Positions 1 to 32,000 of a DNA stretch of 32,000 bases are shown here, piece after piece (within the stretch, counting starts at the first letter, position 1; each line of letters starts with the position of its first letter). The stretch comes from Candidatus Anaerobutyricum avicola (GTDB lineage Bacteria > Bacillota > Clostridia > Lachnospirales > Lachnospiraceae). Both the position numbers and the translations under genes were made by a program. Below the pieces are notes generated by a model, which ran no database searches, had not been told where the DNA came from, and was given only the letters and a program-made list of their open reading frames with translations. The stretch lies in assembly GCA_019113845.1 (NCBI GenBank), contig DXGQ01000017.1, positions 36,608 through 68,607 of the forward strand, in the 5' to 3' direction.

Positions 1-368
1 ATCGCGTAATCCGTGTCGCTTACCCATGGCTGATCGCTCAGATCCGTACAGTACTCATCTGCCATGTTGTAGATATCTTTTGCGTCCGTCATGGCGATGG
101 TGTAAGGATCGGAAGCTGCGTATTTGGATGAAAGATGAGCGGCTACGGTGTCATTGGAGTAATAGACCTCAATGTTAATGTCATTTGCTTCCGCGTAGGT
201 GGCGGCAGCTTCTTCCAGATATTCCTGAATCTCTGTCTTGGAATTAAAGATAGTGACGGTTGTCTTTCCGTCCTCCTCGCTTTCTCCACTGGAGCCGCAG
301 GCTGCCATGGAAAGGGTCATAATACCTGCCATACCGATGACAGCAGCTTTTTTGAATAATTTTTTCAT
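1..368 (-). CDS. Extracellular solute-binding lipoprotein of a sugar ABC transporter, N-terminal part (3' end lies beyond the window start)
   Basis: Absent from the ORF track because no stop lies inside the window. Reverse-strand ATG at 368-366 is preceded by GGAGGAAAAT (380-371). My translation is MKKLFKKAAVIGMAGIMTLSMAACGSSGESEEDGKTTVTIFNSKTEIQEYLEEAAATYAEANDINIEVYY... This is a signal peptide with lipobox LSMAAC, then the usual start of family-1 solute-binding proteins. It lies downstream of the GH27 gene on the same strand. Confidence 0.65.
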   Translation of the reverse strand, partial: MKKLFKKAAVIGMAGIMTLSMAACGSSGESEEDGKTTVTIFNSKTEIQEYLEEAAATYAEANDINIEVYYSNDTVAAHLSSKYAASDPYTIAMTDAKDIYNMADEYCTDLSDQPWVSDTDYA

Positions 369-456
369 GAATTTTCCTCCTTCATTTTTGGTTTTATAAG
401 TATTTCTTTATTCCGTTCGTCTGTCAGATGATCCTTCAGACTTCCGGATAATGAAC

Positions 457-660
457 TTAAGTAAATAATGTACAGCCGATCTCTTTATAATACTGAATCT
501 TTTTTTGTAAATCCTGCTCCGTCACCTCAAAGGCTTTCGCGAGGCAGGAGATGCAGTAGTATTTGGTCGTTCCCCGGTTGATCAGCTTTTTGGTCAGCGC
601 AATCTCATCTTTGGAGACAGCAGTGTGACAGGCCAGGCAGGTGCAGCCGGAATCAGTCAT
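457..660 (-). CDS. Small Cys-rich (putative zinc-binding) protein of unknown function, 67 aa
   Basis: Six Cys are arranged CxCxxC ... CxxC ... C. Its ATG overlaps the stop of the upstream GH27 gene (ATGACTGA on the minus strand, 660-653), the classic translational-coupling arrangement. I do not recognise a named family. Confidence 0.6.
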   Translation of the reverse strand: MTDSGCTCLACHTAVSKDEIALTKKLINRGTTKYYCISCLAKAFEVTEQDLQKKIQYYKEIGCTLFT

Positions 661-1900
661 TGTAATTCACCAGCCTGCACAGATACAGCCGGCAGTCATG
701 AGCCGGAACGGTGACTCTCTGATAATCCCGCACATTTCCGATACATTCGCCGGTGAATACGTCGGTCATCTCAAATCCGTATCCGCTGGAGTAAGGGATG
801 CCTGCGTCTGCAAATGTAAAGAGCATCTCCTGTTCTTTTTCAAACAGATTGTAGTGAGCGACCACAAACTGATTGTCCGACAAAATGCGGATAAAGGAGT
901 AGAGCTGGTCTTTGATGGTGCGTACCGGTTCCGTGCCGTTTTCCCGGTCAGTCTCTTCCGTGGTGGCGCTCCGTCGGGATACCAGATATGGCGGGCGGCA
1001 TTCCGGGTCCTGATTGATGGATATCAGGGCTTTGTTTAATAGAAGTTCCCGCATGGCCGGTGAGATTGTCCGGATATCCGCCCCGATGATGAGCGGAGAG
1101 CATCCAAGACACCAGAGGGAGAACTGCATCCGGTATTCCCCGTCTGTACACGGTTTTCCGATGGCGGCATTTCCCTGATTGTACATACCGACCGTCAGCA
1201 TATCGAGGTCGTTGAAACAGAAAGGAGCCGACTGACAAAGATGCTCCATCTGGGACAGGAAAATGCGGATAAAAGACTGATAGTTATCAAAAATATCCCC
1301 GGTGGAACGATAGGTGTGCGCGCCGATGGAACGCATCCAGTTCCAGGATTCATGAGAGCCCCAGTTGCAGGCGGCGAGAAGAATCTCTCTTCCGCTGGCT
1401 TTCAGCGCCATGCTCATGATCAGATAGCGGTTCTTGCAGTCCGCGTTATCCGGGAAATGACAGAAATCATATTTCAGATAATCCACACCCCAGGAGGCGA
1501 AAAGCTTCGCGTCCTCATATTCATGGTCATAGCTGGAAGGATATCCGGCGCAGGTCAGGATACCGGCGCAGGAATAGATGCCGAACTTCAAGCCCCGGCT
1601 GTGTACATAATCAGCCACCGCTTTCATACCGTGAGGAAACTTCTCCGGGTCCGGAACGAGATTGCCCTCGGCGTCTCTCTCTTTGAGCGACCAGCAGTCA
1701 TCGATGATCAGGTACTCATATCCGGCTTCCAGATAGCCGTCTTTTACCATTGTATCAGCAATTTGGAACATTAATTCTTCTGAGATGTCTTTACCAAAAG
1801 TGTTCCATGAATTCCATCCCATAGGAGGTAGTTGTGCAATCAATTTCTTTATCTCCTCTCTTTTTCTGATATTATAAGCAGAAATGTGAAATTGGTACAT
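653..1900 (-). CDS. Glycoside hydrolase family 27 alpha-galactosidase / alpha-N-acetylgalactosaminidase-like enzyme, intracellular
   Basis: GH27 motifs PPMGWNSWN, LIIDDCW, GVDYLKYDFC (nucleophile Asp) and YRSTGDI (acid/base Asp) are present. There is no signal peptide. No clear SD precedes the ATG at 1900, so the start is the only in-frame Met upstream of the catalytic core. Confidence 0.85.
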   Translation of the reverse strand: MYQFHISAYNIRKREEIKKLIAQLPPMGWNSWNTFGKDISEELMFQIADTMVKDGYLEAGYEYLIIDDCWSLKERDAEGNLVPDPEKFPHGMKAVADYVHSRGLKFGIYSCAGILTCAGYPSSYDHEYEDAKLFASWGVDYLKYDFCHFPDNADCKNRYLIMSMALKASGREILLAACNWGSHESWNWMRSIGAHTYRSTGDIFDNYQSFIRIFLSQMEHLCQSAPFCFNDLDMLTVGMYNQGNAAIGKPCTDGEYRMQFSLWCLGCSPLIIGADIRTISPAMRELLLNKALISINQDPECRPPYLVSRRSATTEETDRENGTEPVRTIKDQLYSFIRILSDNQFVVAHYNLFEKEQEMLFTFADAGIPYSSGYGFEMTDVFTGECIGNVRDYQRVTVPAHDCRLYLCRLVNYND

Positions 1901-2104
1901 GGTTTTATGTTGAGAAAAACAGACGTTATGTGCGATATTTGTGAAATATAGAGAAAATAAAAGTAAAAAAGGTCATTTTTTTCTGTTGACAAAGATTTTT
2001 AAATATGCAATGATATAAATGATTTTAAGAATTTGCCGGAAAGACGGAAGTTTTTCTGACAAGATGTCATATCAGATTATCTTGTCGCTGCGGGCAGCGA
2101 CAGT

Positions 2105-2194
2105 AATCCGGCCGCTGACGGATTTGTGAGTTTACACAGTGTGGCCGGGAAGACAGCGTTTTTACTGTCTGTTATCAGCCGACCGTCTGGGCAG
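2105..2194 (+). promoter_or_regulatory. ZTP (pfl-motif) riboswitch in the fhs leader
   Basis: The 3' element CCGACCGTCTGGGCAG (2179-2194) matches the invariant CCGCCUGGGCA tail with one C->U change. The upstream CTGACGG (2115-2121; consensus CUGGCG) carries the complementary G->A change, so the GACG/CGUC pseudoknot (2117-2120 / 2184-2187) is preserved. CCGGGAAG (2145-2152) resembles the conserved CCGGGGAG. A linker hairpin AGACAG/CTGTCT lies at 2151-2170. The GGGCA tail is also the 5' arm of a terminator. fhs is a classic ZTP-regulated gene. I could not resolve the exact P1/P2 registers by hand. Confidence 0.65.
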
Positions 2195-2220
2195 CTTCTT
2201 TTTTTGAAGTTGCCCTTTTC
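2189..2220 (+). terminator. Intrinsic terminator forming the expression platform of the ZTP riboswitch
   Basis: GGGCAGCTTC (2189-2198) pairs with GAAGTTGCCC (2206-2215), with one G-U pair and a T7 loop. TTTTCTTATTT follows. The 5' arm overlaps the riboswitch pseudoknot strand. Confidence 0.75.
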
Positions 2221-2403
2221 TTATTTATTCAGCCATGCGTTTGCCGCAAAAACTGCAGTGTAAACGTGTTTACAGGATTTTGCTCCTGGACTGTGGCGTT
2301 TAGCCGGAAACTGCGTATTCCGGCTGAATCATAACATTTTTTAGGAAGGCTGATTTCCATAAGAAAACTGTTGATATAAGGATAAAAAGAAAGGACAATG
2401 TTT

Positions 2404-4074
2404 ATGAAAACAGATATTCAGATTGCACAGGAAGCGACTATGCTGCCAATCCGTGATGTGGCTGCAAAGTATGGAATTGGTGAAGATGACCTGGAATTAT
2501 ACGGAAAATATAAAGCGAAGTTTTCCGATGAACTGTTAAAAGAGATTGAAGGCCGCCCGGATGGCAAGCTGGTTCTTGTAACCGCCATCAACCCGACTCC
2601 GGCAGGAGAAGGAAAGACCACGACAAGTATCGGTCTGGCGCAGGCGCTCGCAAAGCTGGATAAGAAATGTCTCCTCGCCCTTCGCGAGCCTTCCCTCGGT
2701 CCTTGCTTCGGTATTAAGGGCGGCGCTGCCGGCGGCGGATACGCGCAGGTCGTTCCGATGGAAGATCTGAATCTGCACTTTACCGGAGACTTCCACGCCA
2801 TCACTTCTGCCAACAACCTGCTGGCAGCTATGTTAGATAACCATATCCAGCAGGGAAATGAACTGCGCATCGACACAAGACAGGTTATCTGGAAACGTTG
2901 TCTTGATATGAACGACCGCGCGCTCAGAAACATCGTCATCGGTCTCGGCAAGAAAGCGGATGGCTTTGTGCGCGAGGATCATTTTGTGATCACCGTTGCC
3001 ACGGAGATCATGGCAATCCTCTGTCTGGCAAATGATATGAAAGACTTAAAAGAACGTCTGTCCCGCATCATCGTGGCTTACGACCTGGACGGAAACCCTG
3101 TGACAGCCGGACAGCTTAAAGCAGTGGGCGCTATGGCAGCTCTGTTAAAAGATGCTATCAAACCAAATCTCATTCAGACTCTGGAGAACACCGGCGCCAT
3201 CGTGCACGGCGGACCATTTGCCAACATCGCTCACGGATGTAACAGTGTCCGTGCCACAAAGAGCGCATTAAAACTGGCCGACATCGTCATCACGGAGGCA
3301 GGATTCGGCGCAGACCTGGGCGCAGAGAAGTTCATGGATATCAAGTGCCGGATGGCAGACCTCAAACCGGACGCTGTGGTCCTCGTTGCCACAGTCCGCG
3401 CGTTAAAATATAACGGCGGCGTGCCGAAAGACCAGCTCTCCACCGAGAATCTTGACGCACTGGCAAAAGGAATCTGCAATCTCGAAAAACACATCGAGAA
3501 CCTGCAGAAGTTTGGGGTACCGATCGTGGTAACACTCAACTCCTTTGTGACAGATACGCAGGCAGAGTACGAATATATCCGCAATTTCTGCGAGGAAAGA
3601 GGCTGTGAATTTGCCCTGTCCGAAGTGTGGGCGAAAGGCGGCGAGGGCGGCATCGCTCTGGCAGAAAAAGTGCTGAACACTCTGGAAAATAAGGAGAGTA
3701 ACTTCCACGTACTGTACCCGGACGAGATGCCGTTAAAAGAAAAGATCAACACCATCGCAAAAGAAATCTACGGAGCAGACGGCGTCAATTTTGATCCGGC
3801 GGCATCCAAGATGCTCGACAAGCTGACAGAGCTTGGCTTTGGCAATCTTCCGGTCTGCATGGCAAAAACACAGTACTCCCTCTCCGACGACCAGACCAAA
3901 CTGGGACGTCCGGAAGGATTCAATATCAATGTTCGCGACGTATTTGTCAACGCCGGTGCAGGATTCGTGGTAGCGCTCACCGGAGCCATCATGACCATGC
4001 CGGGACTGCCGAAGAAACCGGCGGCATTCGGCATTGATGTGGACGACGACGGAAAGATCACGGGATTGTTCTGA
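2404..4074 (+). CDS. fhs: Formate--tetrahydrofolate ligase
   Basis: Full-length match by eye to FTHFS, including the [10 protein letters not shown] nucleotide loop and the start [11 protein letters not shown]. The ORF-track start 2398 sits only 2 nt after the GGA of the SD. The ATG at 2404 has proper spacing to AAAGGA (2391-2395). Confidence 0.95.
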
Positions 4075-4138
4075 AAATAGTGTGCTTTCCGAATGCAATG
4101 TGTTGAGATAAGAAATTAAAAGAAATCATTGAACAGAC

Positions 4139-4172
4139 AAATGGCAGGAACCGTCACATGTTCCTGCCATTT
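4139..4172. terminator. Bidirectional hairpin terminator between convergent fhs and the DUF6273-like gene
   Basis: A 13-bp perfect stem AAATGGCAGGAAC (4139-4151) / GTTCCTGCCATTT (4160-4172) has an 8-nt loop. A/T tracts are built into both ends. Confidence 0.6.
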
Positions 4173-4186
4173 GTGCATCTTATAGT

Positions 4187-5521
4187 TTACTCACTGATAT
4201 CCACCCACATCGCCGGCTTCAGGCTGAAGGTGTCGTCTGTGGCATCGTAGCCATAGTTCATCACCGTTCTGTCCGGATAGACAAAGCTCATGGTGTCTTT
4301 GGAAGCGCCCGGGGTCCTGAGCCACCAACAGGTCTCTGTGTCGTGGAGAATGTCGTGGTAGCGTTCGGCTTCATCGGAGCTTAAAAGATAAACCCGGTCG
4401 GCGGTGTCCTGACCGGCGTCCGTGTTATATACCGGGTTGGCGTCGGCGGTGACGGTCGCGGTCATCAGGGCATTGATCTCTTCTTTGCAGAAGTTTTCGT
4501 TCAGAAAATCGTTGTTAAGCCAGCGGCGGGCGTGGGAGTCCTCCCAGTTGACCGGTTTGTTTTGCTCCTGAAACGGAATACCGCTGATGGACTTATCCTT
4601 AATCAGGAGAGCCTGACTGCCTTCGTTTGTCAGAACGCGCCATTCGAGGTTGGCGAACATGACGATGTCGCCCGGGTCGGTCTGGCGGATATTTTCTTTT
4701 TCCAGAGCGACGAGGTGTTCTCCGCTGTCTTTGTAGTCCTCGCGCGCAAGAGAATAGAAGTTACTGTAGACAGTGTCTAAAGTCTCCTCGTCCGTACTGT
4801 CTGAGGCGGCAAGAGCGGCCTGATATCTCTGTTCCTGATAATCTGCGTATGCGTCGGCATCTTCGCTGCGGTCATATACGATCCGGTAACAGCGCCAGGC
4901 GGTATCATGGTCGCCGATGAGAGAGAGAGCCGCTCCAGCAAAGCGGTAGAAAGCGGTCGTTCTCGAAAAGGCGAGGATGGCGGCGATGACAGCGATAAAA
5001 ATGATGCTTACGAAGAGGCTGTGCCGTTTCATCTCGGCGGCCTTTTTTTCTGCCATCTCACCGCAGGCGATGGACTGCTGTTCGGAATCAGCGCATTTCA
5101 AAAGACGTTCATAAAGTTCCGGCGTGATACGCCGCTCCGGGATCTTATGCCGCAGTTCATGGCGGTGGATCCGGTCAAAGACTGTCTGTGCCGAGTAATA
5201 ATCGTTAGGGGTTCTGGCCCGGTCGCGAATCTGGCAGGCCTCCTCATAAAGAGCGATCTTTCCCTCCGCGCGGGCCGCATATTTCTTTTTGCGGAGCTCC
5301 CGGAGCAGGGGGCGGGCTTTTATATAAGGACGGGCAAGGCGTAGATATTTGATGGCCCGGTGGTAATATTTATCCTGATCTTCATACTGCTTCATATGCT
5401 CGGCGATATTGATATACCGGAGTGCGGTATCATAATTCTGCTGTGCGAGCTCTTCCGCAGTCAGATTCTCATCAGACGTTTCACTCTGGAGCTGGATGTC
5501 TATTTTTTCATCATTTCTCAT
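4187..5521 (-). CDS. Single-pass membrane protein: helical cytoplasmic N-terminal region, TM helix, extracellular DUF6273-like domain
   Basis: The TM segment is LFVSIIFIAVIAAILAF. The C-terminal ~170 aa (FANLEWRVLTNEG..ALLI..., HARRWLNNDFLNENF, DRVYLLSSDEAERY, CWWLRTPG, SLKPAMWV) follows the pattern I associate with DUF6273. The family name is from memory. Confidence 0.7.
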   Translation of the reverse strand: MRNDEKIDIQLQSETSDENLTAEELAQQNYDTALRYINIAEHMKQYEDQDKYYHRAIKYLRLARPYIKARPLLRELRKKKYAARAEGKIALYEEACQIRDRARTPNDYYSAQTVFDRIHRHELRHKIPERRITPELYERLLKCADSEQQSIACGEMAEKKAAEMKRHSLFVSIIFIAVIAAILAFSRTTAFYRFAGAALSLIGDHDTAWRCYRIVYDRSEDADAYADYQEQRYQAALAASDSTDEETLDTVYSNFYSLAREDYKDSGEHLVALEKENIRQTDPGDIVMFANLEWRVLTNEGSQALLIKDKSISGIPFQEQNKPVNWEDSHARRWLNNDFLNENFCKEEINALMTATVTADANPVYNTDAGQDTADRVYLLSSDEAERYHDILHDTETCWWLRTPGASKDTMSFVYPDRTVMNYGYDATDDTFSLKPAMWVDISE

Positions 5522-5596
5522 TGGAGAGCCGTTCCTTTCTTAAAAATGTGATCAGATTATCTTACCATTTTTTCAGGACGAATACAAGCCCGGAAC

Positions 5597-6520
5597 TTAT
5601 GCTCGCTCAGCGAGAAAGGCGTCGATAGCCTCTTTTTCAGGAAGGGAAGGCTGAGCGCCCAGATGCTGTACGGAGATTGCGGCGGCCGCGCTGGCATAGC
5701 GGGCGGAGGAGACGATGTCTCCGGTCTCCGCATATTGTTTTACGAGAACGCCGGTAAAGCAGTCTCCGGCTGCGGTTGGGTCCACGGCGTCAACTTTAAA
5801 GGTCGGGACCATCTCGCAGATGCCCTCGCCGTAGATAAAGGAACCTTTTTCTCCCATTTTCAAAACGACGTATTTACAGCCGGAACGCTCATGAAGAATC
5901 TTGCTGGCGGCGATACAGCTCTCCTCATCTTTCGGGAGGATGCCCACAAGAGCTTCTGTCTCCGTCTCGTTTGGAGAGAGGATGGTGATTCCCTGGAACT
6001 TTTCGATCGGGTAATCCTGCGCAGGACCTGCGTCCAGACAGGTGATCATGCCGCGCTCCTTTGCCAGTGTGAAGGCGCGCAGGTTGCTCTCAAATGGAAT
6101 CTCCAGTTGCATCATGAGAGCGTCATAGGTGTCGTCGGCAAATGCCGCTTCCACGGACTCCGGTGTGGTGTCATTGTTGGCGCCGGTATAGATGGCAAGA
6201 CGGTTCATGCCGTTTTCTTCCAGCATGATGACAGCCATGCCGGTGTTGGCGCCCTCTTTTAACATGAGGTGGGAGACATTGATGCCCGCGCTTTTCAACA
6301 TGCCGAGAAGTGCTTCTCCGTTGGCGTCCTGTCCCAGGGTGCCGCAGACAGATACATTGCCGCCGGCTCTCGCTGCCGCCACGGCAGAATTACTGCCCTT
6401 TCCTCCTCCTGCGTTGGAATACGTGGTGCCCAGAAGACTCTCGCTCGGATGCGGAATCCGCGGCATTTGTAAGATCAGATCCATCATGATGCTTCCAACC
6501 ATTAAAATCTTTGCTGCCAT
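5597..6520 (-). CDS. rbsK: Ribokinase (PfkB family carbohydrate kinase)
   Basis: Motifs NAGGGKGSNSAVAAARAG and DPTAAGDCFTG are present. The start is re-set to Met35 of the ORF-track protein (MAAKILMVGS), whose ATG (6520-6518) is preceded by AAGGAGGGATCAT. Confidence 0.8.
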   Translation of the reverse strand: MAAKILMVGSIMMDLILQMPRIPHPSESLLGTTYSNAGGGKGSNSAVAAARAGGNVSVCGTLGQDANGEALLGMLKSAGINVSHLMLKEGANTGMAVIMLEENGMNRLAIYTGANNDTTPESVEAAFADDTYDALMMQLEIPFESNLRAFTLAKERGMITCLDAGPAQDYPIEKFQGITILSPNETETEALVGILPKDEESCIAASKILHERSGCKYVVLKMGEKGSFIYGEGICEMVPTFKVDAVDPTAAGDCFTGVLVKQYAETGDIVSSARYASAAAAISVQHLGAQPSLPEKEAIDAFLAERA

Positions 6521-6670
6521 ATGATCCCTCCTTAAAAATGATGCTGGCGTCAGAAGATGTTGCCGTGACAAGGGAAAGGCGTGATCTTCTGACGCAGATA
6601 TGAGATTATGTGCATAATGCATAAAAAATCAGCGGTTTTATGCTTATTTTAAAGAAAGAATGTAGAAAAG

Positions 6671-7570
6671 TCAAGATTTCCGGGAAAACATATGATGGAT
6701 GAGCTGTATGAACTGTTTCACCGGCGCGGAGAGATTTTTCTTTTTTTCATATACCATGTACAGGTCCCGCCAGCTGGCGTTTTCTCCCAGATGAAAGACG
6801 AGGAGAGAGCCGTCTTTTTCCTCCTCTGCCACGGAAAATCCGGACATGATGGAGATGCCCAGCCCTTTTCTGATGAAAGACTTTATCATTTCCTGGTCAT
6901 TCATCTGTGCCACTACATTGAGCTCAGACACGGGAATGTGCATCCGTTCCAGAAAGCAGGCGGCTTCTTTTCTCGTGCCGGATTTCTGTTCGCGGAGTAT
7001 GATCGGTTCCTGCATGAGCCGCTCCAGACTGACATGTTCCTCGTGGAGCTTCCGGTAATAGTCATTGGCGGGGGCGGCGATGATGAGCTCATCTCTGGCA
7101 AAGGGGAGAAAGGTATAGTCGGGGAGACTGACTTTTGTTCCCACAAATCCAAGATCCAGATCGTGTTCCTGCATGCGCTCAATGACGCCCATACTGTCGG
7201 ACTGCCAGAGCTCAAACTGAAAGACCGGATATCGCTTTTTGAAGACCGGCAGCACATTGGGAAGCAGGTAGAGGGCGGGGATGGTGGAGGCGCCCAGCCG
7301 GATGGTGCTCACCGGATTCTGGCTGAAATGCTCGTAAATGCGGCTGCGAAGTTGTAAGATCTTCTGCGTTTCTTCATATAAATACTGTCCCTCCTCTGTC
7401 ACCTCGATATGTTTCGTGGTGCGGTTCAGGAGCGTCGTGTTCAGTTCGGTTTCCAGCGCCCGTATGTGGGAGCTGATGGTGGGCTGTGTGAGATAGATCC
7501 GCCGGGCAGCCTCGGAAAAACTGTTCCATTCCACGACGGCGGCAAAAGCTTCCAGTTGTTTGAATTCCAT
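6671..7570 (-). CDS. LysR-family transcriptional regulator
   Basis: It has the N-terminal wHTH MEFKQLEAFAAVVEWNSFSEAARRIYLTQPTISSHIRALE plus a LysR substrate-binding-type C-terminus. It is divergent from the aminotransferase class V gene. Confidence 0.9.
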   Translation of the reverse strand: MEFKQLEAFAAVVEWNSFSEAARRIYLTQPTISSHIRALETELNTTLLNRTTKHIEVTEEGQYLYEETQKILQLRSRIYEHFSQNPVSTIRLGASTIPALYLLPNVLPVFKKRYPVFQFELWQSDSMGVIERMQEHDLDLGFVGTKVSLPDYTFLPFARDELIIAAPANDYYRKLHEEHVSLERLMQEPIILREQKSGTRKEAACFLERMHIPVSELNVVAQMNDQEMIKSFIRKGLGISIMSGFSVAEEEKDGSLLVFHLGENASWRDLYMVYEKKKNLSAPVKQFIQLIHHMFSRKS

Positions 7571-7818
7571 ATATTTCTCTCTTTCTTTTCATTTATCCTG
7601 TTTCTTTTTATATTACTGAAAACGATGAAGAAAATCTACCGATTCTTCAGATGGAATTCCGTATGATTGGCAAGCGAAAAATGTTATACTATATGTAAAA
7701 TTTTTCGGGGATAGATACATACTGTTTTTTCAAAAACATTGTGTGGAATGATAGATCGGTTTCACAGTAGATGAAAAGGGATGCCGACAGTATTTCAGAA
7801 GAGAAAAGGGGAAAAACG

Positions 7819-8958
7819 ATGATTTATTTTGACAATGCGGCGACGACATTAAGAAAACCTGTGGAGGTGGCGGAAGCGGTCAGGGACGCCATCCTTACCA
7901 TGGGAAATGCGTCCCGGGGGGCGCATGACGCGGCGCTGTCCGGTATGCGGGTTCTGTATGAGACGAGAGCTCTGCTCTGTGAAATGTTTCATGGGGACAG
8001 TCCGGAGAGAACGGTCTTTACACAGAATTCTACCATGGCGTTGAATATCGCCATTCAGGGACTGTTCTCACCCGGCGATCATGTGATCACCACGGCGCTC
8101 GAGCATAATTCCGTGCTGCGGCCGCTGTATCTCATGGAGGAAAGAGGGGTATCGCTGACGATCCTGCCGGCGGACGAAAAGGGATGTATCTGTTATGAGG
8201 AACTGGAAAAAGGGATTCGCCCTTCCACAAAGGCCGTGGTATGTACCCATGCTTCCAACCTCACAGGAAATGTGCTGGATCTTTCGAGGATTGGCGATAT
8301 CTGCCACCGGCATGGACTGCTGTTTGTGGTGGACGCATCCCAGACAGCGGGGGTGCTGCCTGTCAACATGAAGGAAAATCACATTTCTGTCCTCTGTTTT
8401 ACCGGCCATAAGGCGCTGATGGGTCCGCAGGGGACCGGAGGACTTCTGGTCAGAGAAGGCGTGAAGATCCGTCCGCTCTTTGCCGGCGGCAGCGGTATAC
8501 ATTCTTACAGCAAAACGCACCCGTCGGAGATGCCCACAGCATTGGAAGCAGGGACGTTAAATGCCCACGGGATCGCGGGACTTCATGCCGCCCTTCTTTA
8601 TATCAAAGGGGAAGGAAGAGAGCGGCTCTATGAGAAGGAAAAAATGCTGATGGAAATATTTTTTGAGCTGGTGCGGGGGATTCCGTCCGTAAAGATCTAC
8701 GGGGATTTCACGCAGAAAGAGCGGGCTCCTATCGTTGCCCTGAATATCGGCGATTATGATTCCGGGCAGGTGAGTGATGAACTTCAGACCCGCTTTGACA
8801 TCGCGACGAGAGCGGGCGCTCACTGTGCGCCGCTGATGCATGAAGCGCTGGGAACGAAAGAACAGGGGGCGGTGCGGTTCAGCTTCTCGCATTTTAATAC
8901 GATGGAAGAGATCCGGCAGGGCGCGGAGGCAGTGCGGATCCTGGCAACAGAGGAATAA
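7819..8958 (+). CDS. Cysteine desulfurase family protein (aminotransferase class V)
   Basis: It starts MIYFDNAATT, has the PLP-lysine context FTGHKALMGPQG and the C-terminal catalytic Cys context ATRAGAHCAPLMH. The start is re-set to the ATG at 7819, 7 nt after AAAGGGG. The ORF-track start 7771 has no SD. Confidence 0.85.
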   Translation: MIYFDNAATTLRKPVEVAEAVRDAILTMGNASRGAHDAALSGMRVLYETRALLCEMFHGDSPERTVFTQNSTMALNIAIQGLFSPGDHVITTALEHNSVLRPLYLMEERGVSLTILPADEKGCICYEELEKGIRPSTKAVVCTHASNLTGNVLDLSRIGDICHRHGLLFVVDASQTAGVLPVNMKENHISVLCFTGHKALMGPQGTGGLLVREGVKIRPLFAGGSGIHSYSKTHPSEMPTALEAGTLNAHGIAGLHAALLYIKGEGRERLYEKEKMLMEIFFELVRGIPSVKIYGDFTQKERAPIVALNIGDYDSGQVSDELQTRFDIATRAGAHCAPLMHEALGTKEQGAVRFSFSHFNTMEEIRQGAEAVRILATEE

Positions 8959-9008
8959 AATGTGTTTTTTTGGCCATATTTTTGTGCGAAGTATACAAAG
9001 AAATATTA

Positions 9009-9037
9009 GTTGCAACGATAAGTTTTATATGATATTC
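9009..9037 (+). promoter_or_regulatory. Candidate sigma-A promoter for the 9087 gene
   Basis: TTGCAA (9009-9014), a 17-nt spacer, then TATTCT (9032-9037) preceded by TGA (extended -10). Confidence 0.45.
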
Positions 9038-9086
9038 TAGTGACAGGGAACTGATAATGTTTCAAATGACAAAAAGGAGTAATGTT

Positions 9087-9818
9087 ATGAAGAAGTTTAA
9101 AAAGTCAGTAAGTGTATGTGCTGCGGCTTTCGCTTTCTGCCTGGTGTTTGCACTGGGAGTGAAGGTGGATGCGGCGCAAAAGGAGCTGGAAGGCGGTATC
9201 CTCATTGACGAGGGAAACTTAACCGCAGAGACCATGGTCGGAGATATGACCACAGCGCAGTTTGCGATCTCCAGTGCAAGCTTAAGTACGGATAGTATTA
9301 CTGTACAGGTGGCTCGTCCGGCGGACGCAGATTATGTGGAAGTGGAGCTGTGTGACAGAAATGGTAATCATATCGCTTCCGATGAGGCCAGCATCTATGC
9401 TTTCTTTGATGAAGGCGTTAAGAATAACACCGTGTACATGTACCGTGCCAGAGCTTTTACGAGAGATTATGATTACACGACCAGACAGTATGTGAATACA
9501 TATGGCAACTGGTCCGGTTTCCGCACATTTGTTAAGATCAAATGCAAGGGCATGAAGTCCACCGGCTATGGCAGCAGCAAGCGTGTGACCTTTAAGACTC
9601 CGAAGATCAAGGGTGTCAAGAAGTTTAACGTCACCATGTCGACAAAGAGGGATAAAGGTTTTAAGAAGGTTGCCACAGTGAAACCTGGTAAGAGAGTTAC
9701 CGTAACGAAGTTTAACAAGAAGAACCTGAAACGTTTTAAGAGCTATTATTTCAGAGTCATTCCGAAGATGAGCAATAATCTCACCAGCGATCTGTACGGA
9801 ACGATCACAGCGTATTAG
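9087..9818 (+). CDS. Secreted protein of unknown function, two FN3-like beta-rich segments, Lys-rich C-terminus
   Basis: The ATG at 9087 lies 7 nt after AAGGAG. The signal peptide is MKKFKKSVSVCAAAFAFCLVFALGVKVDA|AQ. The rest is beta-strand-like, with KxVTxK / YYFRV patterns as in clostridial surface-protein FN3-like modules. Confidence 0.7.
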   Translation: MKKFKKSVSVCAAAFAFCLVFALGVKVDAAQKELEGGILIDEGNLTAETMVGDMTTAQFAISSASLSTDSITVQVARPADADYVEVELCDRNGNHIASDEASIYAFFDEGVKNNTVYMYRARAFTRDYDYTTRQYVNTYGNWSGFRTFVKIKCKGMKSTGYGSSKRVTFKTPKIKGVKKFNVTMSTKRDKGFKKVATVKPGKRVTVTKFNKKNLKRFKSYYFRVIPKMSNNLTSDLYGTITAY

Positions 9819-9892
9819 ATTTTTTTATGAGAAGCAGACTGGTTTCTCCGGAATCTGAATGGAGAAGGGGACCTGCAGATATAAGAAATGAA

Positions 9893-9938
9893 CAGAAAAA
9901 GACCTCCGGACAAGAGATGATCCGGAGGTCTTTTTCTG
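9893..9938. terminator. Bidirectional terminator between the 9087 gene and convergent pckA
   Basis: An 18-bp stem CAGAAAAAGACCTCCGGA (9893-9910) / TCCGGAGGTCTTTTTCTG (9921-9938) has a 10-nt loop. A- and T-runs flank the GC core on both strands. Confidence 0.85.
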
Positions 9939-9947
9939 TCAGTAAGA

Positions 9948-11537
9948 TTACTCTGCTTTCGGGCCGGCTGCTTTAATGTTCTCCGGCATGTTCGGGTATT
10001 TCTTCTCGAAGTTATCCTGGAACATTTTGGCAAGCTTCTTAGCCTGTGCATCGTAAGCGTCTTTGTCTGCCCATGTATCACGAGGATTCATGATCTCGGA
10101 TGGAACATCCGGGCAACTCTGCGGGATATCCAGATTGAAGATATCGTCATGTTTGTATTCCACGTTGTCAAAGCTTCCGTTTAATGCGGCAGTTACCATG
10201 GCACGGGTATATTTCAGTTTCATACGGCTTCCGACTCCGTAAGGGCCGCCGGTCCATCCTGTGTTTACCAGATATACTTTGGTGTTGTATTTTTCGATTC
10301 TCTCACCAAGCATGTTTGCGTATACGGATGGGTCCATTGGCATGAACGGCTCACCGAATAAGGTGGAGAAGGTCGGCTGTGGTTCGGTGATTCCACGCTC
10401 GGTTCCTGCCAGTTTGGAGGTAAATCCTGTTACAAAGTGATACATAGCGGCGTCGTTATCCAGTCTTGCGATCGGAGGAAGTACGCCGAATGCGTCGGCT
10501 GTCAGGAAGATGACAACCTTCGGGATACCGCCAACGCCCGGTACCTGCGCGTTGGAGATAAAGTCTACCGGGTAACCGACACGAGTGTTCTCTGTGAGAG
10601 AATCATCCGTGAAGTCAAACTCGCGGGTCTCTTCGTCCATCACTACATTTTCCACAAGGCTGCCGAACTTGATCGCGTTGTAGATCTCCGGTTCGTTCTC
10701 CTCGGTAAGGTCGATACATTTTGCGTAGCAGCCGCCCTCGAAGTTGAAGATACCTCTGTCGGACCAGCCGTGCTCGTCGTCGCCGATCAGCTTACGGTTC
10801 GGGTCAGCGGAAAGAGTTGTCTTTCCTGTTCCGGACAGACCGAAGAATACGGCAGTCTCCTGTGTCTCAGGATCCATGTTGGCGGAGCAGTGCATTGGAA
10901 GAACGCCTTCCTTCGGCATCAGGTAGTTCATTACGGAGAAGACAGATTTCTTGATCTCTCCGGAATACTGAGAACCGCAGATGACAACTAATTTTTCCTC
11001 GTAGTTCACCATGATGGCTGCCTCGGAGTTGGTTCCGTCGATCTCCGGTACGCATTTGAATCCCGGAGCGGCGATGATGGTGAAGTCAGGCTCGCCGAAG
11101 TTGGCAAGTTCTTCTGCTGTCGGACGGATCAGCAGATCGCGGATGAACAGATTCTGGCTTGCCAGCTCGTTCACGATACGGAACTTTCTGGTGCAGACCG
11201 GATCTGCGCCTGCCATACCGTCAAATAAGAAGATCTCTCTGTTCTGAAGATATGCGATCACTTTTGCCTTGATGGCGTCGAATTTCTCTTTTTCGATCGG
11301 AACGTTCACGCTGCCCCATGCGATGTCGTCATGGATGGCCGGTGTATCTACGATAAATTTATCTTTTGGGGAACGTCCGGTGTATTTACCTGTGGTTACA
11401 ACTAAAGCACCTTTGTTGGAAAGCTTTCCTTCGCCTCTGGCGAGAGCTGCCTCGGTAAGCTGTGCAGGTGTCAGATTACGGTAGACTGCTTTTGGGTTCG
11501 CAATGCCCAATTTCTCAAGACCAAATGTTTCCATCAT
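9948..11537 (-). CDS. pckA: Phosphoenolpyruvate carboxykinase (ATP)
   Basis: Full-length similarity by eye to ATP-dependent PEPCK, including FFGLSGTGKTTLS (kinase-1a) and GGPYGVG. The start is re-set to MMETFGLEK, whose ATG (11537-11535) lies 5 nt after AGGAGG (RC of 11543-11548). Confidence 0.93.
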   Translation of the reverse strand: MMETFGLEKLGIANPKAVYRNLTPAQLTEAALARGEGKLSNKGALVVTTGKYTGRSPKDKFIVDTPAIHDDIAWGSVNVPIEKEKFDAIKAKVIAYLQNREIFLFDGMAGADPVCTRKFRIVNELASQNLFIRDLLIRPTAEELANFGEPDFTIIAAPGFKCVPEIDGTNSEAAIMVNYEEKLVVICGSQYSGEIKKSVFSVMNYLMPKEGVLPMHCSANMDPETQETAVFFGLSGTGKTTLSADPNRKLIGDDEHGWSDRGIFNFEGGCYAKCIDLTEENEPEIYNAIKFGSLVENVVMDEETREFDFTDDSLTENTRVGYPVDFISNAQVPGVGGIPKVVIFLTADAFGVLPPIARLDNDAAMYHFVTGFTSKLAGTERGITEPQPTFSTLFGEPFMPMDPSVYANMLGERIEKYNTKVYLVNTGWTGGPYGVGSRMKLKYTRAMVTAALNGSFDNVEYKHDDIFNLDIPQSCPDVPSEIMNPRDTWADKDAYDAQAKKLAKMFQDNFEKKYPNMPENIKAAGPKAE

Positions 11538-11648
11538 AATAACCTCCTGAATATGTTCTGTCATTTGCTGTGTCAACACACTAAAGTGAAGATTTTGCAA
11601 GATTCTTTATAAAATGTTGCAAAATCGTCTTTTCTCTCATACAGGGGT

Positions 11649-11676
11649 ATTATACACTCTTTTCGGCATTTTTCAA
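11649..11676 (-). promoter_or_regulatory. Candidate sigma-A promoter of pckA
   Basis: On the minus strand: TTGAAA (RC of 11671-11676), a 16-nt spacer, then TATAAT (RC of 11649-11654). This would give a 5' UTR of about 100 nt. Confidence 0.45.
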
Positions 11677-11798
11677 ACATAAAATTCAAGTTTATGGAAG
11701 AAATTTTTCTGACCGTCTCTTTCATTTTTGAAGGAAGGAAGAAAAGAAACGGGAAAATCCTTCATTTGAAACTTCATTTATTCAGTCATCAGCAGGGA

Positions 11799-13697
11799 TC
11801 ATTCCGTGATCGCCGAAGAAACCCGCTCTTTGAGAAGAGGGAAGGAACAGGAGCCGCAGGTGAGGACGGCTTCGTGGAATTCCTGCACGTCAAAACGACT
11901 GCCGAGTTCCTTTTCCATGGTGTTTCGAAGCTGTTCTAATTCGTACCAGCCGATGCTGTAGGACAGATAGGTGGTCGGATTCTCGATGACGTACTCATAG
12001 AGGGAGCGGGCGCCTTCCGCTGTTACGCCGTAGGCAGACAGGTATTCGGCCAGCGCTTCCGGGGTATAATTTTCATAGTTGACATACAGGTCGCTTAAAG
12101 CTGCCAGCGATAAGGACAGGATGTCATTGTCCCGGTACAGCTGCTGAAGGAGGGATTCCGTCTCCCGGCTCACACCGGCAAACTCCAGATAATTGTAGCT
12201 GTAAAGCTGGGCGTAGGTGCCCCAGCCTTCATCGTATCCGTCGCAGCGGAGCATGGAGCGAAGCGGTTCCGGATCGGTACTCAGATAGTAGTTGGTCTGG
12301 TACAGATGACCCGGATACCCCTCGTGGGCGAGGGTGGAGAACTGGTCTTCGGGGCTGACCCGGCTCTGATTGAGGTAAATGATGTTGGCATCCTCGCTGT
12401 CTACAGGCGGCAGGAGATAGAAAGCGCTGGCGGAGGTGGACGAGAGGGCGTCCGGCACATTTTTTAAGGTGTAGGCGACGTCCGGCGGTTCCGGAAAGTC
12501 GATCAGGGTGTCATTTTCCAGCTCGGTGAGTATCTGCTGCGAGTCGGTAAGGAGCGGCCGGGCGGAGAGATATTCCGTATAAAGATCCGCGTTCTCCCGG
12601 GTGAGGCTGGCGATATCCGAGACGGTATCCTTTAGAGTGCCTTCCAGAGCGTCGATGCACTGCTCCGGACTTTTGTCCGTTCCCACGTTGGCGGATAGAA
12701 GCAGCTCGTAATATTCTCTGCCGCCGTAATACTGGCAGAGCCGCTCTCTGCCGGCATCTGTTCTGCCGGGATCGTTTTCCTGACCGGCCGGGCGGGAGCT
12801 GCCGGAGCTGTTGTCAGCGGCGGATGTATCAGTGCCAGCCTCCTGATAGTTTTCCAAGGAATCCCGGAGAGAAGTAAACGCCGGAAGAACGACCTGACGC
12901 ACCAGGGAGCGGTTGTTGTTGATATAGGTCTGCTTCTGGTCCTTGCCCAGGTCCGGCACATTTTCTATCTTTTCCTCGAAGGTTTCGATGAGCAGGTTAT
13001 CGTCCTCGGAGGCGGAGAGGAACTGTTCGATCTGATCGATGGTGTTTTCAATGACGAAGTCCGGGCTTACGATCCCGGCGTCCCGGCGCGCATTTTCAAA
13101 GGCGAGAAGCTGGTCGAAAAGTTCCGGAATCTGATTGACCAGAGCGAGATAGTTTACAATGTCTTTCTCATCGTCAAAGTAATACTCGGACAGGGTCACG
13201 GGGATCTGAGACTGCATGCCGTTGGCGCCAAAAGGTGACTGGAACAAAAGAAAGTCTTCGGAGGAGACGGAGGCTTCCAGCGCTTCCTCAAAAATCTGCC
13301 AGGTGAAGGCGTCTTCCTCCGACAGAGAGTCCGGGTCAAAAGAGCGCAGTTCTTCCAGCAATTCGGCGGAACGCTGACAGTTTTCCTGCTGCTTTTCCAG
13401 AGAAAAATCTCCGTAGGAGGCCGGTTCTTCTGCCGTGATGCCGAAGGCAGACGGGTCGGAAAGTTTAAAATGCAGGGTGACGGTGTCGGCAGTCACATAT
13501 TCCTGAAAGCAGTCGGAAAGAAAGGCGTCAAACTGCTTTTGCGTCTCCGGATTGCTGCCGCCGCAGCCGGTGAGACAAAATGATAAAATAAGGACGACTG
13601 CTGCCCGGTAAGAGGAAACAGGTAAAATCGTCTTAAAAGAAGACCGGAGATACCGGACAAAGCGGGTGAAAAATGTGAAATGTCGGATGCGTGGCAT
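11799..13697 (-). CDS. DUF885-family lipoprotein (metallopeptidase-like fold, HEGYPGH motif)
   Basis: It has the motif LAHEGYPGHLYQ and the general DUF885 layout. The N-terminus MPRIRHF...VVLILSFCLTGCGG carries a lipobox (LTGC). The start is set to Met10 of the ORF-track protein, which has GGAAGGGAG 9 nt upstream. Confidence 0.8.
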   Translation of the reverse strand: MPRIRHFTFFTRFVRYLRSSFKTILPVSSYRAAVVLILSFCLTGCGGSNPETQKQFDAFLSDCFQEYVTADTVTLHFKLSDPSAFGITAEEPASYGDFSLEKQQENCQRSAELLEELRSFDPDSLSEEDAFTWQIFEEALEASVSSEDFLLFQSPFGANGMQSQIPVTLSEYYFDDEKDIVNYLALVNQIPELFDQLLAFENARRDAGIVSPDFVIENTIDQIEQFLSASEDDNLLIETFEEKIENVPDLGKDQKQTYINNNRSLVRQVVLPAFTSLRDSLENYQEAGTDTSAADNSSGSSRPAGQENDPGRTDAGRERLCQYYGGREYYELLLSANVGTDKSPEQCIDALEGTLKDTVSDIASLTRENADLYTEYLSARPLLTDSQQILTELENDTLIDFPEPPDVAYTLKNVPDALSSTSASAFYLLPPVDSEDANIIYLNQSRVSPEDQFSTLAHEGYPGHLYQTNYYLSTDPEPLRSMLRCDGYDEGWGTYAQLYSYNYLEFAGVSRETESLLQQLYRDNDILSLSLAALSDLYVNYENYTPEALAEYLSAYGVTAEGARSLYEYVIENPTTYLSYSIGWYELEQLRNTMEKELGSRFDVQEFHEAVLTCGSCSFPLLKERVSSAITE

Positions 13698-13973
13698 AGC
13701 GGTTGGCTCCCTTCCATGAATCATTCTGGTAATGGTTTTCCATATTATACTATGTTTTGGAACCGAAAACTATTAATTTTTCAGTAATTTGACCATAGAC
13801 GAACAGACGTGTTTATTCTATAATAAGAAAATACGCAAAAGAAACGCCGGTACGCGGCATGTTTTCTGAAAATTATGGCGGCACAGCGTCATGAGAGAGA
13901 CACATTTTCACAGAAAACATGGTGGTCTGAGGAGCGATGACCGGCGTACAAATTGAGAAGCAGGAGGCAGAAT

Positions 13974-15938
13974 ATGAGTAAAAAACCATATTATATTACA
14001 ACAGCGATCGCATATACATCCGGCAAACCGCACATCGGCAACACGTATGAGATCGTGCTGGCTGACGCTATTGCCAGATTTAAAAGAAAAGAAGGCTATG
14101 ACGTTCGTTTCCAGACCGGAACCGACGAACACGGACAGAAGATTGAGTTAAAGGCGGAGGAAGCAGGCGTTTCCCCGAAGGAGTTTGTAGATCAGACAGC
14201 CGGAGAGATCAAGAGGATCTGGGATCTGATGAACACTTCCTACGATAAGTTTATCCGTACCACCGACCCGGATCATGAAAAACAGGTACAGAAGATCTTT
14301 AAGAAGCTCTATGACCAGGGGGACATCTACAAGGGATATTATGAGGGAATGTACTGTACCCCTTGCGAGTCTTTCTTCACAGAGTCCCAGCTCGTGGATG
14401 GCAAATGTCCGGACTGCGGTCGTCCTTGCCAGCCGGCAAAGGAAGAGGCATATTTCTTCAAGATGAGCAAATATGCGGACCGTCTGATCCAGTATATCAA
14501 TGAGCATCCGGAATTCATTCAGCCGGAGTCCCGCAAAAACGAGATGATGAACAACTTCCTGCTTCCGGGACTTCAGGACTTATGCGTGTCCCGTACTTCA
14601 TTCTCCTGGGGTATTCCGGTGGACTTCGACCCGAAACATGTGGTTTACGTATGGCTGGACGCCCTGACCAACTATATCACCGGTCTTGGCTATGATGTGG
14701 ACGGCGACAACGACGCTTTATTCGAGAAATACTGGCCGGCAGACCTCCATCTGATCGGCAAGGATATCATCCGTTTCCACACCATTTACTGGCCGATCTT
14801 CCTGATGGCCCTCGATCTGCCGCTGCCAAAGCAGGTGTTCGGACATCCGTGGCTGCTGCAGGGCGACGGCAAGATGAGCAAGTCCAAAGGAAATGTGATC
14901 TACGCCGACGACATGGCGGATATGTTCGGTGTGGATGCGGTGCGTTACTTCGTTCTTCACGAGATGCCGTTCGAGAACGACGGTGTGATCACTTGGGAGC
15001 TCATAGTGGAGCGTATGAATTCCGATCTTGCCAACACCCTGGGTAATCTGGTAAATCGTACCATTTCCATGTCCAACAAATATTTCGGCGGTGTGGTCGC
15101 CAACTGCGGTGTCACCGACGGATTCGATAAAGACCTGATCACCGTTGCGTTGAGTACAAAGCACAATGTCATCAGAAAGATGGAGAAGCTTCGTGTCGCC
15201 GATGCCATGACAGAGATTTTCAACCTGTTCAAGCGCTGCAACAAATATATCGACGAGACGATGCCTTGGGCGCTGGCAAAGGACCCGGAAAAGAAAGAGA
15301 GATTATCCACTGTCCTCTATAACCTGGTGGAGAGCATCACCATCGGCGCTTCCCTGCTGGCTCCGTTCATGCCGGAGACTGCACAGCGCATCTTCAAACA
15401 GCTCAATTCTTCTGAGAGAACGATGGACGAGCTGGAAATGTTCGGTCTGTACAAGTCCGGCAACAAAGTTGTGGAAAAACCGGAGATCCTGTTCGCGAGA
15501 CTGGATGTGAAAGAAGTTCTTGCAAAGGTAGAGGAAATGTATGCGTCAAGAGCGCAGGCAGAAGGCGCTGAAGATGCGGAGGAAGAGCCGGTCATTGACA
15601 TCGAGGCGAAGCCGGAGATCACATTTGAAGAGTTTGAGAAAATGCAGTTCCAGGTAGGCGAGATCATCTCCTGCGATGCGGTGAAGAAGTCCAAAAAGCT
15701 GCTCTGTTCTCAGGTGAAGATCGGCAGCCAGGTAAAACAGATCGTGTCCGGCATCAAAGCTCACTACACACCGGAAGAGATGGTCGGCAAGAAGGTGATG
15801 GTTCTTGTGAACCTGAAACCGGCGAAGCTTGCCGGCGTGCTGTCCGAGGGAATGATCCTCTGCACGGAAGATGAGAACGGAGAGTTATCCCTCATGGTTC
15901 CGGAGAAGAAGATGCCGGCCGGAGCGGAGATCTGCTGA
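13974..15938 (+). CDS. metG: Methionine--tRNA ligase with C-terminal Trbp111/EMAPII-like tRNA-binding domain
   Basis: HIGH motif GKPHIGNTYE, KMSKS motif DGKMSKSKGN and zinc knuckles CTPCESF...CPDCG are present. The C-terminal OB domain reads FEKMQFQVGEIISC...VNLKPAKLAGVLSEGMIL. The start is re-set to the ATG at 13974, which follows GCAGGAGGCAGAAT. Confidence 0.95.
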   Translation: MSKKPYYITTAIAYTSGKPHIGNTYEIVLADAIARFKRKEGYDVRFQTGTDEHGQKIELKAEEAGVSPKEFVDQTAGEIKRIWDLMNTSYDKFIRTTDPDHEKQVQKIFKKLYDQGDIYKGYYEGMYCTPCESFFTESQLVDGKCPDCGRPCQPAKEEAYFFKMSKYADRLIQYINEHPEFIQPESRKNEMMNNFLLPGLQDLCVSRTSFSWGIPVDFDPKHVVYVWLDALTNYITGLGYDVDGDNDALFEKYWPADLHLIGKDIIRFHTIYWPIFLMALDLPLPKQVFGHPWLLQGDGKMSKSKGNVIYADDMADMFGVDAVRYFVLHEMPFENDGVITWELIVERMNSDLANTLGNLVNRTISMSNKYFGGVVANCGVTDGFDKDLITVALSTKHNVIRKMEKLRVADAMTEIFNLFKRCNKYIDETMPWALAKDPEKKERLSTVLYNLVESITIGASLLAPFMPETAQRIFKQLNSSERTMDELEMFGLYKSGNKVVEKPEILFARLDVKEVLAKVEEMYASRAQAEGAEDAEEEPVIDIEAKPEITFEEFEKMQFQVGEIISCDAVKKSKKLLCSQVKIGSQVKQIVSGIKAHYTPEEMVGKKVMVLVNLKPAKLAGVLSEGMILCTEDENGELSLMVPEKKMPAGAEIC

Positions 15939-16176
15939 TAGAACACATTTGTTAAGATCAAAATAAATAAGAGCTGCTGCTCAGAGAGGATATGTTTTCG
16001 GGCGATAAGTGACAAGTAATCTCTTATCGGTCCCGGCGACATACCGTCTCCATATGAGCGGCAGTTTTTTTCGTTACTATCTTTTTTTGTCAATGTGGGG
16101 TATGATAGACCTCAGGATGAAATTGAGATGATAGCCGGAAGTGTGGTTGTCTGGTGAGAAAACAGGAGATGAGATT

Positions 16177-16944
16177 ATGATTTTTGACTCACATGCGCAT
16201 TATGATGATAAACAGTTTGATGAGGACCGGGAAGCGGTCTTTGCACAGTTAAAAGAAGTCGGCGTGGAGCGCGTCGTCAATATCAGCAACGGCTGGGACG
16301 ATATGCTGCGCTCTCTCAAACTGGTTGAGCAGTACCCTTTTCTGTACGGGACGGTGGGCATCCATCCGTGCAAGGTCAGTGATCTGAACGAAGAGAGGAT
16401 GTCGAAGCTGCGGGAACTCTGCCACAAAGAGAAGATCGTTGCCGTGGGAGAGATCGGTCTGGATTATTACTGGATGAGTGACCCGAAGGAAGTGCAGAAG
16501 GAATGGTTTATCCGTCAGCTCCATCTGGCAAAAGAGGAGGATCTTCCGGTGGTCATTCACAGCCGGGACGCCTCCCAGGATACCTTTGATATCATGAAGC
16601 GGGAACACGCCGGAACGACCGGCGGCGTCATCCACTGCTATTCCGGATCTCTGGAGATGGCGAGGGAGTATGTAAAACTTGGCTACTATCTGGGAATCGG
16701 CGGTGTGGTCACATTTAAAAACTCCAAAGTATTAAAACGGGTGGCGGCGGAGATCCCGCTGGAACATATCGTGGTGGAGACGGACTGCCCGTATCTGGCG
16801 CCGACGCCGTATCGCGGAAAACGAAACAGTTCGGCATACCTTCCTCTGGTGATCGAAGAGATCGCGGATCTCCGGGGCATTTCCACAGACGAGGTGGAGC
16901 AGGTGACTTATGAAAACGCCTGCCGGTTGTATCATATACAGTAA
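16177..16944 (+). CDS. tatD: TatD-family metal-dependent hydrolase (DNase)
   Basis: It starts MIFDSHAHYDD, with GEIGLDYYW, VIHSRDA and ETDCPYLAP. The start is the ATG at 16177 after AACAGGAG. The gene lies downstream of metG, as in Bacillus (metS-yabD). Confidence 0.9.
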   Translation: MIFDSHAHYDDKQFDEDREAVFAQLKEVGVERVVNISNGWDDMLRSLKLVEQYPFLYGTVGIHPCKVSDLNEERMSKLRELCHKEKIVAVGEIGLDYYWMSDPKEVQKEWFIRQLHLAKEEDLPVVIHSRDASQDTFDIMKREHAGTTGGVIHCYSGSLEMAREYVKLGYYLGIGGVVTFKNSKVLKRVAAEIPLEHIVVETDCPYLAPTPYRGKRNSSAYLPLVIEEIADLRGISTDEVEQVTYENACRLYHIQ

Positions 16945-17042
16945 CGTTATATATAAAAAATATAAAACACGCACAGACAGGAGATATGGCCGGGCATTGG
17001 CATGCGGCCGTGGTCTGTCAGTGTCAGAAAAGGAGACAAAAT

Positions 17043-17906
17043 ATGGCGACATTAGGAAACCCGCAGGAGACCATCGAGGTTCTTCAAAAATACGGATTTA
17101 ATTTTCAGAAAAAGTTTGGGCAGAACTTCCTGATCGACACCCATGTGCTGGATAAGATCATCGCCGCCGCCGAGATTGGTCCCGACGACTTTGTGCTGGA
17201 GATCGGTCCGGGTATCGGTACCATGACTCAGTATCTGGCGGAAGCAGCGAGGGAAGTGACGGCCGTGGAGATTGACCGGAATCTGATCCCGATTCTTGAC
17301 GATACTCTCTCGGCATATTCCAATGTGACGGTTATCAATGAGGACATTTTAAAGGTCGATATCGCGGCGCTGGCCCGGGAGAAAAACGGAGGAAAGCCGA
17401 TCAAGGTGGTGGCGAATCTTCCATATTATATTACGACGCCGATCATCATGGGATTGTTTGAGAGTGACGTGCCGCTTTCTTCCATCACTGTCATGGTCCA
17501 GAAAGAAGTGGCGGACCGGATGCAGACCGGTCCCGGTTCCAAGGACTACGGCGCGCTCTCACTGGCAGTACAGTACTACGCCAAACCTTATATCGCAGCA
17601 AATGTACCGCCAAACTGTTTTATACCGCGCCCGGCGGTGGGCTCCGCGGTGATTCGTCTGACCCGCCACGAGAAACCGCCGGTTGACGTCAGGGATCCGA
17701 AGTTTATGTTCCGGCTGATCCGCGCGTCCTTCAACCAGCGGAGGAAAACTTTGCAGAACGGTCTTCACAATGCGGCAGATCTGCAGATTCCAAAGGAAAA
17801 GGTTGTAAAAGCGCTGGAAGAGATGGGACTGCCGGCATCTGTCCGGGGCGAGAAACTGGATCTTAAGCAGTTTGCCAGACTGGCGGATCTGCTCGGGGAG
17901 TCATAA
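17043..17906 (+). CDS. rsmA: 16S rRNA (adenine1518-N6/adenine1519-N6)-dimethyltransferase
   Basis: KKFGQNFL, the SAM-binding LEIGPGIGTMT and VANLPYYITTPI are present. The start ATG at 17043 follows AAAAGGAGACAAAAT. Confidence 0.93.
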   Translation: MATLGNPQETIEVLQKYGFNFQKKFGQNFLIDTHVLDKIIAAAEIGPDDFVLEIGPGIGTMTQYLAEAAREVTAVEIDRNLIPILDDTLSAYSNVTVINEDILKVDIAALAREKNGGKPIKVVANLPYYITTPIIMGLFESDVPLSSITVMVQKEVADRMQTGPGSKDYGALSLAVQYYAKPYIAANVPPNCFIPRPAVGSAVIRLTRHEKPPVDVRDPKFMFRLIRASFNQRRKTLQNGLHNAADLQIPKEKVVKALEEMGLPASVRGEKLDLKQFARLADLLGES

Positions 17907-17949
17907 TCTGTGACACGAAGAATAGACTAATGAAAAAAGGAGTTTTTTC

Positions 17950-19026
17950 ATGGCCGAATATTACAGGATACTCTCGTATTTATATCGTTATGATAAAAAG
18001 AAAAAAATGGATTGCAAAGGATTTATCAAAGCGGAACAAAAACAAAACGGACTGAAGATCACTTTGCAGATTGACGATGAGAGACTTCTGGAAGAGATCA
18101 GGCTGGCGCTCTGTTTTTATGGAAAAGAAGAAAATGAAAAAGGGGAGACCCGCTGGAAGATGCGGCAGCTGGCTGTTCTGGAGTCCTCGCGGCACCACGA
18201 AGAAACCGTGCTGTTTTATCCGGCGGAAGAGCTGCCGGAAAGATTTGATATAAGAAAACAATATGGCGTCATTCTCTTTTATCAGGATGCCTTTTTCTAT
18301 GGGAGCGTATGGATTGGCGACGAGATCCCGGTGGAGGCGCTGCTGGCGGCATATCAGGAAGAAGTCGCTTCTGAAAATACGGAACACTCCGGGAATACGC
18401 AGAATATCTCGCAGGAGGAGGAAGAAGCGCTGGAATCCAGGCGGGAGCCGGAGGCTGAGGAAAGAAAGGCAGAGGCGACTTCGGAATCCAGGCCGGGATC
18501 GGAGATTGAGGAAAAGGCAGAGAACCCGAAATTCAGGCGGGAGCCGGATTTTGAGCGTTTTCCGGCAGAAAATAGACAAAAAGAAGGGCAGCGCATCGCA
18601 GATGAGAAAGAAAATCCGGACTCAGAACGACCGGAACAAAATATATCCACAGAGACGGGAGATCTTCTGAGAAATATGTGGATAGACACAGAGAAAAAAG
18701 CGAAGCCTGTGGATAACATTTTTAATCCGGCTTTCCGCAGCGGCTATCAGATATCTGTGGAACAGCTGGAGGATCTGAGCCCGGAGGCAAAGGAACTGTC
18801 TGACAATCAGTTTCTGGCAAAGGGATATGCCATGTATCATCATCTGCTGGCGGGGAAGGTCATCTATGCCGGGGAGGAGAGATACTGTGTCGGGGTGCCG
18901 GGTATTTATGAGAATCGAGAACGGTATATGGCGCAGTTATATCAGTTTCCGGTATTCTTATCGCTGACGGAAAACCGGATCAAGACAGGCGGATTTGGGT
19001 ATTGGCTGCATTTGCTGCAGGAATAA
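17950..19026 (+). CDS. Hypothetical protein, 358 aa, structured N- and C-terminal domains joined by a Glu/Arg-rich repeat linker
   Basis: AAAAAGGAG precedes the ATG at 17950. Coding-like composition runs throughout. The C-terminus ...RYCVGVPGIYENRERYMAQLYQFPVFL...GGFGYWLHLL looks like a conserved domain, but I cannot name it. Confidence 0.7.
   Translation: MAEYYRILSYLYRYDKKKKMDCKGFIKAEQKQNGLKITLQIDDERLLEEIRLALCFYGKEENEKGETRWKMRQLAVLESSRHHEETVLFYPAEELPERFDIRKQYGVILFYQDAFFYGSVWIGDEIPVEALLAAYQEEVASENTEHSGNTQNISQEEEEALESRREPEAEERKAEATSESRPGSEIEEKAENPKFRREPDFERFPAENRQKEGQRIADEKENPDSERPEQNISTETGDLLRNMWIDTEKKAKPVDNIFNPAFRSGYQISVEQLEDLSPEAKELSDNQFLAKGYAMYHHLLAGKVIYAGEERYCVGVPGIYENRERYMAQLYQFPVFLSLTENRIKTGGFGYWLHLLQE
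18433..18560 (+). repeat. Imperfect in-frame tandem repeat (about 45-51 nt, three units) inside the 17950 gene
   Basis: GAATCCAGGCGGGAGCCGGAGGCTGAGGAAAGAAAGGCAGAG (18433-) recurs as GAATCCAGGCCGGGATCGGAGATTGAGGAAAAGGCAGAG (18484-) and as TTCAGGCGGGAGCCGGATTTTGAG (18532-). These encode ESRREPEAEERKAEATS / ESRPGSEIEEKAENPK / FRREPDFERF. Confidence 0.75.
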
Positions 19027-19136
19027 ACTGTGGAAGAGCCGTATGACCGGCGGAAAGGTGTGGAAGAAACTGCGGAGAAAAAAACGTGTAAACCGTATCT
19101 GCCGCAGGAACGAGAGAAAGGATGGTCTGTCGGAAG

Positions 19137-19643
19137 ATGAGAAAATATACGGAAGATGAGAGATTTATGAAAGAAGCCATCCGTCAGGCAAAAAAGGCGG
19201 AAGCCATCGGCGACGTGCCCATCGGCTGTGTCATTGTCTGTGACGGAAAGATCATTGCCAGAGGGTACAATAAGAGAAATAAAAATAAGACGGTGCTTGC
19301 CCACGCGGAACTGCTTGCCATGAGCAAAGCGTGTAAGAAAACAGGAGACTGGCGTCTCGAGGACTGCACTATGTACATCACGCTGGAGCCCTGTCAGATG
19401 TGCGCCGGAGCGATCGTGCAGGCGCGGATACCGCGGGTGGTCATCGGAAGCATGAATCCGAAAGCGGGCTGTGGGGGTTCCATACTGAATCTTCTGCAGA
19501 TGAAAGAATTCAATCATCAGGTGGAAGTTACCCGGGGCGTTCTGGAAGAAGAGTGTTCCGGGATGCTGTCTGATTTTTTCCGTGTCCTCCGTCAAAAAAG
19601 AAAAGAGAGAAAAAAAGAGCTGCAGAGAAAAGAAATGGATTGA
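19137..19643 (+). CDS. tadA: tRNA adenosine(34) deaminase
   Basis: FMKEAIRQAKKAEAIGDVPIGCVIV, the zinc ligands AHAELLA and LEPCQMCAGA are present. The start is uncertain (19122, 19137 or 19167). 19137 gives an N-terminus of the usual length. Confidence 0.88.
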   Translation: MRKYTEDERFMKEAIRQAKKAEAIGDVPIGCVIVCDGKIIARGYNKRNKNKTVLAHAELLAMSKACKKTGDWRLEDCTMYITLEPCQMCAGAIVQARIPRVVIGSMNPKAGCGGSILNLLQMKEFNHQVEVTRGVLEEECSGMLSDFFRVLRQKRKERKKELQRKEMD

Positions 19644-19668
19644 CAGATATTTTAAAATCATTTATACT
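19640..19668 (+). promoter_or_regulatory. Near-consensus sigma-A promoter of the SRP RNA gene
   Basis: TTGACA (19640-19645, overlapping the tadA stop codon), a 17-nt spacer, then TATACT (19663-19668). The mature RNA helix starts about 5 nt downstream. Confidence 0.75.
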
Positions 19669-19670
19669 GG

Positions 19671-19946
19671 TACTTACCGTGCAGCTGGGGAAGTAGCGGC
19701 GTCCTGTACCTGCAATCCGCTATAGCAGGAGTGATGGTTGGCCCCGGACGTATTGTGGATGGAGCTGCCCTTTATAAGTGGTGTTGACAATTGGGTCTCG
19801 CGCAACAGGAACCTCTGAACCGTGTCAGGTCGGGAACGAAGCAGCACTAAGGAGTGCTTTCTGTGTGCCGTGAGGGTGCCTGGTTCGAGCTAACTGTAGA
19901 GGTAACGTCTGTTGACAGTCGTACAAAGCCAACCGCACGGTAAGAG
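19671..19946 (+). ncRNA. ffs: Signal recognition particle RNA, long Bacillus/Clostridium type with Alu domain (scRNA)
   Basis: The domain IV core CCGTGTCAGGTCGGGAACGAAGCAGCACTAAGG lies at about 19820-19852. The Alu-domain 5' part GGGGAAGTAGCGGCGTCCTGTACCTGCAATCCGCTATAGCAGG is nearly identical in pattern to B. subtilis scRNA. The terminal helix pairs CTTACCGTGC (19673-19682) with GCACGGTAAG (19935-19944). The tadA-scr synteny matches B. subtilis. Confidence 0.95.
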
Positions 19947-19974
19947 ACAGATATAAAGATTTAAGATATGGTCG

Positions 19975-20001
19975 AAGACATCCGGTGGGATGTCTTTTTT
20001 T
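19975..20001 (+). terminator. Intrinsic terminator after SRP RNA
   Basis: AAGACATCC (19975-19983) and GGATGTCTT (19988-19996) are separated by the loop GGTG. A T run follows, through 20001. Confidence 0.85.
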
Positions 20002-20017
20002 CTTCTCAAACTTTTTC

Positions 20018-20046
20018 TTGAAATCCCCAGTGGCGTTTGCTATAAT
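20018..20046 (+). promoter_or_regulatory. Sigma-A promoter driving the structured leader and lysK
   Basis: TTGAAA (20018-20023), a 17-nt spacer, then TATAAT (20041-20046). Confidence 0.7.
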
Positions 20047-20073
20047 GACTTATTGGCTGTGAGCCGCTTATTA

Positions 20074-20209
20074 CTTATAGGAAATTCCGTTGGAATTCCT
20101 ATAAGATAAAAATCCCTCCGGGAGGGATGCGCACTCGCGCGAAACAGAATTTTGTCGCTAAAGCGACCGCGCTCGGCGCGAGAGTTCTGTCGGGCAGAAC
20201 TCTTTTTTT
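20074..20209 (+). promoter_or_regulatory. Multi-hairpin leader element ending in an intrinsic terminator (copy X of a repeat family); probable attenuator of lysK
   Basis: H1 is a 14-bp bulged stem at 20074-20105. H2 is ATCCCTC-CGG-GAGGGAT at 20112-20128. The helix CTCGCGC (20134-20140) / GCGCGAG (20176-20182) encloses GTCGC-TAAA-GCGAC (20154-20167). The terminator is GAGTTCTG (20182-20189) / CAGAACTC (20195-20202) plus T7. The element is colinear with those at 31267-31391 and 31867-31963. Confidence 0.6.
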
Positions 20210-20312
20210 GAGGTTCCCAGAGACTGGTATGCAGACCAGTCGGTATTATTTACTGAAAAATGACCGTGTCGGTACACGGGAAAGATATGTTGTATCTATA
20301 GGAGGAAGAGGA

Positions 20313-22358
20313 ATGCATTGGTCTGAGAAGATTGCAAAAGATATCATTAAGAGATCTCCGGACAAGGAAGAGTATGTCTGCGCAGCAGGTATCAGCCCAT
20401 CGGGATCGATTCACATTGGTAATTTCAGAGATATAGCTACCAGCTATTTTGTATATAAAGCACTTTTGAAACAGGGAAAAAAGGCGAGACTGTTATTCTC
20501 CTGGGATGAGTTCGACCGTCTTCGTAAGGTTCCGGTAAATGTGAAAGAGATTGCGCCGGAGCTTGAGGAAGATATCGGTAAACCGTATGTGGATGTGAAG
20601 GACCCGTATGGCTGCTGCGGTTCTTATGCGGAGCATTTTGAGAAAGAGTTTGAGAAGTCTCTGGCACGTTTCGGCATCAAGGTGGACTTCCGGAGACAGA
20701 GTGAGAATTACAGAAGCGGCAAATATGCAAAATATGTGATCCAGGCGATCCAGAAGAGAAAAGAGATCTTTGATATCCTTGATAAGTTCCGTCAGCAGGA
20801 GGCGACGCCGGAGGAGAGAGAGGCTTACTATCCGGTGAGCATTTACTGTCCGGTCTGCGGCAAGGATGATACGACGATCACTTCTTCTTCCGAGGACGGC
20901 GTGACCTGCGAGTACACCTGTAAATGCGGTCACAGCGGACACTGGGATTTCAGCAAGGATTTCAACTGCAAGCTGGCATGGAAGATTGACTGGCCGATGC
21001 GCTGGATGGTGGAGGGCGTTGACTTTGAGCCGGGCGGAAAGGATCATGCAAGCCCGGGAGGAAGTTACGATACCAGCAAGATTATCGCCAAAAAGGTGTT
21101 TGGCATCAATGCGCCGATGTTTAAGGGATATGAGTTTATCGGAATCAAGGGCACGACCGGTAAGATGTCCGGTTCTACAGGTCTTAACCTGACGCCGGAG
21201 ACGCTGCTCAAGATTTATCAGCCGGAAGTGATCCTGTGGCTTTACTCCAAGTCTGAGCCAAACAAAGCATTTGACTTCTGCTTTGACGATGAGATCCTTC
21301 GTCAGTACTTTGAGTTTGACAAGATGTTAAAGACTTACCAGGCTGGCAAAGGGAAGAACTTTGATTATATCGAAGGTATCATGTACAACTGTATGATCGA
21401 GGGAAGAACCGTACATCCGGTGCCGATGCAGCAGATCGTAAACTTCGGTTCCGTGGTGGACTTCAATGCGGACATGCTTGAGACAGTCTTTGAAAAGATC
21501 GGTACCCCATATAAGAAGGAAGAGTTTGCGGAGCGTCTGGAGCTGGCAAAATACTGGCTGGAGAAGTGTGCGCCGCAGAACATGAACACCCTTCTCGGAT
21601 ACCGCAACTGGGATTACTATAATACATTAAATGAGGTGGAGAAAAAAGAGATTGCACTGCTTCACGATTATATCGCGAAAGGCGAATACGACCTCGATTC
21701 TCTGAATACATTTATTTACTCTGTTCCAAGAGAGGCGGACCCGAATTTCGATGAGGAGAACAAGAAAGCGATTCAGGCGAACTTCTTCAAAAACGCCTAC
21801 AATCTGATGATCGGCAAGGCGGCAGGACCGAGACTGTACCTGTTCCTCTACGCTGTGGAGCCGGAGAGATATCTCTCCTTACTGGACTTCTCCACACCGC
21901 AGACGGAGGAGGAGAAAGAGCTCGCAGCCGCAGCGAAAGCTGAGGCAGAGCGAATCGCAGCCGAAGAAGCAGCAGCCGCAGCGGCGGCAGCCGAGGAGGA
22001 AGCCCGTCGGGCATCCATCGCCCCGGTAAAACCGCAGATCACCATCGACGACTTTGACAAGATGGATATGCGTGTCTGCAAGGTCACTGCCTGTGAGATC
22101 GTAAAGAATGCGGAGAAGCTGTTAAAGATCACACTGTTTGACGGTCTGGGAGAGAGAATCATCGTATCCTCCATCCGTGACGAATATACACCGGAAGAGC
22201 TGATCGGACGGAAGATCATCGTTCTTGCCAACTTGAAACCGGCGAAGTTTGCCGGCGTAAAGAGCAACGGCATGCTTCTGGCTGCCACTCACGACGACTG
22301 CGGCTGCAAGCTGATCTTTGTGGACGACAGCGTGCCGGAGGGAACAGCGATCCACTAA
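20313..22358 (+). CDS. lysK: Class I lysine--tRNA ligase fused to a C-terminal Trbp111/EMAPII-like tRNA-binding domain
   Basis: GISPSGSIHIGNFRD (HIGH) and TTGKMSGSTG (KMSKS-like) are present, with overall class-I LysRS character. An Ala/Glu-rich linker (about 21900-22010) precedes the OB domain FDKMDMRVCKVTACE...LANLKPAKFAGVKSNGMLL. The start is re-set to the ATG at 20313, 6 nt after GGAGGAAGAGGA. The ORF-track extension back to 20127 covers the leader RNA. Confidence 0.9.
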   Translation: MHWSEKIAKDIIKRSPDKEEYVCAAGISPSGSIHIGNFRDIATSYFVYKALLKQGKKARLLFSWDEFDRLRKVPVNVKEIAPELEEDIGKPYVDVKDPYGCCGSYAEHFEKEFEKSLARFGIKVDFRRQSENYRSGKYAKYVIQAIQKRKEIFDILDKFRQQEATPEEREAYYPVSIYCPVCGKDDTTITSSSEDGVTCEYTCKCGHSGHWDFSKDFNCKLAWKIDWPMRWMVEGVDFEPGGKDHASPGGSYDTSKIIAKKVFGINAPMFKGYEFIGIKGTTGKMSGSTGLNLTPETLLKIYQPEVILWLYSKSEPNKAFDFCFDDEILRQYFEFDKMLKTYQAGKGKNFDYIEGIMYNCMIEGRTVHPVPMQQIVNFGSVVDFNADMLETVFEKIGTPYKKEEFAERLELAKYWLEKCAPQNMNTLLGYRNWDYYNTLNEVEKKEIALLHDYIAKGEYDLDSLNTFIYSVPREADPNFDEENKKAIQANFFKNAYNLMIGKAAGPRLYLFLYAVEPERYLSLLDFSTPQTEEEKELAAAAKAEAERIAAEEAAAAAAAAEEEARRASIAPVKPQITIDDFDKMDMRVCKVTACEIVKNAEKLLKITLFDGLGERIIVSSIRDEYTPEELIGRKIIVLANLKPAKFAGVKSNGMLLAATHDDCGCKLIFVDDSVPEGTAIH

Positions 22359-22405
22359 AAGAAAAGGAACAACGCTGTACAGAAAACAACGGATAAGATA
22401 TAATA

Positions 22406-22449
22406 AGCGCATGGACAACGAAAGGAAATAATTGTCTGTGCGCTTTTTA
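22406..22449 (+). terminator. Intrinsic terminator after lysK
   Basis: AGCGCA..GACAA (22406-) pairs with TTGTC..TGCGCT (-22444), with a symmetric internal loop. TTTTTAT follows. Confidence 0.6.
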
Positions 22450-22479
22450 TAGTTTATAGAAAAAGAGGAGAATATACAT

Positions 22480-23121
22480 ATGAAAGCATTAATTTTTGAC
22501 CTGGGCATGGTGCTGATTCATTTTCGGTGGAGAGATTTCCTCACGGATATGGGATATGAAGGGGAGAAAAAAGAGGGACTTGCGAGAGCAATGTTTCAGA
22601 ATCCTTTGTGGACGGAGTTCGACCGGGGCGTGATGGGGGATGAGAACGTCATCGCGCAGATGCAGCTGGAATCGCCGCAGTACGCGGAAGATATCGAGCG
22701 CATCTGGCAGAAGGAGAATTTCGTTAATATCTGCCATCCTTTTGATTATTCGGAGGAGCTGATCCGCACGCTCCATGAGATGGGATATAAGATTTATGTG
22801 CTGTCCAACTATGGAAAGACATTGTTGGGACTTAACCGTACGAAATATACATTTTTAAACTATGTGGATGGAGGCGTCTTCTCCTGTGATGTAAAACTGT
22901 TAAAGCAGGATGATGCGATTTATCAGGAACTCATTGAGAAGTACGGTATTGACCCGGAAAATGCAGTCTTCTTTGATGATCTGGAAGCAAACTGCGAGGG
23001 CGCCCGCCGGGCGGGTATCACTGCCGTGCAGGTGACCGACGGACTTCGCTCTATCCTGGATGGTCTGAGAGAAGAGTGCGGGGTCGAACTGCCGGCGATG
23101 GAGAGATATCTGAAAGATTAG
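22480..23121 (+). CDS. HAD-superfamily hydrolase (subfamily IA-like)
   Basis: Motif I is MKALIFDLGMVLI (DxG). Motif II is LSNYG. Motif III/IV is FFDDLEAN. AGAGGAG lies 9 nt upstream of the ATG. Confidence 0.8.
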   Translation: MKALIFDLGMVLIHFRWRDFLTDMGYEGEKKEGLARAMFQNPLWTEFDRGVMGDENVIAQMQLESPQYAEDIERIWQKENFVNICHPFDYSEELIRTLHEMGYKIYVLSNYGKTLLGLNRTKYTFLNYVDGGVFSCDVKLLKQDDAIYQELIEKYGIDPENAVFFDDLEANCEGARRAGITAVQVTDGLRSILDGLREECGVELPAMERYLKD

Positions 23122-23141
23122 TAAACAACGGAGAATCAACA

Positions 23142-26100
23142 ATGAAAAAATTAGTATTAGCAGAGAAGCCCTCGGTGGCAAGAGATATCGCCCGGGTGCT
23201 TGGCTGCAAAAAGCAGACGAAAAATTATATCGAAGGTGATAAATATGTAGTCACCTGGGGGCTGGGGCATCTGGTGACGCTGGCGGACCCGGAGGGTTAT
23301 GATAAGAAGCTTAAGACCTGGAGGATGGAAGATCTGCCTATGATGCCGGAGCACCTGAAACTGGTGGTGATTCCGCAGACGAGGGGGCAGTTTCAGGCGG
23401 TGAAGAATCAGATGGAGCGCAAAGACATTTCCGAGGTGATCATCGCCACGGACGCCGGACGGGAAGGCGAGCTGGTGGCGCGGTGGATCATCGTTAAGGC
23501 AGGCTGTAAGAAGCCCCTTCGCCGTCTGTGGATTTCCTCGGTGACAGATAAGGCCATCCGGGAGGGATTTGCGCATCTTAAGGATGCGAAGGAGTACGAG
23601 AATCTGTACCGGGCGGCGGTGGCAAGAGCGGAAGCGGACTGGCTGGTGGGGATCAACGCCACTCGCGCGCTCACCTGCAAGTATAACGCGCAGCTTTCCT
23701 GCGGCCGGGTGCAGACGCCGACGCTCGCCATGATCGCGGCGCGGGAGGAAGAGATCCGGCATTTTGTTCCAAAGCCATATTACGGGCTGCAGGCAAACTG
23801 GAAAGGCGTCACATTTACATGGAAGGAGCGGGGCAGCGGAAGTTCTTCTGTCTTTTCCAAAGAGTCAAGGGACCGGGCGTATGACCGGGCAAAAAATGCG
23901 GCAGGCAGGGTGGTTTCTGTCAAAAAGATGAAGAAGACTTCGCATCTGGACGGATTATATGATCTGACGACCTTGCAGAGAGACGCCAATCAGCGGTTTG
24001 GTTTCTCTGCCAAGCAGACGCTGAACCTGATGCAGAGTCTTTACGAGCATCATAAAGTTCTGACTTATCCGAGAACCGATTCCCGGTACTTAACCACAGA
24101 TGTGGCGGAGACGCTTCGTGAGAGGGTGTCGGCGGTGGCGGTGGGACCGTACCGCGTCTATGCCAACAGTATTTTAAAGGGGAAGATCAAGACAGGGCCT
24201 TCCTTTGTCAACAATAAGAAGGTTTCCGATCATCACGCAATCATTCCGACGGAGCAGCCGGTCATTCTGGCACAGCTTTCCGTAGATGAGAGAAAGATTT
24301 TTGATCTGGTGGCGCGGCGTTTTCTGGCGATGCTGTATCCGGCTTATGAATATGAGCAGACGGCGGTGACGGTGGACTGCGGAGGAGAAACCTTTGAGGT
24401 GAAAGGAAATGTACCTCTGCGTCTGGGGTTTAAGGAAGTGCTCACCGATCAGGATAGCGAGGCGGAACGGGTCCTTCCGGCGTGGACGGAGGGGGAAAGT
24501 CTCGGAACTCCGGTCTTGAAAGCGACGGAAGGCAAGACGAAGCCACCGGCGAGATTTACGGAAGGAACACTTCTGCAGGCCATGGAAAATCCGGTGAAAT
24601 ATATGCAGAGCAAAGATAAAACTGCGGCAAAAACGCTTCAGGAAACCGGAGGGCTTGGAACGGTGGCTACCCGGGCGGATATCATTGATAAGCTGTTCCG
24701 TTCTTTCCTCATTGAGAAGAAAGAAAATGAGATTCAACTGACGGGCAAGGCGAAGCAGCTTTTGCAGCTGGTGCCGGAAGATTTAAAGAAGCCGGAGCTT
24801 ACCGCCCAGTGGGAGATGAAGCTTAACGGTATAGCCAACGGGAAGCTCAGACAGAGTACGTTCATGAAAGAAATCCGCCATTATGCCACGGATCTGACAG
24901 AAGAGATCAAAGGCGGGGAAGGGACTTTCCGCCATGATAATCTGACCAACAAGCATTGTCCGCAGTGTGGAAAACGACTGCTGGCTGTGAATGGCAAACA
25001 GGGAAAACTGCTCGTGTGTCAGGACAGAGAATGCGGTTACCGGGAGCGGGTTTCCCGTCTTACCAACGCCCGCTGTCCGGTCTGTCATAAACGGATGGAA
25101 CTCATCGGCCAGAAAGAGAATCAGAAGTTTGTCTGCGTCTGCGGACATAAGGAGTCGATGAAAGCCTTTGAGGAGCGGCGCAAGCGGGAAGGCGCCGGTG
25201 TATCAAAAAGGGATGTACAAAACTATATGAAAAAGATGAAAAAAGAAGAAAAACAGCCGGTCAATAATGCGCTGGCGGACGCCCTTGCCAATATCAAGCT
25301 GTGTCTTCTGCTCGTATTTGGCGTGCTGTCGCTGATGACGATAAGCGTGGATGCGTCGGCGGCCGGGGAAACCGGCGTGACGAGTGAGGCAGAAGAAATC
25401 TCTGCGTCTGCACAGAAAAGAAACGCCGCCGGCAGGCAGATTGCCAGTATGTTTCCGACAGATATGGATGTGCGGCCGGTGACGGCGCATTCCATCAAGT
25501 ATGATACCGTGAATGTATACAGTGACGCCGTGCTCACCCAGCAGGCGGGACAGGTGGAGGGAGGCAGACTGCGCCTTACCGCTTACCGGGTGGAAGGCAA
25601 GGCAATCTATGGCGATTATGTGAGCGGGGATATGCAGGGAAGCGGCTGGTTTTCTGTTGACACCTTTGTGGAAAATCCGGACTATGAGCCGGTGTACGCG
25701 CTGGCGAGGGACCGTATGTACGCCTACACGGACAGCAGTTTTGATGAAGTGCGGGGTAAGATAAAAAAATACACCGGAGTCATCGTGGTGAGCCGGGAAG
25801 GTGGAAACCGACAGGTGATTTTTGAGACAAATGACGGCTATGAGATCGGCTGGATGACCAGCGACGCTTTTTCCAACTGCCTGCTCTATGACGGAAGGGA
25901 GAAGCAGGTTCTTTCTGACGGAACCTATCTGTTCCGGTGCGGGTACACGGAGGATGCGGACGGCGGCGCAGAGATCGCGAACCAGACAGGATTGACGGAT
26001 TATGACAGTTACACGATGGAACTGATCTATGTTTCTGATAATGATTATTTTGTAAAGAATCAGGAGACCGGTCAGTATCTTTCCGCCGGAAAGACCGGGA

Positions 26101-26927
26101 TAACCGGACAAACCGAAACAGTAAAACAAACAGGGACAGAGGAGCAAGCCGGACAAGCGGGAGAGATAGAGGAAGAATCTGATTCTGACGTGGAAGAAAT
26201 ATGGGTTCCGGTCTGGACGGAAGAACCGGACGAAAAAACGGGACTGTTTCATTTTAACAGAAACGGTGGCTCCTTTGCTGTGCAGAACACACTCTGTCGT
26301 CTGTTTCTGGGACAGAACGAAGAGAGAAAACTTGTTTTTCTGGAAAACAGGCAGAGTGACGCCAGCCACTGGAGGGTCAGCGCCGCGGAGGAACTGTTTG
26401 ACCGGGAACAGCCGATGATATTTACCCAGTACGACCCGGAATGGTGCGGGACGCCGTACGGAGGCGGCGGAAGTATGGGGACGGCAGGCTGTGGCGTCCT
26501 GGCCGCTGTCAATGCGGTGTATTCCCTTTCCGGGCACTATATGGATGTGATGGAGCTGGCAGATTACGCTGTGGAGAAGAACTACCGGATCGTGGGCAGC
26601 GGTACCGATGACGGGATCTTCAAAGGGGCATGTCAGGAGTTTGGCAGGAAATATAATTTTGCCTGGGATGGAAAGAGCGGCAGCGTCGATGTTCTGAAAG
26701 AAAAGCTGTTGGCGGGAGATGTAGCCATCGCTCATGTGCCGGGACATTATGTGGTCATCGGCGCCTACAGCAAAAAGAAAAATAAATATCTCGTGCTGGA
26801 TTCCAACTATCTGCCAAAGAGAGCGACAAGCGCTTTTGGCGACTGGGTCTCTGTGGAACGGCTTCTGGAAGGAAGTCTGATGGGACAGAATTTTTATTTT
26901 TATAAGCTGCGGGATACGGTTTCTTAA
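23142..26927 (+). CDS. topB: DNA topoisomerase III continuing in frame into a TM/signal-like helix, SH3b-like repeats and a C39-like papain-fold peptidase domain (single 1261-aa ORF)
   Basis: TopB part: MKKLVLAEKPSVARDIA, Toprim IIATDAGREGELV, active site LTYPRTDSRYL, zinc ribbons CPQCG..CQDRECG and CPVCH..CVCGH, and the basic tail ...KKMKKEEKQPVNNALADALANIKL. No stop follows. Codons from 25299 give LCLLLVFGVLSLMTISVDASAAG. A further ~520 aa end in QYDPEWCG...GTAGCGVLAAVNA...PGHYVVIGAY...LDSNY. The start ATG at 23142 lies 7 nt after ACGGAGA. Confidence 0.75.
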   Translation: MKKLVLAEKPSVARDIARVLGCKKQTKNYIEGDKYVVTWGLGHLVTLADPEGYDKKLKTWRMEDLPMMPEHLKLVVIPQTRGQFQAVKNQMERKDISEVIIATDAGREGELVARWIIVKAGCKKPLRRLWISSVTDKAIREGFAHLKDAKEYENLYRAAVARAEADWLVGINATRALTCKYNAQLSCGRVQTPTLAMIAAREEEIRHFVPKPYYGLQANWKGVTFTWKERGSGSSSVFSKESRDRAYDRAKNAAGRVVSVKKMKKTSHLDGLYDLTTLQRDANQRFGFSAKQTLNLMQSLYEHHKVLTYPRTDSRYLTTDVAETLRERVSAVAVGPYRVYANSILKGKIKTGPSFVNNKKVSDHHAIIPTEQPVILAQLSVDERKIFDLVARRFLAMLYPAYEYEQTAVTVDCGGETFEVKGNVPLRLGFKEVLTDQDSEAERVLPAWTEGESLGTPVLKATEGKTKPPARFTEGTLLQAMENPVKYMQSKDKTAAKTLQETGGLGTVATRADIIDKLFRSFLIEKKENEIQLTGKAKQLLQLVPEDLKKPELTAQWEMKLNGIANGKLRQSTFMKEIRHYATDLTEEIKGGEGTFRHDNLTNKHCPQCGKRLLAVNGKQGKLLVCQDRECGYRERVSRLTNARCPVCHKRMELIGQKENQKFVCVCGHKESMKAFEERRKREGAGVSKRDVQNYMKKMKKEEKQPVNNALADALANIKLCLLLVFGVLSLMTISVDASAAGETGVTSEAEEISASAQKRNAAGRQIASMFPTDMDVRPVTAHSIKYDTVNVYSDAVLTQQAGQVEGGRLRLTAYRVEGKAIYGDYVSGDMQGSGWFSVDTFVENPDYEPVYALARDRMYAYTDSSFDEVRGKIKKYTGVIVVSREGGNRQVIFETNDGYEIGWMTSDAFSNCLLYDGREKQVLSDGTYLFRCGYTEDADGGAEIANQTGLTDYDSYTMELIYVSDNDYFVKNQETGQYLSAGKTGITGQTETVKQTGTEEQAGQAGEIEEESDSDVEEIWVPVWTEEPDEKTGLFHFNRNGGSFAVQNTLCRLFLGQNEERKLVFLENRQSDASHWRVSAAEELFDREQPMIFTQYDPEWCGTPYGGGGSMGTAGCGVLAAVNAVYSLSGHYMDVMELADYAVEKNYRIVGSGTDDGIFKGACQEFGRKYNFAWDGKSGSVDVLKEKLLAGDVAIAHVPGHYVVIGAYSKKKNKYLVLDSNYLPKRATSAFGDWVSVERLLEGSLMGQNFYFYKLRDTVS

Positions 26928-27050
26928 CGTGTTGGCATGACATGATGCGAAATGTAAACATGTCGGATACCCAGGCGGATGAAATATCAGGAAATGAATC
27001 TGATGTTATCAACAGATGTAAAAAATGGATATCAGGGAAAGAGGAATGGC

Positions 27051-28754
27051 ATGAATAAGATAGAAGAGCTGCGGCGGGTGCTGCAGCGGATGGACCATAA
27101 AAGTTATGGAATGTATAAAAGCCTGGCGGGCGCCTACGACTGTGGGAGATATGTTCTGCACATTGATCATGTGCAGGGGGATCCTTTTGCGTCTCCGTCG
27201 CGGCTTCGGTTTGAAGTGAAAAAGGCGGCTCATGGCTTCCCGGAGGAATACTGGAAAGAAAAACACCGGCGTCTGGCGCTGGAAGACCAGGTACTCCGGC
27301 GGTTTAACGGCTTCTTACGAAAAATGGACAGAGGAAATATGGGTTCCGGCAAGAGCGGCAGGATCACCACCTGTCGTACCGGGCAGAAGGTGCTGGAGCG
27401 GATCGCCGTGGTATTTTCAGAAAACAGGATGGAGCTCCGGTTTGAGATGGGATTTCCGGCAAGGGGCAGAAGCATCCTTGCCGATGAGATGAGCCGTCTG
27501 TTATTTGACATTCTGCCGAAGCTGGCGGGGAACTGCCTGTTTTATGACCGGTGGGATGCCGGAAGTAAAGAGCGTCTGCAGGCAGCCATTTTTCTGGCGG
27601 ACGACCAGAAGGCGCTGCGGGAGGAACTGGTAAAGAGAAAGCTGGCGGCTTTTGTGGCGGACGGCGCCATCCTGCCGCGGGAGAGCGGTATCTCCGATCT
27701 GCCGATGAAGAAGGCGGTGGCCTTTCATTCTCCGGAAACGCTGCGGACAGAAATCCCTCTGCCGCACAGAGGAGTGATTACCGGCATGGGGATTCCGGAG
27801 GGAATCACTGTCATCGTGGGCGGCGGCTATCACGGAAAATCCACCCTGCTGAAAGCGTTGGAGCAGGGCGTGTATGATCATATCGCCGGGGACGGCAGAG
27901 AATATGTGGTTTCCCGCGACTACGCCATGAAAATCCGCGCCGAGGACGGAAGAAGCGTTATGCACACGGATATTTCCATGTTCATCAACCATCTGCCAAA
28001 CGGGCAGGATACGACAGACTTCTCCACGGAAAATGCCAGCGGCAGCACTTCCCAGGCAGCCAATCTGGTGGAGGCGCTGGAGGCGGGCTCCCGCCTGCTG
28101 TTGTTGGATGAAGATACTTCCGCCACGAACTTCATGATCCGGGATAAGGTGATGGCGCGGCTCGTATCGGACGACAGGGAGCCGATCACGACACTGCTGC
28201 GGCACATCCGGGCTCTCTATGAGAGGCACGGCATTTCCTTTGTGATCGTCGTGGGAAGTTCCGGCGATTATCTGTCTGTGGCGGACCATGTATTGCAGAT
28301 GGATCATTATGAAGTAAAGGATGTGACACAGACGGCAAAGACCATCTGTGGGGAGGAACAGATCAGCGGGCTGTATCCGGCGGGCGAACTTTCCTTCCCG
28401 GATTTTGCGAGAGCGCTGAAGCCGGCGGGAGCAGGACGGATGAAAATGAAAGCCATGGGGACGGACACCGTGATGATCGACCGGGAGACGGTGGATGTGC
28501 GGTATCTGGAACAGCTATCCGATGATGGACAGACAGTGGGGCTGGCGTATCTGCTCAGTTGGATTTTGTCCAATCAGAAAAGGAAAATGACCATCACTGC
28601 GCTGCTGGACGATATGTACCGGCAGATAGAGAAACAGGGACTGCAAAGTTTTATTCCGCCGAATTATTCCTGCGGACATCCGGTCCTCCCGAGAAAACAG
28701 GAACTGTTTGCCTGTCTGAACCGATACCGGAAGGCGAAGATTGTCCGTGACTGA
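27051..28754 (+). CDS. ABC-class ATPase of unknown function (COG3044 / ABC_ATPase family)
   Basis: Walker A is GGGYHGKSTLLKAL. Walker B is RLLLLDEDTSATNFM. The N-terminus YVLHIDHVQGDPFASPSRLRFEV is typical of this family. The start is re-set to the ATG at 27051, 6 nt after AAGAGGA. Confidence 0.85.
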   Translation: MNKIEELRRVLQRMDHKSYGMYKSLAGAYDCGRYVLHIDHVQGDPFASPSRLRFEVKKAAHGFPEEYWKEKHRRLALEDQVLRRFNGFLRKMDRGNMGSGKSGRITTCRTGQKVLERIAVVFSENRMELRFEMGFPARGRSILADEMSRLLFDILPKLAGNCLFYDRWDAGSKERLQAAIFLADDQKALREELVKRKLAAFVADGAILPRESGISDLPMKKAVAFHSPETLRTEIPLPHRGVITGMGIPEGITVIVGGGYHGKSTLLKALEQGVYDHIAGDGREYVVSRDYAMKIRAEDGRSVMHTDISMFINHLPNGQDTTDFSTENASGSTSQAANLVEALEAGSRLLLLDEDTSATNFMIRDKVMARLVSDDREPITTLLRHIRALYERHGISFVIVVGSSGDYLSVADHVLQMDHYEVKDVTQTAKTICGEEQISGLYPAGELSFPDFARALKPAGAGRMKMKAMGTDTVMIDRETVDVRYLEQLSDDGQTVGLAYLLSWILSNQKRKMTITALLDDMYRQIEKQGLQSFIPPNYSCGHPVLPRKQELFACLNRYRKAKIVRD

Positions 28755-28940
28755 TAAAAAGACCTGCCGTGGTCAGACAGGAAGGAGCAGGATGCGCACG
28801 GTTCACACGGTGACCGGTAACGCAGGATGATACAGGAATATGTAGTTTCTGTGAAAACGGTTGCTTTTTTCCATCTGCGGTGATAAAGTAAATAAATTAG
28901 AAAATTTGCGACAAAATATCAGAAATAAGGAGAATGATCA

Positions 28941-30122
28941 ATGAGAAAGTTTATTTCAGCAGTGATACTCGGAACAGCACTTCTGGCATTGGGCGGCTGC
29001 GGCAATTCTAAGACAGGAGACAGCGCCCCGGAGGCGACGACACAGACGGCTGCCGAAGAGACATCACAGGTACAGCCGATCGAGTTAAATGCGGAGGAGT
29101 ACATCACCCTCGGTGAGTATAAGGGACTTACGGTGGAAAAAGCATCCGTGGAAGTGACAGACGAGGAGGTCAACGAGCAGGTGGATCTTCTGGCGCAGGA
29201 TTACGCAGAGTACAAAGAGATCACCGACAGAGATACTGTGCAGGAGAATGATTACATCAATATGGATTATACCTGTACGATTGACGGGAAAAAGAGTGAA
29301 GACTACTCCGAGACGGACGTGGACACACAGATCGGTTCGCAGGAGTACAGCGTGGAAGGAGCCTACGATTTTGACGCGGAAGTGACGGGCGCGAAAGTCG
29401 GAGATACCGTGACCATCAACTTTACATTCCCGGAGGACTATGATGATGCGGAAGTCGCAGGCAAGGACTGTGTCATGGAAGTGAAGATCAACAAGCTCGA
29501 GGAAGAGATCCTTCCGGAGATCACCGATGCATTTATCAAAGAAAATACGGACTGTGATACCGTGGAAGAGTATCGGGAGCAGACCAGAAAGGAACTGGAA
29601 GACTCCTACAACAGTGAGGCAGACCAGACGGTGCAGGATGACTTGTGGAATATGGTTCTCGAGAACTGCACCCAGAAAAAAGATTTCCCGCAGGATATCG
29701 TGGATCAGGAAGTACAGAATCTTACCATAGAAAATGAGGAGTGGGCAGGCTATTTTGGCATGGAAGTCGCAGATTTTATTCAGGAATACTACGGCATTTC
29801 CATGGAAGACTATGCGAAACAGACGCTGGTCAGCCAGTGTGTGCAGGCGCTTCTTGTGGAACAGGAAGGGATTACGGTATCGGATGAAGAATATGATGCG
29901 GAGATCCAGTCCTTTATCGATGATTACGGCTACGAGGACGAGGCGGAAATCATGGAGTACTACACAGAAGACGAGATCCGCTCTGACCTGCTGTACAGTA
30001 AGCTGATGACGACTCTGCTTGGTTATTCCAATATCGTGGAAGCAGGAGATGCGACCTCCGGAACGGAAACCGATACGGCACAGGAAGATACGGCGACAGA
30101 GGCTGCCACTGTGCAGGAGTAA
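28941..30122 (+). CDS. Lipoprotein paralog of trigger factor (FKBP-type PPIase plus trigger-factor C-terminal domain, no ribosome-binding N domain)
   Basis: The signal peptide and lipobox are MRKFISAVILGTALLALGGCGN. The segment VEVTDEEVNEQVDLLAQDYAEYKEI..ENDYINMDYTCTIDGKK...VTINFTFPEDYDDAEVAGKDCVMEVKINKLEEEILPEITDAFIKE is colinear with trigger-factor domains 2-3. AAGGAGA lies 7 nt upstream of the ATG. Confidence 0.8.
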   Translation: MRKFISAVILGTALLALGGCGNSKTGDSAPEATTQTAAEETSQVQPIELNAEEYITLGEYKGLTVEKASVEVTDEEVNEQVDLLAQDYAEYKEITDRDTVQENDYINMDYTCTIDGKKSEDYSETDVDTQIGSQEYSVEGAYDFDAEVTGAKVGDTVTINFTFPEDYDDAEVAGKDCVMEVKINKLEEEILPEITDAFIKENTDCDTVEEYREQTRKELEDSYNSEADQTVQDDLWNMVLENCTQKKDFPQDIVDQEVQNLTIENEEWAGYFGMEVADFIQEYYGISMEDYAKQTLVSQCVQALLVEQEGITVSDEEYDAEIQSFIDDYGYEDEAEIMEYYTEDEIRSDLLYSKLMTTLLGYSNIVEAGDATSGTETDTAQEDTATEAATVQE

Positions 30123-30157
30123 AGAAAATCATTGCGAAAAAGCGGAATTTGTTGTAG

Positions 30158-30591
<434 letters not shown>

Positions 30592-30765
30592 GACAGAAAA
30601 GATTATTTTACGGAACTGGATTCCGCGATCGGAGACGGAGACCACGGTATGAACCTGTCCATCGGTTTCCGCGAGGTGAATAAAAATATCGAAGAGTGGA
30701 AGGAACTGAGCGTCAAAGATCTCTATAAGAATGTCGGAACAGCTCTCCTTGACAAGGTGGGCGGT
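30592..30765 (+). pseudogene. DhaL-subunit N-terminal fragment (about 58 codons), fused in frame to the DhaK fragment
   Basis: FTELDSAIGDGDHGMNLSIGFREV...[15 protein letters not shown] matches the DhaL ADP-binding motif (LD.AIGDGDHG) through to the VGGASG region. Homology then stops. Confidence 0.7.
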
Positions 30766-30992
30766 TCTTTGTTCCGGCATTTACCGGGCTGGGCGCTCCT
30801 CACTGGAACACCGGCGCGAGAGGAATGATGATCGGCATCACGGCGGCGACCACAAGAGAACAGATGGTGAGAGCCGCGCTGGAATCCATGGCATATCAGA
30901 CGAGAGATCTTCTGGAGGAGATGGAGAGAAACTCCGGCATCAAACTGAGAAGATCAGAAAATGTAAAGATGCGGGGTTCAGAGGCGTCATGA
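30765..30992 (+). pseudogene. Glycerol kinase C-terminal-half fragment (about 61 codons plus unrelated tail)
   Basis: In the frame starting at 30765: [61 protein letters not shown]. This matches the GlpK region VPAFSGLGAPYWD..ARG...G.TRGT....RA.LES.AYQ.RD. Homology ends at 30947, and the frame reaches a stop at 30990. Confidence 0.75.
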
Positions 30993-31091
30993 CCAGCAGC
31001 CGGGAACTCTGGTCCATGAAAGTGTAGAGCGGCTGATAATTGTCTGTAAAAACAGGAAAATAAAAAAAATTAAAAAAATCAAAAAAAGTAC

Positions 31092-31120
31092 TTGCAATTT
31101 ATGAAATCATATGGTATCAT
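31092..31120 (+). promoter_or_regulatory. Sigma-A promoter of tRNA-Leu
   Basis: TTGCAA (31092-31097), a 17-nt spacer, then TATCAT (31115-31120) preceded by TGG (extended -10). The tRNA starts 13 nt downstream. Confidence 0.65.
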
Positions 31121-31132
31121 CTATTCTCGTAA

Positions 31133-31219
31133 GCGGATATGGCGGAATTGGCAGACGCGCTAGATTCAGGTTCTAGTGAGCACTTATCGCTCATGCAAGT
31201 TCAAGTCTTGTTATCCGCA
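31133..31219 (+). tRNA. tRNA-Leu (anticodon CAG), class II with long variable arm, no encoded CCA
   Basis: Acceptor stem is GCGGATA/TATCCGC plus discriminator A. The D region is GGCGGAATTGGCAGACGC. The anticodon stem-loop is CTAGA-TTCAGGT-TCTAG. The variable arm is GAGCACTTATCGCTC. The T arm is GCAAG-TTCAAGT-CTTGT. Confidence 0.93.
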
Positions 31220-31229
31220 CTGCAAAGGG

Positions 31230-31266
31230 CATCCGAGAGTATGATTGATATTCTCGGATGTTTTTT
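31230..31266 (+). terminator. Intrinsic terminator after tRNA-Leu
   Basis: CATCCGAGA (31230-31238) pairs with TCTCGGATG (31252-31260). T6 follows. Confidence 0.8.
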
Positions 31267-31391
31267 ATTGCATAGGAAATTTACATTTCTATGCAATAAA
31301 AACGCTCCGCGAGGATCGCACTGCGGCGAATTGGAAGATGTCGCTCCCGCGACCCGCCGCAGGCGGAGAATCCTGCAAAGCAGGATTCTTT
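31267..31391 (+). repeat. Copy A of the structured repeat family (H1 hairpin, core, terminator-like hairpin)
   Basis: H1 is TTATTGCATAG (31265-31275) / CTATGCAATAA (31289-31299). The core lies at 31304-31373. The helix CTGCGGCG (31321-31328) / CGCCGCAG (31355-31362) encloses GTCGC-TCCC-GCGAC (31340-31353). The terminal hairpin GAATCCTGC-AAA-GCAGGATTC (31368-31388) is followed by TTTCTT. Confidence 0.8.
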
Positions 31392-31395
31392 CTTG

Positions 31396-31440
31396 ATTGC
31401 ATAGGAAATTTACATTTCTATACAGCAACAGAACGCTGCC
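31396..31440 (+). repeat. Second, truncated unit of the same element (direct repeat of the H1 segment, 129 nt after the first)
   Basis: ATTGCATAGGAAATTTACATTTCTAT at 31396-31421 is identical to 31267-31292 (26/26). The following ACAGCAACAGAACGCTGCC still resembles GCAATAAAAACGCTCCGC of unit 1, and similarity then ends. Confidence 0.75.
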
Positions 31441-31493
31441 TGAAATATGATAATGGATAGACAGAGATATTGTATGAGCAGGAGGAAAAGAGA

Positions 31494-31835
31494 ATGTTCA
31501 TAGTTGATGAAAAAGAAAAAGAATACCGCTATGGCGATAATGGTCCAAAGTATCTCATGCAGGGACCGAGGTCAAGCTTTGGCATCTGTCAGCTCAAACC
31601 GGGCCAGGTGTATGCGCCTCATGAGCACCGGATCATGGAAGAGAACTTCTTTGTGATAAAGGGAAGGATCATCGTGGAGATCGATGGCGTGGCGACGACT
31701 GTGGAGGAAGGACAGATGTTTCATGTGGAGCCGGGTGAGTTTCACAAGGTATCCAATCCGACGGAGGACTATGTCCGCTACATTATCACCTGCGCACCGT
31801 TTGCGGAGAATGACAAATATACAGAAAAGCAGTGA
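31494..31835 (+). CDS. Cupin-domain protein, 113 aa
   Basis: The cupin motifs read GQVYAPHEHRIMEENFFVIKG ... GEFHKVSNP. The start is re-set to the ATG at 31494, 7 nt after AGGAGGA. The ORF-track TTG at 31470 has no SD. Confidence 0.8.
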   Translation: MFIVDEKEKEYRYGDNGPKYLMQGPRSSFGICQLKPGQVYAPHEHRIMEENFFVIKGRIIVEIDGVATTVEEGQMFHVEPGEFHKVSNPTEDYVRYIITCAPFAENDKYTEKQ

Positions 31836-31836
31836 G

Positions 31837-31863
31837 AACGGACTCTTCGGAGTCCGTTTTTTT
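31837..31863 (+). terminator. Intrinsic terminator after the cupin gene
   Basis: AACGGACTC-TTCG-GAGTCCGTT is followed by a T run of five more residues (31859-31863), giving an uninterrupted T7 at 31857-31863. Confidence 0.85.
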
Positions 31864-31866
31864 AAT

Positions 31867-31963
31867 GCTCTGCAAGGGTCGCACAGCGGCGGACCGGAAG
31901 ATGCTGCTTCCGCGACCCGCCGCAGGCGGAGAATCCCGGCCTTACATTTTCGGGTGATTTTTT
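31867..31963 (+). repeat. Copy B of the structured repeat family
   Basis: By hand alignment, 31867-31936 matches 31304-31373 at 60 of 70 positions, and the last 27 nt are identical (CCGCGACCCGCCGCAGGCGGAGAATCC). A different, imperfect hairpin follows (CCCG 31935-31938 / CGGG 31951-31954), then T6. Confidence 0.8.
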
Positions 31964-32000
31964 GCGTTGAAACAGTAGACGGTCAGGGTGACGCCGCCTT
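31942..32000 (-). CDS. Possible 3' end of a minus-strand gene entering from beyond the window
   Basis: The reverse frame reads ...GGVTLTVYCFNAKNHPKM then TAA (RC of 31942-31944). Only about 18 codons are visible, so this is weak. Confidence 0.25.
   Translation of the reverse strand, partial: GGVTLTVYCFNAKNHPKM

Follow-up and report, generated by a model that had tools for sequence, protein, structure and literature searches.

Positions 23142–26927 of the window (the whole stretch of 32,000 nucleotides that was analysed) encode a single open reading frame of 1261 aa, whose translation is stop-free between a DNA topoisomerase III (TopB) and a C-terminal module. The frame spans 23076–26927 and its likely start is ATG 23142; the identical protein in NCBI is HIW59246.1 from Candidatus Anaerobutyricum avicola. 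TopB (residues 1–720) is followed by the h- and c-regions of a Sec signal peptide (residues 721–740), a linker, a pair of small beta domains, a beta-trefoil domain and a domain resembling C39_2. The features are as follows:

23142–25301, plus strand: DNA topoisomerase III (TopB), residues 1–720, with a normal C-terminus ...ANIKL and no stop codon (NCBIfam, Pfam, TopB ends of relatives)
24060–24092, plus strand: active-site motif LTYPRTDSRYL, in which residue 309 is the catalytic Tyr (conserved in eight of eight fused species)
24957–25148, plus strand: two Cys4 zinc-ribbon motifs, CPQC...CQDREC and CPVC...CVC (translation)
25227–25301, plus strand: basic, amphipathic TopB tail MKKMKKEEKQPVNNALADALANIKL, in place of the lost signal-peptide n-region (near-identical in fused and unfused species)
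25302–25361, plus strand: signal-peptide remnant with h-region CLLLVFGVLSLMTI and c-region SVDASA (aligns with the h- and c-regions of stand-alone homologues)
25362–25451, plus strand: disordered linker rich in Ala, Glu and Ser, directly behind the predicted cleavage site (pLDDT <50)
25452–26924, plus strand: mature exported-type module, beginning at the conserved FPTDM motif (alignment, AlphaFold, fold and profile searches, dN/dS)
26490–26801, plus strand: putative catalytic residues Cys1117 (26490–26492), His1202 (26745–26747) and Asp1220 (26799–26801) (alignment)
26925–26927, plus strand: TAA stop codon of the fused frame (translation, species comparison)

The two halves and their junction

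The TopB half is complete, as an earlier sequence-only reading of this DNA had claimed from the Toprim domain, the active-site Tyr and the two Cys4 ribbons. It matches the NCBIfam models TIGR01056 (779.9 bits over residues 1–715, cut-off 515.75) and NF005829 (813.9, above its cut-off) as well as the Pfam domains Toprim (residues 3–132) and Topoisom_bac (residues 151–576), and the two ribbons are seen in the translation at 24957–25040 and 25074–25148. Sequence comparison places the C-terminus of the relatives' TopB proteins at exactly the same KL, which is there followed by a stop codon. In the window, the translation instead runs from ...ANIKL (25287–25301) into CLLLVFGVLSLMTISVDASA (25302–25361) and on to AGETG.

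The C-terminal module retains all invariant residues of secreted homologues. Its AlphaFold model (mean pLDDT 82.5) contains small all-beta domains at 25479–25655 and 25692–25856, i.e. where two SH3b-like stretches had been proposed; the SH3b assignment itself is weakly supported, since the Pfam searches returned no SH3 match for either domain and the fold search gave weak matches. Next comes a ricin-like beta-trefoil domain (25878–26384), which the earlier reading had missed; it reaches a target-normalised TM-score of up to 0.69 against known beta-trefoils, and RicinB_lectin_2 was detected in 17 of 32 homologues. What had been described as a Gly/Thr/Glu/Gln-rich linker turned out to be a disordered insert (26121–26186) within this domain. 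The papain-like C39_2 domain (26436–26909) was recognised by Pfam Peptidase_C39_2 at 25.5–27 bits (cut-off 24), so that the profile searches found the peptidase as well as Toprim and Topoisom_bac, and no SH3. A family alignment of 32 sequences shows no variation in the columns of Cys1117, His1202 and Asp1220, and Cys1117 is encoded by exactly the codon (26490) at which the catalytic Cys had been predicted. The module probably targets peptidoglycan or another surface polymer.

The segment between the two halves demonstrably derives, as judged by alignment, from a cleavable signal peptide and has kept the predicted cleavage motif. A signal peptidase I site ASA|AG is predicted between 25361 and 25362 on the grounds of the -3/-1 rule and of homology. 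The uncharged run comprises 17 residues in the window protein compared with 14–17 in unfused signal peptides, and the h-region has 15–17 residues in 10 of 11 fused lineages (22 in P0139). Across these lineages the h-region sequence has diverged with its hydrophobicity kept, and every lineage retains small residues at -3 and -1; in L012, L036 and P0145 the site still reads A/Q-x-A|AFPxDM, as in unfused homologues. At 15–17 residues, the h-regions are shorter than a typical membrane anchor. The linker behind the site is polymorphic in length within the species, with alleles of 1261 and 1282 aa that differ by 21 aa between GVTSEA repeats. It is confirmed that TopB and a secreted cell-surface-type peptidase are joined via the export signal of the downstream gene, as had been proposed for a signal peptide lacking its n-region; in relatives the partner is encoded on its own, as a separate secreted protein.

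Origin and spread of the fusion

Alignment of related loci did reveal the two-gene state, i.e. a stop codon followed by a separate signal-peptide gene, which is ancestral. Unfused topB ends in KL and a stop codon in L002, L013, L014, L016–L021, L032 and L035, a set to which A. hallii DSM 3353 belongs; the last residues are KLKL in all of them except L013 (GLKL). In six of these loci the stop is a TAG overlapping a GGAGG or GGAG Shine-Dalgarno site. The downstream gene of the unfused loci has its own MNIKR-type n-region. A. hallii DSM 3353 and relatives (L017, L002, L013 and others) have the orthologous gene order HAD hydrolase, topB, C39_2-like gene and PF09818 ABC_ATPase-family gene; lysS lies farther upstream in the window. 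These gene pairs share with the fused gene the TopB tail ...ALANLKL, the module start AFPxDME and the same domain set, but differ in that their TAG overlaps the GGAGG of the following gene, which has a Met and a basic n-region of its own; relative to them the window lacks about 68 nt, which turns two genes into one reading frame. Deleting 68 nt between GCTGT repeats in silico from an L002-like sequence reproduced the junction K-L-C.

These comparisons show that topB and the gene of a secreted C39_2-like protein, a tightly coupled pair, were joined in frame in an ancestor of a clade of gut Anaerobutyricum-like Lachnospiraceae, and that many species have inherited the fusion from it. By the same alignments, the joining did away with the stop codon of topB and the Shine-Dalgarno site overlapping it, and with the ATG and the Met-Lys n-region of the downstream signal peptide. 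A single origin is moderately supported: in neighbour-joining trees of concatenated TopB, C39 and ABC genes the fused species were monophyletic in 179 of 200 bootstraps and formed a clade with L002 and L013 in 200 of 200, whereas TopB alone recovered their monophyly in 26 of 200.

At 90% identity the cluster of the window protein has 97 members from many contigs of NCBI, ENA and Logan assemblies, and the junction was invariant in all 14 members read. The same junction (...AN[IL]KL followed by an h-region) was found in seven other species representatives (L007, L008, L009, L011, L012, L015 and L036), whose frames are uninterrupted and encode 1198–1302 aa, and about ten further protein clusters are fused (P0136–P0142, P0144–P0146). 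Of the TopB clusters that share 80% identity or more with that of the window, all are fused except P0143, i.e. the gene of L010, whose tail contains a stop, and P0147, an unfused protein of 748 aa ending in ...SGLKL. The catalytic motifs of both halves, including the Cys/His/Asp residues, are intact in eight of eight fused species. Within the fused clade dN/dS amounts to 0.06–0.16 for the module and 0.02–0.07 for TopB at dS of about 1 or saturated, which shows that both halves are under strong purifying selection. Of the suggested recent deletion the deletion stands; the fusion is not recent, because at least eight species representatives share it and their synonymous sites are saturated or nearly so. 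Lesions do occur at loci with the fused junction, in L010 (two in-frame TAG codons) and L001 (a frameshift; P0136, with a near-identical junction, is intact), and the arrangement is therefore not untouchable. Among the cluster members, P0130 is a fragment with a frameshift.

Possible fates of the fused protein

We favour, with moderate confidence, a reading in which the protein is made as one chain and the module, on export, is severed from it by signal peptidase. The gene would be translated as a single chain of 1261 aa, whose hydrophobic segment, on leaving the ribosome, would be recognised like a signal peptide; the basic TopB tail would serve as an oversized n-region and remain on the cytoplasmic side, and the module would pass through SecYEG. 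A cut by signal peptidase I at ASA|AG would then release a secreted or cell-wall-associated module made up of beta domains, a beta-trefoil lectin and a Cys peptidase, leaving TopB in the cytoplasm with about 20 hydrophobic residues at its end. Cleaved TopB might stay at the membrane or be freed once SppA/RasP-type proteases that clear signal peptides trim the remnant; in B. subtilis, cleaved signal peptides are cleared by TepA, SppA and RasP (PMC7048088). If true, the fusion would amount to a natural polyprotein of bacteria, with the secretion machinery separating its parts.

The secreted protein could also be made separately from one of the in-frame ATGs at 25227 and 25236, both inside the TopB tail, with the full-length fusion as a tolerated by-product; the tail codons would double as a long n-region (MKKMKKEEKQPVNNALADALANIKL plus h-region). 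Two in-frame ATG-AAA-AAG codon runs do lie 25 and 22 codons upstream of the h-region, the resulting peptide would have a net charge of +3 and a normal h/c-region, a start independent of Shine-Dalgarno pairing is conceivable in the A-rich region encoding MKKMKK, and in a second TopB fusion, to ApbE, a YMKK likewise lies about 22 codons upstream of the h-region. All species conserve the Met at 25236, unfused ones no less than fused ones, and the first Met is replaced by Ile (ATA) in L012 and P0142. MKKMKK is older than the fusion and so was not selected as an internal start. No Shine-Dalgarno motif at proper spacing precedes the internal ATGs in any fused species: pairing energies of -6.7 and +0.3 kcal/mol for 25227 and 25236 are no better than background (-4.4 ± 3.0 kcal/mol), and the fused species (-3.7 to -7.4 kcal/mol) show no enrichment over unfused ones (-1.5 to -10.1 kcal/mol). 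A promoter scan of about 1 kb of upstream sequence revealed no promoter-like site on the plus strand. As topB has no stop codon, ribosomes translating it run into the module anyway. Internal initiation, which the sequence-only reading had listed, thus drew no support from these scans and is retained as a rather unlikely alternative.

A membrane-tethered topoisomerase had also been suggested, i.e. an uncleaved bitopic protein in which a permanent signal-anchor (N-in, C-out) holds TopB at the membrane with the peptidase module outside. AlphaFold predicts a continuous 23-residue helix through the tail and h-region, and the Kyte-Doolittle mean over 19 residues is 2.1–2.4 in most fused species (1.68 in L011). 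In an ER model system, altered flanking sequences converted a cleavable signal into an uncleaved signal-anchor (PMC2115504), and therefore the 720-residue N-terminal extension might block cleavage. However, the uncharged core has not lengthened beyond that of the cleaved signal peptides of unfused homologues in any lineage but P0139, small residues persist at -3 and -1 although the rest of the c-region has diverged, and the low dN/dS of TopB seems harder to square with permanent tethering. The short h-region and the retained AXA-type residues favour cleavage over tethering, which we regard as possible yet improbable.

The internal signal, lying behind a large folded domain, might instead be ignored, so that the whole 142-kDa protein would stay in the cytoplasm with the module inert or in a new intracellular role. 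This is very unlikely: hydrophobicity, h-region length and the -3/-1 pattern are selectively maintained despite sequence divergence, the module contains every invariant residue of the secreted homologues, and the parallel ApbE fusion keeps its lipobox Cys and adjoins the rnf operon. An assembly or sequencing indel, as once considered, or a decaying pseudogene, for which the lesions in L001, L010 and P0130 might speak, is effectively refuted by the 97-member cluster from three independent data sources, by the same junction and intact frames in eight species representatives and about ten further clusters, and by dN/dS well under 1 although synonymous sites are saturated or almost so.

Comparison with known systems

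The module resembles phage virion-associated or endolysin-type Cys peptidases with SH3b-type binding domains. The predicted fold of its C-terminal domain matches phage proteins annotated as 'Peptidase' (E 5e-8 and 1e-6) as well as peptidase domains found in tape-measure and morphogenesis proteins; SH3b-containing lysins, the YrvJ model of B. subtilis and BT_1314 (SH3b + NlpC/P60) were matched weakly. Sequence identity is just 8–22%, the beta-trefoil is extra here, and the window holds no phage context.

PASTA kinases of the PknB/PrkC type have a cytoplasmic catalytic domain, a single hydrophobic helix and extracellular cell-wall-binding domains, i.e. the same order of parts as the TopB fusion. 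Their anchors, however, are uncleaved and of about 20 or more residues, and their two sides are functionally coupled, whereas the segment described here is derived from a signal peptide and keeps the cleavage motif. The Bradyrhizobium japonicum FbcH cytochrome b/c1 precursor was reportedly described by Thony-Meyer and colleagues (about 1989–1991) as a polyprotein split at an internal signal peptide. Both cases would combine one reading frame, two mature proteins and an internal signal sequence, with cleavage by signal peptidase known in FbcH and predicted here; the upstream part of FbcH is a polytopic membrane protein and belongs to one complex with the downstream part, whereas here it is a soluble DNA enzyme that is functionally unrelated to its partner.

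A parallel case is the TopB-ApbE fusion of an uncultured Lachnospiraceae relative (P0190/L038, one contig), in which ...ALANL is followed by FLLCIMIVALTGC, an h-region with a lipobox, and which lies upstream of rnf genes. Flavinylation is an established role of ApbE, which would be expected to act on the rnf products outside the cytoplasm. The unfused relative L039 reads ...AKLGL-TAA-ATG MMKKEIGIVFFAVLLFLSGC and represents the two-gene ancestor state. TopB-ApbE is an independent fusion event of the same design: the TopB tail is set directly onto the h-region of the downstream signal peptide, with stop, start and n-region lost. It differs in that its TopB is only 69% identical and lacks the last two residues, and in that its partner is a lipoprotein (lipobox LTGC), for which processing by Lgt/Lsp instead of signal peptidase I would be expected.

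A topoisomerase III frame continued by an exported-type module

The open reading frame listing of the window gave a single plus-strand frame, 23076..26927, in which a TopB-type start (MKKLVLAEKPS) at ATG 23142 yields a protein of 1261 amino acids. The DNA between 25100 and 25500 is open across the junction (...GCC AAT ATC AAG CTG TGT CTT CTG CTC...) and one frame reads through to 26927, in agreement with the claim of the earlier, sequence-only reading that topB has no stop codon ahead of its C-terminal part. The window protein scored well beyond the cut-offs of both TopB models, with 779.9 bits for TIGR01056 (NCBIfam; cut-off 515.75; residues 1-715) and 813.9 bits for NF005829 (cut-off 597), and matched the Pfam families Toprim (E 2.2e-11) and Topoisom_bac (E 1.4e-113). 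All parts of the complete TopB described by that reading, namely Toprim, the tyrosine motif, two zinc ribbons and the tail, were found:

LTYPRTDS motif with Tyr309, TopB half, plus strand: catalytic tyrosine of the type IA core
Two Cys4 motifs, TopB half, plus strand: C-terminal zinc ribbons
MKKMKKEEKQPVNNALADALANIKL, before the junction, plus strand: TopB tail, placed as in the sequence-only reading

But for the absent stop codon, the TopB half is typical of its family. The frame runs 541 residues past the usual TopB end, which lies at about 720 amino acids in this lineage, and TopB of the unfused relatives, in which topoisomerase and module are two adjacent genes, has KL at its C-terminus and then a stop codon. 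Among the clusters listed, TopB proteins less than 80% identical to that of the window measure about 610-755 amino acids, the sole exception being a 1055-residue fusion of TopB to ApbE (cluster P0190). The public record for the identical 1261-residue protein, HIW59246.1, reads 'DNA topoisomerase III [Candidatus Anaerobutyricum avicola]'. On the minus strand, a 514-residue frame (25203-26747) lies antisense to the module-coding region; it is most probably a shadow ORF that reflects the GC-rich coding strand.

The homologues of the C-terminal module in a collection of 5.8 billion proteins are stand-alone proteins, mostly of 470-550 amino acids, with ordinary N-terminal signal peptides, e.g. MNIKRIVFASLFCIAMLFCVGKKAEA|AFPYDMEQKPV. 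An AlphaFold model based on the homologue alignment (mean pLDDT 82.5, pTM 0.77) places in order a helix comprising the TopB tail and the hydrophobic segment, a disordered linker, two all-beta domains, an interrupted beta-trefoil and a papain-like domain. The latter is confidently predicted as an alpha/beta domain (residues 404-561 of the model), and Peptidase_C39_2 (PF13529) scored 25.5 bits with the full protein and 27.0 bits with the C-terminal half, which is marginal against a threshold of 24. In the Pfam scan all 32 module-family members matched the same family (best E 1.4e-8), and C1117, H1202 and D1220 (codons at 26490, 26745 and 26799) are invariant and in papain order in the 32-sequence alignment of the module family. 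The papain-fold domain with Cys, His and Asp in C39_2 order that had been recognised by eye is borne out by these data, and assignment to the Pfam C39_2 family appears marginal but consistent. A classical C39 bacteriocin-processing peptidase was ruled out, since PF03412 was not matched in the window protein at E <= 0.1 and there is no exporter partner: the orthologues of the downstream gene (window copy 26979-28754), scanned in the relatives, encode a soluble PF09818 ABC_ATPase/MRB1590-like protein. Because a C39-like protein is reported in PMC13642728 to have glycosidase activity, the chemistry of the module should not be presumed to be that of a peptidase.

The Gly/Thr/Glu/Gln-rich stretch previously taken for a linker turned out in the AlphaFold model to be a disordered insert that breaks up a beta-trefoil, a domain that had been overlooked. 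RicinB_lectin_2 (PF14200) was matched by 17 of the 32 homologues, the window protein itself being unmatched at E <= 0.05, and Foldseek searches of the PDB returned designed and natural beta-trefoils with probability 1.0 and target-normalised TM-scores (TMt) of up to 0.69, so that the module is predicted to contain a ricin-type beta-trefoil lectin domain. The two stretches described earlier as SH3b-like do correspond to two small all-beta domains in the model, but their SH3b identity fared less well. Pfam SH3 families were matched neither by the window protein nor by any of the 32 homologues, and the fold matches of the whole model were weak, both to SH3b-containing wall hydrolases in the PDB search (YrvJ model, E 2e-6; BT_1314, E 1e-4) and to a phage SH3b protein (rmsd 2.2 over 74 columns, E 0.046); the two domains could conceivably be of SH3b type. 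A sequence search of the PDB with the module-family profile gave no relative at E <= 1, and among viral models Foldseek found phage 'Peptidase' proteins (E 5e-8) as well as peptidase domains of tape-measure/morphogenesis proteins. An exported-type, wall- or glycan-binding cysteine peptidase is a well-supported description of the module, which may cleave peptidoglycan or another surface polymer.

Origin and age of the fusion

The sequencing or assembly indel that the sequence-only reading had entertained was rejected. The 90% cluster of the window protein counts 97 members, which come from NCBI, ENA and Logan assemblies with contigs of up to 2.3 Mb, the junction is identical in the 14 members read, with a 21-residue linker indel as the sole difference, and the same junction recurs in other species. 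The linker (25362-25451) is polymorphic in length within the species: most cluster members have 1282 amino acids, the window allele is 21 residues shorter, and the extra residues (AVVQAEGVAPEQSE[AV]GVTSEA) lie between two GVTSEA repeats. Intact fused frames of 1198-1302 amino acids were found in L007 (Ca. A. faecale), L008, L009 (Ca. A. stercoripullorum), L011, L012, L015 and L036, and in all fused representatives the junction point is exact, ...AN[IL]K[LF] with the hydrophobic stretch immediately after. In a search with TopB only, the clusters at least 80% identical to that of the window were about 1160-1255 amino acids long with the same junction (P0136-P0142, P0144-P0146; two of the fused TopB clusters hold 74 and 61 members), with two exceptions: the unfused P0147 (748 amino acids, ...SGLKL) and P0143, the gene of L010, whose tail contains a stop. 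A phmmer search of a representative library with TopB was also performed; its 50% clustering merges the fused clade into ordinary TopB clusters, and the longer matches are distant TopBs with different C-terminal extensions, uninformative on signal-peptide fusions.

The two-gene layout, with a topB stop and then a separate downstream start, is present in L002, L013, L014, L016-L021, L032 and L035; the cultured A. hallii DSM 3353 is among them. In L002, whose module is 60% identical, topB encodes 719 amino acids (...ALAGLKL-TAG), the TAG overlaps GGAGG, and the downstream gene begins 8 nt after it (MTKEKEKLKSHTWKYLGLLCFGILLF...). The topB TAG lies within the downstream Shine-Dalgarno sequence (TAGGAGG/TAGGAG) in six unfused loci, L002 (5986-6003), L013, L016, L017, L019 and L032, an overlap that indicates tight translational coupling of the topoisomerase and exoprotein genes across the genus. 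Starting from an L002-like sequence, a 68-nt deletion between two GCTGT repeats gives AAG CTG TGT (K-L-C), which is the window junction; such a deletion, removing the stop, the Shine-Dalgarno sequence, the ATG and the n-region, would have made the fusion. The two-gene relatives and this reconstruction favour the earlier suggestion of a deletion that joined topB to a secreted-protein gene, but not its recency.

Neighbour-joining bootstraps (200 replicates) were computed on a concatenated alignment of 1729 columns that combined TopB, the module and the downstream ABC_ATPase-family protein. Species with the fusion came out as monophyletic in 179/200 replicates, and together with the unfused pair L002/L013 they formed a clade in 200/200. 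Taken gene by gene, monophyly was recovered in 26/200 (TopB), 102/200 (module) and 198/200 (ABC) replicates. The low TopB value would fit several independent origins of the window-type fusion, which is the less parsimonious alternative; the monophyly in the concatenation and the identical position of the junction favour a single origin. Comparisons within the fused clade by the Nei-Gojobori method gave dS values of about 1 or at saturation. For the module, dN/dS is 0.06-0.16 where dS is estimable (L007-L008 0.061, L012-L036 0.056, window-L007 0.093), for TopB it is 0.02-0.07, and none of the eight fused species has lost a catalytic motif of either half. High dS, low dN/dS and intact motifs indicate that the fusion is old and that both halves were kept working while fused.

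Lesions were seen in two loci. The L010 gene, of fused type, otherwise well conserved and ending in TAA, carries in-frame TAGs at 3058 (TopB tail) and 3421 (first beta domain), which could reflect recent pseudogenisation, sequencing error or TAG read-through; read-through or an alternative code was set aside, since topB normally ends in TAG in this genus. On the contig of cluster P0001 (L001:160-340) a fused junction is followed by a frameshift about 60 codons on, and the gene caller split off a module without a signal peptide. Since P0136 has a near-identical junction sequence in an intact 1255-residue fusion, this frameshift probably stems from misassembly or from a lesion of that strain. 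Both cases show that the module can be lost and leave the overall picture unchanged.

The order topB, C39-like gene, PF09818 ABC_ATPase-family gene is kept in the relatives inspected. In L006 (3079-4683), the C39-like gene directly follows lysS with neither the HAD gene nor topB between them, so the topB-C39 adjacency is not universal in the group. The window itself has a class I lysyl-tRNA synthetase-like frame at 20127-22358 with a long Ala/Glu-rich linker (…AAAKAEAERIAAEEAAAAAAAAEEEARRAS…), whose L006 orthologue consists of tRNA-synt_1f and a C-terminal tRNA_bind domain; ATG 20127 is without a Shine-Dalgarno site (-3.4 kcal/mol), and translation therefore probably begins at a later codon downstream. 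A further protein, P0032 (537 amino acids; ENA contig of 7086 nt), resembles the N-terminal part of an FtsX/MacB-type permease over its first ~235 residues, while its remainder corresponds, at 77% identity, to the last 56% of the C39-like module. Either a chimera of metagenomic origin or a further fusion would account for it.

The embedded signal and the fate of the chain

The segment at the junction has the h-region of a Sec signal peptide, a 17-residue uncharged run (LCLLLVFGVLSLMTISV; Kyte-Doolittle 15-residue mean 2.73) followed by ASA|A. It lacks the N-terminal position, as it begins at residue 721 and the Met-Lys n-region kept by the unfused homologues has been deleted, which bears out the description of h- and c-regions without an n-region of their own after the TopB tail. 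By descent and by its h/c-region properties, the segment is thus classed as a signal peptide minus the defining N-terminal position. Among the fused lineages the h-region sequence has diverged widely (CLLLVFGVLSLMTI, VLVLFFGLFAFLTM, GLLLGFMLTAFWLSG, CLAVLFCLSALMASG), while hydrophobicity and small residues at -3/-1 are retained; L012, L036 and P0145 have ...A/Q-x-A|AFPxDM at the same position as in the unfused homologues. The uncharged run measures 15-17 residues in all but one of the 11 fused lineages (the exception being P0139, with 22) and 14-17 in the signal peptides of unfused homologues. This apolar core compares with about 19 or more residues for a signal-anchor; the 23-residue helix of the AlphaFold model includes part of the tail. 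Conservation of length, hydrophobicity and the -3/-1 residues is the pattern expected of selection for export and cleavage, and a permanent anchor would not need it.

A second fusion was found in cluster P0190 (1055 amino acids, 12 members; L038:105-3272), whose TopB is 69% identical to that of the window. Its partner is ApbE, an FAD:protein FMN transferase (flavin transferase) lipoprotein, and at the junction, ...EPVNNAFAEALANL|FLLCIMIVALTGC|GRPG... (...ALANL|), the TopB tail runs onto the ApbE h-region and lipobox; the gene lies directly upstream of NusG_II and rnfCDGEAB-type genes. When 143 residues from the ApbE part served as query in a homologue search, one match was obtained, which led to the unfused state in L039 (185-2824): ...AEALAKLGL-TAA abuts ATG MMKKEIGIVFFAVLLFLSGC|QKT, and ApbE has its own MMKKEIG n-region. 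Together with the window, this case implies that the TopB tail replaced the n-region of the next gene at least twice, with different partners and signal types. The recurrence argues that fusions of the TopB tail to export signals are viable, and hints that the basic amphipathic tail could be a good n-region substitute.

As the frame has no stop before 26925, ribosomes translating topB must make the full chain; the steps beyond translation are those we infer. In our model the gene is translated as one chain, the embedded signal would be recognised co-translationally while the basic TopB tail remains in the cell, the module would be exported via Sec, and signal peptidase I would cut at ASA|AG. 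We regard this four-step scheme as evenly balanced between right and wrong. A short hydrophobic tail would remain on TopB, possibly to be trimmed by proteases that clear signal peptides; TepA, SppA and RasP are implicated in such clearing in B. subtilis (PMC7048088). The semi-tryptic peptide AGETGVTSEAEEISASAQK would be the trace of processing of the window protein. The wider proposal is that a folded cytoplasmic DNA enzyme of 720 residues takes the place of the 'n-region' in a functional Sec signal peptide, and that TopB and exoprotein are made as one chain, split by the secretion machinery (signal peptidase I, or Lgt/Lsp for TopB-ApbE) and selectively maintained as a polyprotein. We put it forward tentatively, at slightly less than an even chance.

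Internal initiation at ATG 25227 or 25236, both of which are indeed present in frame as the sequence-only reading had noted, would make a separate secreted module and is an unlikely but serious rival. Anti-Shine-Dalgarno pairing at these sites ranges from -3.7 to -7.4 kcal/mol in fused and from -1.5 to -10.1 kcal/mol in unfused genes, against -4.4 +/- 3.0 kcal/mol at random in-frame positions, MKKMKK also occurs in unfused TopBs, the first Met is ATA in L012 and P0142, and the promoter scan showed no plus-strand promoter-like site within ~1 kb upstream. An uncleaved, membrane-tethered protein seems slightly less probable again; it too stays a serious rival because changed flanking sequences turned a cleaved signal into an uncleaved signal-anchor in an ER model system (PMC2115504), but neither the short h-region nor the small -3/-1 residues retained here are needed by a permanent anchor.

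Comparison with known systems

The window fusion is a real, ancient, selectively maintained and unusual architecture with an independent parallel case, and the processing mechanism proposed for it is plausible. Processing of the chain as proposed would mean that, in nature, a folded N-terminal extension of very large size is no obstacle to bacterial Sec targeting and signal peptidase cleavage, and that two neighbouring genes can merge into a polyprotein processed by secretion; to our knowledge, methods for signal-peptide prediction and genome annotation do not normally assume either. Should the polyprotein reading be true, topoisomerase III would be delivered co-translationally to the membrane as a side effect, and its basic amphipathic tail would predispose to such fusions. 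The name 'DNA topoisomerase III' for the 1261-residue protein conceals a conserved secreted-type putative peptidase, and predictors based on the N-terminus would call the module cytoplasmic. The ApbE recurrence suggests a class of hidden fusions that is systematically searchable. With matched fused and unfused sister species, and cultured A. hallii as unfused control, the clade is suited to asking what becomes of a cytoplasmic enzyme still attached to a cleaved signal peptide.

Literature searches on TopB with a signal peptide or membrane link, on Anaerobutyricum TopB and on internal signal peptides in bacterial polyproteins returned no prior description, nor one of a comparable fusion involving TopB or another soluble DNA enzyme. 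In the cytochrome b/c1 polyprotein FbcH of B. japonicum the cut falls at an internal signal peptide, and host signal peptidase cleaves viral polyproteins. The window frame resembles FbcH in encoding two proteins with a signal peptide between them, which are separate in the two-gene relatives, and TopB and module would likewise be separated by signal peptidase. By analogy, FbcH and the host-cleaved viral polyproteins may be the nearest mechanistic precedents; the novelty lies in the joining of a cytoplasmic enzyme, through an internal signal peptide, to an exoprotein unrelated to it, in an arrangement that is conserved between species.

Follow-up and report, generated by a model that had tools for sequence, protein, structure and literature searches.

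Several families of small interspersed repeats have been described in bacteria, including MITEs, REP/BIME sequences, the BOX and RUP elements of pneumococci and bcr1 of the Bacillus cereus group. The hallmark of MITEs is the combination of terminal inverted repeats with a target-site duplication. REP/BIME sequences consist of a GC-rich palindrome of 20–40 nt with a 5´ GTAG, and have a cognate RAYT gene. In addition, group IIC introns are retroelements that insert after intrinsic terminators (PMC4748821, PMC4424553).

The stretch of Candidatus Anaerobutyricum avicola DNA analysed here (32,000 nt, hereafter the window) harbours three copies of a structured element in 32 kb, designated A, B and X. 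Across its family, the unit measures about 105–135 bp and comprises, in this order, a long AT-rich palindrome (H1) joined to the T-tract of an intrinsic terminator already in place, a short hairpin with CUCCG (H2), a 49-nt core and a hairpin with a T-rich tail (T2), sometimes followed by H1 again. With a probability of roughly 60%, A, X and B are copies of a non-autonomous, strand-specific, MITE/REP-like interspersed element that settles after terminators. This reading is favoured because of the empty orthologous sites, the several copies per genome, the arrays of mixed sub-families and the strand bias. A first-pass annotation of the window had offered three candidates, of which the hairpin-ended non-autonomous mobile element fits best, while an attenuator or leader family and an sRNA gene are not supported.

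Comparison with described systems

The element resembles MITEs, REP/BIME, BOX, RUP and bcr1 in its size of about 100–150 bp and its non-coding, multi-copy and intergenic nature. It is likewise hairpin-rich and modular, enriched at the 3´ ends of genes, variable between relatives and subject to decay of its copies. As is generic for interspersed repeats, multiple dispersed copies occur per genome and presence or absence differs at orthologous sites. However, terminal inverted repeats with a target-site duplication, as in MITEs, could not be demonstrated, the H1 palindrome recurring after T2 in only 14 of 108 copies, and, unlike REP sequences, its parts contain no GTAG and the unit is 105–135 nt long. 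It also differs from these interspersed repeats in being polar, with a start in a terminator T-tract and an end in its own terminator-like hairpin, and in having a core that is near-identical across genera.

The niche and polarity are the same as those of group IIC introns, directly downstream of a Rho-independent terminator, but the element has only about 130 nt and neither ribozyme domains nor an intron-encoded protein. The Rfam group II intron models gave no match on A, B or X; the same models detect an intron in locus L225 of a sister species. Like the IS200/IS605-derived PATEs and REPs, which move as single-stranded DNA, the element is hairpin-dependent, has no obvious terminal inverted repeats or target-site duplication, and shows a strong orientation bias with respect to the replication strand (by a GC-skew proxy). 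In contrast, the left- and right-end hairpins of IS608-type elements are alike, whereas H1 and T2 are unrelated in sequence, and the element differs from PATEs in that no Y1 transposase or TnpB gene is found among its downstream neighbours and no 4–5-nt target beyond the T-tract.

Finally, integron attC sites and gene cassettes share with the element a structure conserved above sequence, a folded single strand that is plausibly the active form, and units flanking a small gene (here, the cupin gene between A and B). Unlike integrons, the element has no R´/R´´ core sites (GTTRRRY), integrase or attI, and its copies are scattered behind terminators instead of forming one cassette array.

No named family had been recognised at first reading, and Rfam 15 yields none. 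At the gathering score, only SRP RNA and tRNA were matched in the whole window, and, with E up to 10, regions A, B and X gave only chance matches of 11.7–19 bits, far below the gathering scores. In the literature searched (Lachnospiraceae MITE/REP elements, sRNAs and structured RNAs) the element is not described, and literal strings of its sequence had no match there.

Copy A and its flanks

The upstream neighbour of copy A is a tRNA-Leu(CAG) gene (31133–31220, plus strand), identified by ARAGORN and Rfam model RF00005. Its intrinsic terminator, T1, was read from the sequence at 31230–31266 (plus strand) as CATCCGAGAG...CTCGGATG followed by TTTTTT, and copy A starts at the T-tract of T1. The T1 orthologue is retained in loci L223, L224 and L225, with or without the element.

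H1 of copy A (31262–31302, plus strand) is an AT-rich palindrome with a 17-bp stem according to the fold and the family alignment. Positions 31262–31278 pair with 31286–31302, flanking T-run and A-run included; the left side is the T-tract of T1, the right side is the run ATAAAAA, and the inner arms are the family-wide TAGGAAA/TTTC(C)TA. A shorter hairpin had been noted at this place, and the fold agrees with it, the T-run and A-run lengthening its stem. H2 (31306–31315, plus strand) has the form TCC-GCGA-GGA within the conserved CGCTCCGCGAGGAT, as indicated by the fold and by covarying column pairs. The 49-nt core follows at 31317–31365 (plus strand), defined by a regex match, the fold and pair counts, and scores 108 bits with the covariance model R1. 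Its parts are P0 (CGC/GCG, with a bulged A behind it), P1 (CTGCGGCG/CGCCGCAG), an 11-nt loop on the 5´ side that is rich in purines and includes GGAAGAT, and P2 (GTCGC-TCCC-GCGAC). The minimum-free-energy fold bears out the enclosure of P2 by P1, which had been proposed from the letters.

T2 (31366–31395, plus strand) is folded as a terminator-like hairpin of 11 pairs, GAGAATCCTGC-AAA-GCAGGATTCTT, with the T-rich tail TTCTTTCTTG; the 9-bp hairpin GAATCCTGC-AAA-GCAGGATTC described earlier is contained in it. A strict consensus terminator scan did not call T2 of copy A because its U-tract is interrupted. The fold of copy A as a whole lies well apart from that of shuffled sequences (z = −6.5).

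A second H1 follows the unit at 31396–31430 (plus strand), as deduced from a 26-nt repeat and from flank alignment with L224. Its 5´ arm and loop (31396–31421) are identical to those of the first H1, and its 3´ arm is degenerate (TAT-aca-GCAAc). Two exact matches to the 25-nt string TTGCATAGGAAATTTACATTTCTAT are present in the window (31268–31292 and 31397–31421), and none is expected from 100 shuffles; with the preceding A, it makes up the 26-nt exact repeat at 129-nt spacing (31267–31292/31396–31421) noted at first reading. Copy A is bracketed by two copies of H1, hence this repeat. The letters after 31421, previously taken for about 18 nt more of a second unit, are better read as the degenerate 3´ arm of the second H1 and then native flank, because ACAGAACGC... 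aligns with the flank ACAGAAATC... at the orthologous locus L224. A plain local duplication of the full unit is not supported as the origin of the repeat: the second H1 stands behind the terminator of the unit, as it does in 14 of 108 copies.

Copies B and X

Between copies A and B, and outside the element, lies a cupin-domain gene (31494–31835, plus strand; ORF with Pfam Cupin_2). Its intrinsic terminator, ACGGACTCTTCGGAGTCCGT followed by a T-run, was read from the sequence at 31838–31863 (plus strand), and copy B begins directly after it. Copy B (31867–31962, plus strand) has an H2-like hairpin, a core at 31880–31928 and an altered T2 (GAGAATCCCGG...CGGGTGATTTTTT), but no H1. Its core has 25 bases identical to that of copy A, with one mismatch in P1 and one in P2, and the model R1 gives it 61.8 bits. 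The loop of its last hairpin contains the stop codon of a convergent gene of 107 amino acids.

Copy X (20074–20209, plus strand), a member of sub-family 2, is located in the 5´ leader of lysK, downstream of the lysK promoter TTGAAA-17-TATAAT (20018–20046, plus strand), and sits within the lysK transcript. Its parts are H1 (20074–20105), H2 (20112–20128), the core (20130–20178) and T2 (20180–20204, then U7). It folds with z = −6.0 against shuffles, scores 65.1 bits with R1 and is identical in six strain contexts of the window species. A and X had been assigned to one family on account of the same order of parts, which stands, and copy B adds a third member; the cores of A, B and X are each exactly 49 nt long, from CGCAC to GGCG. 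The enclosing helix CTCGCGC/GCGCGAG given for copy X needs revision, since the predicted register is GCGC...GCGC together with GCGCG/CGCGC. In the window, A may represent a complete unit between two H1 copies, B a decaying unit devoid of H1, and X a unit that would have become fixed within the lysK leader.

Architecture and covariation of the family

Throughout the family, the core runs from CGCAC through P1, a purine-rich one-sided loop (GGAA..AU), P2 (GYYGC-N4-GCRRC) and the return strand of P1 to GGCG. The helices differ in sequence yet stay paired: in 117 copies, 89.2% of the cells are paired, compared with 38–51% for slid partners, and 237 double-change cells were counted versus 72.5 ± 12.4 in shuffles. 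The helices are retained via compensatory change between sub-families; other variants of P1 are AGCCGCA/TGCGGCT and GGCCCGCG/CGCGGGCC, and the column pairs of H2 (helix 1 of the pair counts) covary too. As P1 differs by one column between sub-families, RNAalifold retrieved no more than P2 and a part of T2 from the mixed alignment; the structure was thus supplied by hand for the covariation counts and the model.

The outer 12 nt of both H1 arms are 84% complementary family-wide, against 60% with shuffled partners, and this complementarity is copy-specific. T2 closes most copies and bears no relation to H1; a T2 hairpin of at least 7 pairs with a T-rich tail is retained in 101 of 117 copies (86%); the unit's own H1 is repeated after T2 in 14 of 108. 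Some copies lack H1 or H2 and begin right at the terminator T-run (L099, L185). Three sub-families are common to different genera. The core is almost identical across genera in sequence as well as in structure, with the loop bases GGAA..AU kept. Two of these features weigh against a mobile origin, in addition to points on neighbouring genes, junctions and gene leaders given below: this near-identity could equally mean a conserved cellular function, and T2 with its T-rich tail is kept on one strand (86%), for which a purely DNA-level parasite has no obvious need.

Many copies contain broken helices, and G–T and A–C mismatches are equally common in the helices (88 and 89, respectively, one pair set aside). 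Together, these two observations are the pattern expected from neutral decay of single copies. Wobble asymmetry was tried as a marker of an RNA strand, and none was found in these counts.

Each unit could, in principle, be a gene for a trans-acting sRNA, a transcription unit of ~85 nt (H2, core and T2) with an anti-Shine–Dalgarno-like CUCC seed in H2. The terminator-like 3´ end, the conserved CUCCG motif and the tandem arrays, as in some sRNA families, agree with this idea. It is nevertheless very unlikely that the element is such a gene family, as the first-pass annotation had entertained: no conserved promoter is present, the loop of H1 measures anything between 4 and about 45 nt, the 3´ arm of H1 varies freely at its −10-like positions, and a promoter scan finds none there. 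Moreover, copy X lies inside the lysK transcript, copies of the L099 and L185 type dispense with H1 or H2 and start at the terminator T-run, and presence or absence differs among sister species. A promoter inside H1, including a sigma-H-like AGGAAAT...GAAT, was discarded, its spacer being the variable hairpin loop and its −10-like bases not being conserved. A small peptide starting at the conserved ATG of the loop was discarded as well, the P2 loop and the length of T2 varying regardless of reading frame.

Distribution across genomes

A search for copies beyond the window had been suggested along with the covariation check. In species-representative genomes, a degenerate pattern gave at least 120 matches, at least about 115 of them true copies. 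Among the matches listed, five are chance matches, all in high-GC taxa, and the remainder belong to Lachnospiraceae and allies; the carriers listed include Blautia, Roseburia, Dorea, Anaerostipes, C. symbiosum, Lacrimispora and others, and several of the genomes listed have 3–5 matches. A looser pattern had been applied to viral contigs, where only 3 of 87 matches were real, all of one locus; since the loose pattern was mostly false, the tighter one was adopted for the species-representative scan.

The element was found behind terminators in more than 100 species, and also on plasmids and phage-like contigs. It is present without an annotated feature in a Roseburia megaplasmid and in a plasmid of 224 kb. 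A further 34 faecal contigs named "Bacteriophage sp." contain it, and their records carry no annotation at all. In arrays, adjacent units come from different sub-families (L131, L105, L128 and L166), which suggests that units reached one site several times and were not duplicated locally. Copies of the same genome share derived traits, such as the loss of H2 in CATKYY01 (L106, L127, L129 and L134), and the Diplocloster copies (L101, L136 and L142) have a common P2/T2 type.

Genomic sites and presence or absence in relatives

In the family alignment, the unit begins at the T-run behind a variable GC-rich hairpin. A same-strand upstream terminator-like hairpin with a T-run was found by strict criteria in 59 of 112 copies, and the terminator stem ends 51–63 nt before CGCAC in most of these. 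The units stand directly behind terminators and on the same strand as those terminators.

A comparison with empty sites, also advised earlier, showed that all three window copies are missing at the same sites in sister species. Five congeners (89–81% LysK identity) lack copy X in their lysK leaders and keep the ffs–lysK synteny and/or the promoter, and the model R1 gave no match on these five leaders; the lysK promoter itself is kept in congeners without copy X. At the tRNA-Leu site, L223 and L225 carry no unit, and L224 has a different, decayed one. The filled sites in the window and L224 may go back to one old insertion, later lost elsewhere, and not to two insertions. The site orthologous to that of copy B is empty in L223 and L224, and L225 has a group II intron there, after the cupin terminator.

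The junctions are T-rich, with TTTTTTA on the left and TTTCTTG or TTTTTTA on the right. Neither the alignment of copies nor the comparison of filled with empty sites demonstrates a copy-specific target-site duplication at these T-rich flanks, and no defined tetra- or pentanucleotide target appears beyond the terminator T-tract. That the A-run arose by inverted copying of the T-tract of the host seems less likely; filled and empty sites better fit a complete H1 that would merge with this T-tract on arrival.

Strand bias and gene context

Taking GC skew over 8 kb as a mere proxy for replication direction, with the G-rich strand as the presumed leading strand, 100 of 106 copies (94.3%) lie on the positive-skew strand of their locus, compared with 481 of 637 ORFs (75.5%) of the same loci (Fisher p = 1.8e-6). 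A convergent gene follows 34 of 110 copies (31%). The 66 downstream genes carry 105 Pfam families, with at most three genes per family, and include no transposase or other mobilising gene, Y1 transposase or TnpB; no autonomous version was seen among these neighbours. Neither sub-family 2 nor sub-family 3 is associated with particular genes, and a sub-family of X type specific to lysK was rejected, X-type units being found elsewhere too.

The position of X and A upstream of genes, their terminator-like hairpin ends and a compact core whose conserved internal loop resembles a small aptamer would be in keeping with control of lysK and the cupin gene by a riboswitch or gene-specific attenuator. 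This explanation, akin to the dedicated attenuator or leader family first suggested, has next to no credibility left and is regarded as refuted by the distribution. No functional theme exists among the downstream genes; copy B, like 31% of copies, has no co-directional gene downstream; the element is absent from congeneric lysK leaders and from the cupin upstream regions of L223 and L225; and the core precedes the promoter of the next gene in L049 and L226. Furthermore, reading of the alignment reveals no terminator/antiterminator alternative. The one antiterminator stem considered, GCAGG/CCUGC, is lost where T2 has CUCGC, UUCGC or GUCGC, and T2 starts right after P0 without overlap.

Complete units with an intact T2 are nonetheless located between promoters or T-box leaders and essential genes, namely in the lysK leader in 6 of 6 strain contexts of the window species and ahead of metG in L121 and L129. 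T2 may consequently be weak or controlled, which also counts against the mobile reading. In L121 and L129, truncated units without T2 reach up to the ribosome-binding site of the next gene.

Such contexts raise the question of a cis-acting RNA module used by the cell, an accessory or insulator of the terminator that tunes read-through into the next gene. After read-through of the first terminator, H1 (the U-tract with the A-run), H2 and the core would fold and transcription would end at T2, perhaps controlled by a global factor binding the conserved core. The placement of units directly behind a terminator and on its strand, the retention of T2 in 86% of copies, the conservation of the core sequence across genera, with its loop bases, and the presence of units in the leaders of lysK and metG, genes that need expression, all speak for this module, as do the T2-less units next to ribosome-binding sites. 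On the other hand, the unit can be dispensed with at each locus, as sister species lack it there, and 31% of copies face a convergent gene. No alternative pairing of core and T2 exists, its only candidate (GCAGG/CCUGC) being lost when T2 covaries; wobble pairs are no commoner than A–C mismatches, many copies are decayed, and a strand bias above that of genes is not predicted by insulation alone. On balance, a cellular module of this kind appears unlikely.

Proposed mechanism and biological meaning

If the element is a small mobile DNA, as is preferred here, new copies would arise by strand-specific insertion beside a terminator hairpin and its T-tract. The likely route would be single-stranded DNA at the lagging-strand template, where the hairpins of both target and element could fold. 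The conserved core and H1 may be the structures recognised by the mobilising enzyme, and the built-in terminator-like hairpin would render insertions behind genes nearly harmless.

A bolder proposal, put forward tentatively and with the odds against it, is that the family is either a new terminator-seeking mobile DNA, in which the core and H1 serve as folded single-strand substrates, or as the RNA cofactor or guide, of a recombinase or nuclease recognising terminators on the lagging-strand template, or a widespread functional RNA motif that sets read-through of a second terminator. If the RNA-motif alternative were true, Lachnospiraceae would use a mobile plug-in conditional terminator, even in the leaders of essential aminoacyl-tRNA synthetase genes. 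The intact units ahead of these genes offer a handle on whether T2 is weak, bypassed or regulated.

Lachnospiraceae rank with the most abundant bacteria of the human gut. A structured element of 130 nt that Rfam does not list, and that carries no label in either of the two annotated plasmid records inspected, constitutes an annotation gap. Searches for sRNAs, riboswitches and terminators will be confused by it, and assemblies probably break at it. Should the element be mobile, as is favoured here, it would be a second class, beside group IIC introns, that homes to intrinsic terminators, and its strand bias, which exceeds the bias of genes, would point to a single-strand-specific enzyme.

Structure of the Element Copies in the Window

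The layout described by the first-pass annotation for copy A, the unit behind tRNA-Leu(CAG) (31133-31220), was borne out by reading the sequence and by its fold. The tRNA terminator hairpin with its T-run (31230-31266) lies directly ahead of a long AT-rich palindrome, H1 (stem 31262-31278/31286-31302 in the predicted fold), a short hairpin, H2 (31306-31315), a GC-rich stem-loop core (31317-31365) and T2 (31366-31395), an 11-pair hairpin, GAGAATCCTGC-AAA-GCAGGATTCTT, with a T-rich tail. Counting the T-run and the following ATAAAAA, H1 folds as a 17-bp stem. The core contains an 11-nt one-sided loop and GTCGC-TCCC-GCGAC, both within CTGCGGCG/CGCCGCAG, and the stretch folds far better than shuffled sequence (z = -6.5).

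Copy X (20074-20209), in the lysK leader, shows the identical order of parts, as had been noted, and its last hairpin has 11 pairs and a U7 tail; the copy is located downstream of a strong lysK promoter (TTGAAA-17-TATAAT, 20018-20046). The third, copy B (core 31880-31928), lies between convergent genes, behind the terminator of the cupin gene. All three copies have a core of exactly 49 nt, counted from CGCAC to GGCG. The stop codon (31942-31944) of a 107-aa convergent minus-strand gene (10449-10772 in the strain locus L001) falls inside the loop of the last hairpin of copy B, so that the last few codons of this gene come from element sequence. Its orthologue has 106 aa in the related loci L223 and L224, both without copy B.

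The 26-nt repeat in copy A (31267-31292 and 31396-31421) is exact, as first reported, and not expected by chance. It had been read as running on into about 18 more nt of a second unit; alignment with L224, where the native flank restarts at ACAGAACGC (about 31429), shows that no full second unit begins here and identifies the repeat as a second H1, 3' of T2, whose 3' arm carries a 3-nt insertion. The element's own H1 is repeated after T2 in 14 of 108 copies, with a further unit behind it in some and none in others.

Upstream of tRNA-Leu, a Dak1/Dak2-FGGY-like gene (30397-31027, plus strand; L001 8585-9499) forms one 304-aa ORF in L001, L002 and L007 and two ORFs, of 143 aa and at least 55 aa, in the window and other strains, which suggests a frameshift polymorphism or a pseudogene. 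A topoisomerase gene with Toprim and Topoisom_bac domains (23076-26927, plus strand; L001 1270-5115) encodes 1261-1283 aa in most strains and is called as two genes in L001 and L007; its C-terminal part weakly resembles a C39-type peptidase.

Members and Consensus of the Family

Rfam 15 matched only the SRP RNA and tRNA in the window and, at E-values up to 10, nothing above 19 bits in the regions of A, B and X, in agreement with the earlier remark that the element was not recognised as a named family. The pattern CGCAC-N12-GAA-N3-5-GYYGC-N4-GCRRCC-N5-8-GGCG, searched in one genome per species, matched at least 120 stretches. Among the matches listed, 5 of 120 were chance, in actinobacteria or proteobacteria, and all the remaining ones came from Lachnospiraceae and allies, including Blautia, Roseburia, Dorea, Anaerostipes, Anaerobutyricum, Lacrimispora, Hungatella, Laedolimicola, Diplocloster, other genera and C. 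symbiosum. Several genomes contributed 3-5 of the matches listed, which also included tandem pairs 119-129 nt apart.

The consensus unit starts with a variable GC hairpin and TTTTTTA, which are the property of the upstream gene, followed by H1 (TT-TCA-TAGGAAA-loop-TTCCTA-TGA-AATAAAAA), H2 (CGCTCCGCGAGGAT), the core (CGCACTGCGGCGGAAAGGAAnnATGTCGCTnAnGCGACCCGCCGCAGGCG) and T2 (GAGAATCCTGC-aaa-GCAGGATTCTTTCTT). At least three core sub-families are common to several genera, and more divergent ones were recovered by R1, a covariance model of the family.

Further copies, none of them annotated, were located by BLAST on a Roseburia megaplasmid and on a 224-kb plasmid that is labelled C. perfringens; 34 faecal "Bacteriophage sp." contigs, deposited with no annotation at all, also carry the element. 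The genes of the 224-kb plasmid look Lachnospiraceae-like, and just downstream of its copy a THF riboswitch that has a promoter of its own (L226 2731-2832) precedes the gene for a folate ECF transporter S component. A looser pattern on viral contigs gave mostly chance matches in GC-rich coding DNA and one real relative (L049, L058, L093), with a compensatory change in the enclosing helix P1 (CUGCGUCG/CGACGCAG) and a promoter downstream of the core. Upstream of this relative (L049 about 10900-11150, minus orientation; L058; L093), the 5' arm of H1 has given way to GC-rich sequence, and another long and perfectly paired hairpin, GGAACCAAACAGGCAGATTCGTGC...GCACGAAAATCTGCCTGTTTGGTCC, is present; these may represent a second repeat family. 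Each of the three contigs ends within 140-350 nt of the element, suggesting that assemblies break at repeats.

Genomic Position and Strand

Among 121 cores surveyed, the nearest upstream ORF lies on the element's strand in 89 of 111 cases; in the others, a same-strand hairpin with a T-run (of tRNAs, leaders, etc.) still usually precedes H1. Under strict criteria, an upstream terminator-like hairpin with a T-run was found for 59 of 112 copies, its stem ending 51-63 nt ahead of CGCAC in most. Some copies without H1 and H2 (L099, L185) begin right at a terminator T-run.

Of 110 downstream ORFs, 76 point the same way as the element and 34 converge on it, often from a distance of just 10-60 nt. In L049 and L226 the promoter of the next gene comes after the unit. 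Pfam matches for the 66 co-directional genes downstream covered 105 families, each hit at most three times and with no transposase among them, and no tie of sub-families to particular genes was found. These positions and mixed neighbours rule out a riboswitch or dedicated leader, and with it the attenuator initially considered, in that sense.

The positive-GC-skew strand, with skew taken over the rest of each locus as a rough proxy for replication strand, carries 100 of 106 copies (94.3%) versus 481 of 637 ORFs of the same loci (75.5%; Fisher p = 1.8e-6). The bias still held in 17 of 20 cases with the upstream ORF on the other strand. Since the leading strand is the G-rich strand in Firmicutes, the element strand as drawn would, insofar as this rough proxy holds, be the lagging-strand template and transiently single-stranded.

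Presence and Absence among Relatives

The comparison of orthologous sites agrees with the mobile-element candidate put forward earlier, as the sites are empty or differently occupied in sister species; A, B and X are thus all lineage-specific. Neither inspection nor R1 finds a unit in the lysK leaders of orthologues at 89, 86, 86, 84 and 81% identity, all of which keep the ffs-lysK synteny and/or the promoter. The tRNA-Leu-to-cupin spacer is empty in L223, where the terminator runs directly into TTTTTTGTTTTTATACAATAAT... and a ribosome-binding site, and in L225; L224 has one unit there, which differs in its H1, lacks a second H1 and has a broken P0 (the CGC/GCG helix) and a broken T2. Where the window has copy B, L223 and L224 are both empty. 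In L225 (1985-2268, orthologous to about 31870), a group II intron (Rfam RF02001, RF01998; D1-D4 models), unrelated to copy B, occupies the same niche directly behind the cupin terminator.

In 10 strain loci of the window species, A and B agree with the window sequence at every position or all except a few, apart from L010, where the length near B changes by 1 nt; X is identical in 6 strain contexts. Units of different sub-families are often joined in arrays (L131, L105, L128, L166), which speaks for several arrivals at a single site, and copies of one genome have derived traits in common.

The lysK promoter comes a short way behind the SRP RNA gene ffs (large bacterial type; 19677-19940, plus strand), which has its own promoter (19640-19668) and terminator (19974-19997); the ffs-lysK order is kept in the congeners L218, L219 and L222. 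In L218, without X, TTTTTCATTTCACAGGAATTCCTTCCTCTATGG after the ffs terminator (about 2330-2370) resembles, by its sequence, a degenerate solo H1.

Covariation, Decay and the Nature of the Element

The claim that the helices differ yet stay paired was upheld in 117 distinct copies, aligned with five helices supplied by hand. Standard pairs fill 89.2% of cells, versus 38-51% with partners slid by 1-3 columns, and both sides changed in 237 cells versus 72.5 +/- 12.4 in shuffles, none of 500 reaching 237. The core hairpin P2 uses four pair combinations; T2 occurs as CCTGC, CTCGC, TTCGC, GTCGC or CCCGC, each with its complement; P1 is replaced outright in divergent units (AGCCGCA/TGCGGCT and GGCCCGCG/CGCGGGCC); and H1 covaries from TAGGA/TCCTA to CAGGA/TCCTG. 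The outer 12 nt of H1 show copy-specific complementarity of 84% versus 60% with shuffled partners (77% versus 38% at non-T positions). The folds are thus important for whatever process propagates the family.

Some features fit a mobile element poorly and keep alive a rival, a cis-acting terminator module controlled by a factor. The core hardly differs from genus to genus, T2 and its T-rich tail are kept in 86% of copies, and complete units lie between the conserved promoter and lysK in all 6 strain contexts examined and, in L121 (C. symbiosum ATCC 14940, 3321-3927, minus strand) and L129 (an uncultured MAG, 5768-6251, plus strand), between a T-box leader and metG. In both metG leaders the order is T-box, complete unit (its terminator-like hairpin intact), truncated unit and metG, so that an essential gene is expressed through the predicted terminator; T2 is either a poor terminator or else bypassed or regulated. 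Mismatches within helices are equally G-T (88) and A-C (89), with one pair set aside, and helices are broken in many individual copies. This is the pattern expected from decay of individual copies, not that of purifying selection on each as a functional RNA, and we consider the terminator module unlikely.

The element resembles MITE, REP, BOX and bcr1 repeats in size and behaviour, but clearly shows the defining features of none of them, nor those of group IIC introns, with which it shares the niche behind intrinsic terminators (PMC4748821, PMC4424553). We favour, with a probability of roughly 0.6, the reading that they are non-autonomous interspersed elements of a new family, which settle in one orientation at intrinsic-terminator T-tracts and bring their own terminator-like hairpin. 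Their kinship, structure, placement, variation between species, mixed arrays and strand bias are shown by the analysis; we infer both their mobility and its mechanism, in which the hairpins would probably serve, as single-stranded DNA, whatever copies the element.
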